Translations under genes and position numbers: made by a program
Notes under the pieces: generated by a model
Seen by the model: the letters and a program-made list of their open reading frames with translations, nothing else
What the model was told of the DNA's origin: nothing
Databases searched by the model: none
From: Sedimentisphaerales bacterium
GTDB lineage: Bacteria; Planctomycetota; Phycisphaerae; Sedimentisphaerales; SM23-30
Direction: 5' to 3'
Assembly: GCA_963663965.2 (NCBI GenBank)
Contig: CAXXFK010000019.1
Coordinates: 32,001-96,000 of the forward strand
DNA: 64,000 nucleotides
Shown here: positions 1 through 64,000 of the stretch, piece after piece
How positions within the stretch are numbered: the first letter of the stretch is position 1
Layout of the letters: every line of letters starts with the position of its first letter

Positions 1-757
1 GCTGAATATGCTGTCCTTCGATATAAGGCCTGATCGTTTCGATATCCTTGATTGGCTGCGCCAATTCCGCTTCAATATAAGAGGGTCCGCCATGTGCGGA
101 AATCAGCTCGTTCAGGCTGCCGATCGCCAGCACCTTCCCCATATCCAGTATCAGAATCCGGTCGCAGAGCCTCTGGGCCTCTTCCATGTAATGCGTGGTG
201 TAAAGGATGGTCTTGCCTTCAGCTTTAAATGAATCGATCGTATGAAAAATCGAGTTTCTGGATTGTGGATCGACGCCGGCCGTCGGCTCATCCAGCAAAA
301 TAATATCCGGATCGTGCATCAGTGAACAGGCCAGGTTCAACCGCCGTTTCATCCCTCCGCTGAATTTCGCCGCGGATTGTTTGTCCCGTTTTTGCAGACC
401 GGCCAGTTCCAGGCAATAATCCACCCGCTTTTGTAACGTTTTACCGCTCAGATCATACATGCGGCCGAAAAATTTAAGATTTTCCCTGGCCGTCAGTTCT
501 TCGTAAATGGCCAGCGACTGGGGTACCACCGATAGTCTGGAACGGACATCCATCCTGGACGGATCGGATTTCCCGTTAAGAGTAACCGTACCGCTGTCAG
601 GTTTGATCAGCCCGCATAAAATACTGATAGTCGTGGTCTTACCAGCGCCATTCGGCCCCAGCAGACCGAAAGTAGCCGCCTTTTCCACTTCAAAACTGAT
701 CCCATCCAGCGCCATCTGTCTCTGATAGCTTTTATAAAGGTTCTTGACTGTTATCAT
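1..757 (-). CDS. ABC transporter ATP-binding protein (3' end runs off the window)
   Basis: Manual translation from ATG at 757 gives MITVKNLYKSY..., Walker A GPNGAGKTT, signature FSGGMKRR, Walker B/D-loop LLDEPT and TTHYMEEA. It is missing from the ORF track because there is no stop in the window. Confidence 0.92.
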   Translation of the reverse strand, partial: MITVKNLYKSYQRQMALDGISFEVEKAATFGLLGPNGAGKTTTISILCGLIKPDSGTVTLNGKSDPSRMDVRSRLSVVPQSLAIYEELTARENLKFFGRMYDLSGKTLQKRVDYCLELAGLQKRDKQSAAKFSGGMKRRLNLACSLMHDPDIILLDEPTAGVDPQSRNSIFHTIDSFKAEGKTILYTTHYMEEAQRLCDRILILDMGKVLAIGSLNELISAHGGPSYIEAELAQPIKDIETIRPYIEGQHIQ

Positions 758-869
758 ATCACTATAAGACGCTTCCCGTTTTATGCGGTTACAAACAATT
801 TTCTATCCTTTCAATGCGTATGATTCTACCAATATAAAATTGAACTATCAAGCACTCTCTTTTTTCGGC

Positions 870-1053
870 TTAGGGTCCGTATATAAATAAAAGCTGCATT
901 TATCGCACAGCTTGTCGTCCCATTCAGTCGCGCCGATTGAGCGAAACCGCAGGCAGCGCTGTTCTATGTCGAGGATTTCGCGATTGAGTAACGGCTGAAG
1001 ATGGCGGCAAGTTGGGATGAAAAATGGAGGTGTTATTTATGCCCGGTTCCTAA
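870..1053. mobile_element. Putative MITE (~184 bp, non-coding)
   Basis: Imperfect 21-bp terminal inverted repeats ttagggtccgtatataaataa and ttatttatgcccggttcctaa, with TTA/TAA at the edges and no ORF inside. Confidence 0.6.
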
Positions 1054-1187
1054 ATATCAAATCGCCCAGCCAGACCAATCCCCTTCAGCTGGTGCGGCAT
1101 GGTCCGCGACCCATTTACCGGTAAAGAGGCATTGCCTCATTCATTTGTGATAGTCGGTCAACAAATATTCAGGTTAATATCCGTCCT

Positions 1188-1298
1188 GGAAAAAAATATG
1201 GTAGAAAGCTGACACCCAGGGAAATATTATATGAAGGGGCAGTATTGAGGAGAAGAGTTAACTTGCAGAACGTAAAAGTAATACCCTATGAAGATTGA
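1188..1298 (+). pseudogene. Start-less C-terminal fragment of a putative polymorphic toxin
   Basis: Reads GKKYGRKLTPREILYEGAVLRRRVNLQNVKVIPYED*, ending 17 bp before the next ATG. From memory it resembles the 'GRxLTxxEIL' end of DUF2380-type toxin domains. Confidence 0.4.
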
Positions 1299-1315
1299 GT
1301 AGTAAAAAAATCCTG

Positions 1316-1795
1316 ATGAACAACAATATTGAAGATATGTGGAAACCCAATTGGCGTTTTCGTCTTTATGCAGAAATAAGAAAAAGAGGATATCGTAATC
1401 TGTATGATTTCTTAAGAGATTATCCATCATTAACATATATTAAACTTGCAGACAAGTTAGGCAATTTCTGTGCGATTCAGATTGAATTTATTCAAATAGA
1501 AGAAACGCTAGAAAATAAACAGGAAAAAATATTAGCTATGGATACATTGGTAAGGATCATAAATGCCAGATTAAAAAGAGGGTGGGGAGTGGGATTTCAT
1601 CATAAATATAATGAGGCCGGAGTTTATGCAGATTGGATGACCATTTTTAAATTAAATTCCAATTTTATACATCTACTCGATAAAGTCGAACAGATTTGGC
1701 TGTCTTTAAAAAATAAGCCGCCTCATAAGGGGTGGTTGCCAATTTCAGTAGAAGACGCAATTATTCAAGAGATTTTTGCTGATTGGTCTGATTAA
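1316..1795 (+). CDS. Hypothetical AT-rich protein, putative immunity protein
   Basis: ORF with motifs WxxNWxxRL...RGY...LAxxLG...GW...PPxxGWLP...D. These recall the small proteins found downstream of myxobacterial DUF2380 toxins. Confidence 0.6.
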   Translation: MNNNIEDMWKPNWRFRLYAEIRKRGYRNLYDFLRDYPSLTYIKLADKLGNFCAIQIEFIQIEETLENKQEKILAMDTLVRIINARLKRGWGVGFHHKYNEAGVYADWMTIFKLNSNFIHLLDKVEQIWLSLKNKPPHKGWLPISVEDAIIQEIFADWSD

Positions 1796-1943
1796 CATAA
1801 ATTCTTCAGGTGAGCAATGAATCGCTGGGAATTATGAGGATTTTTAAGGGGTCAGGGATTTTTAAGGTTTTATTTCGAGAGCAATCCTTCGTTAGTCAAC
1901 AGGGCTGGCAACAATAGTTGCGAGAGTATCATTGGCATTAGAG

Positions 1944-2108
1944 AGGCCCGAAGGTCGAAGATCCGCCTCAGGAGGAGCCGGGAGTTCTTAGCCGGGGCCG
2001 GGAGGCCTCGGAAAAGGATGACGAAGGAAAACAGAGCCCTGAAGGGGCGAAAGAAGTTTGTTAAAGATGAACGATTTGAATAAAATATTCTGACGGCCCT
2101 TCGGACCT
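1944..2108. repeat. REP/REPIN-like composite palindromic element
   Basis: Inverted ends aggcccgaagg (1944) and cggcccttcggacct (2094-2108), with internal hairpins ccggggccgggaggcctcgg and gccctgaaggggc. Confidence 0.55.
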
Positions 2109-2122
2109 TACGAATACCATGA

Positions 2123-2296
2123 CCCCGCATTCCGGAGCCTGACGGCGGCGAGTCTCGCACCATCACCGTCACCACCGACGCCGCCGGCCAGTTCACCGCC
2201 GGCCCGCCCGGAACCACCTACCGCCTGACCGCCATCACCCGCAGCGGCTACCGGCTGTTCGCGGAGAACCCCGGCGGCCTGGCCATTATCCCATAA
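2123..2296 (+). pseudogene. GC-rich gene fragment without a start codon
   Basis: Open frame PRIPEPDGGESRTITVTTDAAGQFTAGPPGTTYRLTAITRSGY... with coding-like C-ending codons and an in-frame stop just upstream. The TDxxGxF motif is typical of beta-sandwich surface domains. Confidence 0.4.
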
Positions 2297-2315
2297 ACAT
2301 TTGAAAATCCCACCC

Positions 2316-2340
2316 GTAGAGACGCGATGCCTCGCGTCTC
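2316..2340. repeat. GTAG-type REP palindrome
   Basis: Sequence gtagagacgcgatgcctcgcgtctc: a GTAG tetranucleotide leading into the 9-bp perfect stem gagacgcga/tcgcgtctc. Confidence 0.7.
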
Positions 2341-2441
2341 AATGCCTGCGAGGCGACGAACCTTATCAATCACACGATTATTTATTTTATTCGTAAAACC
2401 AAAAAAATCACCCAAGCCATTATTATATAGTCAGTTACCAC

Positions 2442-2486
2442 CCCATAAGCCCTATAAGCCCCATATGCCTCATAGGTCCTATATAA
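2442..2486. repeat. Degenerate 9-bp tandem repeat (5 copies)
   Basis: cccataagc cctataagc cccatatgc ctcataggt cctatataa. Confidence 0.7.
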
Positions 2487-2545
2487 TTTATAACAAAAAT
2501 TAATCTATAATTTATATATAATTCAACAAAACAATGCAATATTAT

Positions 2546-2574
2546 TTGACATCCATCAAACGCCAGTCTATAAT
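2546..2574 (+). promoter_or_regulatory. Perfect-consensus sigma70 promoter of array locus copy 1
   Basis: TTGACA (2546-2551), 17-bp spacer, TATAAT (2569-2574). The position is conserved in copy 2. Confidence 0.85.
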
Positions 2575-2880
2575 CCCAAAGTCGCCCCAATAGCCCCCGA
2601 ACCCCCGGTGTGCCCCACACCCAACCGGCCACGCCCGCATAACCCCTCTGCGCATAGACCGTGGCGCCTTCAAGCGCAGCTTGTGGGTGCATTCTTGGCT
2701 TGGTGCGATAGCGTACGAACCAGGCCCAACCAGCCAATTTATTTTGGCTGTTTTAACAATACGAATGAAATGGGATATACAAATATGACACAACCCGACA
2801 ACCCAGCCATAAAAGGCTTGAAAAGCCGAAAGTAACTAGCCGGGGTCCGTAAGGCCCCGGATAGCGATTGAAATTTAATA

Positions 2881-3325
2881 TTTAACCCACGCCTCGCAGA
2901 GGCGTACCGCCAGGATTTCGCACCGGAGGCGAAAGATAAAATAACCATGAGCGCAGCGAATACCAACATAAAACGTTGAGCGCAGCGAAATCCCGATCTA
3001 TCGGGAAAGCCAACGATGAAAATAATGACCCTAACCTCAACAACCAAATAAGCTTAACAAAAAATAAAAACTCATCCGCCTCAAGGCGGATACAAATAAT
3101 ATCTCGGAGAGATCAAAAGCGCATAGCCCGCCAATTCATTGGCGGGAATACCCGAACCCGAGTTAGAAAATTTTAAACCCACGCCTCGCAGAGGCGTACC
3201 GACAGGATATCTCGCAAAAGAGATAGATAAAACCAACATGAGCGCAGCGAATACCAATACAAAACGAAACAAACCCAATACATGAAATTTTTTCCATAAC
3301 ATCAATAAAAATTGACTTTAACGAA
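2881..3325 (+). repeat. Repeat-spacer array, copy 1 (2 units: 2881-3093 and 3171-~3325; spacer 3094-3170)
   Basis: Both units share TTTAA(A)CCCACGCCTCGCAGAGGCGTACCGxCAGGAT...AGATAAAA...CATGAGCGCAGCGAATACCAA..AAAACG...AAA(G/C)CCAA. Homologous to the three units at 60603-61346. Confidence 0.9.
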
Positions 3326-3380
3326 ACCCGAAACCATCGGGCCAAAACTTATAACAATCTTAAAACAGGAGGTACCAACC

Positions 3381-4220
3381 ATGTCATCGTCACTAAGAAG
3401 ACTCAGAGCCAACCGTCGTAACGCCCAGAAATCCACCGGCCCCAAAACCCCCGAAGGCAAGGCCATCTCATCCAGAAATGCCATCAAGCACGGCCTCAGC
3501 GGCCAGGACCCCGCCCATCTCATCGTCCCCGGCGAGTCCGAACTCACCTACCTCGAGTTCCGCGCCGCACTCCTGCAAGATCTCAAACCAACGACTTATC
3601 TCCAACGTCACATTGCCGACCAGATCGTCTCGGCCGCCTGGCGACTGGAACGCCTTGGCCGCATCGAAGCCGAAATGATCGACGCCCGCGTCTATCAACT
3701 CCGTCTCACCAACGAAGAAATCCGCAAAGACACCGTCATCGACCAGCCCTTCGCCCACTCCAGCATCTATCTTCCCCGCCACAACGAAGTCGGCGCCGCC
3801 TTCACCCTCGAAGTCCCCGCCTTCAACTGCCTGGCCCGCTACGAAGCCCACCTCAACCGAACCTTCCAGGCCAATCTTAAGCTCCTGCATCAGATGCAGT
3901 TACAACAAAAACCAAACGAACCCAATGCCTACCCGCCAGAGTACCCATTTCCCGATTTACCCCGTATCCACATTCCCGACCCTCCCAGAATCCCCACGCA
4001 CCCCAGCGAAGCCAAATTGGCCCCCGAATACATCAAAGACCGCCTGCCTGAGTTGATGAAAGACCACAGCGTAACTGACGACCAGGTCTTCAGTTACGCC
4101 TGCAACCGCTACGAAGCCCTCAACACCTTCTCCCAGCAGAACGGCGAAGAAGCCCTCCACGCCCTCGGCATCCCTACCAAACCACCCGCCGATATCCCCA
4201 TCCAGGAGGAAAAGAAATGA
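3381..4220 (+). CDS. Conserved hypothetical protein, 'ANRRNAQKSTGPKTPEGK..SSxNAxKHGL' family (copy 1, 279 aa)
   Basis: RBS AGGAGG lies just before ATG 3381. It differs from 59685-60524 at 14 amino acids by manual alignment, plus many synonymous changes. Confidence 0.9.
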   Translation: MSSSLRRLRANRRNAQKSTGPKTPEGKAISSRNAIKHGLSGQDPAHLIVPGESELTYLEFRAALLQDLKPTTYLQRHIADQIVSAAWRLERLGRIEAEMIDARVYQLRLTNEEIRKDTVIDQPFAHSSIYLPRHNEVGAAFTLEVPAFNCLARYEAHLNRTFQANLKLLHQMQLQQKPNEPNAYPPEYPFPDLPRIHIPDPPRIPTHPSEAKLAPEYIKDRLPELMKDHSVTDDQVFSYACNRYEALNTFSQQNGEEALHALGIPTKPPADIPIQEEKK

Positions 4221-4638
4221 CCAGATAAAAAGCCGGCTGACAGACAGTAACTTCAGGAATCATCACGATAGCAATGATGACATCACTTAATCCCTGCGCG
4301 CCTCTGAAGTTAGCTGTTGATAATCTGGGCAATCAATAAATATTGATATTAATGAATGATACAGAAAACAGATGTAAACGAGCGATAAGTACCCGTTGGC
4401 CACATAAATTGTAATCTTATTTTTATCAGTCACTTAGACTGCTGATGAAAATTGGGTTAATCGCGCTGGCGGACATAATGTCAAATTATCTCATGATTTG
4501 AGAAAAGGGATCCGGTGGTCTGAATCTTATAAAATAAAAGTAACCTTTCGTGTTGTCGTATGGTCTTTGGTTTTGTTGCCCAAAGACTCTGTGTGTGTAA
4601 GTCTTTGTGTTTCTAAATCTAATGGAGAGGATTAAAAG

Positions 4639-5319
4639 ATGAAAAAACCGATTCTATCCTGTATGGTCGTTATCATGTTCCTTGCTTCGGGACTTTTGCA
4701 GGCGGCCATTGTCGACATCGTTGCCACCCAGGGCAAAGCCGTTCAATATAAGAACGACAGCGGCGTATGGGTTTCTGAAACCCGGCTCAAAACCCGTACT
4801 GCCGGAACATGGGATGATGACCCGGAACTGAATACCCTGGATGCCAACAAATCCTGGCTGCAATTTGACATTTCCGGCGTAACTGACCCGATTGTCAGTG
4901 CGACCCTGACCATCTATGCCATCACCGATAACAAGTCATATGTTGTCAGCGGCTTGAACGATGGTGTTGATGAAACTTGGAGTGCCGATACCATTGACTG
5001 GTTCTCCGCTCCCGGTAATGACACTGCCAGCGGCACTGCCTTGGATGCCGCTAAGACAGTGGCCCTGTACACCGTCAATCCAACCGTTGGCAATGGCGCC
5101 TACAGCGCCGATGTCACCTCGTTTATCGCCGCCGATACCGATGGCCTGGTCTCTTTCATTCTGACCGCCGGCGGAACCACCTATATCTACAACATACTCG
5201 AAGGCAGCTACTACAACGCGGACATGGTTCCCGTTTTAAGCCTCGAAGTCGTTCCCGAACCCGCCACCCTCATCCTGTTCGGACTGGGCGGCCTGGTCTC
5301 TCTCAGAAAACGCCGTTAA
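4639..5319 (+). CDS. PEP-CTERM sorting domain protein (DNRLRE-like domain)
   Basis: Signal peptide, KSWLQFDIS...SATL motif, and C-terminal VPEPATLILFGLGGLVSLRKRR. Confidence 0.92.
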   Translation: MKKPILSCMVVIMFLASGLLQAAIVDIVATQGKAVQYKNDSGVWVSETRLKTRTAGTWDDDPELNTLDANKSWLQFDISGVTDPIVSATLTIYAITDNKSYVVSGLNDGVDETWSADTIDWFSAPGNDTASGTALDAAKTVALYTVNPTVGNGAYSADVTSFIAADTDGLVSFILTAGGTTYIYNILEGSYYNADMVPVLSLEVVPEPATLILFGLGGLVSLRKRR

Positions 5320-5363
5320 CAAATTCCAAAAGAACCATTTAGTATCTCTAAAGCTTACTCATC

Positions 5364-5399
5364 ACCGGCCATGTGCACAAAAAACACATGGCCGGTTTT
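5364..5399 (+). terminator. Intrinsic terminator
   Basis: 12-bp stem accggccatgtg/cacatggccggt followed by a short T run, between convergent genes. Confidence 0.75.
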
Positions 5400-5446
5400 A
5401 ATTAACAATAATCAGTGGCGATTTAGATTGATTTTTTGAATCAACC

Positions 5447-6052
5447 CTACTTCACCCGCCACCGTAAAATCGTCTTAAGCCGTTCCGGCTCCACCCGGCG
5501 CGGATCGGATAGGTAGATTTCATGATGATGGCCGCTAACTTGCAGGCTGTTGGTCTCAATAAAATTATGCATCTGTTCAATCGCGCGGCCCACCTGGTCA
5601 TACGGTCCCACATGCATAATCTGGACACAGCGGCCCTTGGGTAATTTTTGCAGAACCACCCGATCCACCGCCTCGCTTTTACCCTTGCTCTGGATCGCCG
5701 CGACCGCCTTATTCAGGTCAGATTGTTTTACACAGTCGGGTGTGCGGATCATCATGGCCCAGCGCCATTGCTCCTGGGGGACCTGATCCAGTGTCCGCCC
5801 ATCATCCGAGCACCAGTCGGCTTCCAGCTTCGCCACCACATAATCGCCCAGCCCGGCCGCCTTGCGGGTCATTTTGATCGTAAATGCCATACTGTAAAGC
5901 GCCCCGATAGCCGCCTCAAAATTCTTGCCGCCCGGTGCGCCCTGACCCTCAATTGTCAGGTATTGTGCCGGACTCAATTCGGCCAGAGCCGGCTGACTGC
6001 CGGCCTTGTACTCATCCTTGTATTGCTTGAATAAATCGATCTTTTCGGTCAT
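5447..6052 (-). CDS. GyrI-like small-molecule binding domain protein
   Basis: Motifs YLTIEGQGAP, CVQIMHVGPYD and HHEIYLSDPRR. RBS GGAGG precedes ATG 6052. Confidence 0.85.
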   Translation of the reverse strand: MTEKIDLFKQYKDEYKAGSQPALAELSPAQYLTIEGQGAPGGKNFEAAIGALYSMAFTIKMTRKAAGLGDYVVAKLEADWCSDDGRTLDQVPQEQWRWAMMIRTPDCVKQSDLNKAVAAIQSKGKSEAVDRVVLQKLPKGRCVQIMHVGPYDQVGRAIEQMHNFIETNSLQVSGHHHEIYLSDPRRVEPERLKTILRWRVK

Positions 6053-6108
6053 TGTTGCAGCCTCCATAACAGGTGTTAATTCCATTTCTGAGCGAATCTG
6101 CGCCAGAG

Positions 6109-6975
6109 CTATTCCAGTGGAATAAAGATATCCGTGATCAAGTCCTCAGGTTCGGTATCTTCCGGACTGTTCATATACATCTCGATACTCGGCCGGGACG
6201 CGATCACATATCCCTTTGCGGGTACCCACTGGCCGCATAATTGATTATAGGTCTGGCTCAGCTTTTCATAAGGACCAAAATGGGTGACTCGCGCGTAACT
6301 GCCGCCTTCGGTCTGTTGCAGGTAAACCTCGCCGTCAACCGGACAATCCGGATCAACCGTAATACAGGCGTCATAGCGAATCTTCTCCGGCGGCGTGATC
6401 TCCGGATCATCAAAACACAGCCCGAGAAACTGTATTCCCGGCCGCAATAATCCCTTTGGACCGGCCCAGAGACACAACTTTTCCCAGGCCTTGCCGCACT
6501 CATGATAGGGCCCGACATGCCGGACACACGCCAATTGCATAGGTTCCATTTCGATAATGTCAACTTTCATTGTACCTGCCTCGATAGTAAAGTGTATGGT
6601 CTTATGGTTATTCGCATCCAACAGCGAATAGTTTTCCCGATAGTCTCTGGGAGCCATCCCGAACATGCCATTAAACGCGCGGGTAAAGGCCTCATGGGTG
6701 TCATAACCCGCCTCCAGGGCAATCTGGGTGACTGAAAAAGCACTGCTTTTCAAACGGCTCGCGGCCCGTTCCAGCCGCAGCCGCCGGATATACTTTTTCA
6801 GCGGCTCACCAATCATGCCATGAAAGATCCGGTGAAAATGATAACTCGAAAAACAAGCCACTCCCGCCAGTTCTTCCAGTGAAATCTCCTCATCCAGATG
6901 CGCCTCGATATAATTCAAGACCGTCATCATCCGGCGGGCATAATCTTCCCGGGTAGTCTGTTTCAGTGGTTTCAT
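6109..6975 (-). CDS. AraC family transcriptional regulator with C-terminal GyrI-like effector domain
   Basis: N-terminal HTH (LEELAGVACFSSYHFHRIF; IALEAGYDTHEAFTRAF) and C-terminal RHVGPY...RYDAC...HFGPY. Confidence 0.92.
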   Translation of the reverse strand: MKPLKQTTREDYARRMMTVLNYIEAHLDEEISLEELAGVACFSSYHFHRIFHGMIGEPLKKYIRRLRLERAASRLKSSAFSVTQIALEAGYDTHEAFTRAFNGMFGMAPRDYRENYSLLDANNHKTIHFTIEAGTMKVDIIEMEPMQLACVRHVGPYHECGKAWEKLCLWAGPKGLLRPGIQFLGLCFDDPEITPPEKIRYDACITVDPDCPVDGEVYLQQTEGGSYARVTHFGPYEKLSQTYNQLCGQWVPAKGYVIASRPSIEMYMNSPEDTEPEDLITDIFIPLE

Positions 6976-7048
6976 GGCTGCATTATACCCCTTCAAGAAT
7001 AGGCTGCTTGATATTTTTTGCTAAAATAACCACATTGTCGCTGCCAAT

Positions 7049-7077
7049 AAAAAACCCGCGGCGTAACTACCGCGGGT
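7049..7077 (-). terminator. Intrinsic terminator after the GH92 gene
   Basis: Stem acccgcgg/ccgcgggt preceded by an A6 run on + (U run on -). Confidence 0.7.
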
Positions 7078-7114
7078 GATTGCAGTTGAATTCAATCTGA
7101 TGGAAAAATGTCTT

Positions 7115-9307
7115 TTATTCAACGCCCCAATCCATATTGGGTTTCTGACCCATGATGAGTTTCAACTCACCCCCGGCCATCAGTTCTTCATGAGAAAACC
7201 AGGGTTTAATCAACGGCTTGCCATTGAGCCGCGCTTCCTGGATATACTTGTTCGTGGTTGAGCAACCTGGCGCCGAAACCTTAAAGGTCTTGCCATTGGG
7301 CAGATGAATGGTAATCTTTTCAAACAGCGGACTGCCAATGGTATACATCGGTTTTCCCGGTGTTACCGGATAAAAGCCCATCGCTGAAAAGACCACAAAC
7401 GCCGTCATCCCACCGCCATCTTCATCGCCGGGAATGCCAAAAATATTATCCGGATACCAGGTATTCAGCAGCATACGGATCTTTTTCTGGGTCTTCCACG
7501 GCGAGTCGGTAAAGTTATACAGATAAGGAATATGAAAACTCGGCTCATTCCCCATCGAAAATTGCCCGACAATACCGGTAAAATCAGGGAACCGCGCCCA
7601 CAGCTCATATTTACTGCGGCCCAGTCCTTCCCGGAACAGTTGATCCAGACGATTCTCGAAGTTTTTCTTGCCGCCCATCAATTCAATCAAACCCGGAATA
7701 TCATGCTGTACCTGCCAGAGATAGGTCCAGCCGTTATTTTCGTCGTAATATTCCCGGCCGCCCATGCCGCCATCAAATTTGGGATCGATATCGATCCATT
7801 TGCCCTGGTCATCCTTGGGCATGAAAAAGCCTTTTTCTTTCCAGTACAGGTTTTTGTAGTTATTGGCTCGCTTGGCAAAATAGGCGGCATCCTCTGTTTT
7901 GCCCAAATCACCGGCAAACTGCCCCAATGCCCAGTCATCGTAACTATGGCCCAGCGTAACCGCAACAGACTGACGTTTTTCAAACCCATGCACCAGCGGT
8001 TCGGTCTCTTTCTCACCAGGCGCCAGCGCCGGATAATACCCTTTTTCAGCATAAAACTTGTCGAGCGGACAGGCCGGTCCGTTACGCCAGGGCAGCATGG
8101 TCGCTTCCATCGCGTTCTTCTTCATCGCTTCAAAAGCCAGTGCGGTATCGAAATCGATAATCCCTTTACGATAATCATCCAGAATGGTAATAGTGGAATG
8201 GAATCCATTCATACAGGGATGATCCTCAGTCAAAATCGGGAAAGTAGGCAGCCAGCCACCCTGCTGATACATCCGCAGATAAGAATTTACCATATCCGCT
8301 TCCATATCAGGATGTAGAATGGCCCGCAACGGGTGGTGAGCCAGGTAAGTATCCCAGATCCAGTCATCCACATAAAACGGCCGGTCGGCTTTATGGACTT
8401 TTTTGTCGAAATTGCTGTAATATTGGCCATCTTCCGTAATATCCACCATACGTTCATAACAGCGATAGAGCGCTGTATAGAAGGTACGCTGATACGCTTC
8501 CGTCCCGCCTTCCACCTCAATCTGATTTAAGACGTTTGCCCAGGCCAGTTTGGCGGAATCTTTCATTTTATCGAAAGCGACATCCTGAATTTCCTTCTCA
8601 AAATTCTTTTTGGCCTGCTCCGGGCTGATAAACGAAATGGCATATTTAAACTCAATTATGGTAGGCTTATCCGCAGTCCAACTGACTACCGCGCCTTTGC
8701 GATCCCTATTCTGGTCCGTAACCGTAAAGTCAAACGGTTCATTGAATTGACCGTAAACAAACGCTTTCATACCGCTAAACTGCTCGATTCCAGTTACTGC
8801 ATTGGAACCTGACTGTTCCCAACCGCCTGACCGCATTGTTTTGAGTTGGACATAACGCGTCCCTTTTTCCGGAAAAGTCATGCGGAAATACCCTGTTTTA
8901 GCGCCCGGCGTGTATTCCAATGTCGTATCATAATCTTCCAGCCAGACCGAATAATAATACGGAGTCGAAATCTCGTTTTCTGGATCCCACGCCGATACCG
9001 GTCGATTATTAGGAGATTCATCGACATAAGGCATCATCCCAAATAACATTCCCTGGCGATGAGACATCATCGTTAACGGAAAACCGCGAATCTGGTCATC
9101 CAGATGATCCTGACGGTCCGGATACATGCGGATCATCTGGTTGGGCAATTGCACCGTGGGGCGGGTTGGTTGCAGGATATGCCCGACAGCTCCGATACTG
9201 GGATCGACACTCTCCAGTGCGTCCGGTTTCTGTGCGCAACCCGTAATGATCAAGGCAGCGAGCAGATTTAATATTATAATCCAGCTGAATTTGGCAGTTG
9301 TTTTCAT
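7115..9307 (-). CDS. GH92 family glycoside hydrolase (alpha-mannosidase-like), lipoprotein
   Basis: Motifs FYTALY, WDTY, GNEPSFHIPYLY, PGDEDGGGM, MGFYPVTPG and GSPLF, with lipobox ITGC. Confidence 0.92.
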   Translation of the reverse strand: MKTTAKFSWIIILNLLAALIITGCAQKPDALESVDPSIGAVGHILQPTRPTVQLPNQMIRMYPDRQDHLDDQIRGFPLTMMSHRQGMLFGMMPYVDESPNNRPVSAWDPENEISTPYYYSVWLEDYDTTLEYTPGAKTGYFRMTFPEKGTRYVQLKTMRSGGWEQSGSNAVTGIEQFSGMKAFVYGQFNEPFDFTVTDQNRDRKGAVVSWTADKPTIIEFKYAISFISPEQAKKNFEKEIQDVAFDKMKDSAKLAWANVLNQIEVEGGTEAYQRTFYTALYRCYERMVDITEDGQYYSNFDKKVHKADRPFYVDDWIWDTYLAHHPLRAILHPDMEADMVNSYLRMYQQGGWLPTFPILTEDHPCMNGFHSTITILDDYRKGIIDFDTALAFEAMKKNAMEATMLPWRNGPACPLDKFYAEKGYYPALAPGEKETEPLVHGFEKRQSVAVTLGHSYDDWALGQFAGDLGKTEDAAYFAKRANNYKNLYWKEKGFFMPKDDQGKWIDIDPKFDGGMGGREYYDENNGWTYLWQVQHDIPGLIELMGGKKNFENRLDQLFREGLGRSKYELWARFPDFTGIVGQFSMGNEPSFHIPYLYNFTDSPWKTQKKIRMLLNTWYPDNIFGIPGDEDGGGMTAFVVFSAMGFYPVTPGKPMYTIGSPLFEKITIHLPNGKTFKVSAPGCSTTNKYIQEARLNGKPLIKPWFSHEELMAGGELKLIMGQKPNMDWGVE

Positions 9308-9451
9308 AATGTTCCCTTTGAGTAAGAGTAATTCAATTATAATCAACGTGTTAGATATGATTTTAAAATAAAAATGAAATGTGTCAAGCGTCTATCCATT
9401 TATCCCTTATGGTCATAATCCATTGGAATATAAAGACATTCAAATCGATTA

Positions 9452-10819
9452 TTAGTCTGAATTTTGCGACAGACAATAAAGCCTGAGCATGACCGGATCA
9501 GGAAGCAGCCCCTCTGGTTTGTGATCACGATTTTGAGAAAGTGTTTCCCAGCGCAATACATAGCGGTTGGTGGGATGTTGATACGAACCAGAATCTTCAG
9601 CCCAGCGGGTTCTGATTCCGGGAAATGTCGATTCGGGCCGGCCCAGACTGGATGGATAACGTGAAGGGCTTTTTTCTATACCAATTAGTTTTAAAGTTTT
9701 TTCGTCGATAATCAGTAATCCGCTCCCTTTTTTGATATGATGATAAGGCAATTTTAGCCGGCTATTTTCATCAGACTCAACCGCGCCAAGACCGATTTCG
9801 AACGGGATCGAACCTCCTCCGCTGAATTCCCAGCGATAATCCCATTGTGTGATCTGATATGGATTCCAACACCCCTGCTCAAATCGGGCAATATAAACTT
9901 GGGTATTCCCGCTATGGTCAAATTTATGGTAGGATGCCAATGGCTGATTATGGCTGTCAAACCCGATTCGTAACGCGCCATTGATGATACCACCACCTGA
10001 GGGTATGGATTCAATGAGAGTGTTGTGATTTTGGATAGTAATCGGCAGCTTCAATGGCTGGCCATCGATCGTCTCCCAGTCAATCAGATTACGGCTTCGG
10101 GCGTAAGAAGGATCATGATTGGTTTTACAATCAGGCGTATCACGCCAGACCCAGCCGAGATGAAACCAGCCATCAGGCCCACGCGATGGCCCGGTCATAT
10201 AGGCGTTCATCTGACCCTGCCCGTCGGTTAAAGGTTGATCCAGCAATTTACGCCAGGTTTGGGTATCCGTGTCATAGATATTATAAATCTCGTTACCATT
10301 ACCACTGCTGCCATCACGATAATGAAATATGAGCCGATTTTCAGCGTCACGCATGAACTGAGGATATGTGCAGCGTGTTTCGTTCTGACCGGTCATAGAA
10401 CTAATACGCTGGAAAGTGGCGATATCCCAGGGTTGGGAAGTGCGAAAATAGATAAGCTGGGTGACATGCATATTACCACTCAGGTGGATATAACCCTCTT
10501 CATCGATGGCCATTACAATATAATTATGGCTGTCCCAGCCAACATTAGTCGGTAAGGTACGGTATTGCCAGCGGTTCTGATCTAGCATACGGGTTGCCAC
10601 AGTCATACGATGTTCCGCATCATAATAGGCGACATACTGGCGATTGCCCTGCGTAAACAGGCAGAATCCAACCGGAAAACCACTGGGCACCAGGGAGATA
10701 TCAAGCGATTCTTTAATCGAAATGACTGTTTGAGCAGAAGTTACGGACTCGCTTAATATCATTGCTAGTATCAGCAGGAAGTTGAAAGACCACCAGGTGA
10801 TCAGGCCGGTTTTAAGCAT
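9452..10819 (-). CDS. BNR-4 repeat-containing secreted protein
   Basis: Motifs QYVAYYD, WDSHN, IHLSGNMH, TYPQF, YRDGSSGNG and NHDPSYARS. Confidence 0.8.
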   Translation of the reverse strand: MLKTGLITWWSFNFLLILAMILSESVTSAQTVISIKESLDISLVPSGFPVGFCLFTQGNRQYVAYYDAEHRMTVATRMLDQNRWQYRTLPTNVGWDSHNYIVMAIDEEGYIHLSGNMHVTQLIYFRTSQPWDIATFQRISSMTGQNETRCTYPQFMRDAENRLIFHYRDGSSGNGNEIYNIYDTDTQTWRKLLDQPLTDGQGQMNAYMTGPSRGPDGWFHLGWVWRDTPDCKTNHDPSYARSRNLIDWETIDGQPLKLPITIQNHNTLIESIPSGGGIINGALRIGFDSHNQPLASYHKFDHSGNTQVYIARFEQGCWNPYQITQWDYRWEFSGGGSIPFEIGLGAVESDENSRLKLPYHHIKKGSGLLIIDEKTLKLIGIEKSPSRYPSSLGRPESTFPGIRTRWAEDSGSYQHPTNRYVLRWETLSQNRDHKPEGLLPDPVMLRLYCLSQNSD

Positions 10820-10900
10820 GTTATCTGTTCTCCAGATTCGAATATTACAGAACTTACAATTTCATGCTAACGATTAAAACGCGGCAGTATTGCAGATGAG

Positions 10901-13900
10901 CTAATCTTGTAGAATATCGATTTCAGCGGCTCCTGCATAGGGGCGATTGTTAACGCTGGACAGGGCGCGAAGCTTAAAAGCCTGTACCCGAAATTTACGA
11001 TTGAAACGGATGGTCTGAAGTTTAGGGCTGTCTGGCCACTGACCACTTGCAACGGGATTAGTCCAGGTCTGACCATCCAGGCTTAGTACGATTTCGTAGC
11101 GGGCGATACGGCCATTGGCCATGTCTTGACGGGGCAGGTAAGTCAGGCCCGCTATTTCTATGGGAGATTTCAGGGTAACAATCACCTCATGCGGCATCGG
11201 GGCATCCGGATTCCATGGGGTATGCCAGATCGTGGCAGGATCTCCATCAATTGCGTTGGTTGCTTCATAGCCTGTCTGCTCACTGGAGGCAGTGGCCTGG
11301 GCGTTGAGTTTTTGCAGCAGGGTCGGTTCTACACAAAGGTCTTGAAGTTGTTCGAGACTCATGGAGGTCGCCGGATCAAAGTGGTTGCCGGACATGTAGG
11401 CGAGCAGGCTGGCGCGCAACTGGCGGGCCACCGGCCGGGAGTCGAGATCATCGCTTAAGTTGGCGCTGCAAGCCAGCAGTTTGCCATTACCAACCCGGAC
11501 TTCAAAAACCAGGGCCAGCTTACGGGCCGTCACCCAGTCATCGATGACCTGAACCGTGGGATGGACCGGCTGGCCGGTCAGAATAAAAGGCGCGGCTCCG
11601 TGAATAATTTCCCACCATTGCCAGTTACTGTGGAATTCCGTGGGAAACTCAGCCAGGGCAGGGTGAGTCGGATCGCACAGGATACCCAGGGTATGGGGCG
11701 GCTGAAAATCAGTCCAGACCGTATTCCAGAATATGGAAGAAAACCCCAGTGCGATTTTGCCCCGTTCCGGATCACCTTTGATACGTGTTGATTCCGGTAG
11801 CCAGAGTAGTTTGCCGCCCTTGCGGAGATGGTTTTCAGTTTCAGTATTCAACTCAGAGGCGATCAGTATCTGATTATCAGCAGGTGTTGTTGATACCTTG
11901 CGAGGATAAACCCAGATATCCCAGTGATTAGCCCAGGGCTGATTGTCAGCTGAGATCATGAGAGTTAGCTTCCGGGCTGATGGATTGATCGGGAGTATGG
12001 TAGTAATTGTACCCAGATCATACAGGTACCCGCGGGAAAAATTTTGTGTGGCGAGTTTTCCTTTGGCAATCGCTGTACCCTTCTGGTCCGTAATGGTCCA
12101 GAGCGGAGTAGTATTTTTAAGATCATCCGGACCAAACTGAGCCAGTTGGACCGGAGCTTCAAGCAGTTCCCCTTCAATATAAATGTGTTTGGGCAGGCGG
12201 GCCAGAGGTACGACCGGCCCGGCAAAGCCGGCGTATTCCTCAGCCGTAACATAACCTTTGGAATCCCAGAAGGGATCCAGTACGCCCACCAGCGCCGTAC
12301 CCTGGCCGGGAAAGTCATGCAGATCAAGCAGTTGGAATCCACCAAAACCGGGAGTCCGAAGGGCGGCTTCGATATCCGCTTTATAACAGAGGGTCTGGAG
12401 TTTGCCGGAAGCGATAAGGAAATCATGTGCCTGGTCAATCATACCGTGACGCTTGAGTTGATCGGCAAAAACATCGAAATTTTTCGCCTTGAGCAGACCG
12501 GTATATTTGGCGCGTTCATCCAGGTTGGGGTAAACACACCACTGCCCGATTTCGTGACTGATCACTGGTGCGTCTTTGTGGGACTGGACAAATGGACTCC
12601 AATCATAATCGCTGCGTGGTGGTTGACCGTTGATGATGCTCTTGAGCCCTTCTCCCCAGCGTTGGATACGCGGGTTGGGAGAACTGTGATAATCGCTGAC
12701 TTCAATCACTGGCCAACCTGCGCCGGAGGTATAAAGCCGGCGCGAGTCTTTCTGTTGATAATGGGTGACAAAATCAGTCAGCCATTGTTTGTGATTTTTC
12801 CCAGCCGGTTCGTTGCCGTAAGCCATGAGCATAAAGGATGGGTGATTGCCATAAGCCCGGATAATGGCATCGGCTTCATCGTAGAGCCATTGATCAAGCG
12901 GTTTCCCATCACCAATGGTAGCGCCCTGGTTAGCCCAGGAGGAACATTCCACCTGGTAATAAAAACCCAATTCATCGGCGGCGATGAAAGCCGCTTCCGG
13001 TGGACACCAGGAATGAAAACGGATATGGTTTAAACCATGGGCTTTGCAGGCGTTGATGACTTTTTTCCAGTAACTGACTTCCGTGGGGGGATGGCTGGTA
13101 AGCGGAAAGATACAGCATTCCAGGGTACCGCGTAAGAAGATCGGGGTGTCGTTCAGAGTGAATCGGGTATCAATGGTTTTCAGGTCACGCAGGCCGAATT
13201 GAACCATCTTTTCATCGGTTCCGATATTCGAATTCAAGCTGACCTTCAGCGGATAAAGATTCGGGTGGAATTCATCCCAGCCATCCAGACTGTTGTCCAT
13301 TGGGATCGTAACACTTTGATTGGAAGTGCCTGAGGGACAGGATACGCGTACCTGGCGATTGAACCGGCCATTTACCGACAGATCAAGGGTTGCCGAAACC
13401 GATTCTCTCGTAAGGTTGCCAATAGTAATTTCCGCGCGAACCTGACGCGGATCGTATTGCGCAAATACCCGCAGGTCGTCAATCCAGACTTTTGGTGTTG
13501 CTCGCAGTTCGATACGTCCGGCGATTCCGTTCCAGTTACCCTGGGTATGATCGGATACACTGTGGGAGTTGGGTCCGACATTGACCACCATGCTGTTATC
13601 CACCGCAATCGTCAGGCGGTGGCGTCCGGATGAGATTTGGGAGCCCAGATCGTATTGATGCGGTGTTGCGAGGCGATTGTTGGAACCAATCAACTGGCCA
13701 TCCAGCCAGACGGTGGTCTGCCAGTGGGGTCGTTCTAGAAACAGGACAATCCGTCTTCCGGTCCAGTCGGAGGGGATATTTATCTCACGTTGATACCAGG
13801 CCCGCCCAACATAATGACGATCAGGCTGGAGCCAGAACGGTATTTTAAAATTCTCATTGGTTTGGTATTGGCGATAGTAAGGATCGGTATACCACGATTG

Positions 13901-14146
13901 GCGCAGATCACCGGTCCATTGGGTTTCCATACTAACCGGATCCCCAAAACCTTGAGCCGTTAGAACGCCGGGTAGTTGGATCGTATCGACCAGTGATTTT
14001 GTTATCAGTTGGTGCGAATTATGATCGCAATCAGGATCTAACCCGAACTGCCAGTTGCCGGAAAGGCTGACGGATTCGGCAATAACAGAGGATGCAACAA
14101 CTGTATAGGCAATCGAAATGATAAAACCTGATAGCCTGGATTTCAT
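10901..14146 (-). CDS. GH2 family glycoside hydrolase with C-terminal F5/8 type C (CBM32-like) domain
   Basis: Motifs SLSGNWQF, GLNHIRFHSW, GNHPSF..GNE and HEIGQW, with C-terminal AIDGDPATIWHT. Confidence 0.9.
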   Translation of the reverse strand: MKSRLSGFIISIAYTVVASSVIAESVSLSGNWQFGLDPDCDHNSHQLITKSLVDTIQLPGVLTAQGFGDPVSMETQWTGDLRQSWYTDPYYRQYQTNENFKIPFWLQPDRHYVGRAWYQREINIPSDWTGRRIVLFLERPHWQTTVWLDGQLIGSNNRLATPHQYDLGSQISSGRHRLTIAVDNSMVVNVGPNSHSVSDHTQGNWNGIAGRIELRATPKVWIDDLRVFAQYDPRQVRAEITIGNLTRESVSATLDLSVNGRFNRQVRVSCPSGTSNQSVTIPMDNSLDGWDEFHPNLYPLKVSLNSNIGTDEKMVQFGLRDLKTIDTRFTLNDTPIFLRGTLECCIFPLTSHPPTEVSYWKKVINACKAHGLNHIRFHSWCPPEAAFIAADELGFYYQVECSSWANQGATIGDGKPLDQWLYDEADAIIRAYGNHPSFMLMAYGNEPAGKNHKQWLTDFVTHYQQKDSRRLYTSGAGWPVIEVSDYHSSPNPRIQRWGEGLKSIINGQPPRSDYDWSPFVQSHKDAPVISHEIGQWCVYPNLDERAKYTGLLKAKNFDVFADQLKRHGMIDQAHDFLIASGKLQTLCYKADIEAALRTPGFGGFQLLDLHDFPGQGTALVGVLDPFWDSKGYVTAEEYAGFAGPVVPLARLPKHIYIEGELLEAPVQLAQFGPDDLKNTTPLWTITDQKGTAIAKGKLATQNFSRGYLYDLGTITTILPINPSARKLTLMISADNQPWANHWDIWVYPRKVSTTPADNQILIASELNTETENHLRKGGKLLWLPESTRIKGDPERGKIALGFSSIFWNTVWTDFQPPHTLGILCDPTHPALAEFPTEFHSNWQWWEIIHGAAPFILTGQPVHPTVQVIDDWVTARKLALVFEVRVGNGKLLACSANLSDDLDSRPVARQLRASLLAYMSGNHFDPATSMSLEQLQDLCVEPTLLQKLNAQATASSEQTGYEATNAIDGDPATIWHTPWNPDAPMPHEVIVTLKSPIEIAGLTYLPRQDMANGRIARYEIVLSLDGQTWTNPVASGQWPDSPKLQTIRFNRKFRVQAFKLRALSSVNNRPYAGAAEIDILQD

Positions 14147-14554
14147 TATAAAACTCCTTCAAACTTCATAAGTACGCTCTATCAATTTACAGTATGAATG
14201 CTAAATTACGTTCGTTTTGACCTTCAACGGCATGATAAGTGATAAGTCAGTTGCTAAACAATACTTAAATGTATCAAAATACCGCAATTTTGTGCAGGAT
14301 TACGATTTTGACAGGTGTTGTTTGGGCGCACCAATATGTTTTAATAATAATATATTTGAACCGATGAATAAGTCCATCGGGCATAAGTATGTATATTGCA
14401 GTCGCTTATATTGCTCCTTTAGGCTTGCCCAATCCACTGGGATGGGTTATGATTAATCGTAATATCCACCAGCTTTTTCGACAACCATAATACAATAGCA
14501 GTTTGTTATGGATGATAGATCCGGCATCGAATTTGGCAGCGACTTACTTTAAAA

Positions 14555-15325
14555 ATGATGAATATGGATAACGCCTACTACAAAGAGCGGTTTTTTTATA
14601 AATTGATCAAACAGCGGTTTTTTTCACTGACTGGATTGGCTGGCGTGGTGTCGCTGGTGCTCTATGGCTTGGGATTAGGAACATTCTTTTTATGGTTGGG
14701 GTTGGGCGTCCTGGCAGGAGGCGGTCTCTATTTTGCCGGTTCCATGCTGCTGGGTAATAAAGCAATTGATCGGCAGATTCGTGAGGAAGTGGATCGACAG
14801 GCCATCCGGGAGAGAAACCGTCAACTCGACAAACTGGAACGCGAACTAAGGCGGGATGACGATCCCCGCACTGAAAATACCCTAAGAGATTTGAGGGCCC
14901 TGTCAGACGCATTCAGTCAGGCCGGCTTGGCAGGTATGGAACAGAATGTCTCGGGGGAGAAACTGGGTGATACTGTTCACCAGATGATTGGACAGAGTAT
15001 CCAGCTATTGCGTCAATCACTGACCTTTAATGAACCGGCCCGTCAGGCGGCCTCCCAGGAAATTCGACAGTCGATTCTGGCGAAACGTGAAGCGGTGTTA
15101 TCGGAGGCCATTGCTGGTGTGGAAATATTAAAGCAGGTTCTGGATAAAATTCAGACTGTGGCTGCGAGTTCACTGGCAACCGAACAGGTAACCCAGATGG
15201 GTCAGCAGATGCTGGATCAATTGGAGATCGCCCGGAGTGTCGAAGAACGTATGAACGCAGCAGGATTGGGACAGGAGTTTATAAAGACCATGGAAGACAC
15301 CCTTCCGGAGAATGAAAGAAAATGA
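14555..15325 (+). CDS. Hypothetical membrane protein (two N-terminal TM segments plus coiled coil)
   Basis: Hydrophobic stretch at about residues 22-66, then a charged helical region. First gene of a co-oriented three-gene cluster. Confidence 0.8.
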   Translation: MMNMDNAYYKERFFYKLIKQRFFSLTGLAGVVSLVLYGLGLGTFFLWLGLGVLAGGGLYFAGSMLLGNKAIDRQIREEVDRQAIRERNRQLDKLERELRRDDDPRTENTLRDLRALSDAFSQAGLAGMEQNVSGEKLGDTVHQMIGQSIQLLRQSLTFNEPARQAASQEIRQSILAKREAVLSEAIAGVEILKQVLDKIQTVAASSLATEQVTQMGQQMLDQLEIARSVEERMNAAGLGQEFIKTMEDTLPENERK

Positions 15326-15440
15326 TTAAGGCGTAAAGGCGAGTAACTGGCGTTTATGATTGATATTTTATTTCATAATTGTATGATAAACAGAATAGAT
15401 ATAATGATATATAAATACTACTTCTAACTGGAGGTATCGC

Positions 15441-16277
15441 ATGGGACGTTTAGCACATGGTTTTTCCCGTTTTTTCCGGGCTATCGCATCGGTTTTGACC
15501 CTTGGACTGGTGAAATTCAGTGAACCGATCGAGCGGAACCCGGAGGTCGTGGGACTGGATTACGATGAAGTGATCCGCGAGAAGGCCAAGGCCGCCCAGT
15601 TGGTCAAAAATGCCGTGGGCGATCTGATGGGCCAGCAGGAATCCAAAAAACAGAAAGTCAAACTGCTGACGGATGAAGTTCTGGAACTGGAACAGGAAAA
15701 AGCCGGTGCCCAGGCACTGGCCGGCGAACGGGTACAGGCATTGCAAGCCCAGGGAATGACAGAAGACCAGATCCTACAGGATAGTGAGGTCGTACAATAT
15801 CAGGCGGCGTTTACTGACGCCTCGACCACGCTGGTGGAGAAAAAAGCCCGGATCGCTGATCTGGAAGCAGACTTGGATACGTTACAGGCGTCCATCGATC
15901 AGAATATCGCCCAGGCCCAGTCACTGGCGCGAGAAGTGGAAAAACTGAAAGCCGAAAAACATGAAACGGTAGCCAGTATTGCGGCGGCCCAGCAGATCGA
16001 TAAGATAAACGAAGCCTTGTCTGGTATCTCAACTGGCGGAGCCGACGATACGCTGGCCCGGTTGCGTCAACAGCGTAACGAAGCGGAAGGGCGCGCCAAG
16101 GCCGCAACGCGGCTGGCCGGTGCCGATACCAAGGTCCAGCGTGAAAAACTGAAAAAAGCCGCCGTACGCCATACCCAGAACGCCGAATTCCTGAAAGGAA
16201 TCGGACTGGGCAGTACCAAAGTCACTCCAACTTCCGAAGCGCCGCAAGCTGCGCCCAAGCTGCCGGAAGAAGAATAA
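15441..16277 (+). CDS. PspA/IM30 (ESCRT-III superfamily)-like coiled-coil protein
   Basis: Amphipathic N-terminus GFSRFFRAIAS, ERNPE at the position of the PspA EDPE motif, a long coiled coil, and LARLRQQRNEAEGRAKAA resembling the late PspA helix. RBS GGAGG. Confidence 0.7.
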   Translation: MGRLAHGFSRFFRAIASVLTLGLVKFSEPIERNPEVVGLDYDEVIREKAKAAQLVKNAVGDLMGQQESKKQKVKLLTDEVLELEQEKAGAQALAGERVQALQAQGMTEDQILQDSEVVQYQAAFTDASTTLVEKKARIADLEADLDTLQASIDQNIAQAQSLAREVEKLKAEKHETVASIAAAQQIDKINEALSGISTGGADDTLARLRQQRNEAEGRAKAATRLAGADTKVQREKLKKAAVRHTQNAEFLKGIGLGSTKVTPTSEAPQAAPKLPEEE

Positions 16278-16298
16278 GAAACTCAATATTAATAGATT

Positions 16299-18128
16299 AT
16301 GGCACACAAAATACCCGGCTATGGATTTAAGCGTGATCTGGAGCGGATGCTGAACGCCGGCCAGACGAGAAGTATTGTATTAACGGGCAATATTCACGAC
16401 TGGTTCTATCGTGCGGATGATGAAGCGGATGAAAGCTCCGGCGGGCGCTATATGCTGCTGTTGGAGTATCTGGTTTCGCGTTGGAATATTCAGGATCTGG
16501 CGCAGTTCGCGCTGGTGGTTTATGAACTGAACGGTCCGATCCGGGTGGTGAATCCCGAGGTGGCCGAACAGTTGCGTGACGCCTGGGTGACGATGGTATC
16601 CGGGTACAGCCCTCAGGAACTGGCGATCCGTAAGTTGGCCGGGGAACCCGTGGCCGACCGGCAAAGTCTGGCACGCCAGTTTGACGATGCGTTGCATGAG
16701 GCGCTGGCCAATCCCACTTCAGCGCTCGAGATGCTGCGGCAGTTTTGCATCATTTCGCGGGCGCAACACAATGGTAAACCGCTATTCAAAAAGAACCTGA
16801 TCATCCTGATCGAAGGGGCCGATTTTCTGATTCCCCAGGGTGAGATTCCGCGCTTGTCGGAGGCCGACCGTAAACGGGTCATGATCTGCCGCGACTGGTT
16901 CTGCGATCCGGAATTTATGACCGGAAACGATTCGGTCATCCTGCTGACTGAATCGAAAATGGCGCTGAACCAGGAAATTACCCGGCTGCCCCAGTTGCTG
17001 GAGGTGAAAGTGCCGGCGCCGGACCTGGATCATCGGCGCTACTTCATTTCCTGGTTCAAAAATCATCATCCTGCCGGAGAAGGCCTGAAGCTTTGGTCGA
17101 GCCAGACTGATCTGGCCGAACTTACCGCCGGATTAAGCATCCACGCGCTGATGCAATTATTGAAGTTAACCGCTTATACCGGCCAGACCTTACAGCCCGA
17201 GGATGTGGTAGCCAAGGTTCAGGAATTTATCCAGGCGCAATTGGGGGAGGAGGTGGTGGAATTCAGCCGTCCCAGCCATACGCTCAAGCAGGTGGTGGGT
17301 AATACCCGTTTAAAGGCCTTTTTGAAGGATACCTTTATTCCGCGCCTGAAGAAAACCGGCAAGGCCGGCATCTCGGGCGCCGCAGTAGCCGGGCCGCTGG
17401 GCGCGGGTAAGACCTTCATCTTTGAGGCAGTGGCCGGGGAACTGGGTTTTGTCGTGCTGGTCCTGAAAAACCTGCGCAGTAAATGGTTTGGCGAAACGGA
17501 TATCATCTTCGAGCGGTTGCGGCGCGTTCTGGAAGCGCTGGGTAAGGCGCTGATCTTTGTGGATGAGGCTGACACCCAGTTTGGCGGCCTCGGCGGTGAA
17601 ACGCACGAGACCGAACGCCGGCTGACCGGTAAAATCCAGTCGATGATGTCCGATACCAAACTGCGCGGCAAGGTGATCTGGCTGCTGATGACCGCCCGGA
17701 TCGACCGGTTATCACCAGACCTGCGGCGGCCGGGCCGGGCCGGGGATATTATTATTCCCGTACTCGATCCGGAAGGCGATGATCACGATGCCTTTGTCCG
17801 CTGGGTGCTGGGCAGTGTGATTAAAAATCCCTCGAATGAACTGGTCGACCAGGTGGCGGACTTAACCCGCGGCTATTCCGCCGCGGCATTCGATGCGGTT
17901 CGACGCGAACTGGCGGCCGAATCGGACCGGGAACAACTGGACGATGAAGAAATATTCAACCTGATTCGCAACCGCCTCCTGCCGGATATCGCCAAAACGC
18001 GCCAGATTCAATACCTGCAAGCGCTGCTGAATTGTACGCACAAACAGTTATTGCCCAGCGATATCGGCGATGATGTCGAAGCACAGCGAGAACAATGGCG
18101 GGCGGAGTTGGAAACATTGGGGTATTGA
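16299..18128 (+). CDS. AAA+ ATPase (degenerate N-terminal AAA-like domain plus intact classic AAA domain)
   Basis: Walker A GPLGAGKT, pore loop SKWFGE, Walker B IFVDEAD and arginine finger LRRPGR. Confidence 0.92.
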   Translation: MAHKIPGYGFKRDLERMLNAGQTRSIVLTGNIHDWFYRADDEADESSGGRYMLLLEYLVSRWNIQDLAQFALVVYELNGPIRVVNPEVAEQLRDAWVTMVSGYSPQELAIRKLAGEPVADRQSLARQFDDALHEALANPTSALEMLRQFCIISRAQHNGKPLFKKNLIILIEGADFLIPQGEIPRLSEADRKRVMICRDWFCDPEFMTGNDSVILLTESKMALNQEITRLPQLLEVKVPAPDLDHRRYFISWFKNHHPAGEGLKLWSSQTDLAELTAGLSIHALMQLLKLTAYTGQTLQPEDVVAKVQEFIQAQLGEEVVEFSRPSHTLKQVVGNTRLKAFLKDTFIPRLKKTGKAGISGAAVAGPLGAGKTFIFEAVAGELGFVVLVLKNLRSKWFGETDIIFERLRRVLEALGKALIFVDEADTQFGGLGGETHETERRLTGKIQSMMSDTKLRGKVIWLLMTARIDRLSPDLRRPGRAGDIIIPVLDPEGDDHDAFVRWVLGSVIKNPSNELVDQVADLTRGYSAAAFDAVRRELAAESDREQLDDEEIFNLIRNRLLPDIAKTRQIQYLQALLNCTHKQLLPSDIGDDVEAQREQWRAELETLGY

Positions 18129-18293
18129 ATGGAATTCTGACGAAGTTCCAGTTCAATGAAAAAACACGTTTTATCAAGTATGGGCTGCTGTTTGTTCTGA
18201 TATTATGCAATAAACCGTATGCAATTGGGTTGTGTAATACAATTAATGACTTATGAAACTTAAGACTGCCCATGTTTTATAAAAGGAAAGTAA

Positions 18294-19556
18294 ATGATAA
18301 GAATTCTTTATATTATGGCGTGTTTCATTCTGCTGGCAATTCATATAACCAACGCAGAAGATTCCTGGCCCAACTGGCGCGGGCCTGATTATAATAATAC
18401 GGTTACTTCAGGAACCTATCCGATCCAGTGGGATCCGCAAAAGCCGCTCTGGAAAACGGAGGTACCGGGCAAAGGGTTTTCGACGCCGGTGGTCTGGGAT
18501 CAGAAAATCTTTCTGACCAGCGGGGTGGATGGGCAGGATACCGTTCTGGCTTATGACTGGTCCGGCAAACCGCTCTGGCAGAAAGCGCTGGGACCCGAAT
18601 CGGCCGGTAAGCATCAAAACGGTTCCGGCAGCAACCCGTCAGCCGTCACTGACGGCAAGGGTGTGTTTGCTATTTTCAAGAGTGGTAATTTTGCGGCTTT
18701 TGAGCTGGATGGCTCGATCCGCTGGCAGATGAACCTGTTCGAAAAATATGGCGAAGACAGCCGTTACTGGAGTTTCGGGACATCGCCGGTTGTGACCAGG
18801 GATTATGTCGTAATGGCTCATATGCACGATGGCGATTCCTGGGTTGCGGCATTTAACAAAATGACAGGGGATGTGGTTTGGAAAGTGCCCCGCAACTATG
18901 AAACAGCCCAGGAAGGCCGCCAGGGCTATACGACTCCTGTTGTTTATACCCGCCAGGGAACCGAAGCCCTGCTGGTCTGGGGCGGTCATCATCTCACCGC
19001 GTATAAAGTCGCAGATGGTAAACTACTCTGGTCCTGCGGCGATTTTAATCCCGAGGGTTTGCGTTACTGGCCTTCGGTTGGTTCGCCTACCATCGTTGGC
19101 GATGTGGTGGTAACATCCTGTGGCCGGTCCGACCGCAATCAACCCCGCCTGCACGGTATTAAAATGGGCGGCAGCGGCGATGTAACCGCTACCCACCGCT
19201 TGTGGCAGCGTGATGATATCGGGCCGTTTATCCCCTGTCCCACGGAATATCAGGGGCGGGTGTACCTGGTGGATGACCGGGGTAAAATCAATTGCATCAA
19301 CCCGCTAACCGGCAAGGATTACTGGAACGGCGTCTTTCCCAAAGGCCGGGGAAATTACTATTCCTCACCCCTGGTTGCCGGCGGCCATCTGTACACCACC
19401 CGTGAGGATGGAATGGTATTCGTGCTGGAACTGAAAGATGAATTCAAAATCATTTCAGAAATCGATATGAAAGATAAAATCATCGCATCCCCAATCGCCG
19501 TCTCGAATCGGTTGCTGATTCGAACAGAGCATTATCTATTCTGTATTGGGGAATAA
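18294..19556 (+). CDS. PQQ-binding-like beta-propeller protein
   Basis: Signal peptide, WPNWRGP, and repeated S/TP..W motifs. Confidence 0.9.
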   Translation: MIRILYIMACFILLAIHITNAEDSWPNWRGPDYNNTVTSGTYPIQWDPQKPLWKTEVPGKGFSTPVVWDQKIFLTSGVDGQDTVLAYDWSGKPLWQKALGPESAGKHQNGSGSNPSAVTDGKGVFAIFKSGNFAAFELDGSIRWQMNLFEKYGEDSRYWSFGTSPVVTRDYVVMAHMHDGDSWVAAFNKMTGDVVWKVPRNYETAQEGRQGYTTPVVYTRQGTEALLVWGGHHLTAYKVADGKLLWSCGDFNPEGLRYWPSVGSPTIVGDVVVTSCGRSDRNQPRLHGIKMGGSGDVTATHRLWQRDDIGPFIPCPTEYQGRVYLVDDRGKINCINPLTGKDYWNGVFPKGRGNYYSSPLVAGGHLYTTREDGMVFVLELKDEFKIISEIDMKDKIIASPIAVSNRLLIRTEHYLFCIGE

Positions 19557-19597
19557 TTGCTGTTCCGCCCGCGTGGGAGTTTCTGGATTTAGCGCTT

Positions 19598-20713
19598 CTA
19601 TCTTAATGCTGCTTCCAGCGGCGTATAAGGTATCTCCAGACTGTGGGCGACGTTTTCATAGACACACTGGCCGAGATAGAGATTGGCTCCCAGGGCAATT
19701 TCACGTGAGTGTCGGCAGGCGGCTTCGAAGCCGTGCTCGGCGATCAGCAGGCCAAAGCGCAGGGTCGTACCCGTCAGCGCCAGCGTGGAGGACAGCGCAA
19801 CCGCTCCGGGCATATTGGCTACACAGTAATGAACGATGCCATCCACGATATAGACAGGATTGTCATGGGTTGTGGGCCGGGTGGTTTCGGTACAACCGCC
19901 CTGGTCGACAGAGATATCCACAATCACGGCTCCCTTTTTCATCATGCTCAGATGCTCGCGTTTAATCAGATGGGGCGCTTTGGCGCCGTGGATCAGCACC
20001 GCCCCGATGATCAGATCAGAATGCTCCAGGACATATTCAATATTGGCGTCGTTACTATATAATGTTGTAATCTGGGTGCCAAAGATATCATCCAGATAAG
20101 ACAGCCGGCTGGAATGGACATCCAGCACGGTTACATCGGCGCCAATGCCAACGGCCATTTTGCAGGCATTGGTGCCGGAAATGCCGCCGCCCAGGATCGC
20201 GATCCGCCCGCGCAGAATGCCCGGCACGCCGCCCAGCAGGATCCCCCGGCCGCCAAACGGTTTTTCCAGATATTTAGCGCCTTCCTGAATCGAAAGCCGC
20301 CCGGCAATTTCACTCATTGGTTTCAGACAGGGCAGTGAGCCATCAGCGGCTTCGATGGTTTCATAGGCAACGGCCTTGATTTTGCGTTTCAGTAGCTCTT
20401 CGGTAAGCGCTTTGTCTGCCGCCAGATGCAGATAAGTGTACAGAATCTGACCTTCGTGAAACAGGTCAAATTCCTGCGGTAACGGTTCTTTGACTTTGAT
20501 GATCATCTCACAGGCATCAAAAAGCGCTTTTTTGTCATCGGTAATCGTCGCGCCGGCGGCAATATAATCATTATCCTCAAAACCCGCCTGAACTCCGGCG
20601 CCCTGTTCCACCATGACCTGATGGCCGCGCGCACAGTAAGCTTTGACACAGGCGGGTGTCATACCAACACGATATTCATGGGTTTTAATTTCCCTGGTTA
20701 CACCAATTTTCAT
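19598..20713 (-). CDS. ald: Alanine dehydrogenase
   Basis: Motifs MKIGVTREIK..EYRV, KVKEP, YLHLAA, PMSEIAGR, DQGGC and HYCVANMPGAV. Confidence 0.97.
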   Translation of the reverse strand: MKIGVTREIKTHEYRVGMTPACVKAYCARGHQVMVEQGAGVQAGFEDNDYIAAGATITDDKKALFDACEMIIKVKEPLPQEFDLFHEGQILYTYLHLAADKALTEELLKRKIKAVAYETIEAADGSLPCLKPMSEIAGRLSIQEGAKYLEKPFGGRGILLGGVPGILRGRIAILGGGISGTNACKMAVGIGADVTVLDVHSSRLSYLDDIFGTQITTLYSNDANIEYVLEHSDLIIGAVLIHGAKAPHLIKREHLSMMKKGAVIVDISVDQGGCTETTRPTTHDNPVYIVDGIVHYCVANMPGAVALSSTLALTGTTLRFGLLIAEHGFEAACRHSREIALGANLYLGQCVYENVAHSLEIPYTPLEAALR

Positions 20714-20895
20714 TGTATAGACTCCGAACGAGGTTTAACTAACGACTTGGCCAATGGTTATTTGATATCCTGAAAAATGGCTAAATGCAAGTAAAATCAT
20801 CTGAACGGATCATTATATCATCAAAACAAGCCAAAAATAATGTCTTTATCACAGGAATCTATGACCAATTCTTAAGACAATAACAATATGTTTTT

Positions 20896-23800
20896 TTAAT
20901 CTGTCTTGGGTTCAGGGTATGGCTGTTTCCATTCCGAAGGAATACCCCGGATATGCAGATCCCGTTGCGGGAAGGGAATCTCGATCCCGTTTTTACGGAA
21001 CGCCTGATCAATTCCGTTATGCATATCGCTGATCACCGGCAGGCGGTTGTCGATATCGGGCAGGTAGATACGCAGTACCAGGTTAAGAGAACTATCGCCA
21101 AATCCTTCGAATCCGACGATCGGTTCCGGATCCTTGCAGACGCGCGGATGATCCAGGGCCACTTGACGCATCAGTTTTAACGCCAGTTCCACATTGGAGC
21201 CATAAGCGATGCCTACATTGATCACCACCCGATTAATGCTGTTGCTTAAGGTCCAGTTGAGCAATCGCCCGGTGATAAACTCTTTATTGGGGACAATATA
21301 CTCCTTACGGTCCCAGTCGGTAATCGTCGTGGCGCGGATACTGATACGAGTGACCATGCCGGTCGTGTTATCGACCGTAACAATATCCCCTACCCGAACT
21401 GGCTGGTCGAACAGGATCAGTAAGCCGGAAATGAAGTTGGCAAAAATCTCCTGTAAACCGAAACCCAACCCAACTGATAACGCGGCCACCAGCCACTGCA
21501 CCTTGGACCAGCCAATTCCCAACTCGGTGAAAAACAGGCTCACTCCAATAATCACGATAAGGTAGCGGGTGATCGTGGTAATCGCGAACCTGACGCCCCG
21601 GTCCAGGGGAATATGTTGCAGGAACACGATTTCGATCAATCCGGGACCATTTTTTGACGCGACCATGGTCATAACGACTATAACCAGGGCCAGCAGCAGG
21701 TTCCAGAGAGTCACCGCGTCTTCAGTGCCCTTGGCCCAGAGCTCGATTTTCTGAAAGGCATTCAGGGCTGGCAGAAAGTTTTTCCAGATCAGCCAGGTCC
21801 CAACGACGGCCAGCAGGATCAAAACCGACTGGAGTAAAGCCCGGGCCTGGTGTGAGATCGAGCCGATAATCTCTTTGGTGTCGGGCATTTTTTCCGCCAG
21901 TTCATCTGATAACGAGGCCGTTTCGGAGCGTGAATCCGGTTTGCTCTCAGAGAATGCCTGTTCGGCAATTTTACGTTTCATTTCCTGTAGTTTACGCATG
22001 CGTTCCTTATAGGTCAGCCGTAACTGGATAATATACAGCCATCGAAAAAGCAGTGCGCGCAGGAATAAAACTGCCAGTATGACATAGCCGGTCATAGCCA
22101 GATTCGAAAAAACCTGGACGGCGCCGTAGAAATAGCCAATCCAGGCGGCGGTGATAAACGCGATCGGTAATGTCGCCAGTAGAATAAACCAGATGTATCG
22201 AAGCCGGTAAGCCCATTTGTCCATGTTTTTTTCGTAGTAGGCGCGTAACAGCGGACCGCGCGGATTAACCAGCATGGCAATGGCGCATAACCACAGGATC
22301 TGACAGAACATGAAAGCGAACCGGCCGAGTGAATTGTACCAGTTGTCATTTTCATTTTGATTTTGGACCAAGGCGATAATAAACAGGGTGGGCAAGTACA
22401 ACGGTCCGATGAGTTGAATAACCCGGTTGACATAGCGTAGTTTATCAATGGGTAATCGAAAGTGGGCTATACCAAGGCCGGTTTCCATACAGAAAAAACG
22501 CGCCAACGCCAGAAGAGCCAGCGGTTTGACGATCGACAGGCAGCCCGCGCTGAGCGATCGGGAAAAACCAGCGCCCAGAAATGTCTGAGATCGCCACCCC
22601 AGGAATAAAAACAGTAAAGTCACAGGAGCCGCCGCCAGTACGGTCAGAAGCACCACTCTGACGGTTAACATGAAATTGTCAGAGTAAGAGTGGTTTACGT
22701 TGTCAGAAATCAATTTGATCCGGCAACAGATCGAACGGCGGGCAAAATACAAGCTGATCAGGGCCAGTAACATCGGGATATAGACCAGCAGATTTAATCG
22801 AAAATCGAGCCAGATATCCTGAACCGCCATACGCCAGTTATCCGGGGTGACCAGCCAGCGTAGCGCCTTGAAGGCATCGATCGTATCGCGTTTGAGCCGG
22901 ATAGGAAAGGCGCTGCGAACCCATAATATGTACTCATCGGTAAACCGGATAAATTCATCCGTCCGATTGACATATTGTTGTTCTGCCGCGTCCTGAGAAG
23001 CCAGAACGGAAGCGTATTGCTGGAGATAACCAACTATTTTCTGTAAAATTTCCTTCCGGGTATTCAATACTTTCCGTAATTCATCGGAAACAAAACTTTT
23101 TTGATTTTCCGGGATGACCGGATCTGCCGCGGCGATATTCTCATTGATTTTTCGATCAATATCTTTCAACTCAGACCAGGCGTCATCGTAATCATTGGTG
23201 TCCATAAAAACCTGGGAACTCTCACGGGCCCGGTCACGTATTCTTTGACGGTTGGTGGAAATGTCCGGCAATTCATTTCGTTTAGTGAGCAGCATCACCC
23301 CTAGTACATTATTGACTCCCTCTGCTGCAGTTAAACGGGTCCGGACATCTTCAAAGGTTTTTTCCAGCCTGGCGGCCTCATCCTTAATGGCGGTGGTCAA
23401 CCGGGTGGCGGTATCGATTTTATCGATCAGGTTTTTTTGATACTGGGCCAAAGCCAGGTTTTTGTCCGACCAGTCCTTCAGAATGGGATGGGTATAAACG
23501 GTAACATTGCTTTCCTGAAGCACCTTTTCCGTGGTTTTCTGGGCCTCTACTTTGCGTGCCTGACTGACCTGGTCCTGCCAGTAGGCCACGGTTTTTTCCT
23601 GTTCACGTACTTTCCGCGCGGCCAGATCCCGCCGGGCGGTCAGCCACTCAGTAGTGGCATCATAAAACAATTGTTCTTCCCGGTTGGCTTCAAGCCGGTT
23701 TTGATAACGTTGCTGGCCGGCCAGCAGCATATAGTGGTTGGCCCGGTCCACAATCGACATGTCGGCGGGTATCTGGGCCAGACGGGTTTCGATCTGGCTT

Positions 23801-24468
23801 AGTTGAGTACGGGCATTATTGACTTCCTCTGGCATTTTGGCCAGACGTTCAGAGCGAAATTTAGGCTCATTGTCCAGTTCTGAAGCGCGTTTGCGGGCGG
23901 CTTCCAGTTCGGCCTGAACCTCTTTGAGTTTTTGCTCTTTGGCATCCAGCGTCATGGCCGCAAGGTTTTGATCGGCTGGTGTGCCATTTTCTTGGGTTGC
24001 CAGGATCTTCTTGATCTCTTCCAGTTCGGCCGGGGCTTTCTGGCGGATTGCCATGAATTTATCGCGGGTTGCCAGCAATTCACCAGCGAATTTCAGATCG
24101 AATGATGCCTTGTCACAGGCATCAGAAATCGTTTTTTTTACTTCATCTGTCAGGTCGCCCGCTTCCAATCCTTGTTTTTTTAAAGCTTCAATCGTTTCCA
24201 GAGTGATTTTGGGAGTCATATTTGCCGAACTGTCACTGGAAGAAGTCAGGGTTTCAGAAGATGCTCCTGTTTCAGGAGATCCATTAAACGCATTCCCGGA
24301 AACCGCATCGGCAGCGTTGACCGTTTGCCCCGGGATTGGATTCGGCCAGAACAAAAGAACCGACAGAACACAGGTTACGACAATGAGGTATTTTATCGGT
24401 TTAAATCCAAGAGATTGATCCCTGTACATATACGGTGTCCAATTGGTGGTTTTATTGAATACTGACAA
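20896..24468 (-). CDS. MscK/KefA-like large MscS-family mechanosensitive channel
   Basis: Long periplasmic coiled coil, multiple TM helices, GLGFGLQEIFANFISGL and IEIPFPQRDLH. Confidence 0.92.
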   Translation of the reverse strand: MSVFNKTTNWTPYMYRDQSLGFKPIKYLIVVTCVLSVLLFWPNPIPGQTVNAADAVSGNAFNGSPETGASSETLTSSSDSSANMTPKITLETIEALKKQGLEAGDLTDEVKKTISDACDKASFDLKFAGELLATRDKFMAIRQKAPAELEEIKKILATQENGTPADQNLAAMTLDAKEQKLKEVQAELEAARKRASELDNEPKFRSERLAKMPEEVNNARTQLSQIETRLAQIPADMSIVDRANHYMLLAGQQRYQNRLEANREEQLFYDATTEWLTARRDLAARKVREQEKTVAYWQDQVSQARKVEAQKTTEKVLQESNVTVYTHPILKDWSDKNLALAQYQKNLIDKIDTATRLTTAIKDEAARLEKTFEDVRTRLTAAEGVNNVLGVMLLTKRNELPDISTNRQRIRDRARESSQVFMDTNDYDDAWSELKDIDRKINENIAAADPVIPENQKSFVSDELRKVLNTRKEILQKIVGYLQQYASVLASQDAAEQQYVNRTDEFIRFTDEYILWVRSAFPIRLKRDTIDAFKALRWLVTPDNWRMAVQDIWLDFRLNLLVYIPMLLALISLYFARRSICCRIKLISDNVNHSYSDNFMLTVRVVLLTVLAAAPVTLLFLFLGWRSQTFLGAGFSRSLSAGCLSIVKPLALLALARFFCMETGLGIAHFRLPIDKLRYVNRVIQLIGPLYLPTLFIIALVQNQNENDNWYNSLGRFAFMFCQILWLCAIAMLVNPRGPLLRAYYEKNMDKWAYRLRYIWFILLATLPIAFITAAWIGYFYGAVQVFSNLAMTGYVILAVLFLRALLFRWLYIIQLRLTYKERMRKLQEMKRKIAEQAFSESKPDSRSETASLSDELAEKMPDTKEIIGSISHQARALLQSVLILLAVVGTWLIWKNFLPALNAFQKIELWAKGTEDAVTLWNLLLALVIVVMTMVASKNGPGLIEIVFLQHIPLDRGVRFAITTITRYLIVIIGVSLFFTELGIGWSKVQWLVAALSVGLGFGLQEIFANFISGLLILFDQPVRVGDIVTVDNTTGMVTRISIRATTITDWDRKEYIVPNKEFITGRLLNWTLSNSINRVVINVGIAYGSNVELALKLMRQVALDHPRVCKDPEPIVGFEGFGDSSLNLVLRIYLPDIDNRLPVISDMHNGIDQAFRKNGIEIPFPQRDLHIRGIPSEWKQPYPEPKTD

Positions 24469-24532
24469 ATTAACCTGTATTGTACCTGACGTTCAGAATA
24501 AAGCAAGCAAGGATTGCCTGGCGGTGCTTTTA

Positions 24533-25312
24533 TTACCGGGTATCCGTGGTTGCTGCGATCACGATGGCAAAGACCCTTTTGACGCCGGCGCGTTTCAGCA
24601 GACGTCCAGTTGTATTTAAGGTGGCGCCGGTAGTCGTGACGTCGTCGACCAGGCAAACGGTTTGGTCTTTTATATGAGAGCCGTAGCGTAACGCGAACGC
24701 CCGGCGCAAATTTGTTCTGCGATTTCCGGCAGGGAGTTGAGCCTGGGGAACTGTGTTTTTCAACCGAACCAGATCGTGTCTTACGGGGATGGTCATACCG
24801 TTTCGTTTTAATTCGGCGCTGAGCGCCCGGGCCAGCAGGTCCGATTGATTATAACCCCGGGCCAGTTTTCTTCGCCAGTGCAAAGGGACCGGTATAAAAC
24901 AATCGATTTCATGGCGTTCGGGTCTGCCTGACAGGGCTGATGCCATTAATTGTCCCAGGTACCGGTCGAGGTGTTCCTGGCGGTTAAATTTGAATGACAC
25001 GATCAGTTCTTTAAGCGGGGAAGCATATTCTCCAATCCGTATGGTTCTGTCGATTACTGGCCGGCTATCCCTGCAAAAATGGCAGCGATCTCCTGTCAAT
25101 TCATAAGCCCCGGTGGTTTTACCACAGGTGGGACAGCCGGTTAAGGCGATCGATTCGTTCAATGCCATCCAGCACGATTGACAAATCGTATCGCCGGCAC
25201 GTTCCAGAGGAGAGCCACAGGCGGCACAGCGTGGAGGAAACAACCAGTCCATCATAGAGCCGGTTATTCGAATGGTTTCAGGCAATATGGATTGGGGCAT
25301 AAATTTTGTCAT
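24533..25312 (-). CDS. comF: ComF family protein (double zinc ribbon plus phosphoribosyltransferase)
   Basis: Motifs LFPPRCAACG, CxxC pairs, PVPLH...RGYNQS and LVDDVTTTGAT. Confidence 0.9.
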   Translation of the reverse strand: MTKFMPQSILPETIRITGSMMDWLFPPRCAACGSPLERAGDTICQSCWMALNESIALTGCPTCGKTTGAYELTGDRCHFCRDSRPVIDRTIRIGEYASPLKELIVSFKFNRQEHLDRYLGQLMASALSGRPERHEIDCFIPVPLHWRRKLARGYNQSDLLARALSAELKRNGMTIPVRHDLVRLKNTVPQAQLPAGNRRTNLRRAFALRYGSHIKDQTVCLVDDVTTTGATLNTTGRLLKRAGVKRVFAIVIAATTDTR

Positions 25313-25583
25313 GGTTTTTTTATCATATTCATATCGGTATCAAATTTCAATTCCATGTCGGAAATAGATTCTAAAAACTTTTTGCACTCAATTTGACTTT
25401 TGTTGGGTGGCTGAGAATAATTTATCAGTTGTCGGAAGACGCAGAATATCAGGGAGTTAGTGATAATGCTTTTTTATAGTATAAGGGCTGGGGGGTTCTG
25501 TGTCGGTTTTCACAGCGCCTCCAGCCAGGTAATTCTGTTTTGGCTTAGAAAAACTTAACAATTTTATTTGGAAAGGATATATT

Positions 25584-26792
25584 ATGAGATCGAAAACCAA
25601 AAAGAAGATCCAATGGATGTTAGCCATTCTTTTCCTGCTGGTTTGGGGGCAGTTGACCTGGGCTCATCTTGAACCGTCATCGGGCCCCAACATTCGTGAG
25701 CAGGTCCGTAGCGCGGAATTTATATTTCGTGGTCATGTCATTGGGGTCCAGTATCGAGATGCTGACAAGGTAATGCAGCTCGACGGGACCGCGCCGGCCT
25801 ATGAGGATGGCTTGCCGGTCTATCAGGATGGTTCCAGTACCCCCCATACCTTCGTTACTTATCAGATTGATGAGATAATTAAGGGTAATCCGCCGCAAAT
25901 TCCCGGTGCCGGTCCCACAGATAAGATCACGTTACGGTTACTGGGTGGTCCGTCTCAGGAACACCCTGAAGAAGTGCTGTTTGTGCCAACTTATCCTCAT
26001 ATGGATCTTGGAGACCAGGACTTTCTTTTTGTCAAAAATAATACCGTGTATGGTTGTCCGCTGGTGAAAGCGGAAAATGGGAGGTATCGAATTTTAAGTG
26101 ATCCCAATAAACCGACAGAGCCACCCATGGTCTATACGGACCGCGGTTTTGAAATCGTTTATCTTCCGGATGAACAGAATGCCGGAGAGATCGATACCGG
26201 TGAGTTTCATTATCTGCCGGATGTTCATACGTTTACCATTGGCAATTACCAACTGGAGCGGGATGTCATTATGGAAGAAAACGAATATAATGATCCGGCC
26301 AATAACGAGCAGCCCGAACGATCTGTACGTAAAGGCCCACATTTCCAGGCGTCTCAGTTTAGCCAGTTTCTACATCTGGTAGTAGCAGAGCTATATACAC
26401 CAGAACAACTCCGTTTATTGCCTCCGGCAGTGAGCGCCGATCCATCACAACCTTTTATAATTGAACCTCTGGATGAAAGTGGCCTGGTTGGTCTGGGATT
26501 GGAACCGGGACCGGAACCAGTAGCCCGGCCGTGGCTGGATGAACTGCCTGAAGCGAAACGGCGTGAAATTTTGGAGGCTGAATTGCTGGAAGCCGAGTTA
26601 ACCCGGACAACCGGGGGCAATCCGGTATTGCCGACGACCCCATGTGAACGTGAGATCTTTGCCGGCGGTCGAATTCCTGCTGATATCTCCGGCCCCGAAG
26701 ACAAACCGGACTGTATTGTTGACCTTTACGATCTGAAACAGATGTCCATTGACTGGTTGTCATGCCTGGGTTCGGGATGTCCGCAATTCTAA
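25584..26792 (+). CDS. Secreted hypothetical protein with C-terminal dockerin/EF-hand-like motif
   Basis: Signal peptide and C-terminal ADISGPEDKPDCIVDLYDLKQMSIDWL. Confidence 0.8.
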   Translation: MRSKTKKKIQWMLAILFLLVWGQLTWAHLEPSSGPNIREQVRSAEFIFRGHVIGVQYRDADKVMQLDGTAPAYEDGLPVYQDGSSTPHTFVTYQIDEIIKGNPPQIPGAGPTDKITLRLLGGPSQEHPEEVLFVPTYPHMDLGDQDFLFVKNNTVYGCPLVKAENGRYRILSDPNKPTEPPMVYTDRGFEIVYLPDEQNAGEIDTGEFHYLPDVHTFTIGNYQLERDVIMEENEYNDPANNEQPERSVRKGPHFQASQFSQFLHLVVAELYTPEQLRLLPPAVSADPSQPFIIEPLDESGLVGLGLEPGPEPVARPWLDELPEAKRREILEAELLEAELTRTTGGNPVLPTTPCEREIFAGGRIPADISGPEDKPDCIVDLYDLKQMSIDWLSCLGSGCPQF

Positions 26793-26837
26793 TAAAAATA
26801 ATGGCTTAAGCCAAAATAAATACAAGGAGACTTAACT

Positions 26838-27950
26838 ATGAATACGATAAAATCATATCATAACTTCTATTTGATTGTCGCCATCTCACTGGCGGGTATG
26901 GTTTCAACCAGTTACGCCTACGACCATTACCATGCCAGCGGTAAAAACCTGATCTGGGGTGGCAAAGCCATGAACTGGCGCGCAGGCAAAAACAGTTTCC
27001 AGTCCGGCACTGGCTGGCGGGAAGAACTCCAGGAGGCGAACGCCCGCTGGAATGAGGCACCGGGCAATTTTACTTTTGGTATCCGCAACTGGAACGAAAA
27101 ATACGTTGGTCGTTATAATGGCCAGAATGAAATCTGGTTCACTGATAAACAGAGTGTGCTGGATGGCGCCCCGGCGCGCACGATCTATACCTATAACGCG
27201 ATTTCCGCACGATTCATTGAAGCGGATGTCGTTTTTGACAGTGATGTAAAGTGGTCCAAGACAAACACGCAATCCACGAAGACCCCTTATGGCGGCGAAT
27301 GGCGGCCCTGGGGCAATACCGCGATGCATGAATTTGGTCACGTACTGGGTTTAGCTCATGTCGATTATGAATACAATATCATGGGGGAAGACTGGGACCA
27401 TATCCATGCCAATAATGGTAAAGTGCGGTTTTATGCCGGTGAAGATGCCGGGCGTGGTGAAGTTCATCTCTATGGTCAGACAACCACCAGCAAGAAAAAC
27501 GACCTGGGCGCTACCCATTGGAAATATGGCAATGCCGATGGCGAATACAGCGAACATATCCCCTGTAAGCTCTATAGCAGTGGGGGGGGCTCGGTGATCT
27601 ATAATGATACCTATGCCGGGGCATTGCGATTTCATGTCAGTGCCGGCGGGACGTATCAGGCGCAATTCACCCTGGAAAACAATGGCTATTACACCCTGGA
27701 AAATATCAAAGTGGCCTATTATATTTCCACCAATGATAACATCACCACTCTGGACCGGCTGATCAAAACCCGGACGATCAAGATGGGGCCTGACGATGTT
27801 TATACGACCAAGTATTCCGTGACGATTCCCGGCGATCTGACCGTTGGGCAAACCTACTGGCTGGGTGTGATTGTGGATTACACCGGTAGTATTACTGAAT
27901 TTTGCGAATCCAATAATGCCACCTGGCTGCAAATCAAAGTAATTAACTGA
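26838..27950 (+). CDS. Secreted metzincin (matrixin-like) zinc metalloprotease with CARDB-like domain
   Basis: HEFGHVLGLAH zinc motif, NIM Met-turn, and C-terminal YWLGVIVD...EFCESNN. Confidence 0.88.
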   Translation: MNTIKSYHNFYLIVAISLAGMVSTSYAYDHYHASGKNLIWGGKAMNWRAGKNSFQSGTGWREELQEANARWNEAPGNFTFGIRNWNEKYVGRYNGQNEIWFTDKQSVLDGAPARTIYTYNAISARFIEADVVFDSDVKWSKTNTQSTKTPYGGEWRPWGNTAMHEFGHVLGLAHVDYEYNIMGEDWDHIHANNGKVRFYAGEDAGRGEVHLYGQTTTSKKNDLGATHWKYGNADGEYSEHIPCKLYSSGGGSVIYNDTYAGALRFHVSAGGTYQAQFTLENNGYYTLENIKVAYYISTNDNITTLDRLIKTRTIKMGPDDVYTTKYSVTIPGDLTVGQTYWLGVIVDYTGSITEFCESNNATWLQIKVIN

Positions 27951-27975
27951 TAGCGATCCGCCTGTCCCAAAAATA

Positions 27976-28009
27976 AAGCGGGATTCTCTAATGGAGAATC
28001 CCGCCTTTT
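27976..28009. terminator. Bidirectional terminator
   Basis: aaagcgggattctc-taatg-gagaatcccgcctttt between convergent genes. Confidence 0.75.
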
Positions 28010-28478
28010 ACGACATGCGTATAAAAGACAGAGGTTATTCTCTGGATTTTTCCCAGTCATTGGCCAGTTCGGCACGGATCGCTTCTATATCCAGTTGATT
28101 GATATAATCAATTAAATTCTGCCAGATTCCATGAAATCCGAATCCCCCCTCAATCATTTCCTGGATTGCCTCTTCTTGGGTCCAGCCCTGCTCTACGATC
28201 CGGTAAATTGCGCACAGGGTTCCGGTGCGGTCTGCCCCGTGCTGGCAGTGGACAAAAACCGGTCCGGCATCTGGATCCGTCACGATCTGCAGGAAACGAA
28301 TCACTTCCTTGTGTTCGGGATGCCATGCTTTCATGGTGATGTGTTCATATAGCAAGTCTGCTCCTTTTAGCTCATCCTGATCAGAATGGAACGAACGCAA
28401 GTTGACTACGGTCTTGATACCAAATTTTTCCAGCGCCCGCATTCCTTCCGAAGTTGGCTGAGCTCCGCGATATAAGTA

Positions 28479-30306
28479 GAGCCTGTCCGCAATTCTTGGA
28501 TTTTGTGAGCCGCGGTTTTGGGAGGACGGATTTTCAATCGTATCATCAGTAGATGACGGCTGGCGTCCAGGTTATTTTCGTTCAGCGGGTGATTTTCCGA
28601 TTTCTGCGCATAGTAGCCCCATAAACAGGGCAAGCCGGGGTGGTTTTAAGCCACTTTTTGTCGTTCTTTTTCCCGTTCTTCCTCTTGAGCCAGCTTAATT
28701 CTGGCCAATACCCAGAGGTTGTGCGATAAAATGCTCAGGCCCATATGGACTTGGCGGTGATCAAAGCCTTTTTGTTTCATGGGCGCCCCGCAAAAACCAT
28801 GGCTCAGGATGCTGATTCGGGCTTCGGTCTGACTGCGGCGAGTCTGAGCCTGCCGGAACGGCTCTTCCTGAAGCCTTTCCTTCAGCAAGGCCGGGCTGAG
28901 CGGACAAACCGCATTAAAAATATCGTGACTTTCCATGTATTGGCGATTCCCGGCGCTGTCGAAGCCCCGATCGCCGGCCAACAGCTTGACTTGATTACCA
29001 AGCTTCTCTTCCATACGCCGGTGGCTGGCTTTAAGCATTTTTTCATCGCTGGGACCTTGCTGACGAAATAACTTCCAGTCCATGATTAAGCCATTGGATT
29101 GTTCGGCCAGATAAAGTTGGTTGCCAAATTCCGTCTCCGCGCCGGCCTTGCGGCGCACGATCACATGGATATCCGGCTCGTAAAGGCTCAAGATCTTGTC
29201 TGGATTGGCAACCTTGCGTTCGCCGATCATGCGTTCGTGAGCCTGCCTGACCACGGCGGCCAACTGACAGGTCACGCCGGTAATCTGTTTGACGATTTGC
29301 CGGACGGAACCGAGAGCGATATCGGCCTTTTTCCAGTGGTTTTCCAGGTTTTTCAGATGATTTTCCGCATGATTCAAGACCCGCCGGATCAGTTTTTTCA
29401 TCTTTCGCAAAACCGCTTTACGCAGTTTTTTCGCGCCCTTTTTGCGGTTAACATAGGTCATCTCCATGCAGAGCTTATTCATGTTTGAAATAAACTTAGC
29501 CGGCTCGCAAGGCATGCGACACAGGATCCCGGCTTTACGAATACGGGCCGTCGCCTTCATCAAGGTACGGGTCGCATCTCTAAACAGCAGCCAGTCGATC
29601 GGATAATGAATGTGGGCGCCAATGCAGGTACAGTCAAAATAAGCCTGACTGAAATCCAGGGGGTCCTCCAAAACAACCGAACCCTGGGCCACTTGAAAAA
29701 ACAGTTCTTCCGCCTGAGCGATTAACTGAGGCGAAAGCGCGTTTTCCAACTCGTTGATTCTGGTTTTGCCGGGGATCCGGGGCAGATCAAAGCGGTTAAT
29801 GCCGCAAAACCACTGATACAGTTCGCTATGAGACAAGGCCACGGCAAATTTACGCAACGACAAACCCAGCCGCTTACGCAGGATCGACATCCGTAACGCC
29901 CAAACGGCCTGGGCACGAATATTCATGCGATCCGTATGGGTTAATTTAACCGGCGTGTCAGTGCCAAAGTACTCGATGGCCATTTCAGCGTAAGCTTTGT
30001 CGAGAAAATACTGGAGAAACAACTGCTCCAGATCGCTGTGGCGGATGATCTGGTCCATGGCCAGCAACTGCTGGCGTTCCTGGCGATACTCCAGACAGCC
30101 AAATTCTTCCGGAATACCTTTGTCAAACAACTGCTGAACGGGTAAAATCTCTGGCATAGGTGTGTTCCCTTTTTTAAGGAAAAATGATTCGCAAAACATT
30201 TTATAACACACCTATTTTACGGTTTTGACCCAAAATAGCACGCTATAACTCCGACTCTTTTACATAATCTTTTGAAATCTATAGGGTTAAAGCTACGGAC
30301 AGGCTC
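28479..30306 (-). mobile_element. IS5-like/ISNCY insertion sequence, 1828 bp
   Basis: TIRs gagcctgtccg and cggacaggctc, with a 6-bp direct repeat TAAGTA at 28473-28478 and 30307-30312. Confidence 0.92.
28646..30157 (-). CDS. DDE transposase (IS5-like)
   Basis: Motifs FDCT...IHYPID, KILSLYEPD, KAGAETEFG, GDRGF and RRSQTEARI. The ORF lies between the TIRs. Confidence 0.9.
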   Translation of the reverse strand: MPEILPVQQLFDKGIPEEFGCLEYRQERQQLLAMDQIIRHSDLEQLFLQYFLDKAYAEMAIEYFGTDTPVKLTHTDRMNIRAQAVWALRMSILRKRLGLSLRKFAVALSHSELYQWFCGINRFDLPRIPGKTRINELENALSPQLIAQAEELFFQVAQGSVVLEDPLDFSQAYFDCTCIGAHIHYPIDWLLFRDATRTLMKATARIRKAGILCRMPCEPAKFISNMNKLCMEMTYVNRKKGAKKLRKAVLRKMKKLIRRVLNHAENHLKNLENHWKKADIALGSVRQIVKQITGVTCQLAAVVRQAHERMIGERKVANPDKILSLYEPDIHVIVRRKAGAETEFGNQLYLAEQSNGLIMDWKLFRQQGPSDEKMLKASHRRMEEKLGNQVKLLAGDRGFDSAGNRQYMESHDIFNAVCPLSPALLKERLQEEPFRQAQTRRSQTEARISILSHGFCGAPMKQKGFDHRQVHMGLSILSHNLWVLARIKLAQEEEREKERQKVA

Positions 30307-30699
30307 TAAGTAGTCGGATACCCGATGAAAATTGCCGACGCCTTCCAATTCCAGCGGGATTGCCCATGCCTTATCTTGTTTCGGAATGTCCGACATTTTC
30401 CGAATTTCATTACCGGAAAACAGGCCGGTTTCATGGCGATAAGAACAACACAGATAGCCGCTGGTAAATCCAAGCGCCAGTAGAACTGTCATTAGAAAGA
30501 TGGTGGGAATTCTGCGATTGAATATCATCAGCACTTAAGCCCGCTTAAATATATGGTTTGTCCAAAACCACTGGCAATATATCTTGATATGTTGCTCTCA
30601 TTAGCTGGAATAGAAAAAAATAGATCACTTTCTCTTGGCCGTCTTACCGTGAAAAGAGACCCCTTAAGGGTTAAGTTCCTCTTTATTATGCCAATAATT

Positions 30700-31524
30700 T
30701 TATTCCACCTCCGGAGTGTCTGGCAATGGCATAATTTCGACTAATCGGAATTCCACCGGATGACTTTCTGCCTGTAATGATATATAACCTCCGGTTAAAA
30801 GCTTTTCGCCATGACGGGCTTCAATCAATTTTTTCGCGTCACTATCCGATTCATCCAGTTGAGGTTGCTCATATTCCAGAACCAGCTGGCCTTCAGCAAA
30901 ATGGCGAATGACCTTGCCGCCATGAACCTCGATTTCCGCGTGGACCCACTGATCGCCGTGATAGGTCTCCGATTTCGAATTAATGCAATGGGTCTTTTCC
31001 AGTTGTCCATTCATGACGACATGGGTACCGGGGGTACACAGGTTCATGGTTGGCCGGGGATCGGTTCCGTTGCCGCCCAGGAGTTGGACTTCGATACAAA
31101 CCGGAAAATCCTGATCCTTCCGCATCGTTGCCGGATCCTGACAGTGGATCATGATACCGCTGTTGCGGAAGGCCCAGCCTGGTCCGTTAGGCGCCTGTTC
31201 GCCAGTGAAACGGTATTCGATCCGCATTTTGTAATTGCTGTAAGGAGTTTTATAAAATAGATGTCCGAAATGGCCGCCAAAATCCTGGTATTGATCGAAC
31301 GAGACTTTCAGAATACCCTCTTCGACCCGAAAGGTATTGCCGTAATTCTCACCCAATTCGAAGCCGGTAATTTTCGGGGTCCAGCCATCCAGATTCTTGC
31401 CGTTAAACATTGGGATCCATTGAGGGGCCTGATTCTCCGGCTGACTGGAACAGCCCGGAAACAGAATAATCAAAGAAAATATTACGATCAGACCCGAATA
31501 CCATCTGTTCATCTTTTGATTCAT
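30700..31524 (-). CDS. DUF1080 / 3-keto-disaccharide hydrolase domain lipoprotein
   Basis: Motifs FNGKNLDGW, NSGI, EVQLL and GYISLQAESHPVEFR, with a lipobox-like FPGC. Confidence 0.88.
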   Translation of the reverse strand: MNQKMNRWYSGLIVIFSLIILFPGCSSQPENQAPQWIPMFNGKNLDGWTPKITGFELGENYGNTFRVEEGILKVSFDQYQDFGGHFGHLFYKTPYSNYKMRIEYRFTGEQAPNGPGWAFRNSGIMIHCQDPATMRKDQDFPVCIEVQLLGGNGTDPRPTMNLCTPGTHVVMNGQLEKTHCINSKSETYHGDQWVHAEIEVHGGKVIRHFAEGQLVLEYEQPQLDESDSDAKKLIEARHGEKLLTGGYISLQAESHPVEFRLVEIMPLPDTPEVE

Positions 31525-31881
31525 TGTACAGTCCTCTCAATTCATTTTAAATTACCTGGCAATCTGTTTTGCTAATTGAAATTAGCCCTTCAGTTTCTCA
31601 TTATAGAAGGTGTGAACCATTACGCCAGCATAATCCAGATGATGGATGCTCGCCAGATTATGCCTGGTCAGTTATTATCCGGTTTCAAGCGACTGTATAA
31701 CCAGTCAGAGTTGCGCATTATTGAGTTCTCAGAATAAAAAAATGCCAGAATAATTTGACGTTTATCAGATGAAGTCTATAGCGGATACCAAAAAAAAATG
31801 GCATTTTTCATATTATATGCCATAATATCCTCCTGATCGTTTCGAATATCTGAATGATAGTTGTATAAACAGGATGAAAAA

Positions 31882-33312
31882 ATGGCACAGACCAATAAAA
31901 GTCGCATTGAAGCCGCGATCAAAAGATTGCGTAAGTATAATCAGGAACATGTGTTACAGTTTATTGACGAAATTTCTCCTGAACAGAAACTCCTTCTGCT
32001 GGCTGATGTCGAGGCCCTGGATATGGATATGATTCAGGAACTCATTGACCAGTATGTTGTCAATGAGCCCGTCATGGAACTTCCGCATGAAATCGTTCCC
32101 CCTGAAGTATACCCCGCCATTCCAACTTCTGAACTCAAGGATCGTTATTGCAAAGCCCGCGAGTTGGGTGAGCGTTTGATTGCCGAACATAAAGTGGCTG
32201 CCTTTACGGTAGCGGGTGGAATGGGAACCCGGCTGAACTTCAACGGTCCCAAAGGCAATGTCCCGGCCACTCCCGTCCGCAGCAAGACGCTCTTTCAGGT
32301 CTTTGCAGAAGGCATTCTTGCCAATCAGCGTCGTTATAACTCAATTATTCCCTGGTATATTATGACCAGCCCGGCCAACCACGATGACACCGTAGCCGCG
32401 TTTAAAAACAATGGCTATTTCGGACTTGATCCTGATAACGTCAAATTGTTCCCCCAGGGCATGATGCCCTGTTTCAGTATGGATGGCAAAATCCTTCTGG
32501 CAGAAAAATATGAAATTGCCAAATCGCCCGATGGTCACGGCGGTTCACTTCGAGCTCTCTATAATAGTGGTTCCCTTGAAGATATGGCCCGGCGCGGTGT
32601 TGAATATATCAGTTATTTCCAGATTGATAATCCGCTGGTCTATGTGGTCGATCCACTCTTTATCGGCCTGCATGCCCTGGATAATGCCGAAATGTCCAGT
32701 AAAGCAGTAATCAAATGCGATCCACTTGAAAAAGTAGGTAATTTCGCCATTGTGGACGGCCGGATGACAGTGATCGAATACAGCGACCTGCCCGACGAAC
32801 TCGCCTACAAGAAACTGGATAACGGTCGGCTGGCTTTCGAATTTGGCAGTATCGCCATACATGTCATCAGCCGTGATTTTGTCAACCGGATCAATAGCCG
32901 CGGTTTTTCTTTGCCCTGGCATCGCGCCATTAAAAAAGTGCCATACATTGATAGTAGTGGCAATCTGGTCAAACCGGAAAAAACAAATGCCATCAAATTG
33001 GAAACCTTCGTCTTTGACGGCCTCCCACTGGCTGAGGGCTCAATCGTTTTTGAAATCGATCGGGATGAACAGTTCGGTCCTATTAAAAATGCCCAGGGGG
33101 TTGACAGTATCGAAAGTTCCCAGAGACTCCAGATTGCCCGGGCCGCGCGCTGGCTTCAGGAGGCCGGTGTTGCCATACCGCGCAATCAGGCCGGTGAACC
33201 CGACCTCATGATCGAAATCTCGCCCTGCTTCGCCCTTGATCCCCATGAACTAACCCACAAAAAATCCCAGCTTCGTCCTCTCAAATCAGGCGATATCGTT
33301 TATCTGGGATAA
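31882..33312 (+). CDS. UDPGP type 1 family protein (UDP-N-acetylhexosamine pyrophosphorylase-like)
   Basis: Motifs AGGMGTRL..GPKG, WYIMTS, PDGHGG, IDNPL, EKVG, IEYSD, KLETFVFD and PIKNA. Confidence 0.92.
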   Translation: MAQTNKSRIEAAIKRLRKYNQEHVLQFIDEISPEQKLLLLADVEALDMDMIQELIDQYVVNEPVMELPHEIVPPEVYPAIPTSELKDRYCKARELGERLIAEHKVAAFTVAGGMGTRLNFNGPKGNVPATPVRSKTLFQVFAEGILANQRRYNSIIPWYIMTSPANHDDTVAAFKNNGYFGLDPDNVKLFPQGMMPCFSMDGKILLAEKYEIAKSPDGHGGSLRALYNSGSLEDMARRGVEYISYFQIDNPLVYVVDPLFIGLHALDNAEMSSKAVIKCDPLEKVGNFAIVDGRMTVIEYSDLPDELAYKKLDNGRLAFEFGSIAIHVISRDFVNRINSRGFSLPWHRAIKKVPYIDSSGNLVKPEKTNAIKLETFVFDGLPLAEGSIVFEIDRDEQFGPIKNAQGVDSIESSQRLQIARAARWLQEAGVAIPRNQAGEPDLMIEISPCFALDPHELTHKKSQLRPLKSGDIVYLG

Positions 33313-33529
33313 GTTAAAAATGATTTACTTTCGGGGCATTTAAAAACAGTATGGATGTATGGAAATCGATAATTTATCGGACCAGCCTGTCAACAAAGCG
33401 ATATTGCCTGAAAATGATTGGAATTGACCGGCTTATTAAGTTATAATTATTGATTCTGCCGTTGTGTCTGATCATTTAATAGAATTGTTCCAGTTTTATA
33501 ATGATAATAAAGTATGGAGGATAATGGCA

Positions 33530-34861
33530 ATGCGTAATAAATTGACATGGCTTTTGTTGCTAGTGGGTTTGGTCATCAATTCCAGCTATGGCGCCAATGG
33601 CAACCTCACCGGCGATGGTTCGATAAATTCACCTTACCTGATCCAGGATTACCAGGATTTTGCCGCTTATGTCGATCCCGCCATGTACCCATACTGGGAC
33701 GTTGGCAAACATGTCCGGCTCGAAACCGATCTGGATCTCGATCCTTCCCTGGATGGCCGCGTGATTTATACTTCAGCCGTGATAGGCGGCTTCTTCCAGA
33801 ACCGTCAGAATGATTTTGCCGGATTCTTTCACGGCAACGGCCATACGATCTCCAATACCATCATTCAAGGCGATTTCAGCACTACGGAACTCGGTTTTTT
33901 TGGCAACATTAACGCCGGCGCGGTTTACGAGTTGAATCTGGTTAATTGCCAGATCAAAGCTGCCACGACTTTCGCGTCGGTTGGCATGCTTGCCGGATCG
34001 GTCTCCTTTAATGGGATTATCGAGAATTGTCATGTGGCCGGCGCCATCTCAACCAATTCAACCTTATCCGGAGTCGGTGGGCTGATCGGAGTATGTGCTC
34101 ACGATCCCATTATCCGCTACTGCTCAGCTGATGTGACCTTTACCGTGCCGAACGCCAATACGGCGGGCGGTTTCGTTGGAAATGCCTCCGGTATCATCAG
34201 CTATTGTTTTGCCACGGGGACCGTAACCGGCAGCTCTGATGTGGGTGGTTTTGTCGGTGTCAATACCGGCTATATCAATGCCTGCACTTCCAGTGGCAAC
34301 GTTCAGAGTTCCGCTATAACAATCGGCGGGTTCGCCGGCTCAAACCTGGATGGCAAGATAGTTGACTGTTATACCACCTCTACGGTCAACGGAGGAAAGA
34401 ACATTTTTAATGGCGGTGGGTTTGTCGGTAGTAACAACAGCGGCAAATTCATCCATTGCTATGCCAACAATAATATGTATGGACAGGCTTCATTTTATCT
34501 GGGTAAATTTATCGGTAAAAATTTCCAAGGCGATAATATGCTCGTGAGCTGTTTCTATAATAAAGACACCATTGGGCCCGCCAATGGCGTCGGTGATCCA
34601 GTCAATAGTCCTGGCGTTACTGGCCTGACCACAATCCAGATGGGTGATATAAACAACTTTCTCGATGCCGGTTGGAAATTTACCGGCCATGCCCCGGATT
34701 ATATCCTTCCCGTCTGGGAAATGGCCGATACCCCTCATATCGCCGCTTTGGGCAAAATAGCCATTGACGCGCAAAACTATCAGGTTGGCGACCTGAACAG
34801 TGATAATTCAACGGATATAATCGACCTTGCCATCCTGACACAAAACTGGTTGGCAGAATAG
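33530..34861 (+). CDS. GLUG-motif repeat secreted protein with dockerin-like C-terminus
   Basis: GDGSINSPYLI, repeated VGGFVG..G.I..C, and terminal GDLNSDNSTDIIDLAILTQNWL. Confidence 0.85.
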   Translation: MRNKLTWLLLLVGLVINSSYGANGNLTGDGSINSPYLIQDYQDFAAYVDPAMYPYWDVGKHVRLETDLDLDPSLDGRVIYTSAVIGGFFQNRQNDFAGFFHGNGHTISNTIIQGDFSTTELGFFGNINAGAVYELNLVNCQIKAATTFASVGMLAGSVSFNGIIENCHVAGAISTNSTLSGVGGLIGVCAHDPIIRYCSADVTFTVPNANTAGGFVGNASGIISYCFATGTVTGSSDVGGFVGVNTGYINACTSSGNVQSSAITIGGFAGSNLDGKIVDCYTTSTVNGGKNIFNGGGFVGSNNSGKFIHCYANNNMYGQASFYLGKFIGKNFQGDNMLVSCFYNKDTIGPANGVGDPVNSPGVTGLTTIQMGDINNFLDAGWKFTGHAPDYILPVWEMADTPHIAALGKIAIDAQNYQVGDLNSDNSTDIIDLAILTQNWLAE

Positions 34862-34902
34862 AAGCTCTAACGCAAGTAGATACTGTTTTATCTGGATAAA
34901 TT

Positions 34903-36291
34903 ATGTATATAAAAAAATGCCTGATTCTGGGTCTGTTCGTATCATATTGTCTGGGCGCGGATTTCTACGTCGCACCCAATGGCAGTAACAATAACACCGG
35001 AGCCATCGATTCCCCCTGGCACGATCTCACTCATGCCGCTGCCCAGGTCAAGCCGGGTGATACGATCTTGATTCGCGGGGGTGTCTATCGCAATTCCCAG
35101 CAAATTAACAGTGGCAATGGCGCCCAATCGGGAACCGAAGAGAATCCCATCAAAATTGTTAATTATCCCGAGGAAACGCCCCGGTTTCTCGGTTCACAAA
35201 ATTTCAGCTCACTGAAACAATGGTATCAAGTATCCGACTTCGTATGGCGCACGGAAGAAAAATCCATTCCCGCCTATGATGTCGGTTGTGTCTGGCACGA
35301 TGAACAACCCTCCGAACAGAAAACCGCCCTTGACCAGTTAAAATCCCCCTGGGATTTCTGGTTCGACGTTGAGCATCAATGTATCTATCTGCGTTGTGAT
35401 TCCAATCCTGCCGCTATGGCACGATCCATCGAAATCCCTGTGGCCAAGCAATGGGAACACTGGATCCGCTTGAGTGGTGTGCATCATTGGATTCTGGATG
35501 GCCTGACGATTAAATACACCAATACACATGGCATCGCCATGTCCGGCGTCCACCATATCACCATTCGCAACTGTACGGTTTCTCACGGTGGTGGCGCCTG
35601 GATCTGGGAAAATCAGCCCGTTCGTTATGGCAACGCCATCGAACTATGGAGTTCCGGCCACGATATTCTGGTAGAAAACTGCAATATCTCCCATTACTTC
35701 GACACTGGTTTTACCAATCAGGGCGACAGCGGCGATCAGTATAATATTTTTGTGCGTAACAACCATTTCCACCACGTCAAATGTGCCCTGGAACACTGGG
35801 CTACTCAAACAACCAATGTGCGTGATGTCTATTACGAAAACAATATCATTGAATATACCGGCGATAACTGGGCCAACAATTTACAAAATGTCTGGGGCGC
35901 CGTCCGTTTAATGCGTTTTCATCCCAATGGCCAGGGAGCCGATATCCCCAATACCGGTACCGTCGAAAAATTCTACGTCCGAAATAATATTATTAAACAG
36001 TGTGGTTCTTCGACAGGAGGCATGCTGCAAGCCGAATCGCCCTTTTATGAACACCCCGCCATTCGCGCTATCGGCGGCCCTTTTTCCATCGAAAATAACA
36101 TCATCGTCGATAGTCCCGCGGAAGGGATATACGCGTCAAATGGTTTTTATGGCGTCATTCGTGATAACTTGATTGTTAACAGCCACTGGTCAGGCATCCA
36201 TACCAAAGCGATATCGGATAACGCTGTTATTCAAAACAATACCCTCACAAACTGTGGCGATGCGACTCATCCGAACTATTTAAAAGAATAA
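34903..36291 (+). CDS. Secreted right-handed parallel beta-helix protein
   Basis: FYVAPNGS..NTG..DSPW, PGDTILIRGGVY, and repeated IRNC/VENC/NN motifs. Confidence 0.85.
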   Translation: MYIKKCLILGLFVSYCLGADFYVAPNGSNNNTGAIDSPWHDLTHAAAQVKPGDTILIRGGVYRNSQQINSGNGAQSGTEENPIKIVNYPEETPRFLGSQNFSSLKQWYQVSDFVWRTEEKSIPAYDVGCVWHDEQPSEQKTALDQLKSPWDFWFDVEHQCIYLRCDSNPAAMARSIEIPVAKQWEHWIRLSGVHHWILDGLTIKYTNTHGIAMSGVHHITIRNCTVSHGGGAWIWENQPVRYGNAIELWSSGHDILVENCNISHYFDTGFTNQGDSGDQYNIFVRNNHFHHVKCALEHWATQTTNVRDVYYENNIIEYTGDNWANNLQNVWGAVRLMRFHPNGQGADIPNTGTVEKFYVRNNIIKQCGSSTGGMLQAESPFYEHPAIRAIGGPFSIENNIIVDSPAEGIYASNGFYGVIRDNLIVNSHWSGIHTKAISDNAVIQNNTLTNCGDATHPNYLKE

Positions 36292-36293
36292 CT

Positions 36294-36953
36294 TCAGTCA
36301 CAAAGATCCAGCCAGTTCTCAGCCAGTTTGACCAGATCGGCAGAATCGATCACACAATCATAATTCAGATCGCCCGGCAGATCCTCACCGCTAACCAGCC
36401 AGCCATCAGAGAGCCGCAGAAATTCAACGAGATTGACTGGCAATAAATTCCGTCCGGGACAATCGCAACTATCTCCAATACCATCGTTATCATGATCCAG
36501 TTGATCCTGGTTCGACTGCCCTGGACAATTATCCAGATCGTCATTGATACCATCTCCATCTGAATCCACGCATCCCACCGATGTTCCGGTCCACGACCGG
36601 AATCCGCCCAGCATGTCATAGATCCCGCTGAATCCCTTCCCATCCAGGTAGGTTGCCGCGCTGTTGCTTCGGCCGCCGCTCTGGCAATAAATCAAAACCG
36701 GTCCGGCTTGTGGCAGTTCGCTGTAACGTAATTGAAAAACTCCGGAATTCCAGGGCAGATTAATGGCGCCGGGGATATGGCCATTGCAATAATCATTGGT
36801 TTCCCTGACATCCACAATCGTCAGTTCCGGTTCATGGGCGATCAATTCAATGGCATCGGTCACACTGATATTCGTATGTGCCCAAGTGATACCCGGAAGA
36901 ATCAGATTCAGCGCCACAACAAACAAGCCCGATAATATAAAGGTCCGTTTCAT
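36294..36953 (-). CDS. Secreted rhodanese-domain protein with thrombospondin type 3 repeat and dockerin-like C-terminus
   Basis: Rhodanese motifs DVRE...GHIPGA, YCQSGGRS and GGF..W; repeat DSDGDGINDDLDNCP; terminal GDLNYDCVIDSADL...NWL. Confidence 0.88.
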   Translation of the reverse strand: MKRTFILSGLFVVALNLILPGITWAHTNISVTDAIELIAHEPELTIVDVRETNDYCNGHIPGAINLPWNSGVFQLRYSELPQAGPVLIYCQSGGRSNSAATYLDGKGFSGIYDMLGGFRSWTGTSVGCVDSDGDGINDDLDNCPGQSNQDQLDHDNDGIGDSCDCPGRNLLPVNLVEFLRLSDGWLVSGEDLPGDLNYDCVIDSADLVKLAENWLDLCD

Positions 36954-37198
36954 TTCTGCCTCAATAGAATTCGATTTTGGGAAAGCCGGTCTAATCGGAT
37001 CGACTAACTGTTTATCCTGTACGAATGCTTAAATTATATCAAAAACACCCGTAAAATAAAACAAAATTATCATATTGCCAAATCTCACTGACTTGGGTGA
37101 ATAAAACAAAAAAATAACTTGATAAATATATCAGGGGTATCTGACGATTTTTAGTATGGTTAAGAGTGATTAGACGTTCTCTCAATTGGAGATAAGAA

Positions 37199-37621
37199 AT
37201 GCAAGTTTATCAAATTCCCGGCAAACTGACAGTAACCTGGAATGATGAAGTAAAAGCCATCATTGATACCTGGGATAGCTATTTTGTCACGTTGGATCAA
37301 TTTCGCGAAGCCATCTTCGATAAAGGAGTCACTTTTGCCAAAGGGCGGGGTGTTCAGGCCTGGATCGTCGATTCCTCTCAGGCCAAAGGCGCCTTCTCAC
37401 AGGAAATTCAGGATTTCATCGGATCTGACGTCTTTCCAAAATTCGCTGAAATTGGCGTTAAGTATTTCATTACCATCAATTCTGAAGTCAGTGCGGTTAC
37501 CAAAATGAGCATATCGTCATATTCAGCCAAAACAGGTCCTAACGGTCTGAAACTGGTAGAACTGCATAGCGCGAGTGATGCCATTAAATGGCTTAAAGCC
37601 AATGCTATGGCTGCGGTCTAA
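37199..37621 (+). CDS. Hypothetical protein (possibly SpoIIAA/STAS-SEC14-like)
   Basis: RBS GGAG, 140 aa, with WIVDSS and a terminal 'A.KWL' pattern. Confidence 0.7.
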   Translation: MQVYQIPGKLTVTWNDEVKAIIDTWDSYFVTLDQFREAIFDKGVTFAKGRGVQAWIVDSSQAKGAFSQEIQDFIGSDVFPKFAEIGVKYFITINSEVSAVTKMSISSYSAKTGPNGLKLVELHSASDAIKWLKANAMAAV

Positions 37622-40600
37622 AAACTAACGTTATTTCGGCCAACAGCAAACCAGCGATAAAATGCCGGTATCACAAATAACGTCAGTAACGTTGATGAAA
37701 TCAACCCGAATACCACAACGACCGCCAAAGGACGCTGCACTTCCGCGCCAATCCCATGCGAAACCAGCAAAGGCAACAGTCCTAGAACCGTGGTGATCGA
37801 GGTAATCAGAACCGGCCGGAACCGTTGATGGCATCCGGTTATCACCGCTTCTGACATTTCCAGGCCCTCCCGGTAAAGTTGATTGATACAGGTTACCAGG
37901 ACCATGCTATCCTGGATGGCAATTCCAAACAGGGCGATGAATCCAACCGCCGCCGGTACGGATAGATATTCTCGCATCAGTATCAGGCCCAAGACACCTC
38001 CCATCAGCGCCAGGGGAATATTCACCATGACTAACAGGGCGCTCTTAACCGAACCAAACGCCAGAAACAGCATCAGAAAGATCAGTAAAATTACCATCGG
38101 AACAATGATCGCCAGCCGGTTCATGGCACGCACCTGGCTTTCAAACTGACCGCCATATTCAACGTAATAACCATCGGGCATTTCAACTTTTTCAGCAACT
38201 CGCTGTTTGATATCCGTAATCACACTTCCCATGTCACGTCCGCGTACATTGCCTTGCACGATCCAGCGGCGCTGATTGTTTTCCCGATTAATCTGAATCG
38301 GACCGATTTCCTGATGAATCCGGGCAACCTGTTTTAAAGGAATCCGTTTGGCGTCTGGAGAAGTAACCAGCAGGTTCTCCAGTGCTTCAATAGTCTCTCG
38401 ATAGGCTTCTTCGTATCGAACCTGAATGTCGTAACGCCTGGTATTCAGAAAAATGGTATCCACCACACGGCCGCCCACGGCGGTTTCCACCAGCTCCAGA
38501 ATATCGCTGGCGTTGATGCCATAGCGGGCGCACGCCGCGCGATCGACGATCACTTGCACCTGACCTTGGCCGAAGCTCTGTTCCACGGATACATCGGCCA
38601 GGCCGGGAATATTGTCGATGCTGTTGCGTATTTCAGTAGCTTTGGCCTGCAATACGGTTAAATCCTCACCAAAAACTTTAATGGCGATCTGGGCTTTTAC
38701 ACCCGACAGCAGTTCATCGAAGGCGTTCTGAATCGGCTGGGTAAAATTCAATTGCACACCGGGATATTTTTTTAACTGGGCGTCAAGCAGTTCGATCAGG
38801 GCCGCTTTATCTTTGGCGGCCCATTGGTCTTCCGGTTGTAATTCGATATGAATTTCGGCGTAATTAACCGGATGAGGATGACTGCCCGCCTCCGGTCGCC
38901 CGATCCGGGATACCACTTCCTGTACTTCAGGGTGCTGGAGAATCAGTGTTTCCAGTTTTTGGACGGTCGTAACTGCCTGTTCCAGCGAAATCGAAGGCGC
39001 CATGGTTACCCCAATCAGAATCGAGCCTTCTTCCAGTGTCGGGATAAATTCTGTTCCCAGGCTGGGAACAGCCCAGATACTGATTCCTACTAGTAACGTG
39101 ATAAGCAACAAAAGAAAAACGGGCTGTCGTATGGACCACTTCAACAGGGGATCGTGAAGTTTTTGCAGCCAGACAAAAAAGAAAAAGTCCCTGTGTGTTC
39201 CCACGTGCAGGATATAACTGGACAAAGGAGGCACAATGACGATGGCAAACAGCAGCGATCCCAGCAGGGCAAAACACAAGGTATAGGCCATTGGGATAAA
39301 CATTTTTCCTTCCACACCCTCTAATGTCAGGATCGGAATAAATACAATAACGACAATCAACAAAGCAAATATAATGGGCTTGGCCACCTCCAGGGCGCCA
39401 TCCATAATGATATTCGTTCGAATACTTAAACTGTCCGCACTGCGGGTATTTAAATGGCGGTAAATATTTTCTACCATCACAATCGCGCCATCCACCAGCA
39501 TCCCCATGGCAATGGCGATCCCGCCCAGTGACATAAGGTTGGCCGATATGCCCGCCTGACGCATCAGGATAATCGAAATAAAAGCGCTGAAGGGCAATGA
39601 AAAGACGACAATCAGGGCGGCGCGTAAATTCCCTAAAAATAAAAACAGGACAATCGCCGCCAGGACCGCGCCCTGGAGTAATGCCATCTTGACAGTATGG
39701 GTTGCCTGGCTGACCAGTTCCTGTTGCTCATAATAAGGTTCGATATGGACGCCATCGGGTAGCGAACGTTGTACCTGCGGTAGTTTGTCATAAAGCCGCT
39801 CGATGACTTTGGAGGTGTTCTGGCCATAAAGTTGCAGTACGATTCCTGAAACGACTTCTTCCTGGCCATTGCGTGATACCACACCGCGTCGTATCGCCGG
39901 GCCATATTCAACCCGGGCGATATCCGAAATATGCAATGGCACACCTTTGATGGAACGAACCGTAATCGACTCGATGTCTTCCAATGACCTTAATAATCCG
40001 ATGCCTCGAATTAATTGCTCTTCGGAACCAGTAACCAGATATTGACCACCAACATTGGCGTTATTCTGCCGGATGGCACCAATGATATCCTCTAGCGATA
40101 ATTCGTAACGTTGCAGTGCCAGGGGATCAACATGGACCTGGTATTGCAATACGTGCCCGCCAACCGAGAGAATATCCGTGACTCCCGTAACCGTCTGCAA
40201 TTGATATTTCACCACCCAGTCATTCAGATCCCGCAAATAGGTTAATGGATCTTTTCCCTGGGTATCGACGTGCTCATCGGCGGTCAGGTAATAGATAAAT
40301 ATCTGGCCCAATCCGGTTGAGATCGGCCCCAGCTTGGGTTTGTCACGCAGGTCGGGCAACTGGGCCTGTGCCTCCGCCAGTCGTTCGGCGACCACCTGTC
40401 GGGCAAAATACATATCCACATCGTCATTAAAATAAACATACACGACCGACATGCCGAATGCCGAGGTCGATTGAATATGATGAACGCCCGGCAGACCATT
40501 CATGGTGGATTCCACCGGAAAAGTAATAAGCCGTTCGATTTCCTGCGGCGCCATGCCATCCGCTTCCGTAAAGATCGGTACCATGACCGGTGATACGTCT

Positions 40601-40719
40601 GGGAAAGCATCTACGGGCAACTGGGTATATTGCTGAATCCCTAGCGCCGTGACAAACAGAATGGCCAGGACCATTAGCATTCGATAACGTAACGATAAAT
40701 TGATTAGACGGGTATGCAT
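37618..40719 (-). CDS. czcA: CusA/CzcA family heavy-metal efflux RND permease
   Basis: Motifs LPVDAFPD, ANLMSLGG, VDGAIVMVEN, EGKMF.PMA, VGFIALFGIA and GAEVQRPLA. Confidence 0.93.
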   Translation of the reverse strand: MHTRLINLSLRYRMLMVLAILFVTALGIQQYTQLPVDAFPDVSPVMVPIFTEADGMAPQEIERLITFPVESTMNGLPGVHHIQSTSAFGMSVVYVYFNDDVDMYFARQVVAERLAEAQAQLPDLRDKPKLGPISTGLGQIFIYYLTADEHVDTQGKDPLTYLRDLNDWVVKYQLQTVTGVTDILSVGGHVLQYQVHVDPLALQRYELSLEDIIGAIRQNNANVGGQYLVTGSEEQLIRGIGLLRSLEDIESITVRSIKGVPLHISDIARVEYGPAIRRGVVSRNGQEEVVSGIVLQLYGQNTSKVIERLYDKLPQVQRSLPDGVHIEPYYEQQELVSQATHTVKMALLQGAVLAAIVLFLFLGNLRAALIVVFSLPFSAFISIILMRQAGISANLMSLGGIAIAMGMLVDGAIVMVENIYRHLNTRSADSLSIRTNIIMDGALEVAKPIIFALLIVVIVFIPILTLEGVEGKMFIPMAYTLCFALLGSLLFAIVIVPPLSSYILHVGTHRDFFFFVWLQKLHDPLLKWSIRQPVFLLLLITLLVGISIWAVPSLGTEFIPTLEEGSILIGVTMAPSISLEQAVTTVQKLETLILQHPEVQEVVSRIGRPEAGSHPHPVNYAEIHIELQPEDQWAAKDKAALIELLDAQLKKYPGVQLNFTQPIQNAFDELLSGVKAQIAIKVFGEDLTVLQAKATEIRNSIDNIPGLADVSVEQSFGQGQVQVIVDRAACARYGINASDILELVETAVGGRVVDTIFLNTRRYDIQVRYEEAYRETIEALENLLVTSPDAKRIPLKQVARIHQEIGPIQINRENNQRRWIVQGNVRGRDMGSVITDIKQRVAEKVEMPDGYYVEYGGQFESQVRAMNRLAIIVPMVILLIFLMLFLAFGSVKSALLVMVNIPLALMGGVLGLILMREYLSVPAAVGFIALFGIAIQDSMVLVTCINQLYREGLEMSEAVITGCHQRFRPVLITSITTVLGLLPLLVSHGIGAEVQRPLAVVVVFGLISSTLLTLFVIPAFYRWFAVGRNNVSF

Positions 40720-40738
40720 GCTGACTCCATTGTAATGA

Positions 40739-42463
40739 TCAATGCCCATGTCCGGCGTGGCTGTCGAGGGTGCTGGTGACAATTTTTGCTTTCAATTCAA
40801 ATGAGCCCTGACTGACAATTATCTGGCCGGCCTCCAGTCCGGTCAGAACTTCGATCTGGGGGCCGTTGGAACGGCCGGTTTCGATAAACTGCGGAGAAAA
40901 ATCCTCGCCATCGTAGACAAATACGCAGGCTTTTCCTTCCAGCTGTTGTACTGCCGTCTTGGGTATAACCAGTCCGGTTGCCATTGTTTCTCCGGCTATT
41001 TCGGCTGTGATGAATAATCCGGGACGCAGCGTTCCTGATTCATTGGTTGCAATGATTCGTGCGGTCACTGTTCGGGTTTCCGGGTCAAGAATCGGGCTGA
41101 GATAAGAGATGGTTCCACTAAAGACATCTGAATCTGACGACAGATGTAAAGCCACTCGCCGGCCGATGGTTATTTGAGACAGTTGGTTGGGATAGATATC
41201 CAGATCGATCCAGACGGTACTCAAATCTGCCATGGTAAACGCGTTCGAGGTTGTGTTTAATTGTTCGCCCAGTGAGATATGCCGTTCAACGATAGTGCCG
41301 CTAAAGGGACTCTTCAGTGGATACCAGCTCAATTTTGAAAATGATTCTGTTGTTTGCTGGTTTTCCTCGCGGACCAATTGACAGGATTCACAGTTGGGAT
41401 CGCTGCAATCCTCTAATGTCGCTGGGAATGCTAAGGATGAGGTCGATGCCAGTTGCTGTAATTGCTGAATCTCATCTGGACCCATTCCCATGATTGACAG
41501 GATGCGCTCCGCACCCTGTAAGGCAATGGCACGCATCTGACGATCCCGTTGTGCCTCCAGTAAATCATGCTTGATTTGATATTGAATCGTATCCAGTTGC
41601 GCCAGATAGGCGGCTTTGGCTTTTTGTAATTGATTATGACTGGCCAGAAAATCTTCCTGACTGACAATATTCTGGTCGTATAAAGACTTCTCCCGGTTAT
41701 ACTCGGTCTGGGCCAGCTGAAAATCGGACCAGGCCTGGATCAGCAGACCGCGATTAACACCCATTTCGCCATCCAGATCGATCAATGCCTCCAGATCGGG
41801 TTGAGTTTGCAGTAAGTCGATCAGTTTGGCGGTATTGTCGTGAATGGCTTGCGCCCGGTCATAAATGATAGAACAGCAACTTGTTTCGGATAAGATATCC
41901 AGATAGTCAATCTTGGCCCGGCCCAGCTCGATGCTCTCAATCCAGGCCAGGATCTCGCCCTGTTTCACATGGTCTCCCACCGATTTGTTCACCAATCGAA
42001 CTATGCCGCCTGAAACCGGTGCAATATGAGCCAGGCGATCTTCATTGAGTTTTATTCGACCGGTAAGGGTGATGCTTTTACGGAGTGTGCCTGTTTGGGC
42101 TACCATGGTTTTCAGGCCAATCAATCTCTGGCTGTCTGCGTCGAGTTGAATGGCGATCGCTTCATGGTCATGGTCGGTATGATCATCGGATTCAGGGCTG
42201 GCCACGCCATGTGCATCGGGCAGAGTTGCCTCGTGGTCATGGCCGGTATGGTCATCCTGCTGGACCGGAACGGATTCCATGGCATGCAAATCCTCCGGAT
42301 CATGTTGGGGAGGCGCATCGGCTTCGGGAATGCCTTTAGAGTCAGAATGGGTTGACGGTGCTTCTTGGCCCGAAACCGAAGATTGTCGGCTGTTAGTCAA
42401 CAGACTGAAGAACAGGATTAGCGTGGTGATCATGACGATCAGAACAAACGGTTTATGTTTCAT
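40739..42463 (-). CDS. Efflux RND periplasmic adaptor (CzcB-like), His- and Cys-rich
   Basis: Motifs SPFSGTIVER, ADLSTVW, DPETRT and LRPGLF; DDHTxHDHEA twice; C-terminal HAGHGH. Confidence 0.9.
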   Translation of the reverse strand: MKHKPFVLIVMITTLILFFSLLTNSRQSSVSGQEAPSTHSDSKGIPEADAPPQHDPEDLHAMESVPVQQDDHTGHDHEATLPDAHGVASPESDDHTDHDHEAIAIQLDADSQRLIGLKTMVAQTGTLRKSITLTGRIKLNEDRLAHIAPVSGGIVRLVNKSVGDHVKQGEILAWIESIELGRAKIDYLDILSETSCCSIIYDRAQAIHDNTAKLIDLLQTQPDLEALIDLDGEMGVNRGLLIQAWSDFQLAQTEYNREKSLYDQNIVSQEDFLASHNQLQKAKAAYLAQLDTIQYQIKHDLLEAQRDRQMRAIALQGAERILSIMGMGPDEIQQLQQLASTSSLAFPATLEDCSDPNCESCQLVREENQQTTESFSKLSWYPLKSPFSGTIVERHISLGEQLNTTSNAFTMADLSTVWIDLDIYPNQLSQITIGRRVALHLSSDSDVFSGTISYLSPILDPETRTVTARIIATNESGTLRPGLFITAEIAGETMATGLVIPKTAVQQLEGKACVFVYDGEDFSPQFIETGRSNGPQIEVLTGLEAGQIIVSQGSFELKAKIVTSTLDSHAGHGH

Positions 42464-42618
42464 GGCAATACCTCAACTAATTGTCTTATTGTGCCGTTTC
42501 AGTTGTCTTGTTTTATGCGTGTTTATTGGTCCCGATTAATCGGGATTTGAGATTCGGCTGTTTGGCTATTTGATTTGGTTACAGTTTGACTGCCCTGGGC
42601 TCCGGCGATGGCCGGACG

Positions 42619-43971
42619 TCAATGTGACACGGATTCCAGGCTGCCTCCGATTAGACACTCCAACTCGGTTCGGGCGATATGATATCGTGTCATGGCATTG
42701 ATCGCTTCATCACGTGACGCAAACCAGTTACGCTGGGCATCCAGTAAGGTCAGGTAATCGATGCGGCCTTGATCGTAGCTGCTCTTGTAAGCGTCAAAAA
42801 TCTCGCGTGCGGGAGTGAGTACCTCATGCCGCAGGATATTTAGTCGAGTTTGGGCATAGCTCAGTTCGCTGTGCCATTGATTCAGATCATTCATTAACGC
42901 GATTCGTCCGGCCCTGGCTTGTGATCGGGCCATCTCCAGATTGGCTTGAGCCTGTTGGGTCCGTGACCGGTTGATGCCTGGGATGGGGATAGGCAATTCG
43001 AGCCCTATCAGAAAGGCATGATCGTCGGATTCGTTATAATAACGGGCGCCTCCGGATAGCGTTAAATCGGGTATCGATCGAACACGCGCCGAGGTCAATT
43101 GAGTTTGGCGTTTATGGATTTCAATGGCCCGGTTGATTATGGCGGGATTCGTGTCAAGAGCGGTATATAACGATTCCAGTGAAGGGACCGATTGCATCAT
43201 TTCAAGTTGCCCTGTCGCTTCGGTAAACAAGGGATGATCGCTGGACCAGAATAAGGCCAGTTCCTGACGTTTGGCTTGATAATTCCGGACAATGTCTTCA
43301 TGGCGCAAGGTGCTGTGAGCTAGATTCAAGCGTGCCCGGGCCAGTTCCAGCGACGAATCTTTGCCGGCTCTTACCCGTTTTTCGATCGATTCGATAATCG
43401 ATCTGGCATTCGCTTGCAATTCTTCTGACAAGGTTAATTTGTCTCGATAGAATACCAGTTCGATAAAACAGCGGGTCAGGTCGCGACAGATAGCCAGTTG
43501 CCTGGCTGCCAGATCCATCCGGACCTGTTCTGTTTCCAGCTCGGCAATCTGGCGCCGAATGGCTGCCTTCCCGCTCAGCTCGATTAACTGGCTCAAGATG
43601 AGTGTTGTTTCCTGGCGTTTGAACTTTTGAAAATCGCCCGAACCACCCACATCTTCAATTTCAATGCCTATCTCTGGGTTTTGCCAGTATCCGGCTTCCT
43701 GTTGATGAGCCTGGGCGGCCTGGAGTTGATAGCTCATACTTTGCAACTCCGGATGATGTGCCAGGGTTAATTGGAGCGCCTGTGCTAAACTCAGTTCGCC
43801 AGTAGGCTCCGTTATAACAGTGTTGCCTTCTGCTGGCTCTGATGAAGAGACCGGCTGCGGATGCTGTTGAATCGATAGGGCCGGATTGGCTTTCCTGGAT
43901 GGTGTTTGAGGAATACGGGGTGCGCAACCGCAGATAATGATTGTGAGCAATATGCTGATAATGGTTTTCAT
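42619..43971 (-). CDS. TolC family outer-membrane factor (CzcC-like), lipoprotein
   Basis: Lipobox ICGC, LSLAQAL, IPDLTL and Y..G.IDYLTLLDAQR. Confidence 0.9.
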   Translation of the reverse strand: MKTIISILLTIIICGCAPRIPQTPSRKANPALSIQQHPQPVSSSEPAEGNTVITEPTGELSLAQALQLTLAHHPELQSMSYQLQAAQAHQQEAGYWQNPEIGIEIEDVGGSGDFQKFKRQETTLILSQLIELSGKAAIRRQIAELETEQVRMDLAARQLAICRDLTRCFIELVFYRDKLTLSEELQANARSIIESIEKRVRAGKDSSLELARARLNLAHSTLRHEDIVRNYQAKRQELALFWSSDHPLFTEATGQLEMMQSVPSLESLYTALDTNPAIINRAIEIHKRQTQLTSARVRSIPDLTLSGGARYYNESDDHAFLIGLELPIPIPGINRSRTQQAQANLEMARSQARAGRIALMNDLNQWHSELSYAQTRLNILRHEVLTPAREIFDAYKSSYDQGRIDYLTLLDAQRNWFASRDEAINAMTRYHIARTELECLIGGSLESVSH

Positions 43972-44063
43972 AATCCAATCCTGATGCTGGAAAATTCGTA
44001 TCAATGGATAAACAGAGTATCTCTATCGTATTGTGTGATAAAAGGGATACGAATTGACAGGAA

Positions 44064-44468
44064 TCAAGACTGAAGTATGATGTTTCGAAGTGGAGCGTAA
44101 TAACGACTGCCTGGGAATTGCGGTTCGTTGAAGACAGCCCTGCGAGATGTGGTTTCAATGATATCATTCGAGTAGAATACCGAATCACTTATGAAACTGA
44201 TTGGTGCAGATTTTGCCGTGTTCTCCGCTGTGACAATCGAACTGATAAGGACATCGTCGCAATGTTTATGAGAGTCAAGTTTGAATGTTAAAGTTGATCC
44301 GGTCTCTGATTGGTTGTTAGTGTGATGGTCACAATGACAATGGTTATGGATTATTGGTTCAATGGAAAAATGACCATCTCGGCCCTGGCAGACCACGGTT
44401 CCCATGTTTAATACCGAACCGGTAAATACCAGCCCGATAATCCAATATGTCATTTTAGACTTGTTCAT
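44064..44468 (-). CDS. His/Cys-rich hypothetical protein upstream of the czc operon
   Basis: Signal-like N-terminus, VVC.G.DGH..IE and HNHCHCDHH. Confidence 0.7.
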   Translation of the reverse strand: MNKSKMTYWIIGLVFTGSVLNMGTVVCQGRDGHFSIEPIIHNHCHCDHHTNNQSETGSTLTFKLDSHKHCDDVLISSIVTAENTAKSAPISFISDSVFYSNDIIETTSRRAVFNEPQFPGSRYYAPLRNIILQS

Positions 44469-44744
44469 ATTCTATACGAGGAAATTATAACAGAATTCCT
44501 TTTAAATATCAAGCTGGATATTGGGATGAAGCCAATGACATGTCAAGACAGACAAAGTGATAAGTCATTAGTAAATAAGCAATTAACCATAGCTCAGATG
44601 TAGCCATTATTAACTTAACTGGTTATAAATAAAAAGGATATGTGTTTTGTGACCAAATTGAACCAAATGAATGAAATAATCAGGGCTTCTAAAGCATTTA
44701 ATACTTTTATACTGAAACTTACTGTTCAATGAAAGGTGTTCCCA

Positions 44745-46208
44745 ATGAAAAAGTCAATTGCGGCAATGATTATATTGATAATGGTCTTTACCTGTGGTTT
44801 TGTGGCTTCCGCGGAAGATACCGGCGGGCAATGGGGTTTTAAGAAAGCCTCTGACAATGGCGTTAAACCATTTCGAATTCTGCTGATTGGCGACTCGGTG
44901 ACAAATGGCTATCGGCAGTATGTTGCCGAAGATCTGGCCGATATTGCCTCTTGCGATGTATGGTTAACACCGGCACATCTTAACTCAGATGGCCTGCGTG
45001 ATGAACTGGCCCGGATTGTATCAGCGGGTTGCTATGATGTTATTCACTTCAATATCGGCCTGCATGGTTGGGAAAAAGGACGGATTCCCGAAGGGCAGTA
45101 TGAATCCCTGTTACGGAAGTATGTCGAAACACTGCAAAAATCAGCGGGGCGCGCCGTCCTGGTCTGGGGTAGCACTACCCCGATCATGTCTGAAGAGACC
45201 CCCAGGACATTGGATCCTGTTAATAATTCAGTGATTGTTGAGCGTAATAAAATCGCCGCTAAAGTAATGGCCGAAAGTGGTATTGCAGTGAATGATCTTT
45301 ACGTTGCTGTTGTAGATAAACTCAATCTGGGAGCGGATAAGTTCCATTGGTCTCCCGAGGCCCGGCGTTTACAGGCTGATTGTGTTGTCCGTGTCATCAA
45401 AAAGGAGCTAACTTTCAAATTGACGGTTTTATTACAAAAAGCATGTGCCCCGGTGATCAAAAAATGGACCCAAATCGAAGATGATAAACCGGTTGAATAC
45501 ATGACCATGGATGGAATCATGGTGCATGAAACGAATCCTCAGATTCAGCCTCAACCCGATATCGTCGATCCCGGCCAGCCCGGCAAAGCCCCTTCGGATG
45601 CGGTGGTGCTTTTTGATGGGACTGAAGCGTCTATGAAAAACTGGACCGATACCAATGGAAACCAGACCAAATGGAAATTTGCCGATGGCGCCCTGGAATC
45701 GGTTAAAGATGCCGGCCTGATCCAATCCAGGCAGACTTTTGGGTCCTGTCAGCTGCATGTGGAATGGGCATCGCCTTCCAATGTTCAGGGTAGCGGCCAG
45801 GGTCGGGGTAACAGTGGCGTTTTCCTGATGGGAACCTATGAGATTCAGGTGCTGGATTCTTATCAGAATACCACCTATCCTGATGGGCAGGCCGGCGCCC
45901 TGTATGGCCGCAAAAAACCCCTGGTCAATGCCTCGCGCGGGCCGGGCCAGTGGCAAAGCTATGATGTCATCTTCCATCGGCCCATTTTTGGTCAAGATGG
46001 AAAAGTCATCAAACAGGCCACCTTTACTGTCTTGCATAACGGCGTATTGATTCATGATAATGTTTCCCTGACAGGCGGTACTGTCTGGCGTGGCAGCCAT
46101 TCCATATCCGAATATGAACCCCATGGCGACGCCTTGCCCATCCGGCTGCAAGATCATGGCAATCCAGTCCATTTCCGCAATATCTGGGTCAGGCCGCTGA
46201 ATGATTAG
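44745..46208 (+). CDS. SGNH/GDSL hydrolase fused to a DUF1080 domain
   Basis: SGNH motifs LIGDSV, FNIGLH and D.FHW; DUF1080 motifs PSDAVVLFDG, RGNSGVF, YEIQVLDS and LQDHGNPVHFRNIW. Confidence 0.88.
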   Translation: MKKSIAAMIILIMVFTCGFVASAEDTGGQWGFKKASDNGVKPFRILLIGDSVTNGYRQYVAEDLADIASCDVWLTPAHLNSDGLRDELARIVSAGCYDVIHFNIGLHGWEKGRIPEGQYESLLRKYVETLQKSAGRAVLVWGSTTPIMSEETPRTLDPVNNSVIVERNKIAAKVMAESGIAVNDLYVAVVDKLNLGADKFHWSPEARRLQADCVVRVIKKELTFKLTVLLQKACAPVIKKWTQIEDDKPVEYMTMDGIMVHETNPQIQPQPDIVDPGQPGKAPSDAVVLFDGTEASMKNWTDTNGNQTKWKFADGALESVKDAGLIQSRQTFGSCQLHVEWASPSNVQGSGQGRGNSGVFLMGTYEIQVLDSYQNTTYPDGQAGALYGRKKPLVNASRGPGQWQSYDVIFHRPIFGQDGKVIKQATFTVLHNGVLIHDNVSLTGGTVWRGSHSISEYEPHGDALPIRLQDHGNPVHFRNIWVRPLND

Positions 46209-46595
46209 AATTGATAGAATGAAATAAGGTCCAGCTATCGGTAACCATTCGAGAGTTATCCAGATTACGACATAGATTACCAACCGAACAGAAATTTGAA
46301 TAATCGCTTAAAAAACAAAGGTAGAGACTCTCTACCTTTGTTTTTAGGAAAATCTGGGCAGCCCACAGTTCTCGGTTTAAGCTTTCATAGTAAATTGCCG
46401 GCTTCCTCCCGACTGATTCAAAACGAACCCAATTTTCACCATTTATCTAACAATACCATCCAGACTACCTTACCTGTTACGCCAGTAAATTGCTGTATCA
46501 ATAGTCCATGCTTTCAGATTATCCACAAAAAAAAGAGGCCGTCTCCCTATCAGGAAAAAGACCTCTTCAGATGGTTTTAAGTATTTGAAACTAAT

Positions 46596-47768
46596 TTACT
46601 TGAGAAATTGGGCTATCCGGTCAATGCCTTTATCTATGTTGGCCATGCTGGTTGCGAAGCTCAGCCGGATATTCTCATCGCAACCGAAACCAATACCAGG
46701 TACGCAGGCCACTTTTGCTTCTTCCAGTAGCTTATTGCAGAATTCGACACTTCCACTTACGCCCAGTTTGGCGTAAGTCCCTGAAATATTTGGAAATGCA
46801 TAAAATGCCCCGGTTGGCTCGATACAGGTAACCCCCGGCAAAGCATTCAATCGCTGATGAATATGAACAGCCCGCTTGGCAAATTCAGCATGCATCTTGT
46901 CGATATCACCCTGCCCTTTCTGCAATGCGTCAATGGCTGCCAACTGACAGAAAGTCGCTGGCCCCGATGTCATATGAGATTGAATGTTTCCGACCGCTTT
47001 GGCCAGGCTATCCGGACCGGCCAGGTAACCCAGTCGCCATCCGGTCATACTATAGGCCTTGCTTAATCCATTGACTGTGATCACCTGATCATATAATTCC
47101 GGACAGGCCGCTGCGAAACTCTGGAATATCATATTGCCATAGACCAGCTTTTCGTAAATTTCGTCAGATAGGATCGCAACTTTCGTTCCCTTTAAAACTT
47201 CACCTAATGCGGCTTGTTCTTCCGGTGAATAGCAAAAACCACCGGGATTACTCGGCGAGTTAAAAATCAGCATAACTGTTTTGTCAGTAATATGTTGTTT
47301 CAGTAATTCCGGGGTGAGTTTGTAGCCATCTTTCTCTTGGGTCTGAACAAATTTTGGGACACCACCAACCAGGCTGACCATATCTGGATAACTAACCCAA
47401 TAGGGCGTAGGGATTAATACTTCGTCTCCCGGATCACAGACCGCATGAACGGCTTCATATACAGCGTGCTTAGCGCCACAGGTGACTACAATCTGAGACG
47501 GTTTATAGTCTAAAGCATTTTCGTCTTTGAGCTTACGGGCAATTTCTTTCTTAAGATCCGGATGACCCGAACCGGCAGTATATTTGGTCATGCCCTTGTC
47601 GAGATAATGCTTTGCGGCTTCCTTGATAAAATCTGGGGTATCGAAGTCGGGTTCGCCAGCTCCGAAACTGACGACGTCAACTCCCTGGGCTTTCATTTGC
47701 TTTGCCTTCGCCGTCACGGCCATGGTAATTGATTCCTGAATTGATCCGGCAAATTGACTGATTTTCAT
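46596..47768 (-). CDS. PLP-dependent class I/II aminotransferase (aspartate aminotransferase-like)
   Basis: Motifs GAGEPDFDTP, PYWVSY, NSPSNP, SDEIY and SKAYSMTGWRLGY. Confidence 0.95.
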   Translation of the reverse strand: MKISQFAGSIQESITMAVTAKAKQMKAQGVDVVSFGAGEPDFDTPDFIKEAAKHYLDKGMTKYTAGSGHPDLKKEIARKLKDENALDYKPSQIVVTCGAKHAVYEAVHAVCDPGDEVLIPTPYWVSYPDMVSLVGGVPKFVQTQEKDGYKLTPELLKQHITDKTVMLIFNSPSNPGGFCYSPEEQAALGEVLKGTKVAILSDEIYEKLVYGNMIFQSFAAACPELYDQVITVNGLSKAYSMTGWRLGYLAGPDSLAKAVGNIQSHMTSGPATFCQLAAIDALQKGQGDIDKMHAEFAKRAVHIHQRLNALPGVTCIEPTGAFYAFPNISGTYAKLGVSGSVEFCNKLLEEAKVACVPGIGFGCDENIRLSFATSMANIDKGIDRIAQFLK

Positions 47769-48421
47769 GGAGAAATCCTTTCTGTTGTTACTGCTTCCGG
47801 TATTCAAACCGCCACTTTTTAACGCTTTTTGATTCTATTTTCAATACCCAATCATTGAATTCTTTAAAAACAGGACCTTGTTATAAGTGGAAAAGTTGTT
47901 TTATAAAAAAGAGATGATGTGCATTTCCTGAATTAACCAATAAAAAGCCAGCAAAGGTTATCACCTGTACAGCCAATATACACTTGAGTTAAAGAGTTTT
48001 TAATTTGATCATCCCCATATCGCATTGGATAAGTGTTAAACATAAATGATTATTATAAATATTCATTTATTATTTTGACAAGAAACATGGTTTTTTAACA
48101 GGAAAATTGCTTTTAATGTTTGACAAATGAACAATTGGCGATTATCTTTTTTATAAAGAATATGCTTTATAAACATAAAGTGTCTGTTATTATTAATTGA
48201 TATTTGGACAACTCCGGTTAGCTTTGGCTTTTCATTGTTATCGAGTTGTTCTTCATATAAGAACGACCCATTTTCGTGTATAATAAATGATAGAATGTTG
48301 GGGAGGAAGATGGATGGAAAGTATGTTCTCTAATGCCCGGTTAGTTTTATGAGGATTGATTCAATTCTTGCGAAAGCTTTGCCTTGCGTATGCTATGGCA
48401 TTTCGGAACAGGATATTTATT

Positions 48422-49078
48422 TTGGAAAAAATAAAATTGTTAATTGTTGACGATCACCAGATCGTCCGGGATGGTTTAAGGTCGCAATTGGAGACTGAAG
48501 TGGATTTTCTCGTAGTGGGTGATACTAAAGGGGGTCGGGATGCTTTGGATATGGTTCACAGATGCTCTGTCGATGTGGTGCTAATGGATGTCGGTATGGC
48601 AGAAATGAATGGGATAGAAGCTACCAGGCAAATATTGCAATATGATCCTGAAATAAAAATACTTGCACTATCCGGTCTCATTGAAGATCGGTATATCACC
48701 GCGATGCTGAAATCTGGAGCTGCGGGTTATTTAAAAAAAGATTGTAGCTATGAAGAGCTTTCCAAAGCGATTCGTCTGGTGGCTGGCGGCAAGAAATATC
48801 TTACTTCTGAAATAACTGAACTCGTAGTCAGGCAGATTATGGATGAAGGTAATTTTACTGGTCCTGCCGGACAACCGAGTTTATCGCCCAGGGAAAGAGA
48901 GGTTTTGCAACTCCTGGCTGAAGGCAATTCTGTTAAACAGATAGCTAATAAATTGTTTGTCAGTATCAGTACCGTCGAAACTCATAGACGCCATATAATG
49001 GAAAAACTGGATATGCGCAGTATTGCTGAATTAACAAAATACGCAATTCGAGAAGGAATCACTTTCTTGAATTCGTAG
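48422..49078 (+). CDS. NarL/LuxR family response regulator (start codon uncertain)
   Basis: Motifs IVDDHQIVRDGL, LMDV, LSPREREVLQL and TVETHRRHIMEKL. Confidence 0.92.
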   Translation: MEKIKLLIVDDHQIVRDGLRSQLETEVDFLVVGDTKGGRDALDMVHRCSVDVVLMDVGMAEMNGIEATRQILQYDPEIKILALSGLIEDRYITAMLKSGAAGYLKKDCSYEELSKAIRLVAGGKKYLTSEITELVVRQIMDEGNFTGPAGQPSLSPREREVLQLLAEGNSVKQIANKLFVSISTVETHRRHIMEKLDMRSIAELTKYAIREGITFLNS

Positions 49079-49425
49079 TGATTGAATTTTTGGCGGTTCT
49101 CTAAGAGTACTTATGCCGTTATTATAAGATTAATGATTGTTTAGTGGGAAGAAATTGATAAAAACTTGATTTTTAATAATTCTTTGACTATAGATATTAC
49201 AGAGACGATATTCAGCGGGTTTGTTTTTTATCATGTTTTTTGTTATCGGAATTTCACAGATTTCGTGATTGAAATGCATTTTCATAGGGGTTAATCTACT
49301 TTAAATAAGTTAGTAATATTTCTTATTCGGTGATGAGTTGATATTTTGCTTAGATTTTATAAGTGGATAAGTTGTTATTTCGTCTTAAGTTACAAATAGT
49401 TTTGATTGTCTTATGATATTCGAAT

Positions 49426-49466
49426 AAACCGGGGTAGGGATCAAGGAGACATGCCCCGGTTTTTTT
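49426..49466 (+). terminator. Terminator-like hairpin immediately upstream of the sigma factor gene
   Basis: Stem aaaccgggg...ccccggttt running into T7. Confidence 0.55.
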
Positions 49467-49483
49467 ATCAAAATTGAACGGAG

Positions 49484-50383
49484 ATGGAGGTAAATATGGT
49501 TCGCGAAAAGCTTAAGGTTGCATTGTCAGGTATTTATGAAAAAATCCAGGCTTCAGAATTATCTATTGCCCAGAAAAAACAATGCATCCGGATTTTTCGG
49601 TTGCCAGTGAACTTTGTTAAAGATAACAGGTTACGCCAAAGCATGTTAATGCAGGAACTGTTTAATCAGGACATTAAAGTCTATCCTGGGATGGCCATTG
49701 ATCTGGAAATCCAGGAACTGTTATTCCTGAAAATGAATTTTTGTAAAATGAAGATTTTTAATCTGAAAAAAAGAATTCTTAATGCCGGTTCATTCTCCTT
49801 AAATCAAATTAAACAGCTTCTGAAATGGAATACTCTTCGAATGGCCATCAATAGCAAAATTGTCACTGCTAATATGGGCTTGGTGATGGCAATGGCTCGC
49901 TATGTTAATTATGCCGGGGTAGAATTTACTGAATTAGTGAGTGATGGCGGTATTACTTTAATGCGGGCAACAGATAAATTTGATTATACAAGAGGATGTA
50001 AATTCAGTACTTATGCGTGCCGTGCCATTCTGCGAACGATGTCTCGTACTGCTCGCATCTGGTATCGTCATCGAAAAATGTTTCCGGCACAGCTTGAACC
50101 TGACTGGGAGAAAGTTGATCTGATCGATCATCGCAACGAGCAGGAATTTGAAGAGATGATTGAAGAGATCAAAGTGATTCTTGATCATAATCTGGCAAAT
50201 CTTACCGAAACTGAGCAGGCAGTAATTCGATTGCGTTTCCCATTTCTGGATGACGAAGCAGAAAGAGTTACTTTGAAAGAAGCGGGTCTGATTATCGGGC
50301 TGTCCAAGGAAAGGATTCGACAGATACAAAATAAATCGCTTACTAAACTTCGTACGACGATGCAGCAGCGTATAACATTTTAA
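49484..50383 (+). CDS. Sigma-70 family RNA polymerase sigma factor
   Basis: Region 2 ANMGLV...KFDYTRGCKFSTYA and region 4 TLKEAG...LSKERIRQIQ. Confidence 0.9.
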   Translation: MEVNMVREKLKVALSGIYEKIQASELSIAQKKQCIRIFRLPVNFVKDNRLRQSMLMQELFNQDIKVYPGMAIDLEIQELLFLKMNFCKMKIFNLKKRILNAGSFSLNQIKQLLKWNTLRMAINSKIVTANMGLVMAMARYVNYAGVEFTELVSDGGITLMRATDKFDYTRGCKFSTYACRAILRTMSRTARIWYRHRKMFPAQLEPDWEKVDLIDHRNEQEFEEMIEEIKVILDHNLANLTETEQAVIRLRFPFLDDEAERVTLKEAGLIIGLSKERIRQIQNKSLTKLRTTMQQRITF

Positions 50384-50618
50384 TCGGGACTATATTTTAT
50401 AACTGTTTTTAATAGAAATGGTTATAGCCACAAAGAGGTTTTGGCGATTCTGCTGAATTTTTTAGTCTTTTCAAAAAACAAATTTTGGCCGGATAAGGTT
50501 TTTTCGCTTATAATATTTAGTGAACGACAAATTCGTTTTTTACCGAATGCACATAAGGAGTTATTTAAAGGTAGAGGTTCATGATTTCTGAATATTAATT
50601 TAATGATATGAGAGCGAG

Positions 50619-52936
50619 ATGGCAGAAATAGAAGAGCCCATAACAGGCACCCCCTTTGATGAAATGAAGAAGGTTCCTAAACCGCTTTTAGCCCAACCTT
50701 TAGTATTACTAGTGGATGATGATCGGGGTTTATCCGCACTCATGAAACGTTATTTGAATCGGGAAGGATTTGAGGTTGAGAATCTTTATTCAGGCCATGA
50801 TGTTCTCGAATGGTTGACCAAGCGTCGCCCCGATCTTTTAGTAATAGATTACTTAATGCCGGACATGAATGGCAAAGACCTTATTCAGGAACTTAAAGCC
50901 CGTGACATCGATATTCCTTTTATAACCGTGACGGGGCAGGGAGATGAGCGGCTTGCAGTTGAAATGGTCAAACTGGGAGCGATGGATTATCTGGTGAAAG
51001 ATCAGGTCATGTTGGATATGTTGCCATCGGTCGTTCGCAATTCTCTTCATCAGATCGAACAAGCCCGGCGACTGGAAGAATCAGAAAAAGGTCGACAAGT
51101 CAGCGAATCGCGGTATCGAGGTATTTTTAACGCGTCTATGGAGCCTATTCTTATTCTTGATCTTAAAGGTCTGCTGATAGATGCGAATCCGCGCGCCTGT
51201 GAAATGACGGGCTTTACTGTTGATGAACTGTGTCAGAAGCGTTTTAGCGAGATTCTCGCAGAGGATGAATCGGGATTCTGGAATAAACTTGCTTTGGGAA
51301 GTATCTGAAAAAAATGCTTTTAGCGGTGAAACGTTGCTTGTTGTGCGGGATGGCAGCCACATTGATGTTGAAGTATGTGCTTCCTGTCTGGGAATAGATA
51401 ATACTGAAGGTCATTTGCTGCTCTTTATCAGGGATATCAGGGAACGGAAATGGGCAGAAGAAGAACTGAAGCTTACCAATGAACAATTGCGTATCAGTGA
51501 ACAGGCGCTTAGTGAAAGAGAGGGGGCGCTTAAGATCAATTTTTCAAGGATCAGCTATTGGTATTGCCTTACTGGATATGAAAGGCAATGCGGTCGAATG
51601 CAATGATTATCTCATAGAATTGCTTGGCTTTGAAAGCGGTGAACTTCGTAATATGCCATTTGTTGACCTGAATCATCCAGAAGACCGGGAGCATTCGAAC
51701 AAACTACTTGCTGAGCTAGTTGAAGGTAAGCGCAAGCGATTTCAGGTTGAAAAAAGGTTGTGCGGTAAGGATCGACAACCGGTTTGGGTACGTGTGACGG
51801 CGTCAAGAATCCGTTCTGAACAGCGGAATATGGATTATATTATTAAAATTATCGAAAATATTAATGATCGCAAGCTGGCAGAAGCCTCTCTGCGAACCAG
51901 TGAGTGGAAATTCCGGGTGCTTTTCGATAATATGAAAAACGGTTTCATTTACAATCAGGCCGTGTACGATGATTCCGGCGATGTGTCGGATTATTTATTT
52001 CTTGAAGCCAATCAGGCTTTTGAACAGCTGTTAAATATTCCGCGAGATGAAGTAGTTGGTAAGCTGGCTTCACAATTGCAACCGGAAACCTGCCAGTCAC
52101 TATTAGGCTGGATAGATACTTACGGCAAAGCGGCATTGACTGGACAGGATATTCGTTTTGAGCATTATTGTCAGCAAACGGATCAGTGGCTGGCTATTTC
52201 AGTATACAGTCCTCAGGAAGATTATTTTGCCACCATTATTGAGGATATTGATACTCAGCATCGGTTGCAGGAAGAAATGCAGACATATGCCGAGCAGATT
52301 GACACATATAATCGTGAGTTGAAAATGATTATGAAGGGAGTTTCTCATAAAGTAAGGGAGCCCTTCCAGGCGATTATTGAAAAAAATGTGACCGGTAAAA
52401 CGATCGAATCTGCCGAACAAATCAGACGTTTGCTGGATGATCTTGAACAATATGCCGGTCTGATGAGTCCCGAAATGGCGTTTACTCCTGTTGATTTAAG
52501 TATACTTGCCTGTGAAGCCATATCAAAACAAGAGCAGCATTTGCATGAAATCGGTGCTCAGATTGAAATCGGTCAATTACCGTCTATTTGGGGTAATTCA
52601 ATTGCTTTAAGTATGTTGTTCTCTCGTTTGATAGATAATGCCATTCAATTTCGTGGGAAACAGCCTCTTCATCTGGCGATAATCTCTCAAAAAGTGGATA
52701 ATGATTGGCAAATATCGATCCGGGATAATGGCATTGGTTTAGCCAGCGAATATCATGAGCGTGCTTTTGATATATTCTGGAAATTTCCAGATACTCCCTT
52801 CGGTGGAGGCAATGGAATGGGTTTGTCTCTGTGCAAGCGTATTGTAGACCTTCATGGCGGCAGGATTTGGATTGAATCAAAAGAAAATCAGGGGATGACG
52901 GTCAGGTTTACCCTGGCATCTCAGCGAACCCAATAA
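50619..52936 (+). pseudogene. Receiver-PAS-histidine kinase hybrid split by two frameshifts
   Basis: Three overlapping ORFs (50619-51308, 51220-51606, 51479-52936) join into REC-PAS-PAS-PAS-HisKA-HATPase (NAI, DNGIG, GMGL). Frame breaks lie near 51285 and 51522-51526. Confidence 0.82.
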
Positions 52937-52937
52937 C

Positions 52938-53684
52938 TCATTTTTGAATGAGTCCTTCCGATACTGAAGTTTTACTGCGGGTTTCGATATTCATAATTTT
53001 CTGCCAGATCTTTCGGCTCATACCATTGGCGAGATTTTCCAGGTCGTTTACCGATTCTACAGCTATGGGATCGTGGTAGTCCTGTACGTAGAGAAAACCC
53101 ACCTGGCTGATCAATGAAAGCATTTCAGAACAATAATCCAGATAACGTCCTAATTGAAAACTGTCAAAATTTCGTTCCGGAGAATGACTGGTTCGTATAC
53201 GGTTTGCCGGGGTATCCGCGTAACATGGGTCTTTCGTCAACTGATGAGCGTCGATAATATGGGCTAATGAACGCAGCGTATTGATTGCTTTAATTACCTT
53301 CTTCCGTTTCGATCGGTTTTCAATGGAAACCAGGAATACGACTGCACCACCTGACAGTAAAATAATATTAAAGGCGGCTTCAAGAATAGTAACCAGATCT
53401 GATAACGTCATTATTCCTTCATGTGGTCGCACATGAGTGACTCCAATTCCGGCCAGAGTTAATACGGCTATGACAAATGCTGCCACCAACAATCGATAGC
53501 CATAATTCACTTTTTTAATCAATGTTATCGTTTCGTTGCTTTTGCGGGCAACGGCCAATAAATTACCACACGTGAATCCCAATCCGCTGGATGGAAATCG
53601 CTCTTCGATACGTATCTTCAGTATTTGGATGGTATCAGCAATTTTTTTGCCATCCAGTCGAACAGGATCTTTTTTGTTAATCAT
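52938..53684 (-). CDS. Conserved hypothetical membrane protein
   Basis: Two TM segments; motifs ERFPSSGL, LRSLAHIIDAHQLTKDP and RYLDYCSEML. Confidence 0.8.
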   Translation of the reverse strand: MINKKDPVRLDGKKIADTIQILKIRIEERFPSSGLGFTCGNLLAVARKSNETITLIKKVNYGYRLLVAAFVIAVLTLAGIGVTHVRPHEGIMTLSDLVTILEAAFNIILLSGGAVVFLVSIENRSKRKKVIKAINTLRSLAHIIDAHQLTKDPCYADTPANRIRTSHSPERNFDSFQLGRYLDYCSEMLSLISQVGFLYVQDYHDPIAVESVNDLENLANGMSRKIWQKIMNIETRSKTSVSEGLIQK

Positions 53685-54964
53685 TAACGATCATCCTTTT
53701 TTGATGAACGGGTTGAATTGAGACACCTGATTTTACTTAAAGTTCGCAGATACATACAGTTATTCGCAATAGCGATGGAAGCCTGGGTTTTTTCGCCCAG
53801 ATCGACTATTCCTGAAAGCTGATATTTATCGCCAGCTTCGATCATAACAACTAGACCATCCATATCCATGCAATAGATTTTTCCGTCAACAAAAACTGGA
53901 GAACTGTAATACCGCCCTGCCGGTCTGGCGGTCCAAATTAACTGACCGTTACTGGCATTGAGACAACTTACCGGGCCGGTATCATGAAAGAGGAAAAGCC
54001 GATCATTTACATAAATTGCTGTCGGGACATAGGGTAAATATTTTTCCGACAGGGTGTAAGCAATGGATGGTTTACCATTGATGATCTTACTGGTATCGAT
54101 TGCAGTTAATTGTTTGGCGCTGCTGCCGGCGCCACAGGTATTAATAATTAAATTGCCGGCAAGGATCGGGCAACTGACGACTCGTGCGGGTAGCGCGTCT
54201 GTCATTTCCCAGGCTACCTGACCATCAGCGGGATTTATGGCGCTGATGCCATGGCGACTACTGGAAAAAATCAACCAGTCCTGTTTATTGCTATTGGTGA
54301 ATACACAGGGGGTAGAGTAAGAGGCCTGACTGGTGTCGCCCCGAGGTAAAGTCCATTTGATCTGGCCAGTTTTGGTATCGACGGCGTACCAGTGGCTCTG
54401 GTTGGGGCCGGCACTTTCATTTTGCTCGAGGGTGAAAACCAGCATATCCTGATAAACTATCAATGACGCACTGGGGCCGTGGGTGAGTCTGGCTGGTTCA
54501 AATTCGGTTTGCCATAAATCCTTACCTGTGTGTGAGTAGGCCAATAACATGGTTTTGTCATCATCGTACCAGAGGGTATAGACATTTTTTTCATCTGCTG
54601 TGGGTGTGCTGGTGGCCGGCAGGTTCAAACTGTTCATACGTGGGGAGTTAAGGGCGATTCCTTTACGCCAGAGTTCCTGACCGGTTGAGGTTGTCAGCGC
54701 AAGTACGTAGCCGGTATTGCGGTCTTTTGAGGCGCAGGTGACATAAACGATATCGTTCATTACGATCGGTGAAGAGTGGCCGACACCTGGAAGAGACACT
54801 GTCCAGGCATAATCTTTTTCTGACCAGGATGTTGGGAATCCCTGGCCAGAGCCTATGCCCTGACCATTGGGGCCACGGAAGCGCGGCCAGTTTTCGGCGT
54901 TGCACCAGCTGGCGATAACTATCATGAAGAGGATGATAAACCTGGTTGGTGACATTGTTTTCAT
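53684..54964 (-). CDS. PQQ-binding-like beta-propeller protein
   Basis: Motifs NWPRFRGPNGQG, GHSSP, YSTP and YSSP. Confidence 0.9.
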   Translation of the reverse strand: MKTMSPTRFIILFMIVIASWCNAENWPRFRGPNGQGIGSGQGFPTSWSEKDYAWTVSLPGVGHSSPIVMNDIVYVTCASKDRNTGYVLALTTSTGQELWRKGIALNSPRMNSLNLPATSTPTADEKNVYTLWYDDDKTMLLAYSHTGKDLWQTEFEPARLTHGPSASLIVYQDMLVFTLEQNESAGPNQSHWYAVDTKTGQIKWTLPRGDTSQASYSTPCVFTNSNKQDWLIFSSSRHGISAINPADGQVAWEMTDALPARVVSCPILAGNLIINTCGAGSSAKQLTAIDTSKIINGKPSIAYTLSEKYLPYVPTAIYVNDRLFLFHDTGPVSCLNASNGQLIWTARPAGRYYSSPVFVDGKIYCMDMDGLVVMIEAGDKYQLSGIVDLGEKTQASIAIANNCMYLRTLSKIRCLNSTRSSKKDDR

Positions 54965-55022
54965 CAGAAACTCCAGTGAGACAATTTTTCTGGGACAGAT
55001 CCAGACAATTCCTACTTATTCT

Positions 55023-55892
55023 TTAATCGCTGGTTTTAGCTTTTGAAGCGGAACAGCGGTCGAAAAATTCGAGAATTTTACTTTGATAGAAGGGCTGATA
55101 AAACGCTTCGGTGTGTTCGGCGCCTTCCTGAAGCCAGAGTTCGGCGTGCTTTCCCGCTTTATCGCTAAGCATCTGACTATGTTGCCAGGGAATAACCTGG
55201 TCTTCGGTACCGTGAATAAAGACCAGTGGGATATCGATTTTGTCCAGTGAATCGACCGGGTCGTATCCAGCGCTGATCAGCCAGTTTACGATTGGTTTTT
55301 TGAACCATCCAATCAGGGGAATCTGGCCGGCTTTTTCTTCGGCGATTTTGCGGTAGGAATAAAAGGTTGAATCAATTACTGCGCCAAGCACACCCTGGCA
55401 GCCATCTTCGGCCAGGGCAGCCAGCGCGTTGGCGCCGCCTAAACTTTGTCCGATGACCAGCAGTTTGTTCTGGTCGATATCCCGGCGTTGTCGAATGGTT
55501 CGTAACGCCGCTACTGAATCCTGATGGATACCGGCGCGCGAAACCGTACCTTCTGACTGGCCGTAGCCACGATAATCAAAGACAAATAGATTGTAACCGG
55601 CGGGTACCAGCCAGATGACATATTCAAAATGGCTGGTCATATTCTGGGCGTTGCCATGAAAATGAATAATTGTGCCTTTGGTTTGGTCTTCCGGATAGGT
55701 GGCTTTGATAAACCAGCCATGCAATTTAGTCCCATCGGCGCTTTCGAAATGGATATCTTCATAATCGATACCATGATCCTGAGGGGCGCCATAGATCTGA
55801 CGGGTCGGATAATAAAAACTCTTGTCCATACAGCCCTTACAAACCAGTACCATTGCTACTGCTGTTGTCGCAATGAATACGATGCGTTTCAT
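55023..55892 (-). CDS. Alpha/beta hydrolase (YfhR-like)
   Basis: Motifs HFHGNAQN, FDYRGYGQS, GQSLGG and IHGTED...H. Confidence 0.9.
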   Translation of the reverse strand: MKRIVFIATTAVAMVLVCKGCMDKSFYYPTRQIYGAPQDHGIDYEDIHFESADGTKLHGWFIKATYPEDQTKGTIIHFHGNAQNMTSHFEYVIWLVPAGYNLFVFDYRGYGQSEGTVSRAGIHQDSVAALRTIRQRRDIDQNKLLVIGQSLGGANALAALAEDGCQGVLGAVIDSTFYSYRKIAEEKAGQIPLIGWFKKPIVNWLISAGYDPVDSLDKIDIPLVFIHGTEDQVIPWQHSQMLSDKAGKHAELWLQEGAEHTEAFYQPFYQSKILEFFDRCSASKAKTSD

Positions 55893-56183
55893 TTTTGGTT
55901 TTCTATTCACCTGCAATAGGTCCTTTTTGATGCCAGATTTATCATATGCCATGCTAACGTAATGATCAAGGGGTTTATTACCCGGGGAGTAGTTCAGGTT
56001 CTGATAACTTGAAACGGGATTGGAATTGATTAGTTGTCTTAGGGGATTTAGCTGCCTATTATTAAACAGCCACCGACCTTAACAGTACTGGTGGGACCAG
56101 AAATTGTGTTTATGTTATTTGATCTATAAACCGATAAAACAAGAGGGCTTAGCAATGGCAATGGCACTCAAAAAGAACTTGGC

Positions 56184-58022
56184 ATGCTGGATGTGTTTTG
56201 CATCGCCACTGGCGCGATGATCAGTTCGGGTATTTTTGTATTACCCGGACTGGCTCATGCCATGGCGGGGCCTGCGGTGATCGTGTCTTATTTTCTGGCG
56301 GGTCTGCTGGCGATGATCGGTATGCTGCACGCGGCGGAACTGGCAACGGCGATGCCGCGGGCGGGTGGTGATTATTTTTTTATTACCCGGACGTTAGGTC
56401 CGGCCGTGGGATCGGTGGCCGGATTGATTTTCTGGCTGACGCTGACTTTGAAAAGCGCCTTTGCGATTGTGGGTATGACGGCATTTGTCCGAATGCTGAT
56501 TGATTTGAATGTGGCGGTCGCGGGGATACCGCTATGCGCGTTGTTTGTGGGTTTGAATCTGGCAGGCAGCCGCCATGTCGGACGTTTTCAGGTGGTACTG
56601 GTTCTACTTTTGCTGGCATCCATGGTGTATTATATTATCAGGGGTTTTCCAGCCATCGCGGTGGAAAATCTGAAACCCTTTGCTCCCCACGGTTTTGACC
56701 GGGTTCTGGCGACGGCTGGATTTGTATTTGTGGCGTATGGCGGTTTGATCAAGACCTCGGGAGTGGCGGGGGAAGTTCGTAATCCGGCGAGGGTGATTCC
56801 GATATCAATGACCCTGTCTCTGATTATTGTCATGCTGTTATATCTGTTGATGATCCTGGTCACAACAGGTGTTTTAAGTTCGGAGCAACTGGACAATTCA
56901 CTGACGCCTATCACCGATGGGGCGCGCCAGTTTATGGGCAAAGCGGGGGTTGCGATAGTCAGTCTGGCGGCGGCGCTATCATTTATTACGACGGCTAATG
57001 CCGGTTTTATGGCAGCTTCGCGCTATCTTTACGCGTTAAGTCACGATGAGTTGCTGCCGGCAGGCTTAAGCCGATTGACCAGCCGGACGCGGACGCCGTG
57101 GATTGCGGTAGTGGTGACGGGTGTGGCGGCATCGGTGGCGCTGTTTTTGAAACTGGATATTCTGGTGGAAACGGCCTCACTGGTATTAATCCTGGGCTTT
57201 ACCCTGTCGTGCGTGTGTGTGATTGTATTACGGGAGAGCCATGTCCAGAATTATCGTCCCAGTTTTCAGGCACCATTTTATCCGTGGCTGCCGCTGGCGG
57301 GGATATTGGGATATGTGTTACTGATTTTTGAGATTGGCATTGAGGCGTATTATATCTGCGCGATTCTGCTGTTGCTGGGTATTACGAATTACTGGTTATA
57401 TGGCCGGCGGCGGGTACGGCGGGATTATGCACTGCTGCATTTGATCGAGCGTCTAACTTCACGTGAACTGGTGACAGGTACTCTTGAACGGGAGCTGAAA
57501 CATATTGTTCGTGAGCGCGATGAGATTGTCGTTGACCGGCTGGATCAGATGATTGCCAATTGCCCGGTATTGGATATTGAAGAGCAGATCGATGTTGAGG
57601 CGTGTTTTGACCAATTGGCCGATGTTCTGGCGGACCGGCTGAATATGGATCATGACCGGGTGGCCCGGTTGTTTACGGATCGGGAACAGGAGGCCTCGAC
57701 GGTTTTGAATGATTTTATCGCGATCCCTCATATTGTGATTCCGGGGAGCGGCAGTTTTCATATCGCACTGGTACGGGCGCGAGGAGGGATCCGGTTTGCG
57801 GGTAATGACAAACCGGTTCATGCGTTGTTTGCGTTGCTGGGCACGCGCGATGAGCGGAATCTGCATTTGCGGGTTCTGGCGGCGGTGGCCCAGTTGGTAC
57901 AGGAGCCGGATTTTGAACAGCGCTGGCTCAACGCCCGGGATGAACAGGGGATCCGTGATGTGATCCTGCTGGGCCGGCGGTTGCGCGGGCACCTGGGTGG
58001 GCCGGATGTGGTTATGGTGTAA
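56184..58022 (+). CDS. APC-family amino acid permease fused to a PTS EIIA-like domain
   Basis: Permease motifs GAMISSGIF and AELATAMPRAGG; EIIA-like DREQEAST...IAIPH and HLRVLAAVA. Confidence 0.9.
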   Translation: MLDVFCIATGAMISSGIFVLPGLAHAMAGPAVIVSYFLAGLLAMIGMLHAAELATAMPRAGGDYFFITRTLGPAVGSVAGLIFWLTLTLKSAFAIVGMTAFVRMLIDLNVAVAGIPLCALFVGLNLAGSRHVGRFQVVLVLLLLASMVYYIIRGFPAIAVENLKPFAPHGFDRVLATAGFVFVAYGGLIKTSGVAGEVRNPARVIPISMTLSLIIVMLLYLLMILVTTGVLSSEQLDNSLTPITDGARQFMGKAGVAIVSLAAALSFITTANAGFMAASRYLYALSHDELLPAGLSRLTSRTRTPWIAVVVTGVAASVALFLKLDILVETASLVLILGFTLSCVCVIVLRESHVQNYRPSFQAPFYPWLPLAGILGYVLLIFEIGIEAYYICAILLLLGITNYWLYGRRRVRRDYALLHLIERLTSRELVTGTLERELKHIVRERDEIVVDRLDQMIANCPVLDIEEQIDVEACFDQLADVLADRLNMDHDRVARLFTDREQEASTVLNDFIAIPHIVIPGSGSFHIALVRARGGIRFAGNDKPVHALFALLGTRDERNLHLRVLAAVAQLVQEPDFEQRWLNARDEQGIRDVILLGRRLRGHLGGPDVVMV

Positions 58023-58026
58023 AGGT

Positions 58027-59544
58027 TCAGGGCGTGGCGTCAGCGGTCTGGATCGCGTAGAGGTCGCGGCGCGTGGCGATGTATAAAACGCCATTGGCCG
58101 CGACGGGAGTACTGCTAATAGGGGCGTCAAATCGTACCTGGTCGAGGACCTGTTTTTCTTTACTGGCAGCCAGAATCCAGAATTCGCTGCGATGGGTGCC
58201 GACGTAGACTTTGCCGTCAGCAACCAGGGTTGAACCCCAGATTTCACCTTTGAGTTCGTGGGTCCAGAAGGGTTGGCCGGTTTCGGGATCGAGGCAATGG
58301 AGGGTACCGCCACAATCGCTCATGAACAGGAGACCATCGCGAATGGAGACCGAGGTACAGCAATGGTGATTCATGGGATAGGACCAGAGACGGGCGGAGT
58401 GGGTTATGTCGCCGGTCTGGGCGGCATCGACACAGATAAGCCAGGACTGGCGTTTGCCCCACCAGATATCGCCGCCGACGGTGACATAGATCCGGTTTTT
58501 ATAAAAGACCGGTGTACTCAGGATGTTGCTGGGGCCTTCCTGGCGGTTGCGATAATGACTGCGGACATCGACTTTTGGTGCAGTGGGATCGCAATCGAAG
58601 CGCCAGGCGAGTTCCAGGGGCAGAGGTGAAGCAGGCGAAAGACCGGGCTTCAGGGCTTTGAAGGTGTAGCAGATACCATCGCCGCCGCCGAAGCAAACCA
58701 AGCGCTGTCCGTTTACTTCGGAAAGCGCCGGTGAGGACCAAGTTGAGTGGAAGATATTGGGGCCGATTCGTTCGGTATCCCAGGCGACCAGATGGCCGGT
58801 GTGTTTATTGAGGACGATCAGACTGGGGGCATCGGGTTTTTGGATGGTTTGATGGGTGTTATCGACGCCGTTGCAGGTGTTTAGATAAAGGTAATCGCCA
58901 TCGATCAGGATGGAGGCATGAGCGGAGTCGTGGGGATAGGTGCCGGCGTCAGCCGGCATGTCGAAGAGCCAGATGATATCGGCGTCGAGTGGTGTAACGG
59001 AGAGGGGCTCATCATCGGCGGGTGTCATGTGGCGGCCTTCATCGAGGTAGGGGCCGTCGTTACCATTGGTCTGGCCGTTGAGGTCGAGACAGACCACTTC
59101 GAACCGGTTGGTGACTGTATAGGCGCGGTCGCCTTCGATGGTCGCAGGTGAACAGATGGAGATTTTGGGCCAGTCTTTATAGATATCGCCGGGAATGCGT
59201 GGGACGACCAGTTGCCAATTGAGATCGCCGTTGGCTTCGTTTAGACAGAGCAAAACGCCGCGGTCGCCTTTGTGGCGGGTGTCACGCGGTTTGGCGTTGT
59301 TCGCGCCGATGAATACTTTTCCGGCGGCGATGGTTGGGGTGCTGTAGGCGTCGGTGCCCAGTGAAACTTTCCATTTAATATCTTTGGTCAGGTCGATGTG
59401 TTGTGGCAGGCCGGTTTCGTCCGAGATCATGTTTCTGGACAGGGCTCGGCCCCATTGCGGGCTGTCCGCAGCGAAGGAGGGCAGGAGCCAGGAAAAACCG
59501 GTTATTATAGCTAACGCCATTGTGAGTCGATAGTTATGGTTCAT
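58027..59544 (-). CDS. PQQ-binding-like beta-propeller protein
   Basis: Motifs PQWG..SRNM, YSTP, WSSP and STPV. Confidence 0.88.
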   Translation of the reverse strand: MNHNYRLTMALAIITGFSWLLPSFAADSPQWGRALSRNMISDETGLPQHIDLTKDIKWKVSLGTDAYSTPTIAAGKVFIGANNAKPRDTRHKGDRGVLLCLNEANGDLNWQLVVPRIPGDIYKDWPKISICSPATIEGDRAYTVTNRFEVVCLDLNGQTNGNDGPYLDEGRHMTPADDEPLSVTPLDADIIWLFDMPADAGTYPHDSAHASILIDGDYLYLNTCNGVDNTHQTIQKPDAPSLIVLNKHTGHLVAWDTERIGPNIFHSTWSSPALSEVNGQRLVCFGGGDGICYTFKALKPGLSPASPLPLELAWRFDCDPTAPKVDVRSHYRNRQEGPSNILSTPVFYKNRIYVTVGGDIWWGKRQSWLICVDAAQTGDITHSARLWSYPMNHHCCTSVSIRDGLLFMSDCGGTLHCLDPETGQPFWTHELKGEIWGSTLVADGKVYVGTHRSEFWILAASKEKQVLDQVRFDAPISSTPVAANGVLYIATRRDLYAIQTADATP

Positions 59545-59684
59545 CAGGCAACTTTCTTATGGTTGGGTGGATCGTGATAGTGGTATTTGTCTTAAATATA
59601 ACTGCGCATAGTGTCTCTCATTGCATCATGGTGTCATGATGATTATAGGGGGCGGCGCGCCTTTATGTTGAAATCAGTAATGGA

Positions 59685-60524
59685 TTATTTCTTTTCCTCC
59701 TGGATGGGGATATCGGCCGGGGGTTTGGTGGGGATGCCGAGGGCGTGGAGGGCTTCTTCGCCGTTCTGCTGGGAGAACGTGTTGAGGGCTTCGTAGCGGT
59801 TGCAGGCGTAACTGAAGACCTGATCGTCAGTTACGCTGTGGTCTTTCATCAATTCGGGCAGGCGGTCTTTGATGTATTCGGGGGCCAATTTGGCTTCGCT
59901 GGGGTGTGTGGGGATTTTGGGGGGATCGGGGATGTGGATGCGGGGCAGGTTGGGAAATGGGTACTCGGGTGGGTAAACATTGGGTTCGTTTGGAACGGGT
60001 TGTAACTGAAGTTGCTGAAGGAGGTTGAGTTTGGCCTGGAAGATTCGATTGAGGTGGGCTTCGTAGCGGGCCAGGCAGTTGAAGGCGGGGGTTTCGAGGG
60101 TGAAGGCCGTGCCGACTTCGTTGTGGCGGGGAAGATAGATACTTGAGTGGGCGAAGGGTTGGTCGATGACGGTGTCTTTGCGGATTTCTTCGTTGGTGAG
60201 GCGGAGTTTATAGACGCGGGCGTCGATCATTTCGGCTTCGATGCGGCCGAGGCGTTCAAGGCGCCAGGCGGCCGAGACGATCTGGTCGGCGATGTGGCGC
60301 TGGAGATAAGTCGTTGGTTTGAGGTCTTGTAACAATGCGGCGCGGAATTCGAGGTAGGTGAGTTCGGACTCGCCGGGGACAATGAGGTGGGCGGGGTCCT
60401 GGCCGCTGAGGCCGTGTTTGATGGCATTCTTTGATGAGATGGCCTTGCCCTCGGGGGTTTTTGGGCCGGTGGATTTCTGGGCGTTACGACGGTTGGCGCG
60501 TAGTCTTCTTAGTGACGATGACAT
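59685..60524 (-). CDS. Conserved hypothetical protein, 'ANRRNAQKSTGPKTPEGK' family (copy 2, 279 aa)
   Basis: RBS AAGGAGG; paralog of 3381-4220. Confidence 0.9.
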   Translation of the reverse strand: MSSSLRRLRANRRNAQKSTGPKTPEGKAISSKNAIKHGLSGQDPAHLIVPGESELTYLEFRAALLQDLKPTTYLQRHIADQIVSAAWRLERLGRIEAEMIDARVYKLRLTNEEIRKDTVIDQPFAHSSIYLPRHNEVGTAFTLETPAFNCLARYEAHLNRIFQAKLNLLQQLQLQPVPNEPNVYPPEYPFPNLPRIHIPDPPKIPTHPSEAKLAPEYIKDRLPELMKDHSVTDDQVFSYACNRYEALNTFSQQNGEEALHALGIPTKPPADIPIQEEKK

Positions 60525-60553
60525 GGTGGGTACCTCCTTGGTTGGGAATTATT

Positions 60554-60588
60554 AATTACGAATTACGAGTTACGAGTTACGAATTACG
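60554..60588. repeat. 7-bp tandem repeat (ARTTACG)x5
   Basis: aattacg aattacg agttacg agttacg aattacg. Confidence 0.85.
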
Positions 60589-60602
60589 AATTTAAAATTG
60601 TG

Positions 60603-61346
60603 GTATCCGCCAAGTGGCGGATGTTCGTTTTATTTTTAGTTAAGCTCAATTCTTGGTTGAGGTTAGGGCGATATTTTTTCATGTTGGGTTTGTTTCGTTT
60701 TATGTTGGTATTCGCTGCGCTCATGGCTGGTTTTATCTTTCGCCTCCGGTGCGAAATCCTGCAGGTACGCCTCTGCGAGGCGTGGGTTTAAAATTTTCTA
60801 CGCTGGTTCGGGTATTCCCGCCAATGAATTGGCGGGCTATGCGCTTTTGATCTCTCCGAGATATTATTTGTATCCGCCATTCGGCGGATGATTTTTTTAT
60901 TTTTCGTTAAGCTCGTTTCATTGTTGGGGTTAGGGCAATATTTTAACCCATTGGCTTTGTTTCGTTTTCTGTTGGTATTCGCTGCGCTCATGGTAAGTTT
61001 TATCTATCTCTTTTGCGAGATATCCTGTCGGTACGCCTCTGCGAGGCGAGGGTTTAAAATTTCAATCTCATGATCGTTACCCAGGGTGGCGCTCGTCCCG
61101 TTATACGGGATTCGCTCTACCCTGGGCTGTTTTATGCCGGCCCGTTGGGCCGCTTTGGGTATCCGCCTGCGGCGGATGTTCGTATAATTTTGGTTAAGTT
61201 TCGTTCGTTGTTCAGGTTAGAGTGATATTTTTTCCTGTTGGCTTTGTTTCGTTTTGTGTTGGTATTCGCTGCTCTCATGTTAGTTTTATCTTTCGCCTCC
61301 GGTGCGAAATCCTGTCGGTACGCCTCTACGAGGCGTGGGTTTAAAA
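60603..61346 (-). repeat. Repeat-spacer array, copy 2 (3 units: 61159-61346, 60870-61059, 60603-60793)
   Basis: Three ~190-bp units with the same conserved blocks as copy 1, separated by two different spacers of about 76 and 99 bp. Confidence 0.92.
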
Positions 61347-61650
61347 TTAAATTTCAATCTCTATCCGGGGCCTTACGGACCCCGGCTAGTTACTTTCGGC
61401 TTTTCAAGCCTTTTATGGCTGGGTTGTCGGGTTGTGTCATATTTGTATATCCCATTTCATTCGTATTGTTAAAACAGCCAAAATAAATTGGCTGGTTGGG
61501 CCTGGTTCGTACGCTATCGCACCAAGCCAAGAATGCACCCATAAGCTGCGCTTGAAGGCGCCACGGTTTATGCGCATAAAATCTCTGTAGGCGTGGCCGG
61601 TTGGGTGTGGGGCACACCGGGGGTTCGGGGGCTATTGGGGCGACTTTGGG

Positions 61651-61679
61651 ATTATAGACTGAGTTGTTGTATTAGTCAA
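61651..61679 (-). promoter_or_regulatory. Sigma70 promoter of array locus copy 2
   Basis: On the minus strand: TTGACT (61679-61674), 17-bp spacer, TATAAT (61656-61651). Confidence 0.82.
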
Positions 61680-61839
61680 AACAAATATTATGTTTTTAAT
61701 TTAAATAACATAAAATTTAAGGTATTATGTTTTTGTGGTAGTTTAGTTTTAGAGGTGAAATTCAGCTGACCTATTCTTAATGGTTTATTAGTTATAGATT
61801 TATGTTGATTTAAGGCGTTGTCAACAAAATAATATACTC

Positions 61840-63383
61840 GTAACATTTTAGCCAACTGAAGCAAATTTTCTAAAATTGTCAAGAAAACGCTTGCGCCCGT
61901 GTTTGTTTTGTGTATGCTTAACAAGCATGAGCATGCATAGTAAAGCCCAACAGATTCTGGCCAACCTGAACGGACCGATGACGGCCGAGCAGGCGCGGGC
62001 GATATTTGCCTTGGGTGAAGAGGCGGTGGTGTTTGCTTTGCTGAAATTGTCGTCGCTTCAGACCGTTTCGCCCGCTTCCACTACGGGGGCGTTGGGGCCT
62101 CACGATCCCTCGTGCTCTTCGGGACAGAAACCGCCGTTTGTCAAAGACAATCTCTCGGACAAGCGGCGTAAGAAACTCAAGGGACGCAAAGCGGGTCATC
62201 CCGGCGTTCGCCGACCGGCTCCTGACCGGGTCGACCGGACCGAAGCGCATCGGGCCGACTGTTGTCCGGATTGCGGCGGCCACCTGAAGCGCTGTGCCGA
62301 GACCCGCGAACGACTGATCGAAGACCTGCCCGCCTCGACCCGCATTGAAGTCGTTCGCCATATCATTCATCGCGACTGGTGTTCCAACTGCCGCAAGATG
62401 GTTGAACCGGTGATTGACGCCGCTCTGCCACGCGCCACCGTTGGCAATGGGATGCTGGTGTTGTGCGCCTGGCTGCATTTTGCCCTGGGCAACACGATTT
62501 CGCAGATTCTGGCGGTGTTCAATTACCATTTGCAATTTAAAATGTCCGGCGGCGGCCTGGTGCAGATGTGGCACCGGCTGGCGACCATTCTGGAAGCCTG
62601 GTACGATGAAATTCTGGCTGACATTCAGAAGGTCGGCGCCTTGTTTGCCGACGAGACGGGCTGGCGGATGGATGGCAAAACCCATTGGCTCTGGTGCTTT
62701 ACCAGCGCGACGGCCACCATCTTTACTATCGAGCAATCGCGGGCCGGGCCGGTGGTGCTGGCGTTTATTAAAGAATGGTTCGACGGCGTGTTGGTGAGCG
62801 ACTTCTGGTACGCTTACAATGTGCTGGATTGCGCCAAACAAAAATGCCTGGTGCACCTGTTGCGCGAGTTGGAGCGGGTCAAAAAATATAAGAACTGCGA
62901 CAGCGACTGGCCCCGGTTTGGCAAATCGCTCAAGCGGTTGCTGCGCGATGCCATCCGTCTGAGCAAGCGGCAGGCGGACCTGGAACCGGCCATCTACCAG
63001 CGGCGTTGCGCCCTCATCGAAAAACGACTGCAAGCGATTCTGGATCATGCCTGGTCCCATCCCGATGCCAAGCGGCTGATAAAACGGCTCAAACGTCATC
63101 AAGCCGAACTGTTTACCTTTTTGTATCATCCGGAAGTGCCCTTCGACAATAACTTCGGCGAACGCAGTATCCGTGGCGCAGTGATCATGCGCAAAAACAG
63201 CTACAACAACCGCAGCCCGCGGGGCGCCCGCATCCAATCCATCCTGATGAGCGTGTTCTACACCCTCAAACAGCGTGGTCTCAATCCGGTCGCCGCTGTC
63301 AAAAAAGCACTGCAAATCTATCTCCAAACGGGTAAATTACCTACTTTAGCCCAATTACCTGCTTCACTTGGCTAAAATCTTAC
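61840..63383 (+). mobile_element. IS66 family element, single-ORF (ISBst12-like), 1544 bp
   Basis: 24-bp TIRs gtaacattttagccaactgaagca and tgcttcacttggctaaaatcttac (2 mismatches), with an 8-bp TSD ATATACTC at 61832-61839 and 63384-63391. Confidence 0.95.
61927..63375 (+). CDS. IS66 family transposase (TnpC)
   Basis: Motifs GRKAGHPG, CPDCG..CSNC zinc finger, ADETGW, LVSD, QKCLVHLLR and DNNFGERSIR. Confidence 0.93.
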   Translation: MSMHSKAQQILANLNGPMTAEQARAIFALGEEAVVFALLKLSSLQTVSPASTTGALGPHDPSCSSGQKPPFVKDNLSDKRRKKLKGRKAGHPGVRRPAPDRVDRTEAHRADCCPDCGGHLKRCAETRERLIEDLPASTRIEVVRHIIHRDWCSNCRKMVEPVIDAALPRATVGNGMLVLCAWLHFALGNTISQILAVFNYHLQFKMSGGGLVQMWHRLATILEAWYDEILADIQKVGALFADETGWRMDGKTHWLWCFTSATATIFTIEQSRAGPVVLAFIKEWFDGVLVSDFWYAYNVLDCAKQKCLVHLLRELERVKKYKNCDSDWPRFGKSLKRLLRDAIRLSKRQADLEPAIYQRRCALIEKRLQAILDHAWSHPDAKRLIKRLKRHQAELFTFLYHPEVPFDNNFGERSIRGAVIMRKNSYNNRSPRGARIQSILMSVFYTLKQRGLNPVAAVKKALQIYLQTGKLPTLAQLPASLG

Positions 63384-63489
63384 ATATACTCTGTGTTATA
63401 TAAAGACCCGTTGATCGAATCATAGTTACTGTGTTTTATTATAATCAGAGCGATATCAATCATGCCCATTTAATGAACACGGAAAGAAT

Positions 63490-64000
63490 ATGGCTTTAAA
63501 CTTAAATTTAATACAATCATGTCTGGTAGTGTTTGTCATATTGATGACGAGCCGTTTAACCGTAGCGGTAGAAATGGAACTGGGACAAGTTGAAAAAACA
63601 CCTAAGGATTTGTACGGATTCAATTGCAATCTATTGATGGCGATTGCTTTTGAGGGCGTCACTACTGGCGGGGTGGAAATGGAGAACGCAATAGCCGATT
63701 TAAAACCGGCAGGATTACGCTTTCCTGGGGGCACTATAGCAAACAATTATTTATGGCAGAAAGATTCCTTTTCCGAACAGAAAGACGATTTGACCCAATG
63801 GGCCGGTAAACAGATCGATCTTTTTCGCAAGATGGGCAAGCCTTATGATTTGCCGGGCTATATCCGGCAATGCCGTCAGTATCAACTAAACCCGATCTGG
63901 GTATTAAATATCTACGAAGAAACTCCGGAAAGCGCGGTAGCGTTAATGGAAAAACTGGCAGGGATGAGATTGAAAGTCAAAATGGTTGAAATGGGCAATG
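63490..64000 (+). CDS. Secreted clan GH-A glycoside hydrolase-like protein (GH51/GH79-like), partial
   Basis: Manual translation: MALNLNLIQSCLVVFV...LYGFN...LRFPGGTIANNYLW...WVLN...VEMGN, running off the window. Confidence 0.75.
   Translation, partial: MALNLNLIQSCLVVFVILMTSRLTVAVEMELGQVEKTPKDLYGFNCNLLMAIAFEGVTTGGVEMENAIADLKPAGLRFPGGTIANNYLWQKDSFSEQKDDLTQWAGKQIDLFRKMGKPYDLPGYIRQCRQYQLNPIWVLNIYEETPESAVALMEKLAGMRLKVKMVEMGN

Follow-up and report, generated by a model that had tools for sequence, protein, structure and literature searches.

A promoter, a hairpin-mosaic leader and a gene of an unannotated family make up a unit carried 26 times by a Sedimentisphaerales genome

The region at 2546-4220 of the window (the whole 64,000-nt stretch of DNA analysed here) raises the question of what a strong promoter, a long repetitive leader and a gene of no recognized family have to do with one another. 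The original prediction took them for one unit of promoter, array and gene, either a new mobile element or an array-guided system. Our preferred reading, with a probability of about 0.6, is that the locus is a self-contained and probably highly expressed gene unit. The genome contains 26 copies of it, its leader is a mosaic of hairpin repeats, and its protein, P1, belongs to a large, unannotated and patchily distributed family. The perfect promoter, strong ribosome binding site and 279-aa ORF that had been described are all present in this copy (copy 1), whose features and immediate surroundings are as follows.

1880..2130 (+), additional repeat modules of the leader type ahead of copy 1, with 49 genome matches
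2123..2296 (+), 3' fragment (57 codons, open frame) of a CarboxypepD_reg-like small secreted protein gene
2546..2574 (+), sigma-70 consensus promoter, TTGACA (2546-2551)-17-TATAAT (2569-2574), score 12/12
2581..2876 (+), leader head, a mosaic of short hairpins (alignment of 24 heads, and fold)
2877..3168 (+), leader module unit 1 (submodules A, B and C), with direct repeats D3/D4 at a spacing of 291-292 nt
3074..3091 (+), hairpin ATCCGCC-TCAA-GGCGGAT, terminator-like when read antisense
3169..3366 (+), leader module unit 2 (partial) and pre-RBS segment
3367..3372 (+), Shine-Dalgarno sequence AGGAGG, 8 nt ahead of the ATG
3381..4220 (+), P1 gene (P0001), 279 aa, ATG at 3381
3914..3926 (+), sense-strand motif AAACGAACCCAAT within the coding sequence
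4221..4300 (+), 3' tail, with a hairpin at 4260-4280 and the end ..CTGCGCG

The transcription start of copy 1 is predicted to lie near 2581. Several of the 49 matches to the modules at 1880..2130 lie inside other P1 leaders, in identical orientation. The gene fragment that adjoins these modules is 99% identical over 140 nt to a segment upstream of another copy (C42), and its intact 102-aa paralogue gives a weak match to PF13620, below the curated cut-off; a CarboxypepD_reg-like gene of this sort precedes the units that we call type B.

The second copy predicted at 59685-61679 is real and lies on the minus strand, but two copies are a small part of the genome's total. A whole-genome search found 26 full-length P1 copies without stops, and two fragments, in the 7.2-Mb genome. 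The features of copy 2 are listed here.

59603..59684 (-), 3' tail, with a hairpin at 59624-59641 and the end ..TGCGCA
59685..60524 (-), P1 gene, 279 aa
60525..61650 (-), leader, three module units (spacing 266-287 nt) and head
60605-60622, 60872-60889 and 61161-61177 (-), ATCCGCC hairpins of the leader
61651..61679 (-), promoter, TTGACT-17-TATAAT, score 11/12
61680..61858 (-), AT-rich upstream region, alignment-based, outer boundary approximate

Copy 2 aligns with copy 1 in two segments, one of 852 nt (92% identical) and one of 412 nt (95% identical), and its upstream region is of type A, with a degenerate 5' end and the palindrome TTATGTT..AACATAA. The P1 coding sequence is 840 nt long in all 26 copies. 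Over their 325 pairs we obtained a mean dN of 0.027, a dS of 0.28 and a dN/dS of about 0.095, and the five reciprocal-nearest pairs have pS values of 0.134-0.189 with a pooled dN/dS of 0.114. Near-identical copies were sought among the 26 units and none was found, the smallest nearest-pair pS being at least 0.13. The copies are old, and each is held intact by purifying selection.

Homology had been said to stop at the promoter and at the stop codon, which is true between the two window copies only. Alignment of all 26 copies revealed sharp, asymmetric ends lying farther out: the 3' end ..TGCGCA was found in 18 of them (17 at +79 to +82, one at +67), and the 5' end motif TTTATAAAACACAGTG lies upstream in 19, in most cases some 215 nt before the -10. 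Genome-wide, the 5' motif TTTATRAAWCACAGWG was found 25 times vs once for its control. The upstream part of the unit consists of about 215 nt of AT-rich DNA with a palindrome, ATATTATGTT-N12-AACATAATAT, adjoining the -35, and the tail carries a subterminal hairpin about 17 nt from the 3' end. Neither terminal inverted repeats nor a target-site duplication was seen at the aligned ends of the 26 copies. A hairpin TGTTGA..TCAACA at the 5' end of the unit was spotted by eye only. A resemblance of the palindrome and the TGCGCA end to dif/Xer, also noted by eye, was unconvincing and was dropped.

The proposal that selection acts on structure is supported for the hairpin of the 3' tail. This hairpin has at least six pairs in 25/26 copies and at least seven in 22/26, compared with a mean of 7.7 and a maximum of 14 for the latter threshold in 200 shuffles. 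The 26 copies use 23 distinct 5' arms, and the hairpin is kept despite 48% divergence of the 79-nt tail (p-distance 0.48 among copies). The stems comprise 190 Watson-Crick, 13 G-U and 5 A-C pairs. This pattern shows that the structure of the 3' tail hairpin is under selection.

The leader is 0.5-1.3 kb long across the units. In copy 1 (~2581-3380, about 800 nt) it is A/C-rich, G-poor and rich in hairpins, as predicted, and its sense strand folds with a z of -5.03 (0/20 shuffles as stable), compared with -1.17 for the antisense strand (2/20 shuffles as stable). The repeat period is 266-292 nt in both window copies, not the ~190 bp given before, and what had been taken for distinct spacers is again repeat sequence, each 25-nt bin being matched elsewhere in the genome. 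Each bin of 2571-3380 recurs at no fewer than seven other genomic places, usually 15-95, while the first bin, at the promoter edge (from 2546), has a minimum of two other matches. Leader submodules A, B and C have 105, 61 and 55 genomic matches, respectively. The positions of 94 A-modules were compared with those of the genes: 59 are upstream of P1, 7 downstream of P2 (an orphan gene discussed below) and 28 elsewhere, and the modules near P1 or P2 are without exception in the gene's orientation (66/66, 0 opposite). Their number and order vary by whole-module insertions and deletions, and the leader heads differ between copies by insertions and deletions of whole hairpins (24 heads aligned). 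Hairpin 2 of module A exists as two covarying variants (38 vs 35 sequences). The four ATCCGCC-loop-GGCGGAT hairpins of the window do have an invariant stem and the loops TCAA, ACTT, GAAT and GCA, and genome-wide the count of these hairpins is 69, with 15 or more different loops, compared with none for a reversed control. Since the non-coding parts have diverged by 0.20-0.48, as against 0.169 at four-fold sites, most of the primary sequence of the leader is without visible constraint. The leader modules are genome-wide mosaic hairpin repeats of the REP/BIME kind: short hairpin modules, in many copies and mosaic combinations, in non-coding DNA. No Rfam family matched the 64-kb window at its gathering score (best leader match, E 0.53), and only one tmRNA and one tRNA were matched in 20 homologue loci. 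A literature search with the motif strings returned no relevant paper, and a general word search on repeats of Planctomycetes gave nothing useful.

The protein itself has many relatives. The P1 family comprises 22,109 clusters at E<=1e-3, and at least 539 of its loci are spread over Acidobacteriota, Planctomycetota, Alphaproteobacteria, Actinomycetota and Verrucomicrobiota. Among the invariant columns are N11, R12, N14, A15, S18, T19, G20, P21, N33, G38, W87 and R91, and the N-terminus is basic, arginine-rich and invariant. P1 matched no family in Pfam, NCBIfam, PHROGs or PADLOC, so that the predicted lack of a transposase, RT or Cas domain in P1 holds for Pfam and NCBIfam. The AlphaFold2 model is all-helical (pLDDT 72.7); Foldseek found no match to it in the PDB at E<=1e-3, a wide VIA-align search found generic coiled coils only (best Z 8.5), a profile search of PDB sequences gave nothing below E 0.17, and the ESM Atlas returned unnamed clusters only. 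A nucleic-acid-binding role would fit the invariant basic N-terminus, but none of the fold or sequence matches from Foldseek, VIA-align or the PDB profile search points to nucleic-acid binding. Candidate binding targets of P1 are the CAAACCCAAU repeats, the leader hairpins, the upstream palindrome and the unit ends.

In other genomes, P1 homologues can also be multicopy with unit-sized homology; for example, five loci were found in one Bryobacterales MAG and paired loci in Terriglobia, Solibacteraceae and Sedimentisphaerales. P1 is present in 8/31 relatives and in 11/151 genomes of a phylum sample (both counts including this genome), and in 2/18 genomes of the same family, where the homologues are distant. 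A promoter with at most two mismatches lies upstream of 13/71 homologue loci, compared with 2/71 on the antisense strand. Among 114 ORFs flanking the homologues there is no conserved neighbour, and mobile and defence genes are frequent. Flanking inverted repeats were seen at 4/63 homologue loci (three from one genome) vs 1/54 controls. As for integration at tRNA genes, a tmRNA adjoins the repeats in 1/60 homologue loci and a tRNA in none. A 13-nt sense-strand motif like AAACGAACCCAAT, which is present in 26/26 coding sequences of this genome, marks the gene tail in 36/80 homologous loci, where all three reading frames are used, and lies upstream of the gene in only 4/80. Only three of 181 genomes searched (this one and 180 others) are motif-rich, with 156, 130 and 32 hits; all three carry P1 and have the motif in the P1 tail. 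The P1-positive genomes of the phylum sample have 0-4 hits each.

With regard to the leader, the array-guided reading, in which repeat-spacer units supply guides to P1, is largely refuted and we give it almost no credence. Its appeal was that the architecture is periodic and that an uncharacterised gene adjoins the repeats, as at a CRISPR locus. However, because every 25-nt bin recurs elsewhere there are no unique spacers, the period of 266-292 nt and the lack of cas genes differ from CRISPR, and no nuclease, RT or Cas domain or partner was found. Whole modules are gained or lost, and the same kinds of module occur in the 3' regions of the P2 family. Arrays had also been expected upstream of homologues, but six Planctomycetota homologue loci that we read have short leaders and no upstream arrays, with repeats, where present, downstream of the gene, and the 13-nt motif is seldom upstream in the wider set. 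Quite improbable, too, is that the modules act on the opposite strand, as antisense-facing intrinsic terminators or insulators that would shield the promoter and its neighbours from convergent transcription, or as antisense small RNAs. A T-run follows the stem of 52/69 ATCCGCC hairpins on the antisense strand and of 0/69 on the sense strand, which makes these 52 terminator-like in the antisense direction; a scanner calls the ATCCGCC hairpins and GGCTTTTCAAGCC terminator-like antisense in both window copies, and A-C pairs outnumber G-U pairs in module A stems (7 vs 4, wobble counts without preference for the sense strand). The T-runs may nevertheless simply follow from the abundance of A on the sense strand, 22/69 hairpins being A-rich on the 3' side too, and neither window unit contains an antisense promoter-like site of at least 10/12. 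The stability of the sense fold, not matched by the antisense fold, and the fixed orientation of the modules relative to P1 and P2 also argue against it.

An alternate explanation for the unit as a whole is a new single-protein mobile element, with P1 as an unrecognised recombinase or a RAYT-like repeat partner; as a mobility or maintenance factor, P1 would recognise TTTATAAAACACAGTG at the 5' end and, at the 3' end, the hairpin followed by TGCGCA. Sharp and asymmetric ends, the multicopy homologues of other genomes, the patchy distribution, the mobile and defence genes beside homologues, the three motif-rich genomes and the invariant polar residues in the N-terminal 40 aa of P1 are consistent with this, yet we consider it unlikely. 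No recognisable transposase domain was found in the unit (Pfam, NCBIfam, or Foldseek at E<=1e-3), near-identical copies are lacking, dN/dS is about 0.1 even for the nearest copies, terminal inverted repeats and target duplications were not seen, flanking inverted repeats occur at few homologue loci, most of them from one genome, the P1-positive genomes of the phylum sample are poor in the motif, and P1 is small and, as modelled, all-helical without a match to a catalytic fold. Among contigs from low-depth metagenomes (three DNA runs) none cleanly spans an empty site, and only short-sided joints were obtained. The sharp ends and the patchy distribution speak no less for a mobile element than for a family of host genes. 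One could also imagine a previously unrecognised partnership, in at least five phyla and analogous to RAYT-REPIN, between the P1 family and the sense-strand CA-rich motif and hairpin repeats, although we hold it to be doubtful. In its DNA version P1 would be a new kind of factor, acting as a single protein, that spreads the repeats or maintains them; in its RNA version P1 would be an arginine-rich regulator that binds RNA and recognises the repeats in its own transcript and in others, where it might, for example, counter Rho on long C-rich leaders. Readings as a DGR, an integron attC array or a RiPP precursor were dropped, since an RT is lacking, the units are scattered and none of the hypervariability expected at the C-termini is seen across the 26 copies.

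In the reading that we prefer, that of a self-contained unit, the unit has five parts: AT-rich upstream DNA with a palindrome, a near-consensus sigma-70 promoter, a 5' leader, a strong RBS with the P1 gene, and a 79-nt tail with its structurally conserved hairpin. The leader and the 3' hairpin would influence the mRNA in cis, through its stability, termination or translation, and P1 may bind nucleic acid via its invariant basic N-terminus. The unit probably spread formerly as DNA, by a mechanism that left sharp, asymmetric ends, and would now move rarely or not at all. Genes for stress proteins of the cspA type have an AT-rich upstream element, a strong promoter, a long structured 5' UTR and several paralogues, all of which the P1 unit appears to parallel. 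In lambda N/boxB antitermination, an arginine-rich motif recognises a hairpin of the leader and alters RNA polymerase; the arginine-rich N-terminus of P1 beside a hairpin-rich, C-rich and G-poor leader, which by analogy should attract Rho, is reminiscent of this, but no sequence or fold relationship of P1 to either system was found. Elements of the IS200/IS605 type, and PATE-like non-autonomous elements with passenger genes, have asymmetric ends and subterminal hairpins at both ends and depend on a Y1 transposase in cis or in trans. The P1 unit resembles them in that its ends are asymmetric and show neither terminal inverted repeats nor a visible target duplication, and in the subterminal hairpin of its 3' end (25/26 copies); a candidate 5' hairpin was spotted by eye only. 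It differs in having no TnpA/TnpB and no defined target sequence, and in that its copies are old and selected. The genome gave 11 matches to Y1_Tnp, with no link to the P1 unit seen, and no match to TnpB.

REP/BIME mosaics, including REPIN-RAYT systems (PMC8049555), and neisserial NIME/Correia and pneumococcal BOX elements are intergenic mosaic repeats. A REPIN-RAYT system has a dedicated Y1 (RAYT) gene flanked by the repeats. In this genome, loci of Y1/RAYT-like genes have only short repeats in common with P1 units, and no link was seen. The modules described here are like these REP-type repeats in being short hairpins in variable mosaics, with tens to about 100 copies in probably transcribed non-coding DNA, long persistence, and stems kept while loops vary. 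In contrast to REP/BIME repeats, however, they keep one orientation, are tied physically to a promoter and cluster in the 5' leaders of a single gene family (59/94 A-modules).

More than 22,000 clusters in at least five phyla are without annotation, in stand-alone units with near-consensus promoters that are often multicopy. The family is accompanied by hairpin repeats and by a nucleotide motif that disregards reading frame. Knowing the ligand of P1 would explain a large block of genes now called hypothetical, and could also bring to light a new partnership of protein and repeats, or regulation through leaders of a new type.

That promoter, leader and gene travel as one unit is correct in that the combination recurs 26 times, but the association is not obligatory. 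The genome has 36 instances of the P1-type promoter box TATAATNCCAMAGTCG; 26 boxes lead to P1 and 10 to unrelated genes, including beta-helix/GH141-like, GFO_IDH_MocA, PEP-CTERM, rhamnosidase and GGDEF-HD response-regulator genes. Reuse of the promoter-leader cassette ahead of unrelated genes is a clear natural case of promoter propagation. Putative mobile promoters (PMC3575422) are promoter regions that recur before non-homologous genes. The P1-unit promoter region likewise recurs before non-homologous genes; the reused piece here differs in that it takes in some 215 nt of DNA ahead of the promoter and a structured leader of up to 1.3 kb, and in being mostly attached to a single gene family. 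The promoter without the leader stands ahead of about 15 copies of the orphan gene P2, for which a word-based search found no homologues outside this genome. Leader modules also sit in the 3' regions of P2 genes, and the P2 family, found at 16 places, has the TATAATCCCAACAGTCG box and the palindrome in common with the P1 units.

The best-supported reading of our results is that the unit around the 279-aa protein P1 (upstream DNA, promoter, leader, P1 gene and 3′ tail) is an expression unit for an uncharacterised protein family, present in many copies that are old and under selection, that its leader combines into a mosaic hairpin modules which resemble REP/BIME repeats and share a single orientation, and that its promoter-leader cassette has propagated to other genes. 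The perfect promoter, the A/C-rich leader, the strong RBS with its ORF and the second copy of the original prediction were all located:

2123-2296, upstream of copy 1: 57-codon fragment of a small secreted-protein gene
2546-2574, plus strand: TTGACA-17-TATAAT promoter of copy 1, followed by a leader of ~800 nt
3367-3372, plus strand: AGGAGG
3381-4220, plus strand: P1 ORF (279 aa) of copy 1, from its ATG to the ORF end
59685-60524, minus strand: P1 CDS of copy 2
61651-61679, minus strand: promoter of copy 2 (11/12)

The loops of the four ATCCGCC-loop-GGCGGAT hairpins are likewise those first listed. The repeats, put at ~190 bp, have a measured period of 266-292 nt, and the unit extends past both the promoter and the stop codon, where homology had been said to end. 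The leader "spacers", described as distinct, themselves recur across the genome, so the proposal of an array-guided system fails because unique spacers, its defining feature, are absent.

Within the leader (2571-3380) no 25-nt bin has fewer than seven matches elsewhere in the genome (usually 15-95), and BLAST finds 105, 61 and 55 genomic matches to submodules A, B and C of its module units. The 24 aligned leader heads differ by insertion, deletion or swap of whole hairpins. One hairpin of module A is invariant, and a second comes in two covarying versions (38 vs 35 among 73 distinct sequences). The ATCCGCC hairpin occurs 69 times in the genome with at least 15 loops (control, 0). The 94 A-modules divide into 59 upstream of P1, 7 downstream of the genes of a second family (P2) and 28 elsewhere; those near either gene share its orientation in every case (opposite, 0). 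The predicted RNA fold of the sense strand of 2581-3380 has a free energy of -209.6 kcal/mol vs a mean of -167.8 for 20 dinucleotide shuffles (z -5.03; 0/20 as stable); the antisense strand, against its own 20 shuffles, gives z -1.17 with 2/20 as stable. Divergence of the non-coding parts (0.20-0.48) equals or exceeds that of four-fold sites (0.169), and therefore most of the primary sequence is without visible constraint. An A-run precedes the ATCCGCC hairpin on the sense strand in 52/69 cases, which makes it look, when read antisense, like an intrinsic terminator; T-runs on the sense side number 0/69. This look may simply reflect A-richness, or it may mark a genuine antisense-facing function. 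Base asymmetry between the strands is strong across the whole P1 unit, genome-wide, the CDS being A 0.27, C 0.40, G 0.18 and T 0.15 and the leader A 0.36 and C 0.27. An IS110-family transposase gene (PF01548 + PF02371) sits in reverse orientation within the leaders of two units (contigs C36:6373-7605 and C3:48865-50100 of the source genome, G000), which suggests that this IS targets one of the leader repeats.

Among the features of the unit, the best evidence for selection on structure comes from the hairpin of the 3′ tail. The tails diverge at a p-distance of 0.48, yet 25/26 copies retain, at about +36 to +62, a hairpin with 6 or more pairs; at least 7 pairs are found in 22/26 vs a mean of 7.7 and a maximum of 14 in 200 shuffles. 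The 5′ arm takes 23 distinct forms, and the stem pairs comprise 190 Watson-Crick, 13 G-U and 5 A-C, data that mildly favour the sense strand. A ..TGCGCA end follows the stop in 18/26 copies, at +79 to +82 in 17 of those 18, and the flanks share no homology beyond it. On the other side, most copies have in common about 215 nt of AT-rich DNA that starts (G)GTC-TTTATAAAACACAGTG and contains a palindrome, ATATTATGTT-N12-AACATAATAT, adjoining the -35. Genome-wide there are 25 matches to the 5′ motif and 1 to its reversed control. In "type B" copies, copy 1 among them, a small secreted-protein gene precedes the unit in place of the AT-rich start. Neither terminal inverted repeats nor target duplications were seen at the unit ends.

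The window is C19:32001-96000 of the G000 assembly (7.24 Mb, 42 contigs, 94.6% complete, 5.4% contamination), which its sequencing runs suggest to be a low-depth metagenome bin. A protein search of this assembly yielded 26 full-length stop-free copies of P1, with 92-97% identity, and 2 fragments; the CDS is exactly 840 nt in 26/26. Over 325 pairs the mean dN is 0.027 and the mean dS 0.28 (ratio 0.095), the first 60 codons being the most constrained part (0.033). Synonymous differences reach 13-19% of sites even in the five reciprocal-nearest pairs, whose pooled ratio is 0.114, so that the copies are old and each is preserved intact, unlike those of a recently active insertion sequence. Codon bias and gene conversion could distort all these figures.

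P1 has no family in Pfam, NCBIfam, PHROG or PADLOC. Exhaustive phmmer places it among 22,109 representative clusters at E<=1e-3 (5,417 at E<=1e-10), and a genome scan gave at least 539 loci, in Acidobacteriota, Planctomycetota (Pirellulales, Phycisphaerae, Sedimentisphaerales), Alphaproteobacteria (including a Pelagibacter record), Actinomycetota and Verrucomicrobiota. The family conserves an N-terminus, ANRRNAxKSTGPxTxxGKxxSxxNAxKHGL, and helices with WRLxR and RYExR, followed by a variable, proline-rich C-terminus. The AlphaFold2 model (pLDDT 72.7) is all-helical and includes a long helical hairpin (73-118/145-176), and structure and PDB sequence searches returned generic coiled coils only. 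The 114 ORFs flanking homologues are housekeeping genes mixed with mobile and defence genes, with no conserved partner among them. Homologues often occur in several copies whose DNA homology spans the length of a unit, inverted repeats flank few of the loci (4/63), and the distribution is patchy (8/31 relatives and 11/151 genomes of a phylum sample, G000 counted in both). A promoter with at most 2 mismatches lies upstream in 13/71 loci (controls: antisense strand 2/71, far upstream 1/65). In several phyla, 7-10-nt tandem repeats containing stop codons (TCGTAAT, TAGTAAA, AATCAAT, CTGACCC, ACGACAAATA) adjoin the start or stop of the P1 gene: in the leader just before the RBS at 60548-60595 (minus strand) of the window, at homologue loci L074:2536-2561 and L066:3703-3750, and upstream in L052, L049 and L051.

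G000 has 36 copies of the promoter box TATAATNCCAMAGTCG, 26 before P1 and 10 before other genes, which include those for a beta-helix/GH141-like protein, a GFO_IDH_MocA oxidoreductase, a PEP-CTERM protein, a rhamnosidase-like protein and a GGDEF-HD response regulator. P2, a multicopy orphan gene of 261 aa (MNRSMQILARAQYYH...; for example C13:103698-104480), is found in 16 places, some partial; it had no match in Pfam, PHROG or PADLOC, and no homologues were found beyond G000. Its units share the palindrome and box TATAATCCCAACAGTCG with those of P1, and have a leader of only about 70 nt; the hairpin and CA-rich modules, the same as in P1 units, here follow the gene. Stand-alone module arrays followed by an ORF with RHS/YD-like repeats, judged by eye, lie at C42:48868-51000 and C32:170096-172191, where the cassette may drive other cargo. 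G000 also has 11 matches to Y1_Tnp (IS200/RAYT-like), including C19:125714, C32:102700, C22:74080, C11:18156, C30:159552 and C28:556388; four are of a multicopy type (226-245 aa). Some lie within a few kb of P2 copies, and they have just short repeats in common with the units.

Because several homologues had NEPN, TNPI or RTQF past the conserved domain, we sought the DNA motif AA[AG]C[AG]AA[CG]CCAA. It was present on the sense strand at +400 to +1300 from the start in 36/80 homologue loci (73 hits, 1.08 per kb), on the antisense strand in 3/80, upstream in 4/80 and far downstream in 1/80, and inside ORFs it uses all three frames (10, 8, 5). The low-complexity C-terminus of P2 also translates the AACGAACCCAA motif. 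G000 has 264 occurrences vs 17 for the control, and 119 of them are in P1 or P2 units, every one sense-oriented, with one per P1 CDS (3914-3926 in copy 1). Just two of the 30 relatives are rich in the motif, G024 with 130 hits and G029 with 32, and both have P1 with the motif in its tail; the maximum in 150 further genomes of the phylum is 6, the 10 P1-positive ones having 0-4. This distribution ties the motif to the P1 gene tail. After the gene in some Planctomycetota it forms arrays with a period of about 90-100 nt; such arrays are far more numerous than P1 genes, and P1 also occurs without abundant arrays. A bolder reading, in which P1 and the repeats form an RNA-binding partnership or one like RAYT-REPIN, seems to us improbable. 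Under the preferred reading of a selected expression unit, the leader and 3′ hairpin would act in cis on the mRNA, P1 would be a nucleic-acid-binding protein, and the unit would have spread in DNA form, by a process whose products have asymmetric ends. A single motif copy, CAAAACGAACCCAATTTTC, lies at 46410-46435 of the window between convergent genes, just past a terminator-like hairpin of the plus-strand gene, and therefore the motif also occurs singly in ordinary 3′ regions. In a Phycisphaerae MAG (L048:2494-2843), the P1 homologue is followed by a CAAACCCAAT array that directly adjoins the 3′ end of a convergent tmRNA gene, the one tRNA/tmRNA association among 60 homologue loci.

Follow-up and report, generated by a model that had tools for sequence, protein, structure and literature searches.

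In the BIME/REPtron system of E. coli, repeats co-occur with one gene family, TnpA-REP, and IS110 inserts into the repeat hairpin. BIME-2 and atypical BIMEs are tandem units of small palindromes with a few recurring linkers and a number that varies by locus, and the tandem copies at one locus are well conserved (PMC3333891). The REPtron has an HUH (Y1) transposase, and its REP and inverted REP sequences alternate. A promoter, leader and array next to a gene is the layout of CRISPR and TIGR-Tas systems. CRISPR arrays have short, near-identical repeats of a known family, with cas genes nearby, and unique, unrelated spacers that match foreign DNA and are added at the leader end. TIGR arrays have 36-nt (or stem-loop) units with two programmable spacers of 8-12 nt between box C and box D, they yield processed guide RNA, and their Tas protein has a Nop domain (PMC12045711). 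In packaging systems, the small terminase (TerS) picks DNA by recognising pac sites (PMC7947584). The TerS of a SaPI redirects the large terminase (TerL) of the helper, supplied in trans, to the pac site of the island and to chromosomal pseudo-pac sites (PMC6687093). PICIs carry att sites, an integrase, a primase-replicase and regulators. Classical IS and MITE elements have terminal inverted repeats, a target duplication and a known transposase.

We analyzed a stretch of 64 kb, referred to as the window, from a Sedimentisphaerales genome of 7.24 Mb in 42 contigs. The window contains two inverted copies of one element. The repeat array in each copy is the repeat region of a dispersed element of about 2.3 kb, which is made up of a promoter, a leader, one to five units and one gene. 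The element is small, multicopy and previously undescribed. None of the known classes tested fits it, and it falls outside CRISPR, TIGR, REPtron, IS and PICI by the features that define them.

Like BIME-2 and atypical BIMEs, the element has tandem units with small palindromes, few recurring linkers and a unit number that varies by locus. Its repeats also co-occur with one gene family, and IS110 has inserted into a hairpin. Unlike BIMEs, its units are about 190 nt long and are built around a non-palindromic word with phased boxes. They lie head-to-tail on one strand instead of alternating, the HUH transposase is lacking, and gene and array have spread together as a 26-copy element. With SaPIs and PICIs the element shares a TerS-like protein of its own, a candidate site located within the gene for it and many more candidate sites around the chromosome. 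Its large terminase would likewise be supplied in trans. Primase, integrase or recombinase genes stand beside 9 of 45 homologous bacterial loci, as they would in a PICI. Unlike a PICI or SaPI, the element is 2.3 kb long, holds a single ORF with no integrase, primase or repressor, and is present in 26 chromosomal copies. The TerS likeness of its protein is limited to about 50 residues, unlike that of SaPI TerS, and its binding and packaging roles are predictions. Classical IS and MITE elements differ in that no terminal inverted repeats, target duplication (13 elements) or known transposase was found for the element.

Structure of the element

The gene of the element encodes a 279-aa protein. 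There are 26 intact, full-length copies in the genome, with 91-100% amino-acid identity, and one fragment. Every one of the 26 copies has a unit array upstream, and the flanks of each element copy are unique. A search of the genome with a profile of the three units of copy 2 returned 132 matches, full and partial, which lie ahead of all copies of the gene and also in arrays that lack it. In the 13 elements with both ends placed, no target duplication was found; the longest common flank string was 4.5 nt, compared with 4.4 nt in controls.

Copy 2 of the window is on the minus strand. The left-end motif (63391-63405), at the left boundary common to most copies, is cut off from the rest of the copy by an IS66 element on the plus strand (61840-63383). 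The IS66 has 24-nt terminal inverted repeats and an 8-bp target duplication at 61832-61839 and 63384-63391. Next comes an AT-rich upstream region (61680-61831) with about 69% identity to the closest other copies and an operator-like inverted repeat adjoining the -35 box. The promoter (61651-61679) is predicted from its match to the sigma-70-type consensus, with 11 of 12 matches and 17-nt spacing. It is followed by the leader (61349-61650), which is 99.3% identical to that of element E14 on contig C20 and 96.1% identical to that of window copy 1. Unit 1 (61157-61348) contains the H1 hairpin (61320-61336), hairpin allele A (61291-61309), the core word (61238-61249) and the terminal hairpin (61161-61177), and its nearest relative is a unit of E14 (98.4%). 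Linker type S2 (61062-61156), with two hairpins, leads to unit 2 (60870-61061), which has allele B (61006-61021), the core word at 60951-60962 and its nearest relative in element E2 on contig C3 (95.8%). Linker type S1 (60796-60869), with one hairpin, leads to unit 3 (60603-60795), which has allele A (60738-60756), the core word at 60684-60695 and its nearest relative also in E2 (99.0%). The 5' untranslated region (60525-60602) has a short tandem repeat and a ribosome-binding site (60530-60538). A fourth core word (59980-59991) lies within the gene itself (59685-60524). The right-end region (59595-59684) has a degenerate half-site, a variable hairpin and a short end motif (59603-59608).

Copy 1 is on the plus strand (2569-4300). 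Its -10 box is at 2569, its units are at 2877-3093 and 3169-3331 with S1 between them (3094-3168), and its gene is at 3381-4220. The second unit is without the terminal hairpin. An earlier note on this DNA had read copy 2 as A-[S2]-B-[S1]-A and copy 1 as A-[S1]-B. Both readings hold, with three minus-strand units of about 192 nt joined by S2 and then S1 in copy 2, and with the order at 2877-3331 in copy 1.

The full unit was absent from the 60 relatives searched, where only pieces of 22-32 nt were found in 3 genomes. The unit has a conserved central box, which in two related genomes also occurs by itself as a dispersed repeat (L125, L126, L128, L129). On the antisense strand, the terminal hairpins look like intrinsic terminators (60602-60625, 60871-60890 and 61156-61182, plus strand).

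Several other mobile or repeated sequences were seen in and around the elements. IS110 is inserted at one identical point of the S2 hairpin in two elements other than those of the window, with a short remnant in a third; the IS insertions span E2 on C3, E24 on C36 (L050:2374-3609), E7 on C12 and E20 on C28. A 348-aa transposase-like ORF with 15 copies in the genome, which we take to be ISL3-like, lies within a fourth array. Small palindromic repeats, including GTAG-footed hairpins, are found at 1930-2120 and 2321-2341 of the window and at many genomic sites. A 15-nt repeat has 34 copies in or near elements and 31 elsewhere in the genome. Two multicopy ORF families of the genome may resemble Y1/RAYT transposases.

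The 12-bp word and its link to the gene

A 12-bp word, AAACRAASCCAA, is present in every unit. The genome holds 258 copies, 126 in or near elements and 132 elsewhere, while three permuted control words gave 2-11. Within the unit the word is followed by TAAC 18 nt later and by TTA about 22 nt further. This geometry recurs outside the arrays: of 121 non-redundant sites there, 37 have TAAC 18 nt after the word, while shuffles gave at most 8, and 43 have TTA at offset 40. The earlier note had described two fixed-length windows, of 18 and 15 nt, in each unit. These are present in all three units of copy 2 on the minus strand: at 61220-61237 and 61201-61215 in unit 1, at 60933-60950 and 60914-60928 in unit 2, and at 60666-60683 and 60647-60661 in unit 3. 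Exactly this 18/15-nt geometry is found in 65 of 73 parsed units genome-wide. Since the box geometry is kept outside arrays, the windows would be gaps of constrained length between boxes that stand about two helical turns apart. In the relative L047, 7 copies of the word stand at a spacing of 10-11 bp.

The word also follows the gene beyond this genome. At homologous loci from several phyla, the word was found in 25 of 45, and 32 of the 35 word matches lie 466-905 nt from the gene start. A further set of homologous loci had it in 22 of 24. Among 258 homologues, 74 have a translation of the word in their tail, compared with 19 for reversed controls. Across 150 genomes of the order, the gene is present in 45 of the 49 with at least 15 words and in 12 of the 101 with fewer. 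The link also holds within two families, where word-rich and word-poor genomes have the gene in 19/21 vs 7/23 and 25/27 vs 2/16, respectively. These genome counts overstate the strength of the link because related genomes are not independent. The exceptions are 12 genomes that have the gene with few words and 4 that have many words and no detected gene. Co-occurrence and geometry together make it rather probable that the element's protein reads the word as its site.

Word copies were also seen in other settings. Inside the window but outside the arrays, one is at 46421-46432, with the downstream geometry, and another at 59231-59242, within a coding region. In the relatives L013, L017, L018, L021, L022 and L046, the word lies 875-905 nt away from the start of the gene and on the opposite strand, and several of these loci adjoin genes for DUF3987 or a recombinase, a setting that resembles a satellite. 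A search of the genome collection with the strict word-box pattern found 3 isolated matches. A strand bias of the word (87 of 115 clusters on the C-rich strand) was rejected as a signal, because A/C-rich control words behave alike (25/34 and 50/75).

The 279-aa protein

The protein belongs to a family of 21,579 clusters at 50% identity. The 279-aa protein itself has no Pfam or NCBIfam match, and a Pfam search over 126 aligned family members gave nothing but three single unrelated matches. The polar residues S18, H37, E52, R91, E96 and Y154 are nearly invariant. The predicted model is all-helical, with a long helical hairpin and a mean pLDDT of 78. Fold searches gave no clear match: Foldseek returned 0 at E 0.001 in PDB and BFVD, the best result (VIA, Z 8.3) is a generic helical hairpin, and the match to TasH (Z 7.1, rmsd 2.5, 68 aligned) is a generic coiled-coil. 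Sequence and profile searches of PDB found repeat or coiled-coil noise only.

Four copies of residues 1-180 were predicted to pack side by side with a score of 0.77 (best control 0.01). Of 30 solved pairs, 20 came up to the score mark, as did 1 of 23 single chains, and a four-copy job is unlike this calibration. Contacts agree to at least 70% between the prediction runs, with pLDDT of at least 71. The protein is thus predicted to self-oligomerize.

The first 50 or so residues form a module that the protein shares with phage small terminases, and the homology covers residues 2-49 only. In viral contigs, the module is in the gene directly before an ORF of 580-680 aa in 12 of 21 cases, and 9 of these 12 ORFs have a large-terminase PHROG match; the 12 viral TerS-TerL loci include two near-duplicate pairs. 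The 279-aa protein as a whole has no PHROG match, one of 126 family members matches at E 0.006, and no phage record matches the protein at E 0.01. With Pfam, no terminase or portal was found among 106 neighbors of 45 homologous genes, which is a weak test because Pfam also missed the TerL of this genome. In titles and the opening lines of abstracts, the element, the word, the peptide motifs, a Sedimentisphaerales terminase and domesticated terminases were not found. The name HGGxSTG likewise had no match in the literature searched.

Packaging genes of the host and a proposed role

A second gene family in the genome is related to small terminases. This 261-aa family has 15 genomic copies, all of which have the same promoter motif as the element, including its -10 context. 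The word is present at 14 of them, and unit modules come after 6 of the 15. The family is homologous (21 bits) to the genes that precede TerL in relatives and that PHROG classes as small terminases; neither the 279-aa protein nor a reversed control matched these genes. One 261-aa copy is directly before the TerL of the genome. The 279-aa protein has no detectable relation to TerS of this host type. The 261-aa copies (15 loci, such as C1:137704-138486) have an Asn/Pro-rich tail that consists of translated word-box units. A repeat of about 90 nt with paired ends lies upstream of one TerS-derived gene (C1:137375-137465) and at about 20-30 other sites.

Among 151 genomes of the order, TerL was detected in 136 and a major capsid gene in 122, in almost all cases as a single copy, and the capsid protein is mostly 60-75% identical across the order. 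In the present genome a single-copy TerS-TerL pair is at C30:122209-124448, apart from a cluster of portal, scaffold and major capsid genes at C30:195449-205170. Conserved across the order as single copies, these terminase, portal and capsid genes may form an undescribed gene transfer agent. None of the 12 viral TerS-TerL loci contains the word, nor does it occur on the sense strand of any of the 24 TerL loci from relatives. It is therefore not the conserved pac site of that TerL, and a role as the pac site of the host TerL is not supported.

Our overall reading, to which we give about an even chance, is that the array is a mosaic in the manner of BIMEs, composed of DNA sites that the TerS-like protein of the element itself recognizes. 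The working part of each unit would be a double-stranded DNA site, formed by the 12-bp word and the phased TAAC and TTA boxes. This site would be read by the protein of the element, a predicted helical self-oligomer with a small-terminase-like N-terminal module. In favor of such a site, the core word and the windows remain unpaired in the predicted fold, and the short ORF of the units has no third-codon bias. Unit number and order change as the more than 100 dispersed units and the two types of linker recombine or undergo gene conversion, with no acquisition from outside. The protein and its multiplied sites might then act as a TerS-pac pair, which would steer the host's conserved packaging, of the gene transfer agent type, toward the element and its flanks. 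We put this packaging role forward tentatively. Such steering would explain why the gene is intact in every copy, and a link to the conserved capsid and terminase genes of the host is possible. Packaging alone would not insert a copy at a new locus. A fuller and more speculative scenario is a one-gene parasite of a gene-transfer-agent-like system, with an alternative TerS-like protein, tandem packaging sites and recombination among copies, into whose framework the host TerS was drawn and then amplified.

Other roles for the protein and the units

The protein could instead be a new site-specific recombinase or strand-transfer enzyme for the word. It would then spread and shuffle the units in the manner of a REP transposase, with the occasional capture of genes such as host TerS. 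The element has no other mobility gene, linkage blocks are very short, and six polar residues of the family are nearly invariant. Relatives also pair one gene per genome with up to hundreds of words, as TnpA-REP is paired with BIMEs (PMC3333891). However, the HUH motif is absent from the family, in which one His is conserved, the protein has no Pfam or NCBIfam match, and the invariant residues are mostly in the module shared with TerS or at the predicted oligomer interface. The head-to-tail units are moreover homologous enough for host recombination. We therefore consider an enzyme of this kind unlikely.

The hairpins of the units suggest another role. Hairpins A and B, compared as strings, are alleles of one 6-bp stem that are two compensated pairs apart. 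The stems in general are conserved, with some compensated changes, while the loops are free to vary. A double-stranded site leaves these conserved, compensated stems unexplained, so they point to a role as single-stranded DNA or RNA. The array could act as a long structured 5' leader (or as antisense terminators) in which unpaired A/C-rich stretches bind the protein, giving autoregulation or titration. The strong promoter consensus upstream, the location of array and gene on one strand, the terminator-like look of three terminal hairpins on the opposite strand and the single-strand orientation of 40 of 41 multi-word clusters would all suit this role. Against it, the word-box geometry is also found within coding sequence and at 132 sites without the hairpin set, the periodicity of 11 bp suits double-stranded DNA, and Rfam gave no match in the window. 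On balance an RNA role seems quite unlikely to us.

It is very unlikely that the units are functionless, that is, leftover hairpin repeats and words that were passively amplified beside a paralogue family useful to the host. Other small repeats and IS elements do pile up in the arrays, and in a related genome one box of the unit stands by itself as a repeat. Yet the window lengths are fixed in most units, the stems are compensated, and the link between gene and word holds across phyla.

Each unit also has a short ORF, which is open in 39 of 60 units. It was rejected as coding and is not treated as such here, because in 29 units the first, second and third codon positions vary to the same degree (0.18, 0.18 and 0.16).

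Gain, loss and recombination of units

The earlier note had proposed that the array gains, loses or recombines units. This is borne out across the genome, where the 26 elements have 1-5 units each and are mosaic. Copy 2 is a patchwork, with leader and unit 1 closest to E14 and units 2 and 3 closest to E2, at the identities given above, and the units of copy 1 are closest to E15 and E5. Of 61 full-length units, 57 have their nearest relative in another array and 4 in the same array, which differs from the conserved tandem copies of a BIME locus (PMC3333891). Linkage (r2) is 0.20 for sites within 25 nt of each other and only about 0.03 for those more than 75 nt apart. In the gene, four-gamete incompatibility is 0.61 for near and 0.78 for far pairs, a difference seen in 0 of 500 permutations. 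The 26 gene copies are all intact with dN/dS of 0.095, and at their dS of 0.28 part of the four-gamete signal may be due to recurrent mutation. The patchwork, the short linkage and the sign of recombination in the gene together point to recombination or gene conversion among dispersed copies. Judged by these sequence comparisons, the dynamics of the array are very probably recombinational and BIME-like.

Misassembly of similar repeats could also produce a difference in unit number, and a chimeric assembly would likewise give a patchwork look. The genome has about 130 similar units, and no read or contig crosses the whole array. The assembly was checked against public Logan unitigs, none of which spans the array. 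The copy-specific pieces 60487-60699, 61141-61267 and 61636-61869 are matched by unitigs of the run with 0 differences. In addition, units within an array differ by 15% on average, the patchwork extends to nearly all units and to the gene, and each copy has unique flanks. Misassembly is thus highly improbable.

Only two types of linker were found in the 26 elements, with 28 copies of S1 and 20 of S2; the count for E24 takes in the part of its array beyond the inserted IS. The earlier note had described S1 as shared by the two copies of the window. It is indeed common to both, with the first 65 nt identical, which is unremarkable given that the genome has 31 copies of S1 at 80% identity or more. 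S2 had been called unique, which is true inside the window only. At 80% identity or more, 25 copies of it are spread over 15 contigs of the genome, among them one at 100% (C20) and one at 99% (C42). S2 had further been taken as a new promoter-proximal spacer, which raised the possibility of polarized acquisition as in CRISPR. Comparison of linker order among the paralogous arrays of this one genome does not bear this out. Of the 25 arrays that have a linker, 15 begin with S1 on the promoter side and 10 with S2, and all eight kinds of hairpin-linker adjacency occur. Among the 11 arrays with both types, S2 is first in 5, S1 is first in 4 and 2 are mixed, which is the random order that the note had set against acquisition.

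For the two windows, the note had suggested a comparison with the genome and with phage and plasmid databases. Among 36 distinct 18-nt windows, position 9 is A in 36/36, and positions 12, 13 and 16 are each constant in 35/36. When 18 windows of each kind were sampled, their best matches elsewhere in the genome were no better than those of shuffles. The whole array matched no phage, and in plasmids it matched a simple repeat only. All windows thus derive from one consensus, from which they have diverged by point variants, and they are not captured sequence. A diversity-generating retroelement was also considered and was rejected, as the variation is not adenine-specific.

The layout of promoter, leader, array and gene and the two fixed-length variable stretches per unit are what the element has in common with CRISPR and TIGR-Tas systems (PMC12045711). 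Its two recurring linkers contrast with unique CRISPR spacers, its unpolarized order with addition at the leader, and its linkers and windows without phage or target match with spacers that match foreign DNA. CRISPR repeats are near-identical, whereas the units of the element are 82-85% alike, have no Rfam match and have no Cas protein at their locus; the single cas1 of the genome is on another contig (C33). In place of the short units and programmable spacers of TIGR, the element has units of about 190 nt with windows of 18 and 15 nt that follow one consensus with near-invariant columns. The Nop domain of TIGR-Tas has no Pfam match in the element's protein or in the genome. On this evidence it is extremely improbable that the array works like CRISPR or TIGR, taking up spacers at its promoter end and guiding the protein.

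Significance

With these results, a false CRISPR-like lead is removed, and a testable protein-DNA pair takes its place. For work on this pair, the genome provides 26 intact copies of the gene, 258 occurrences of the word and a site whose geometry is defined. If the protein were an enzyme that acts on the word, it would represent a new class of recombinase. If the TerS-pac reading is true, a one-gene element would selfishly steer the gene-transfer particles of its host. Should the element prove to live as a parasite on a system like a gene transfer agent, its very large, unnamed protein family and the 12-bp word would together constitute a widespread mechanism, not described before, for choosing the chromosomal DNA that is packaged.
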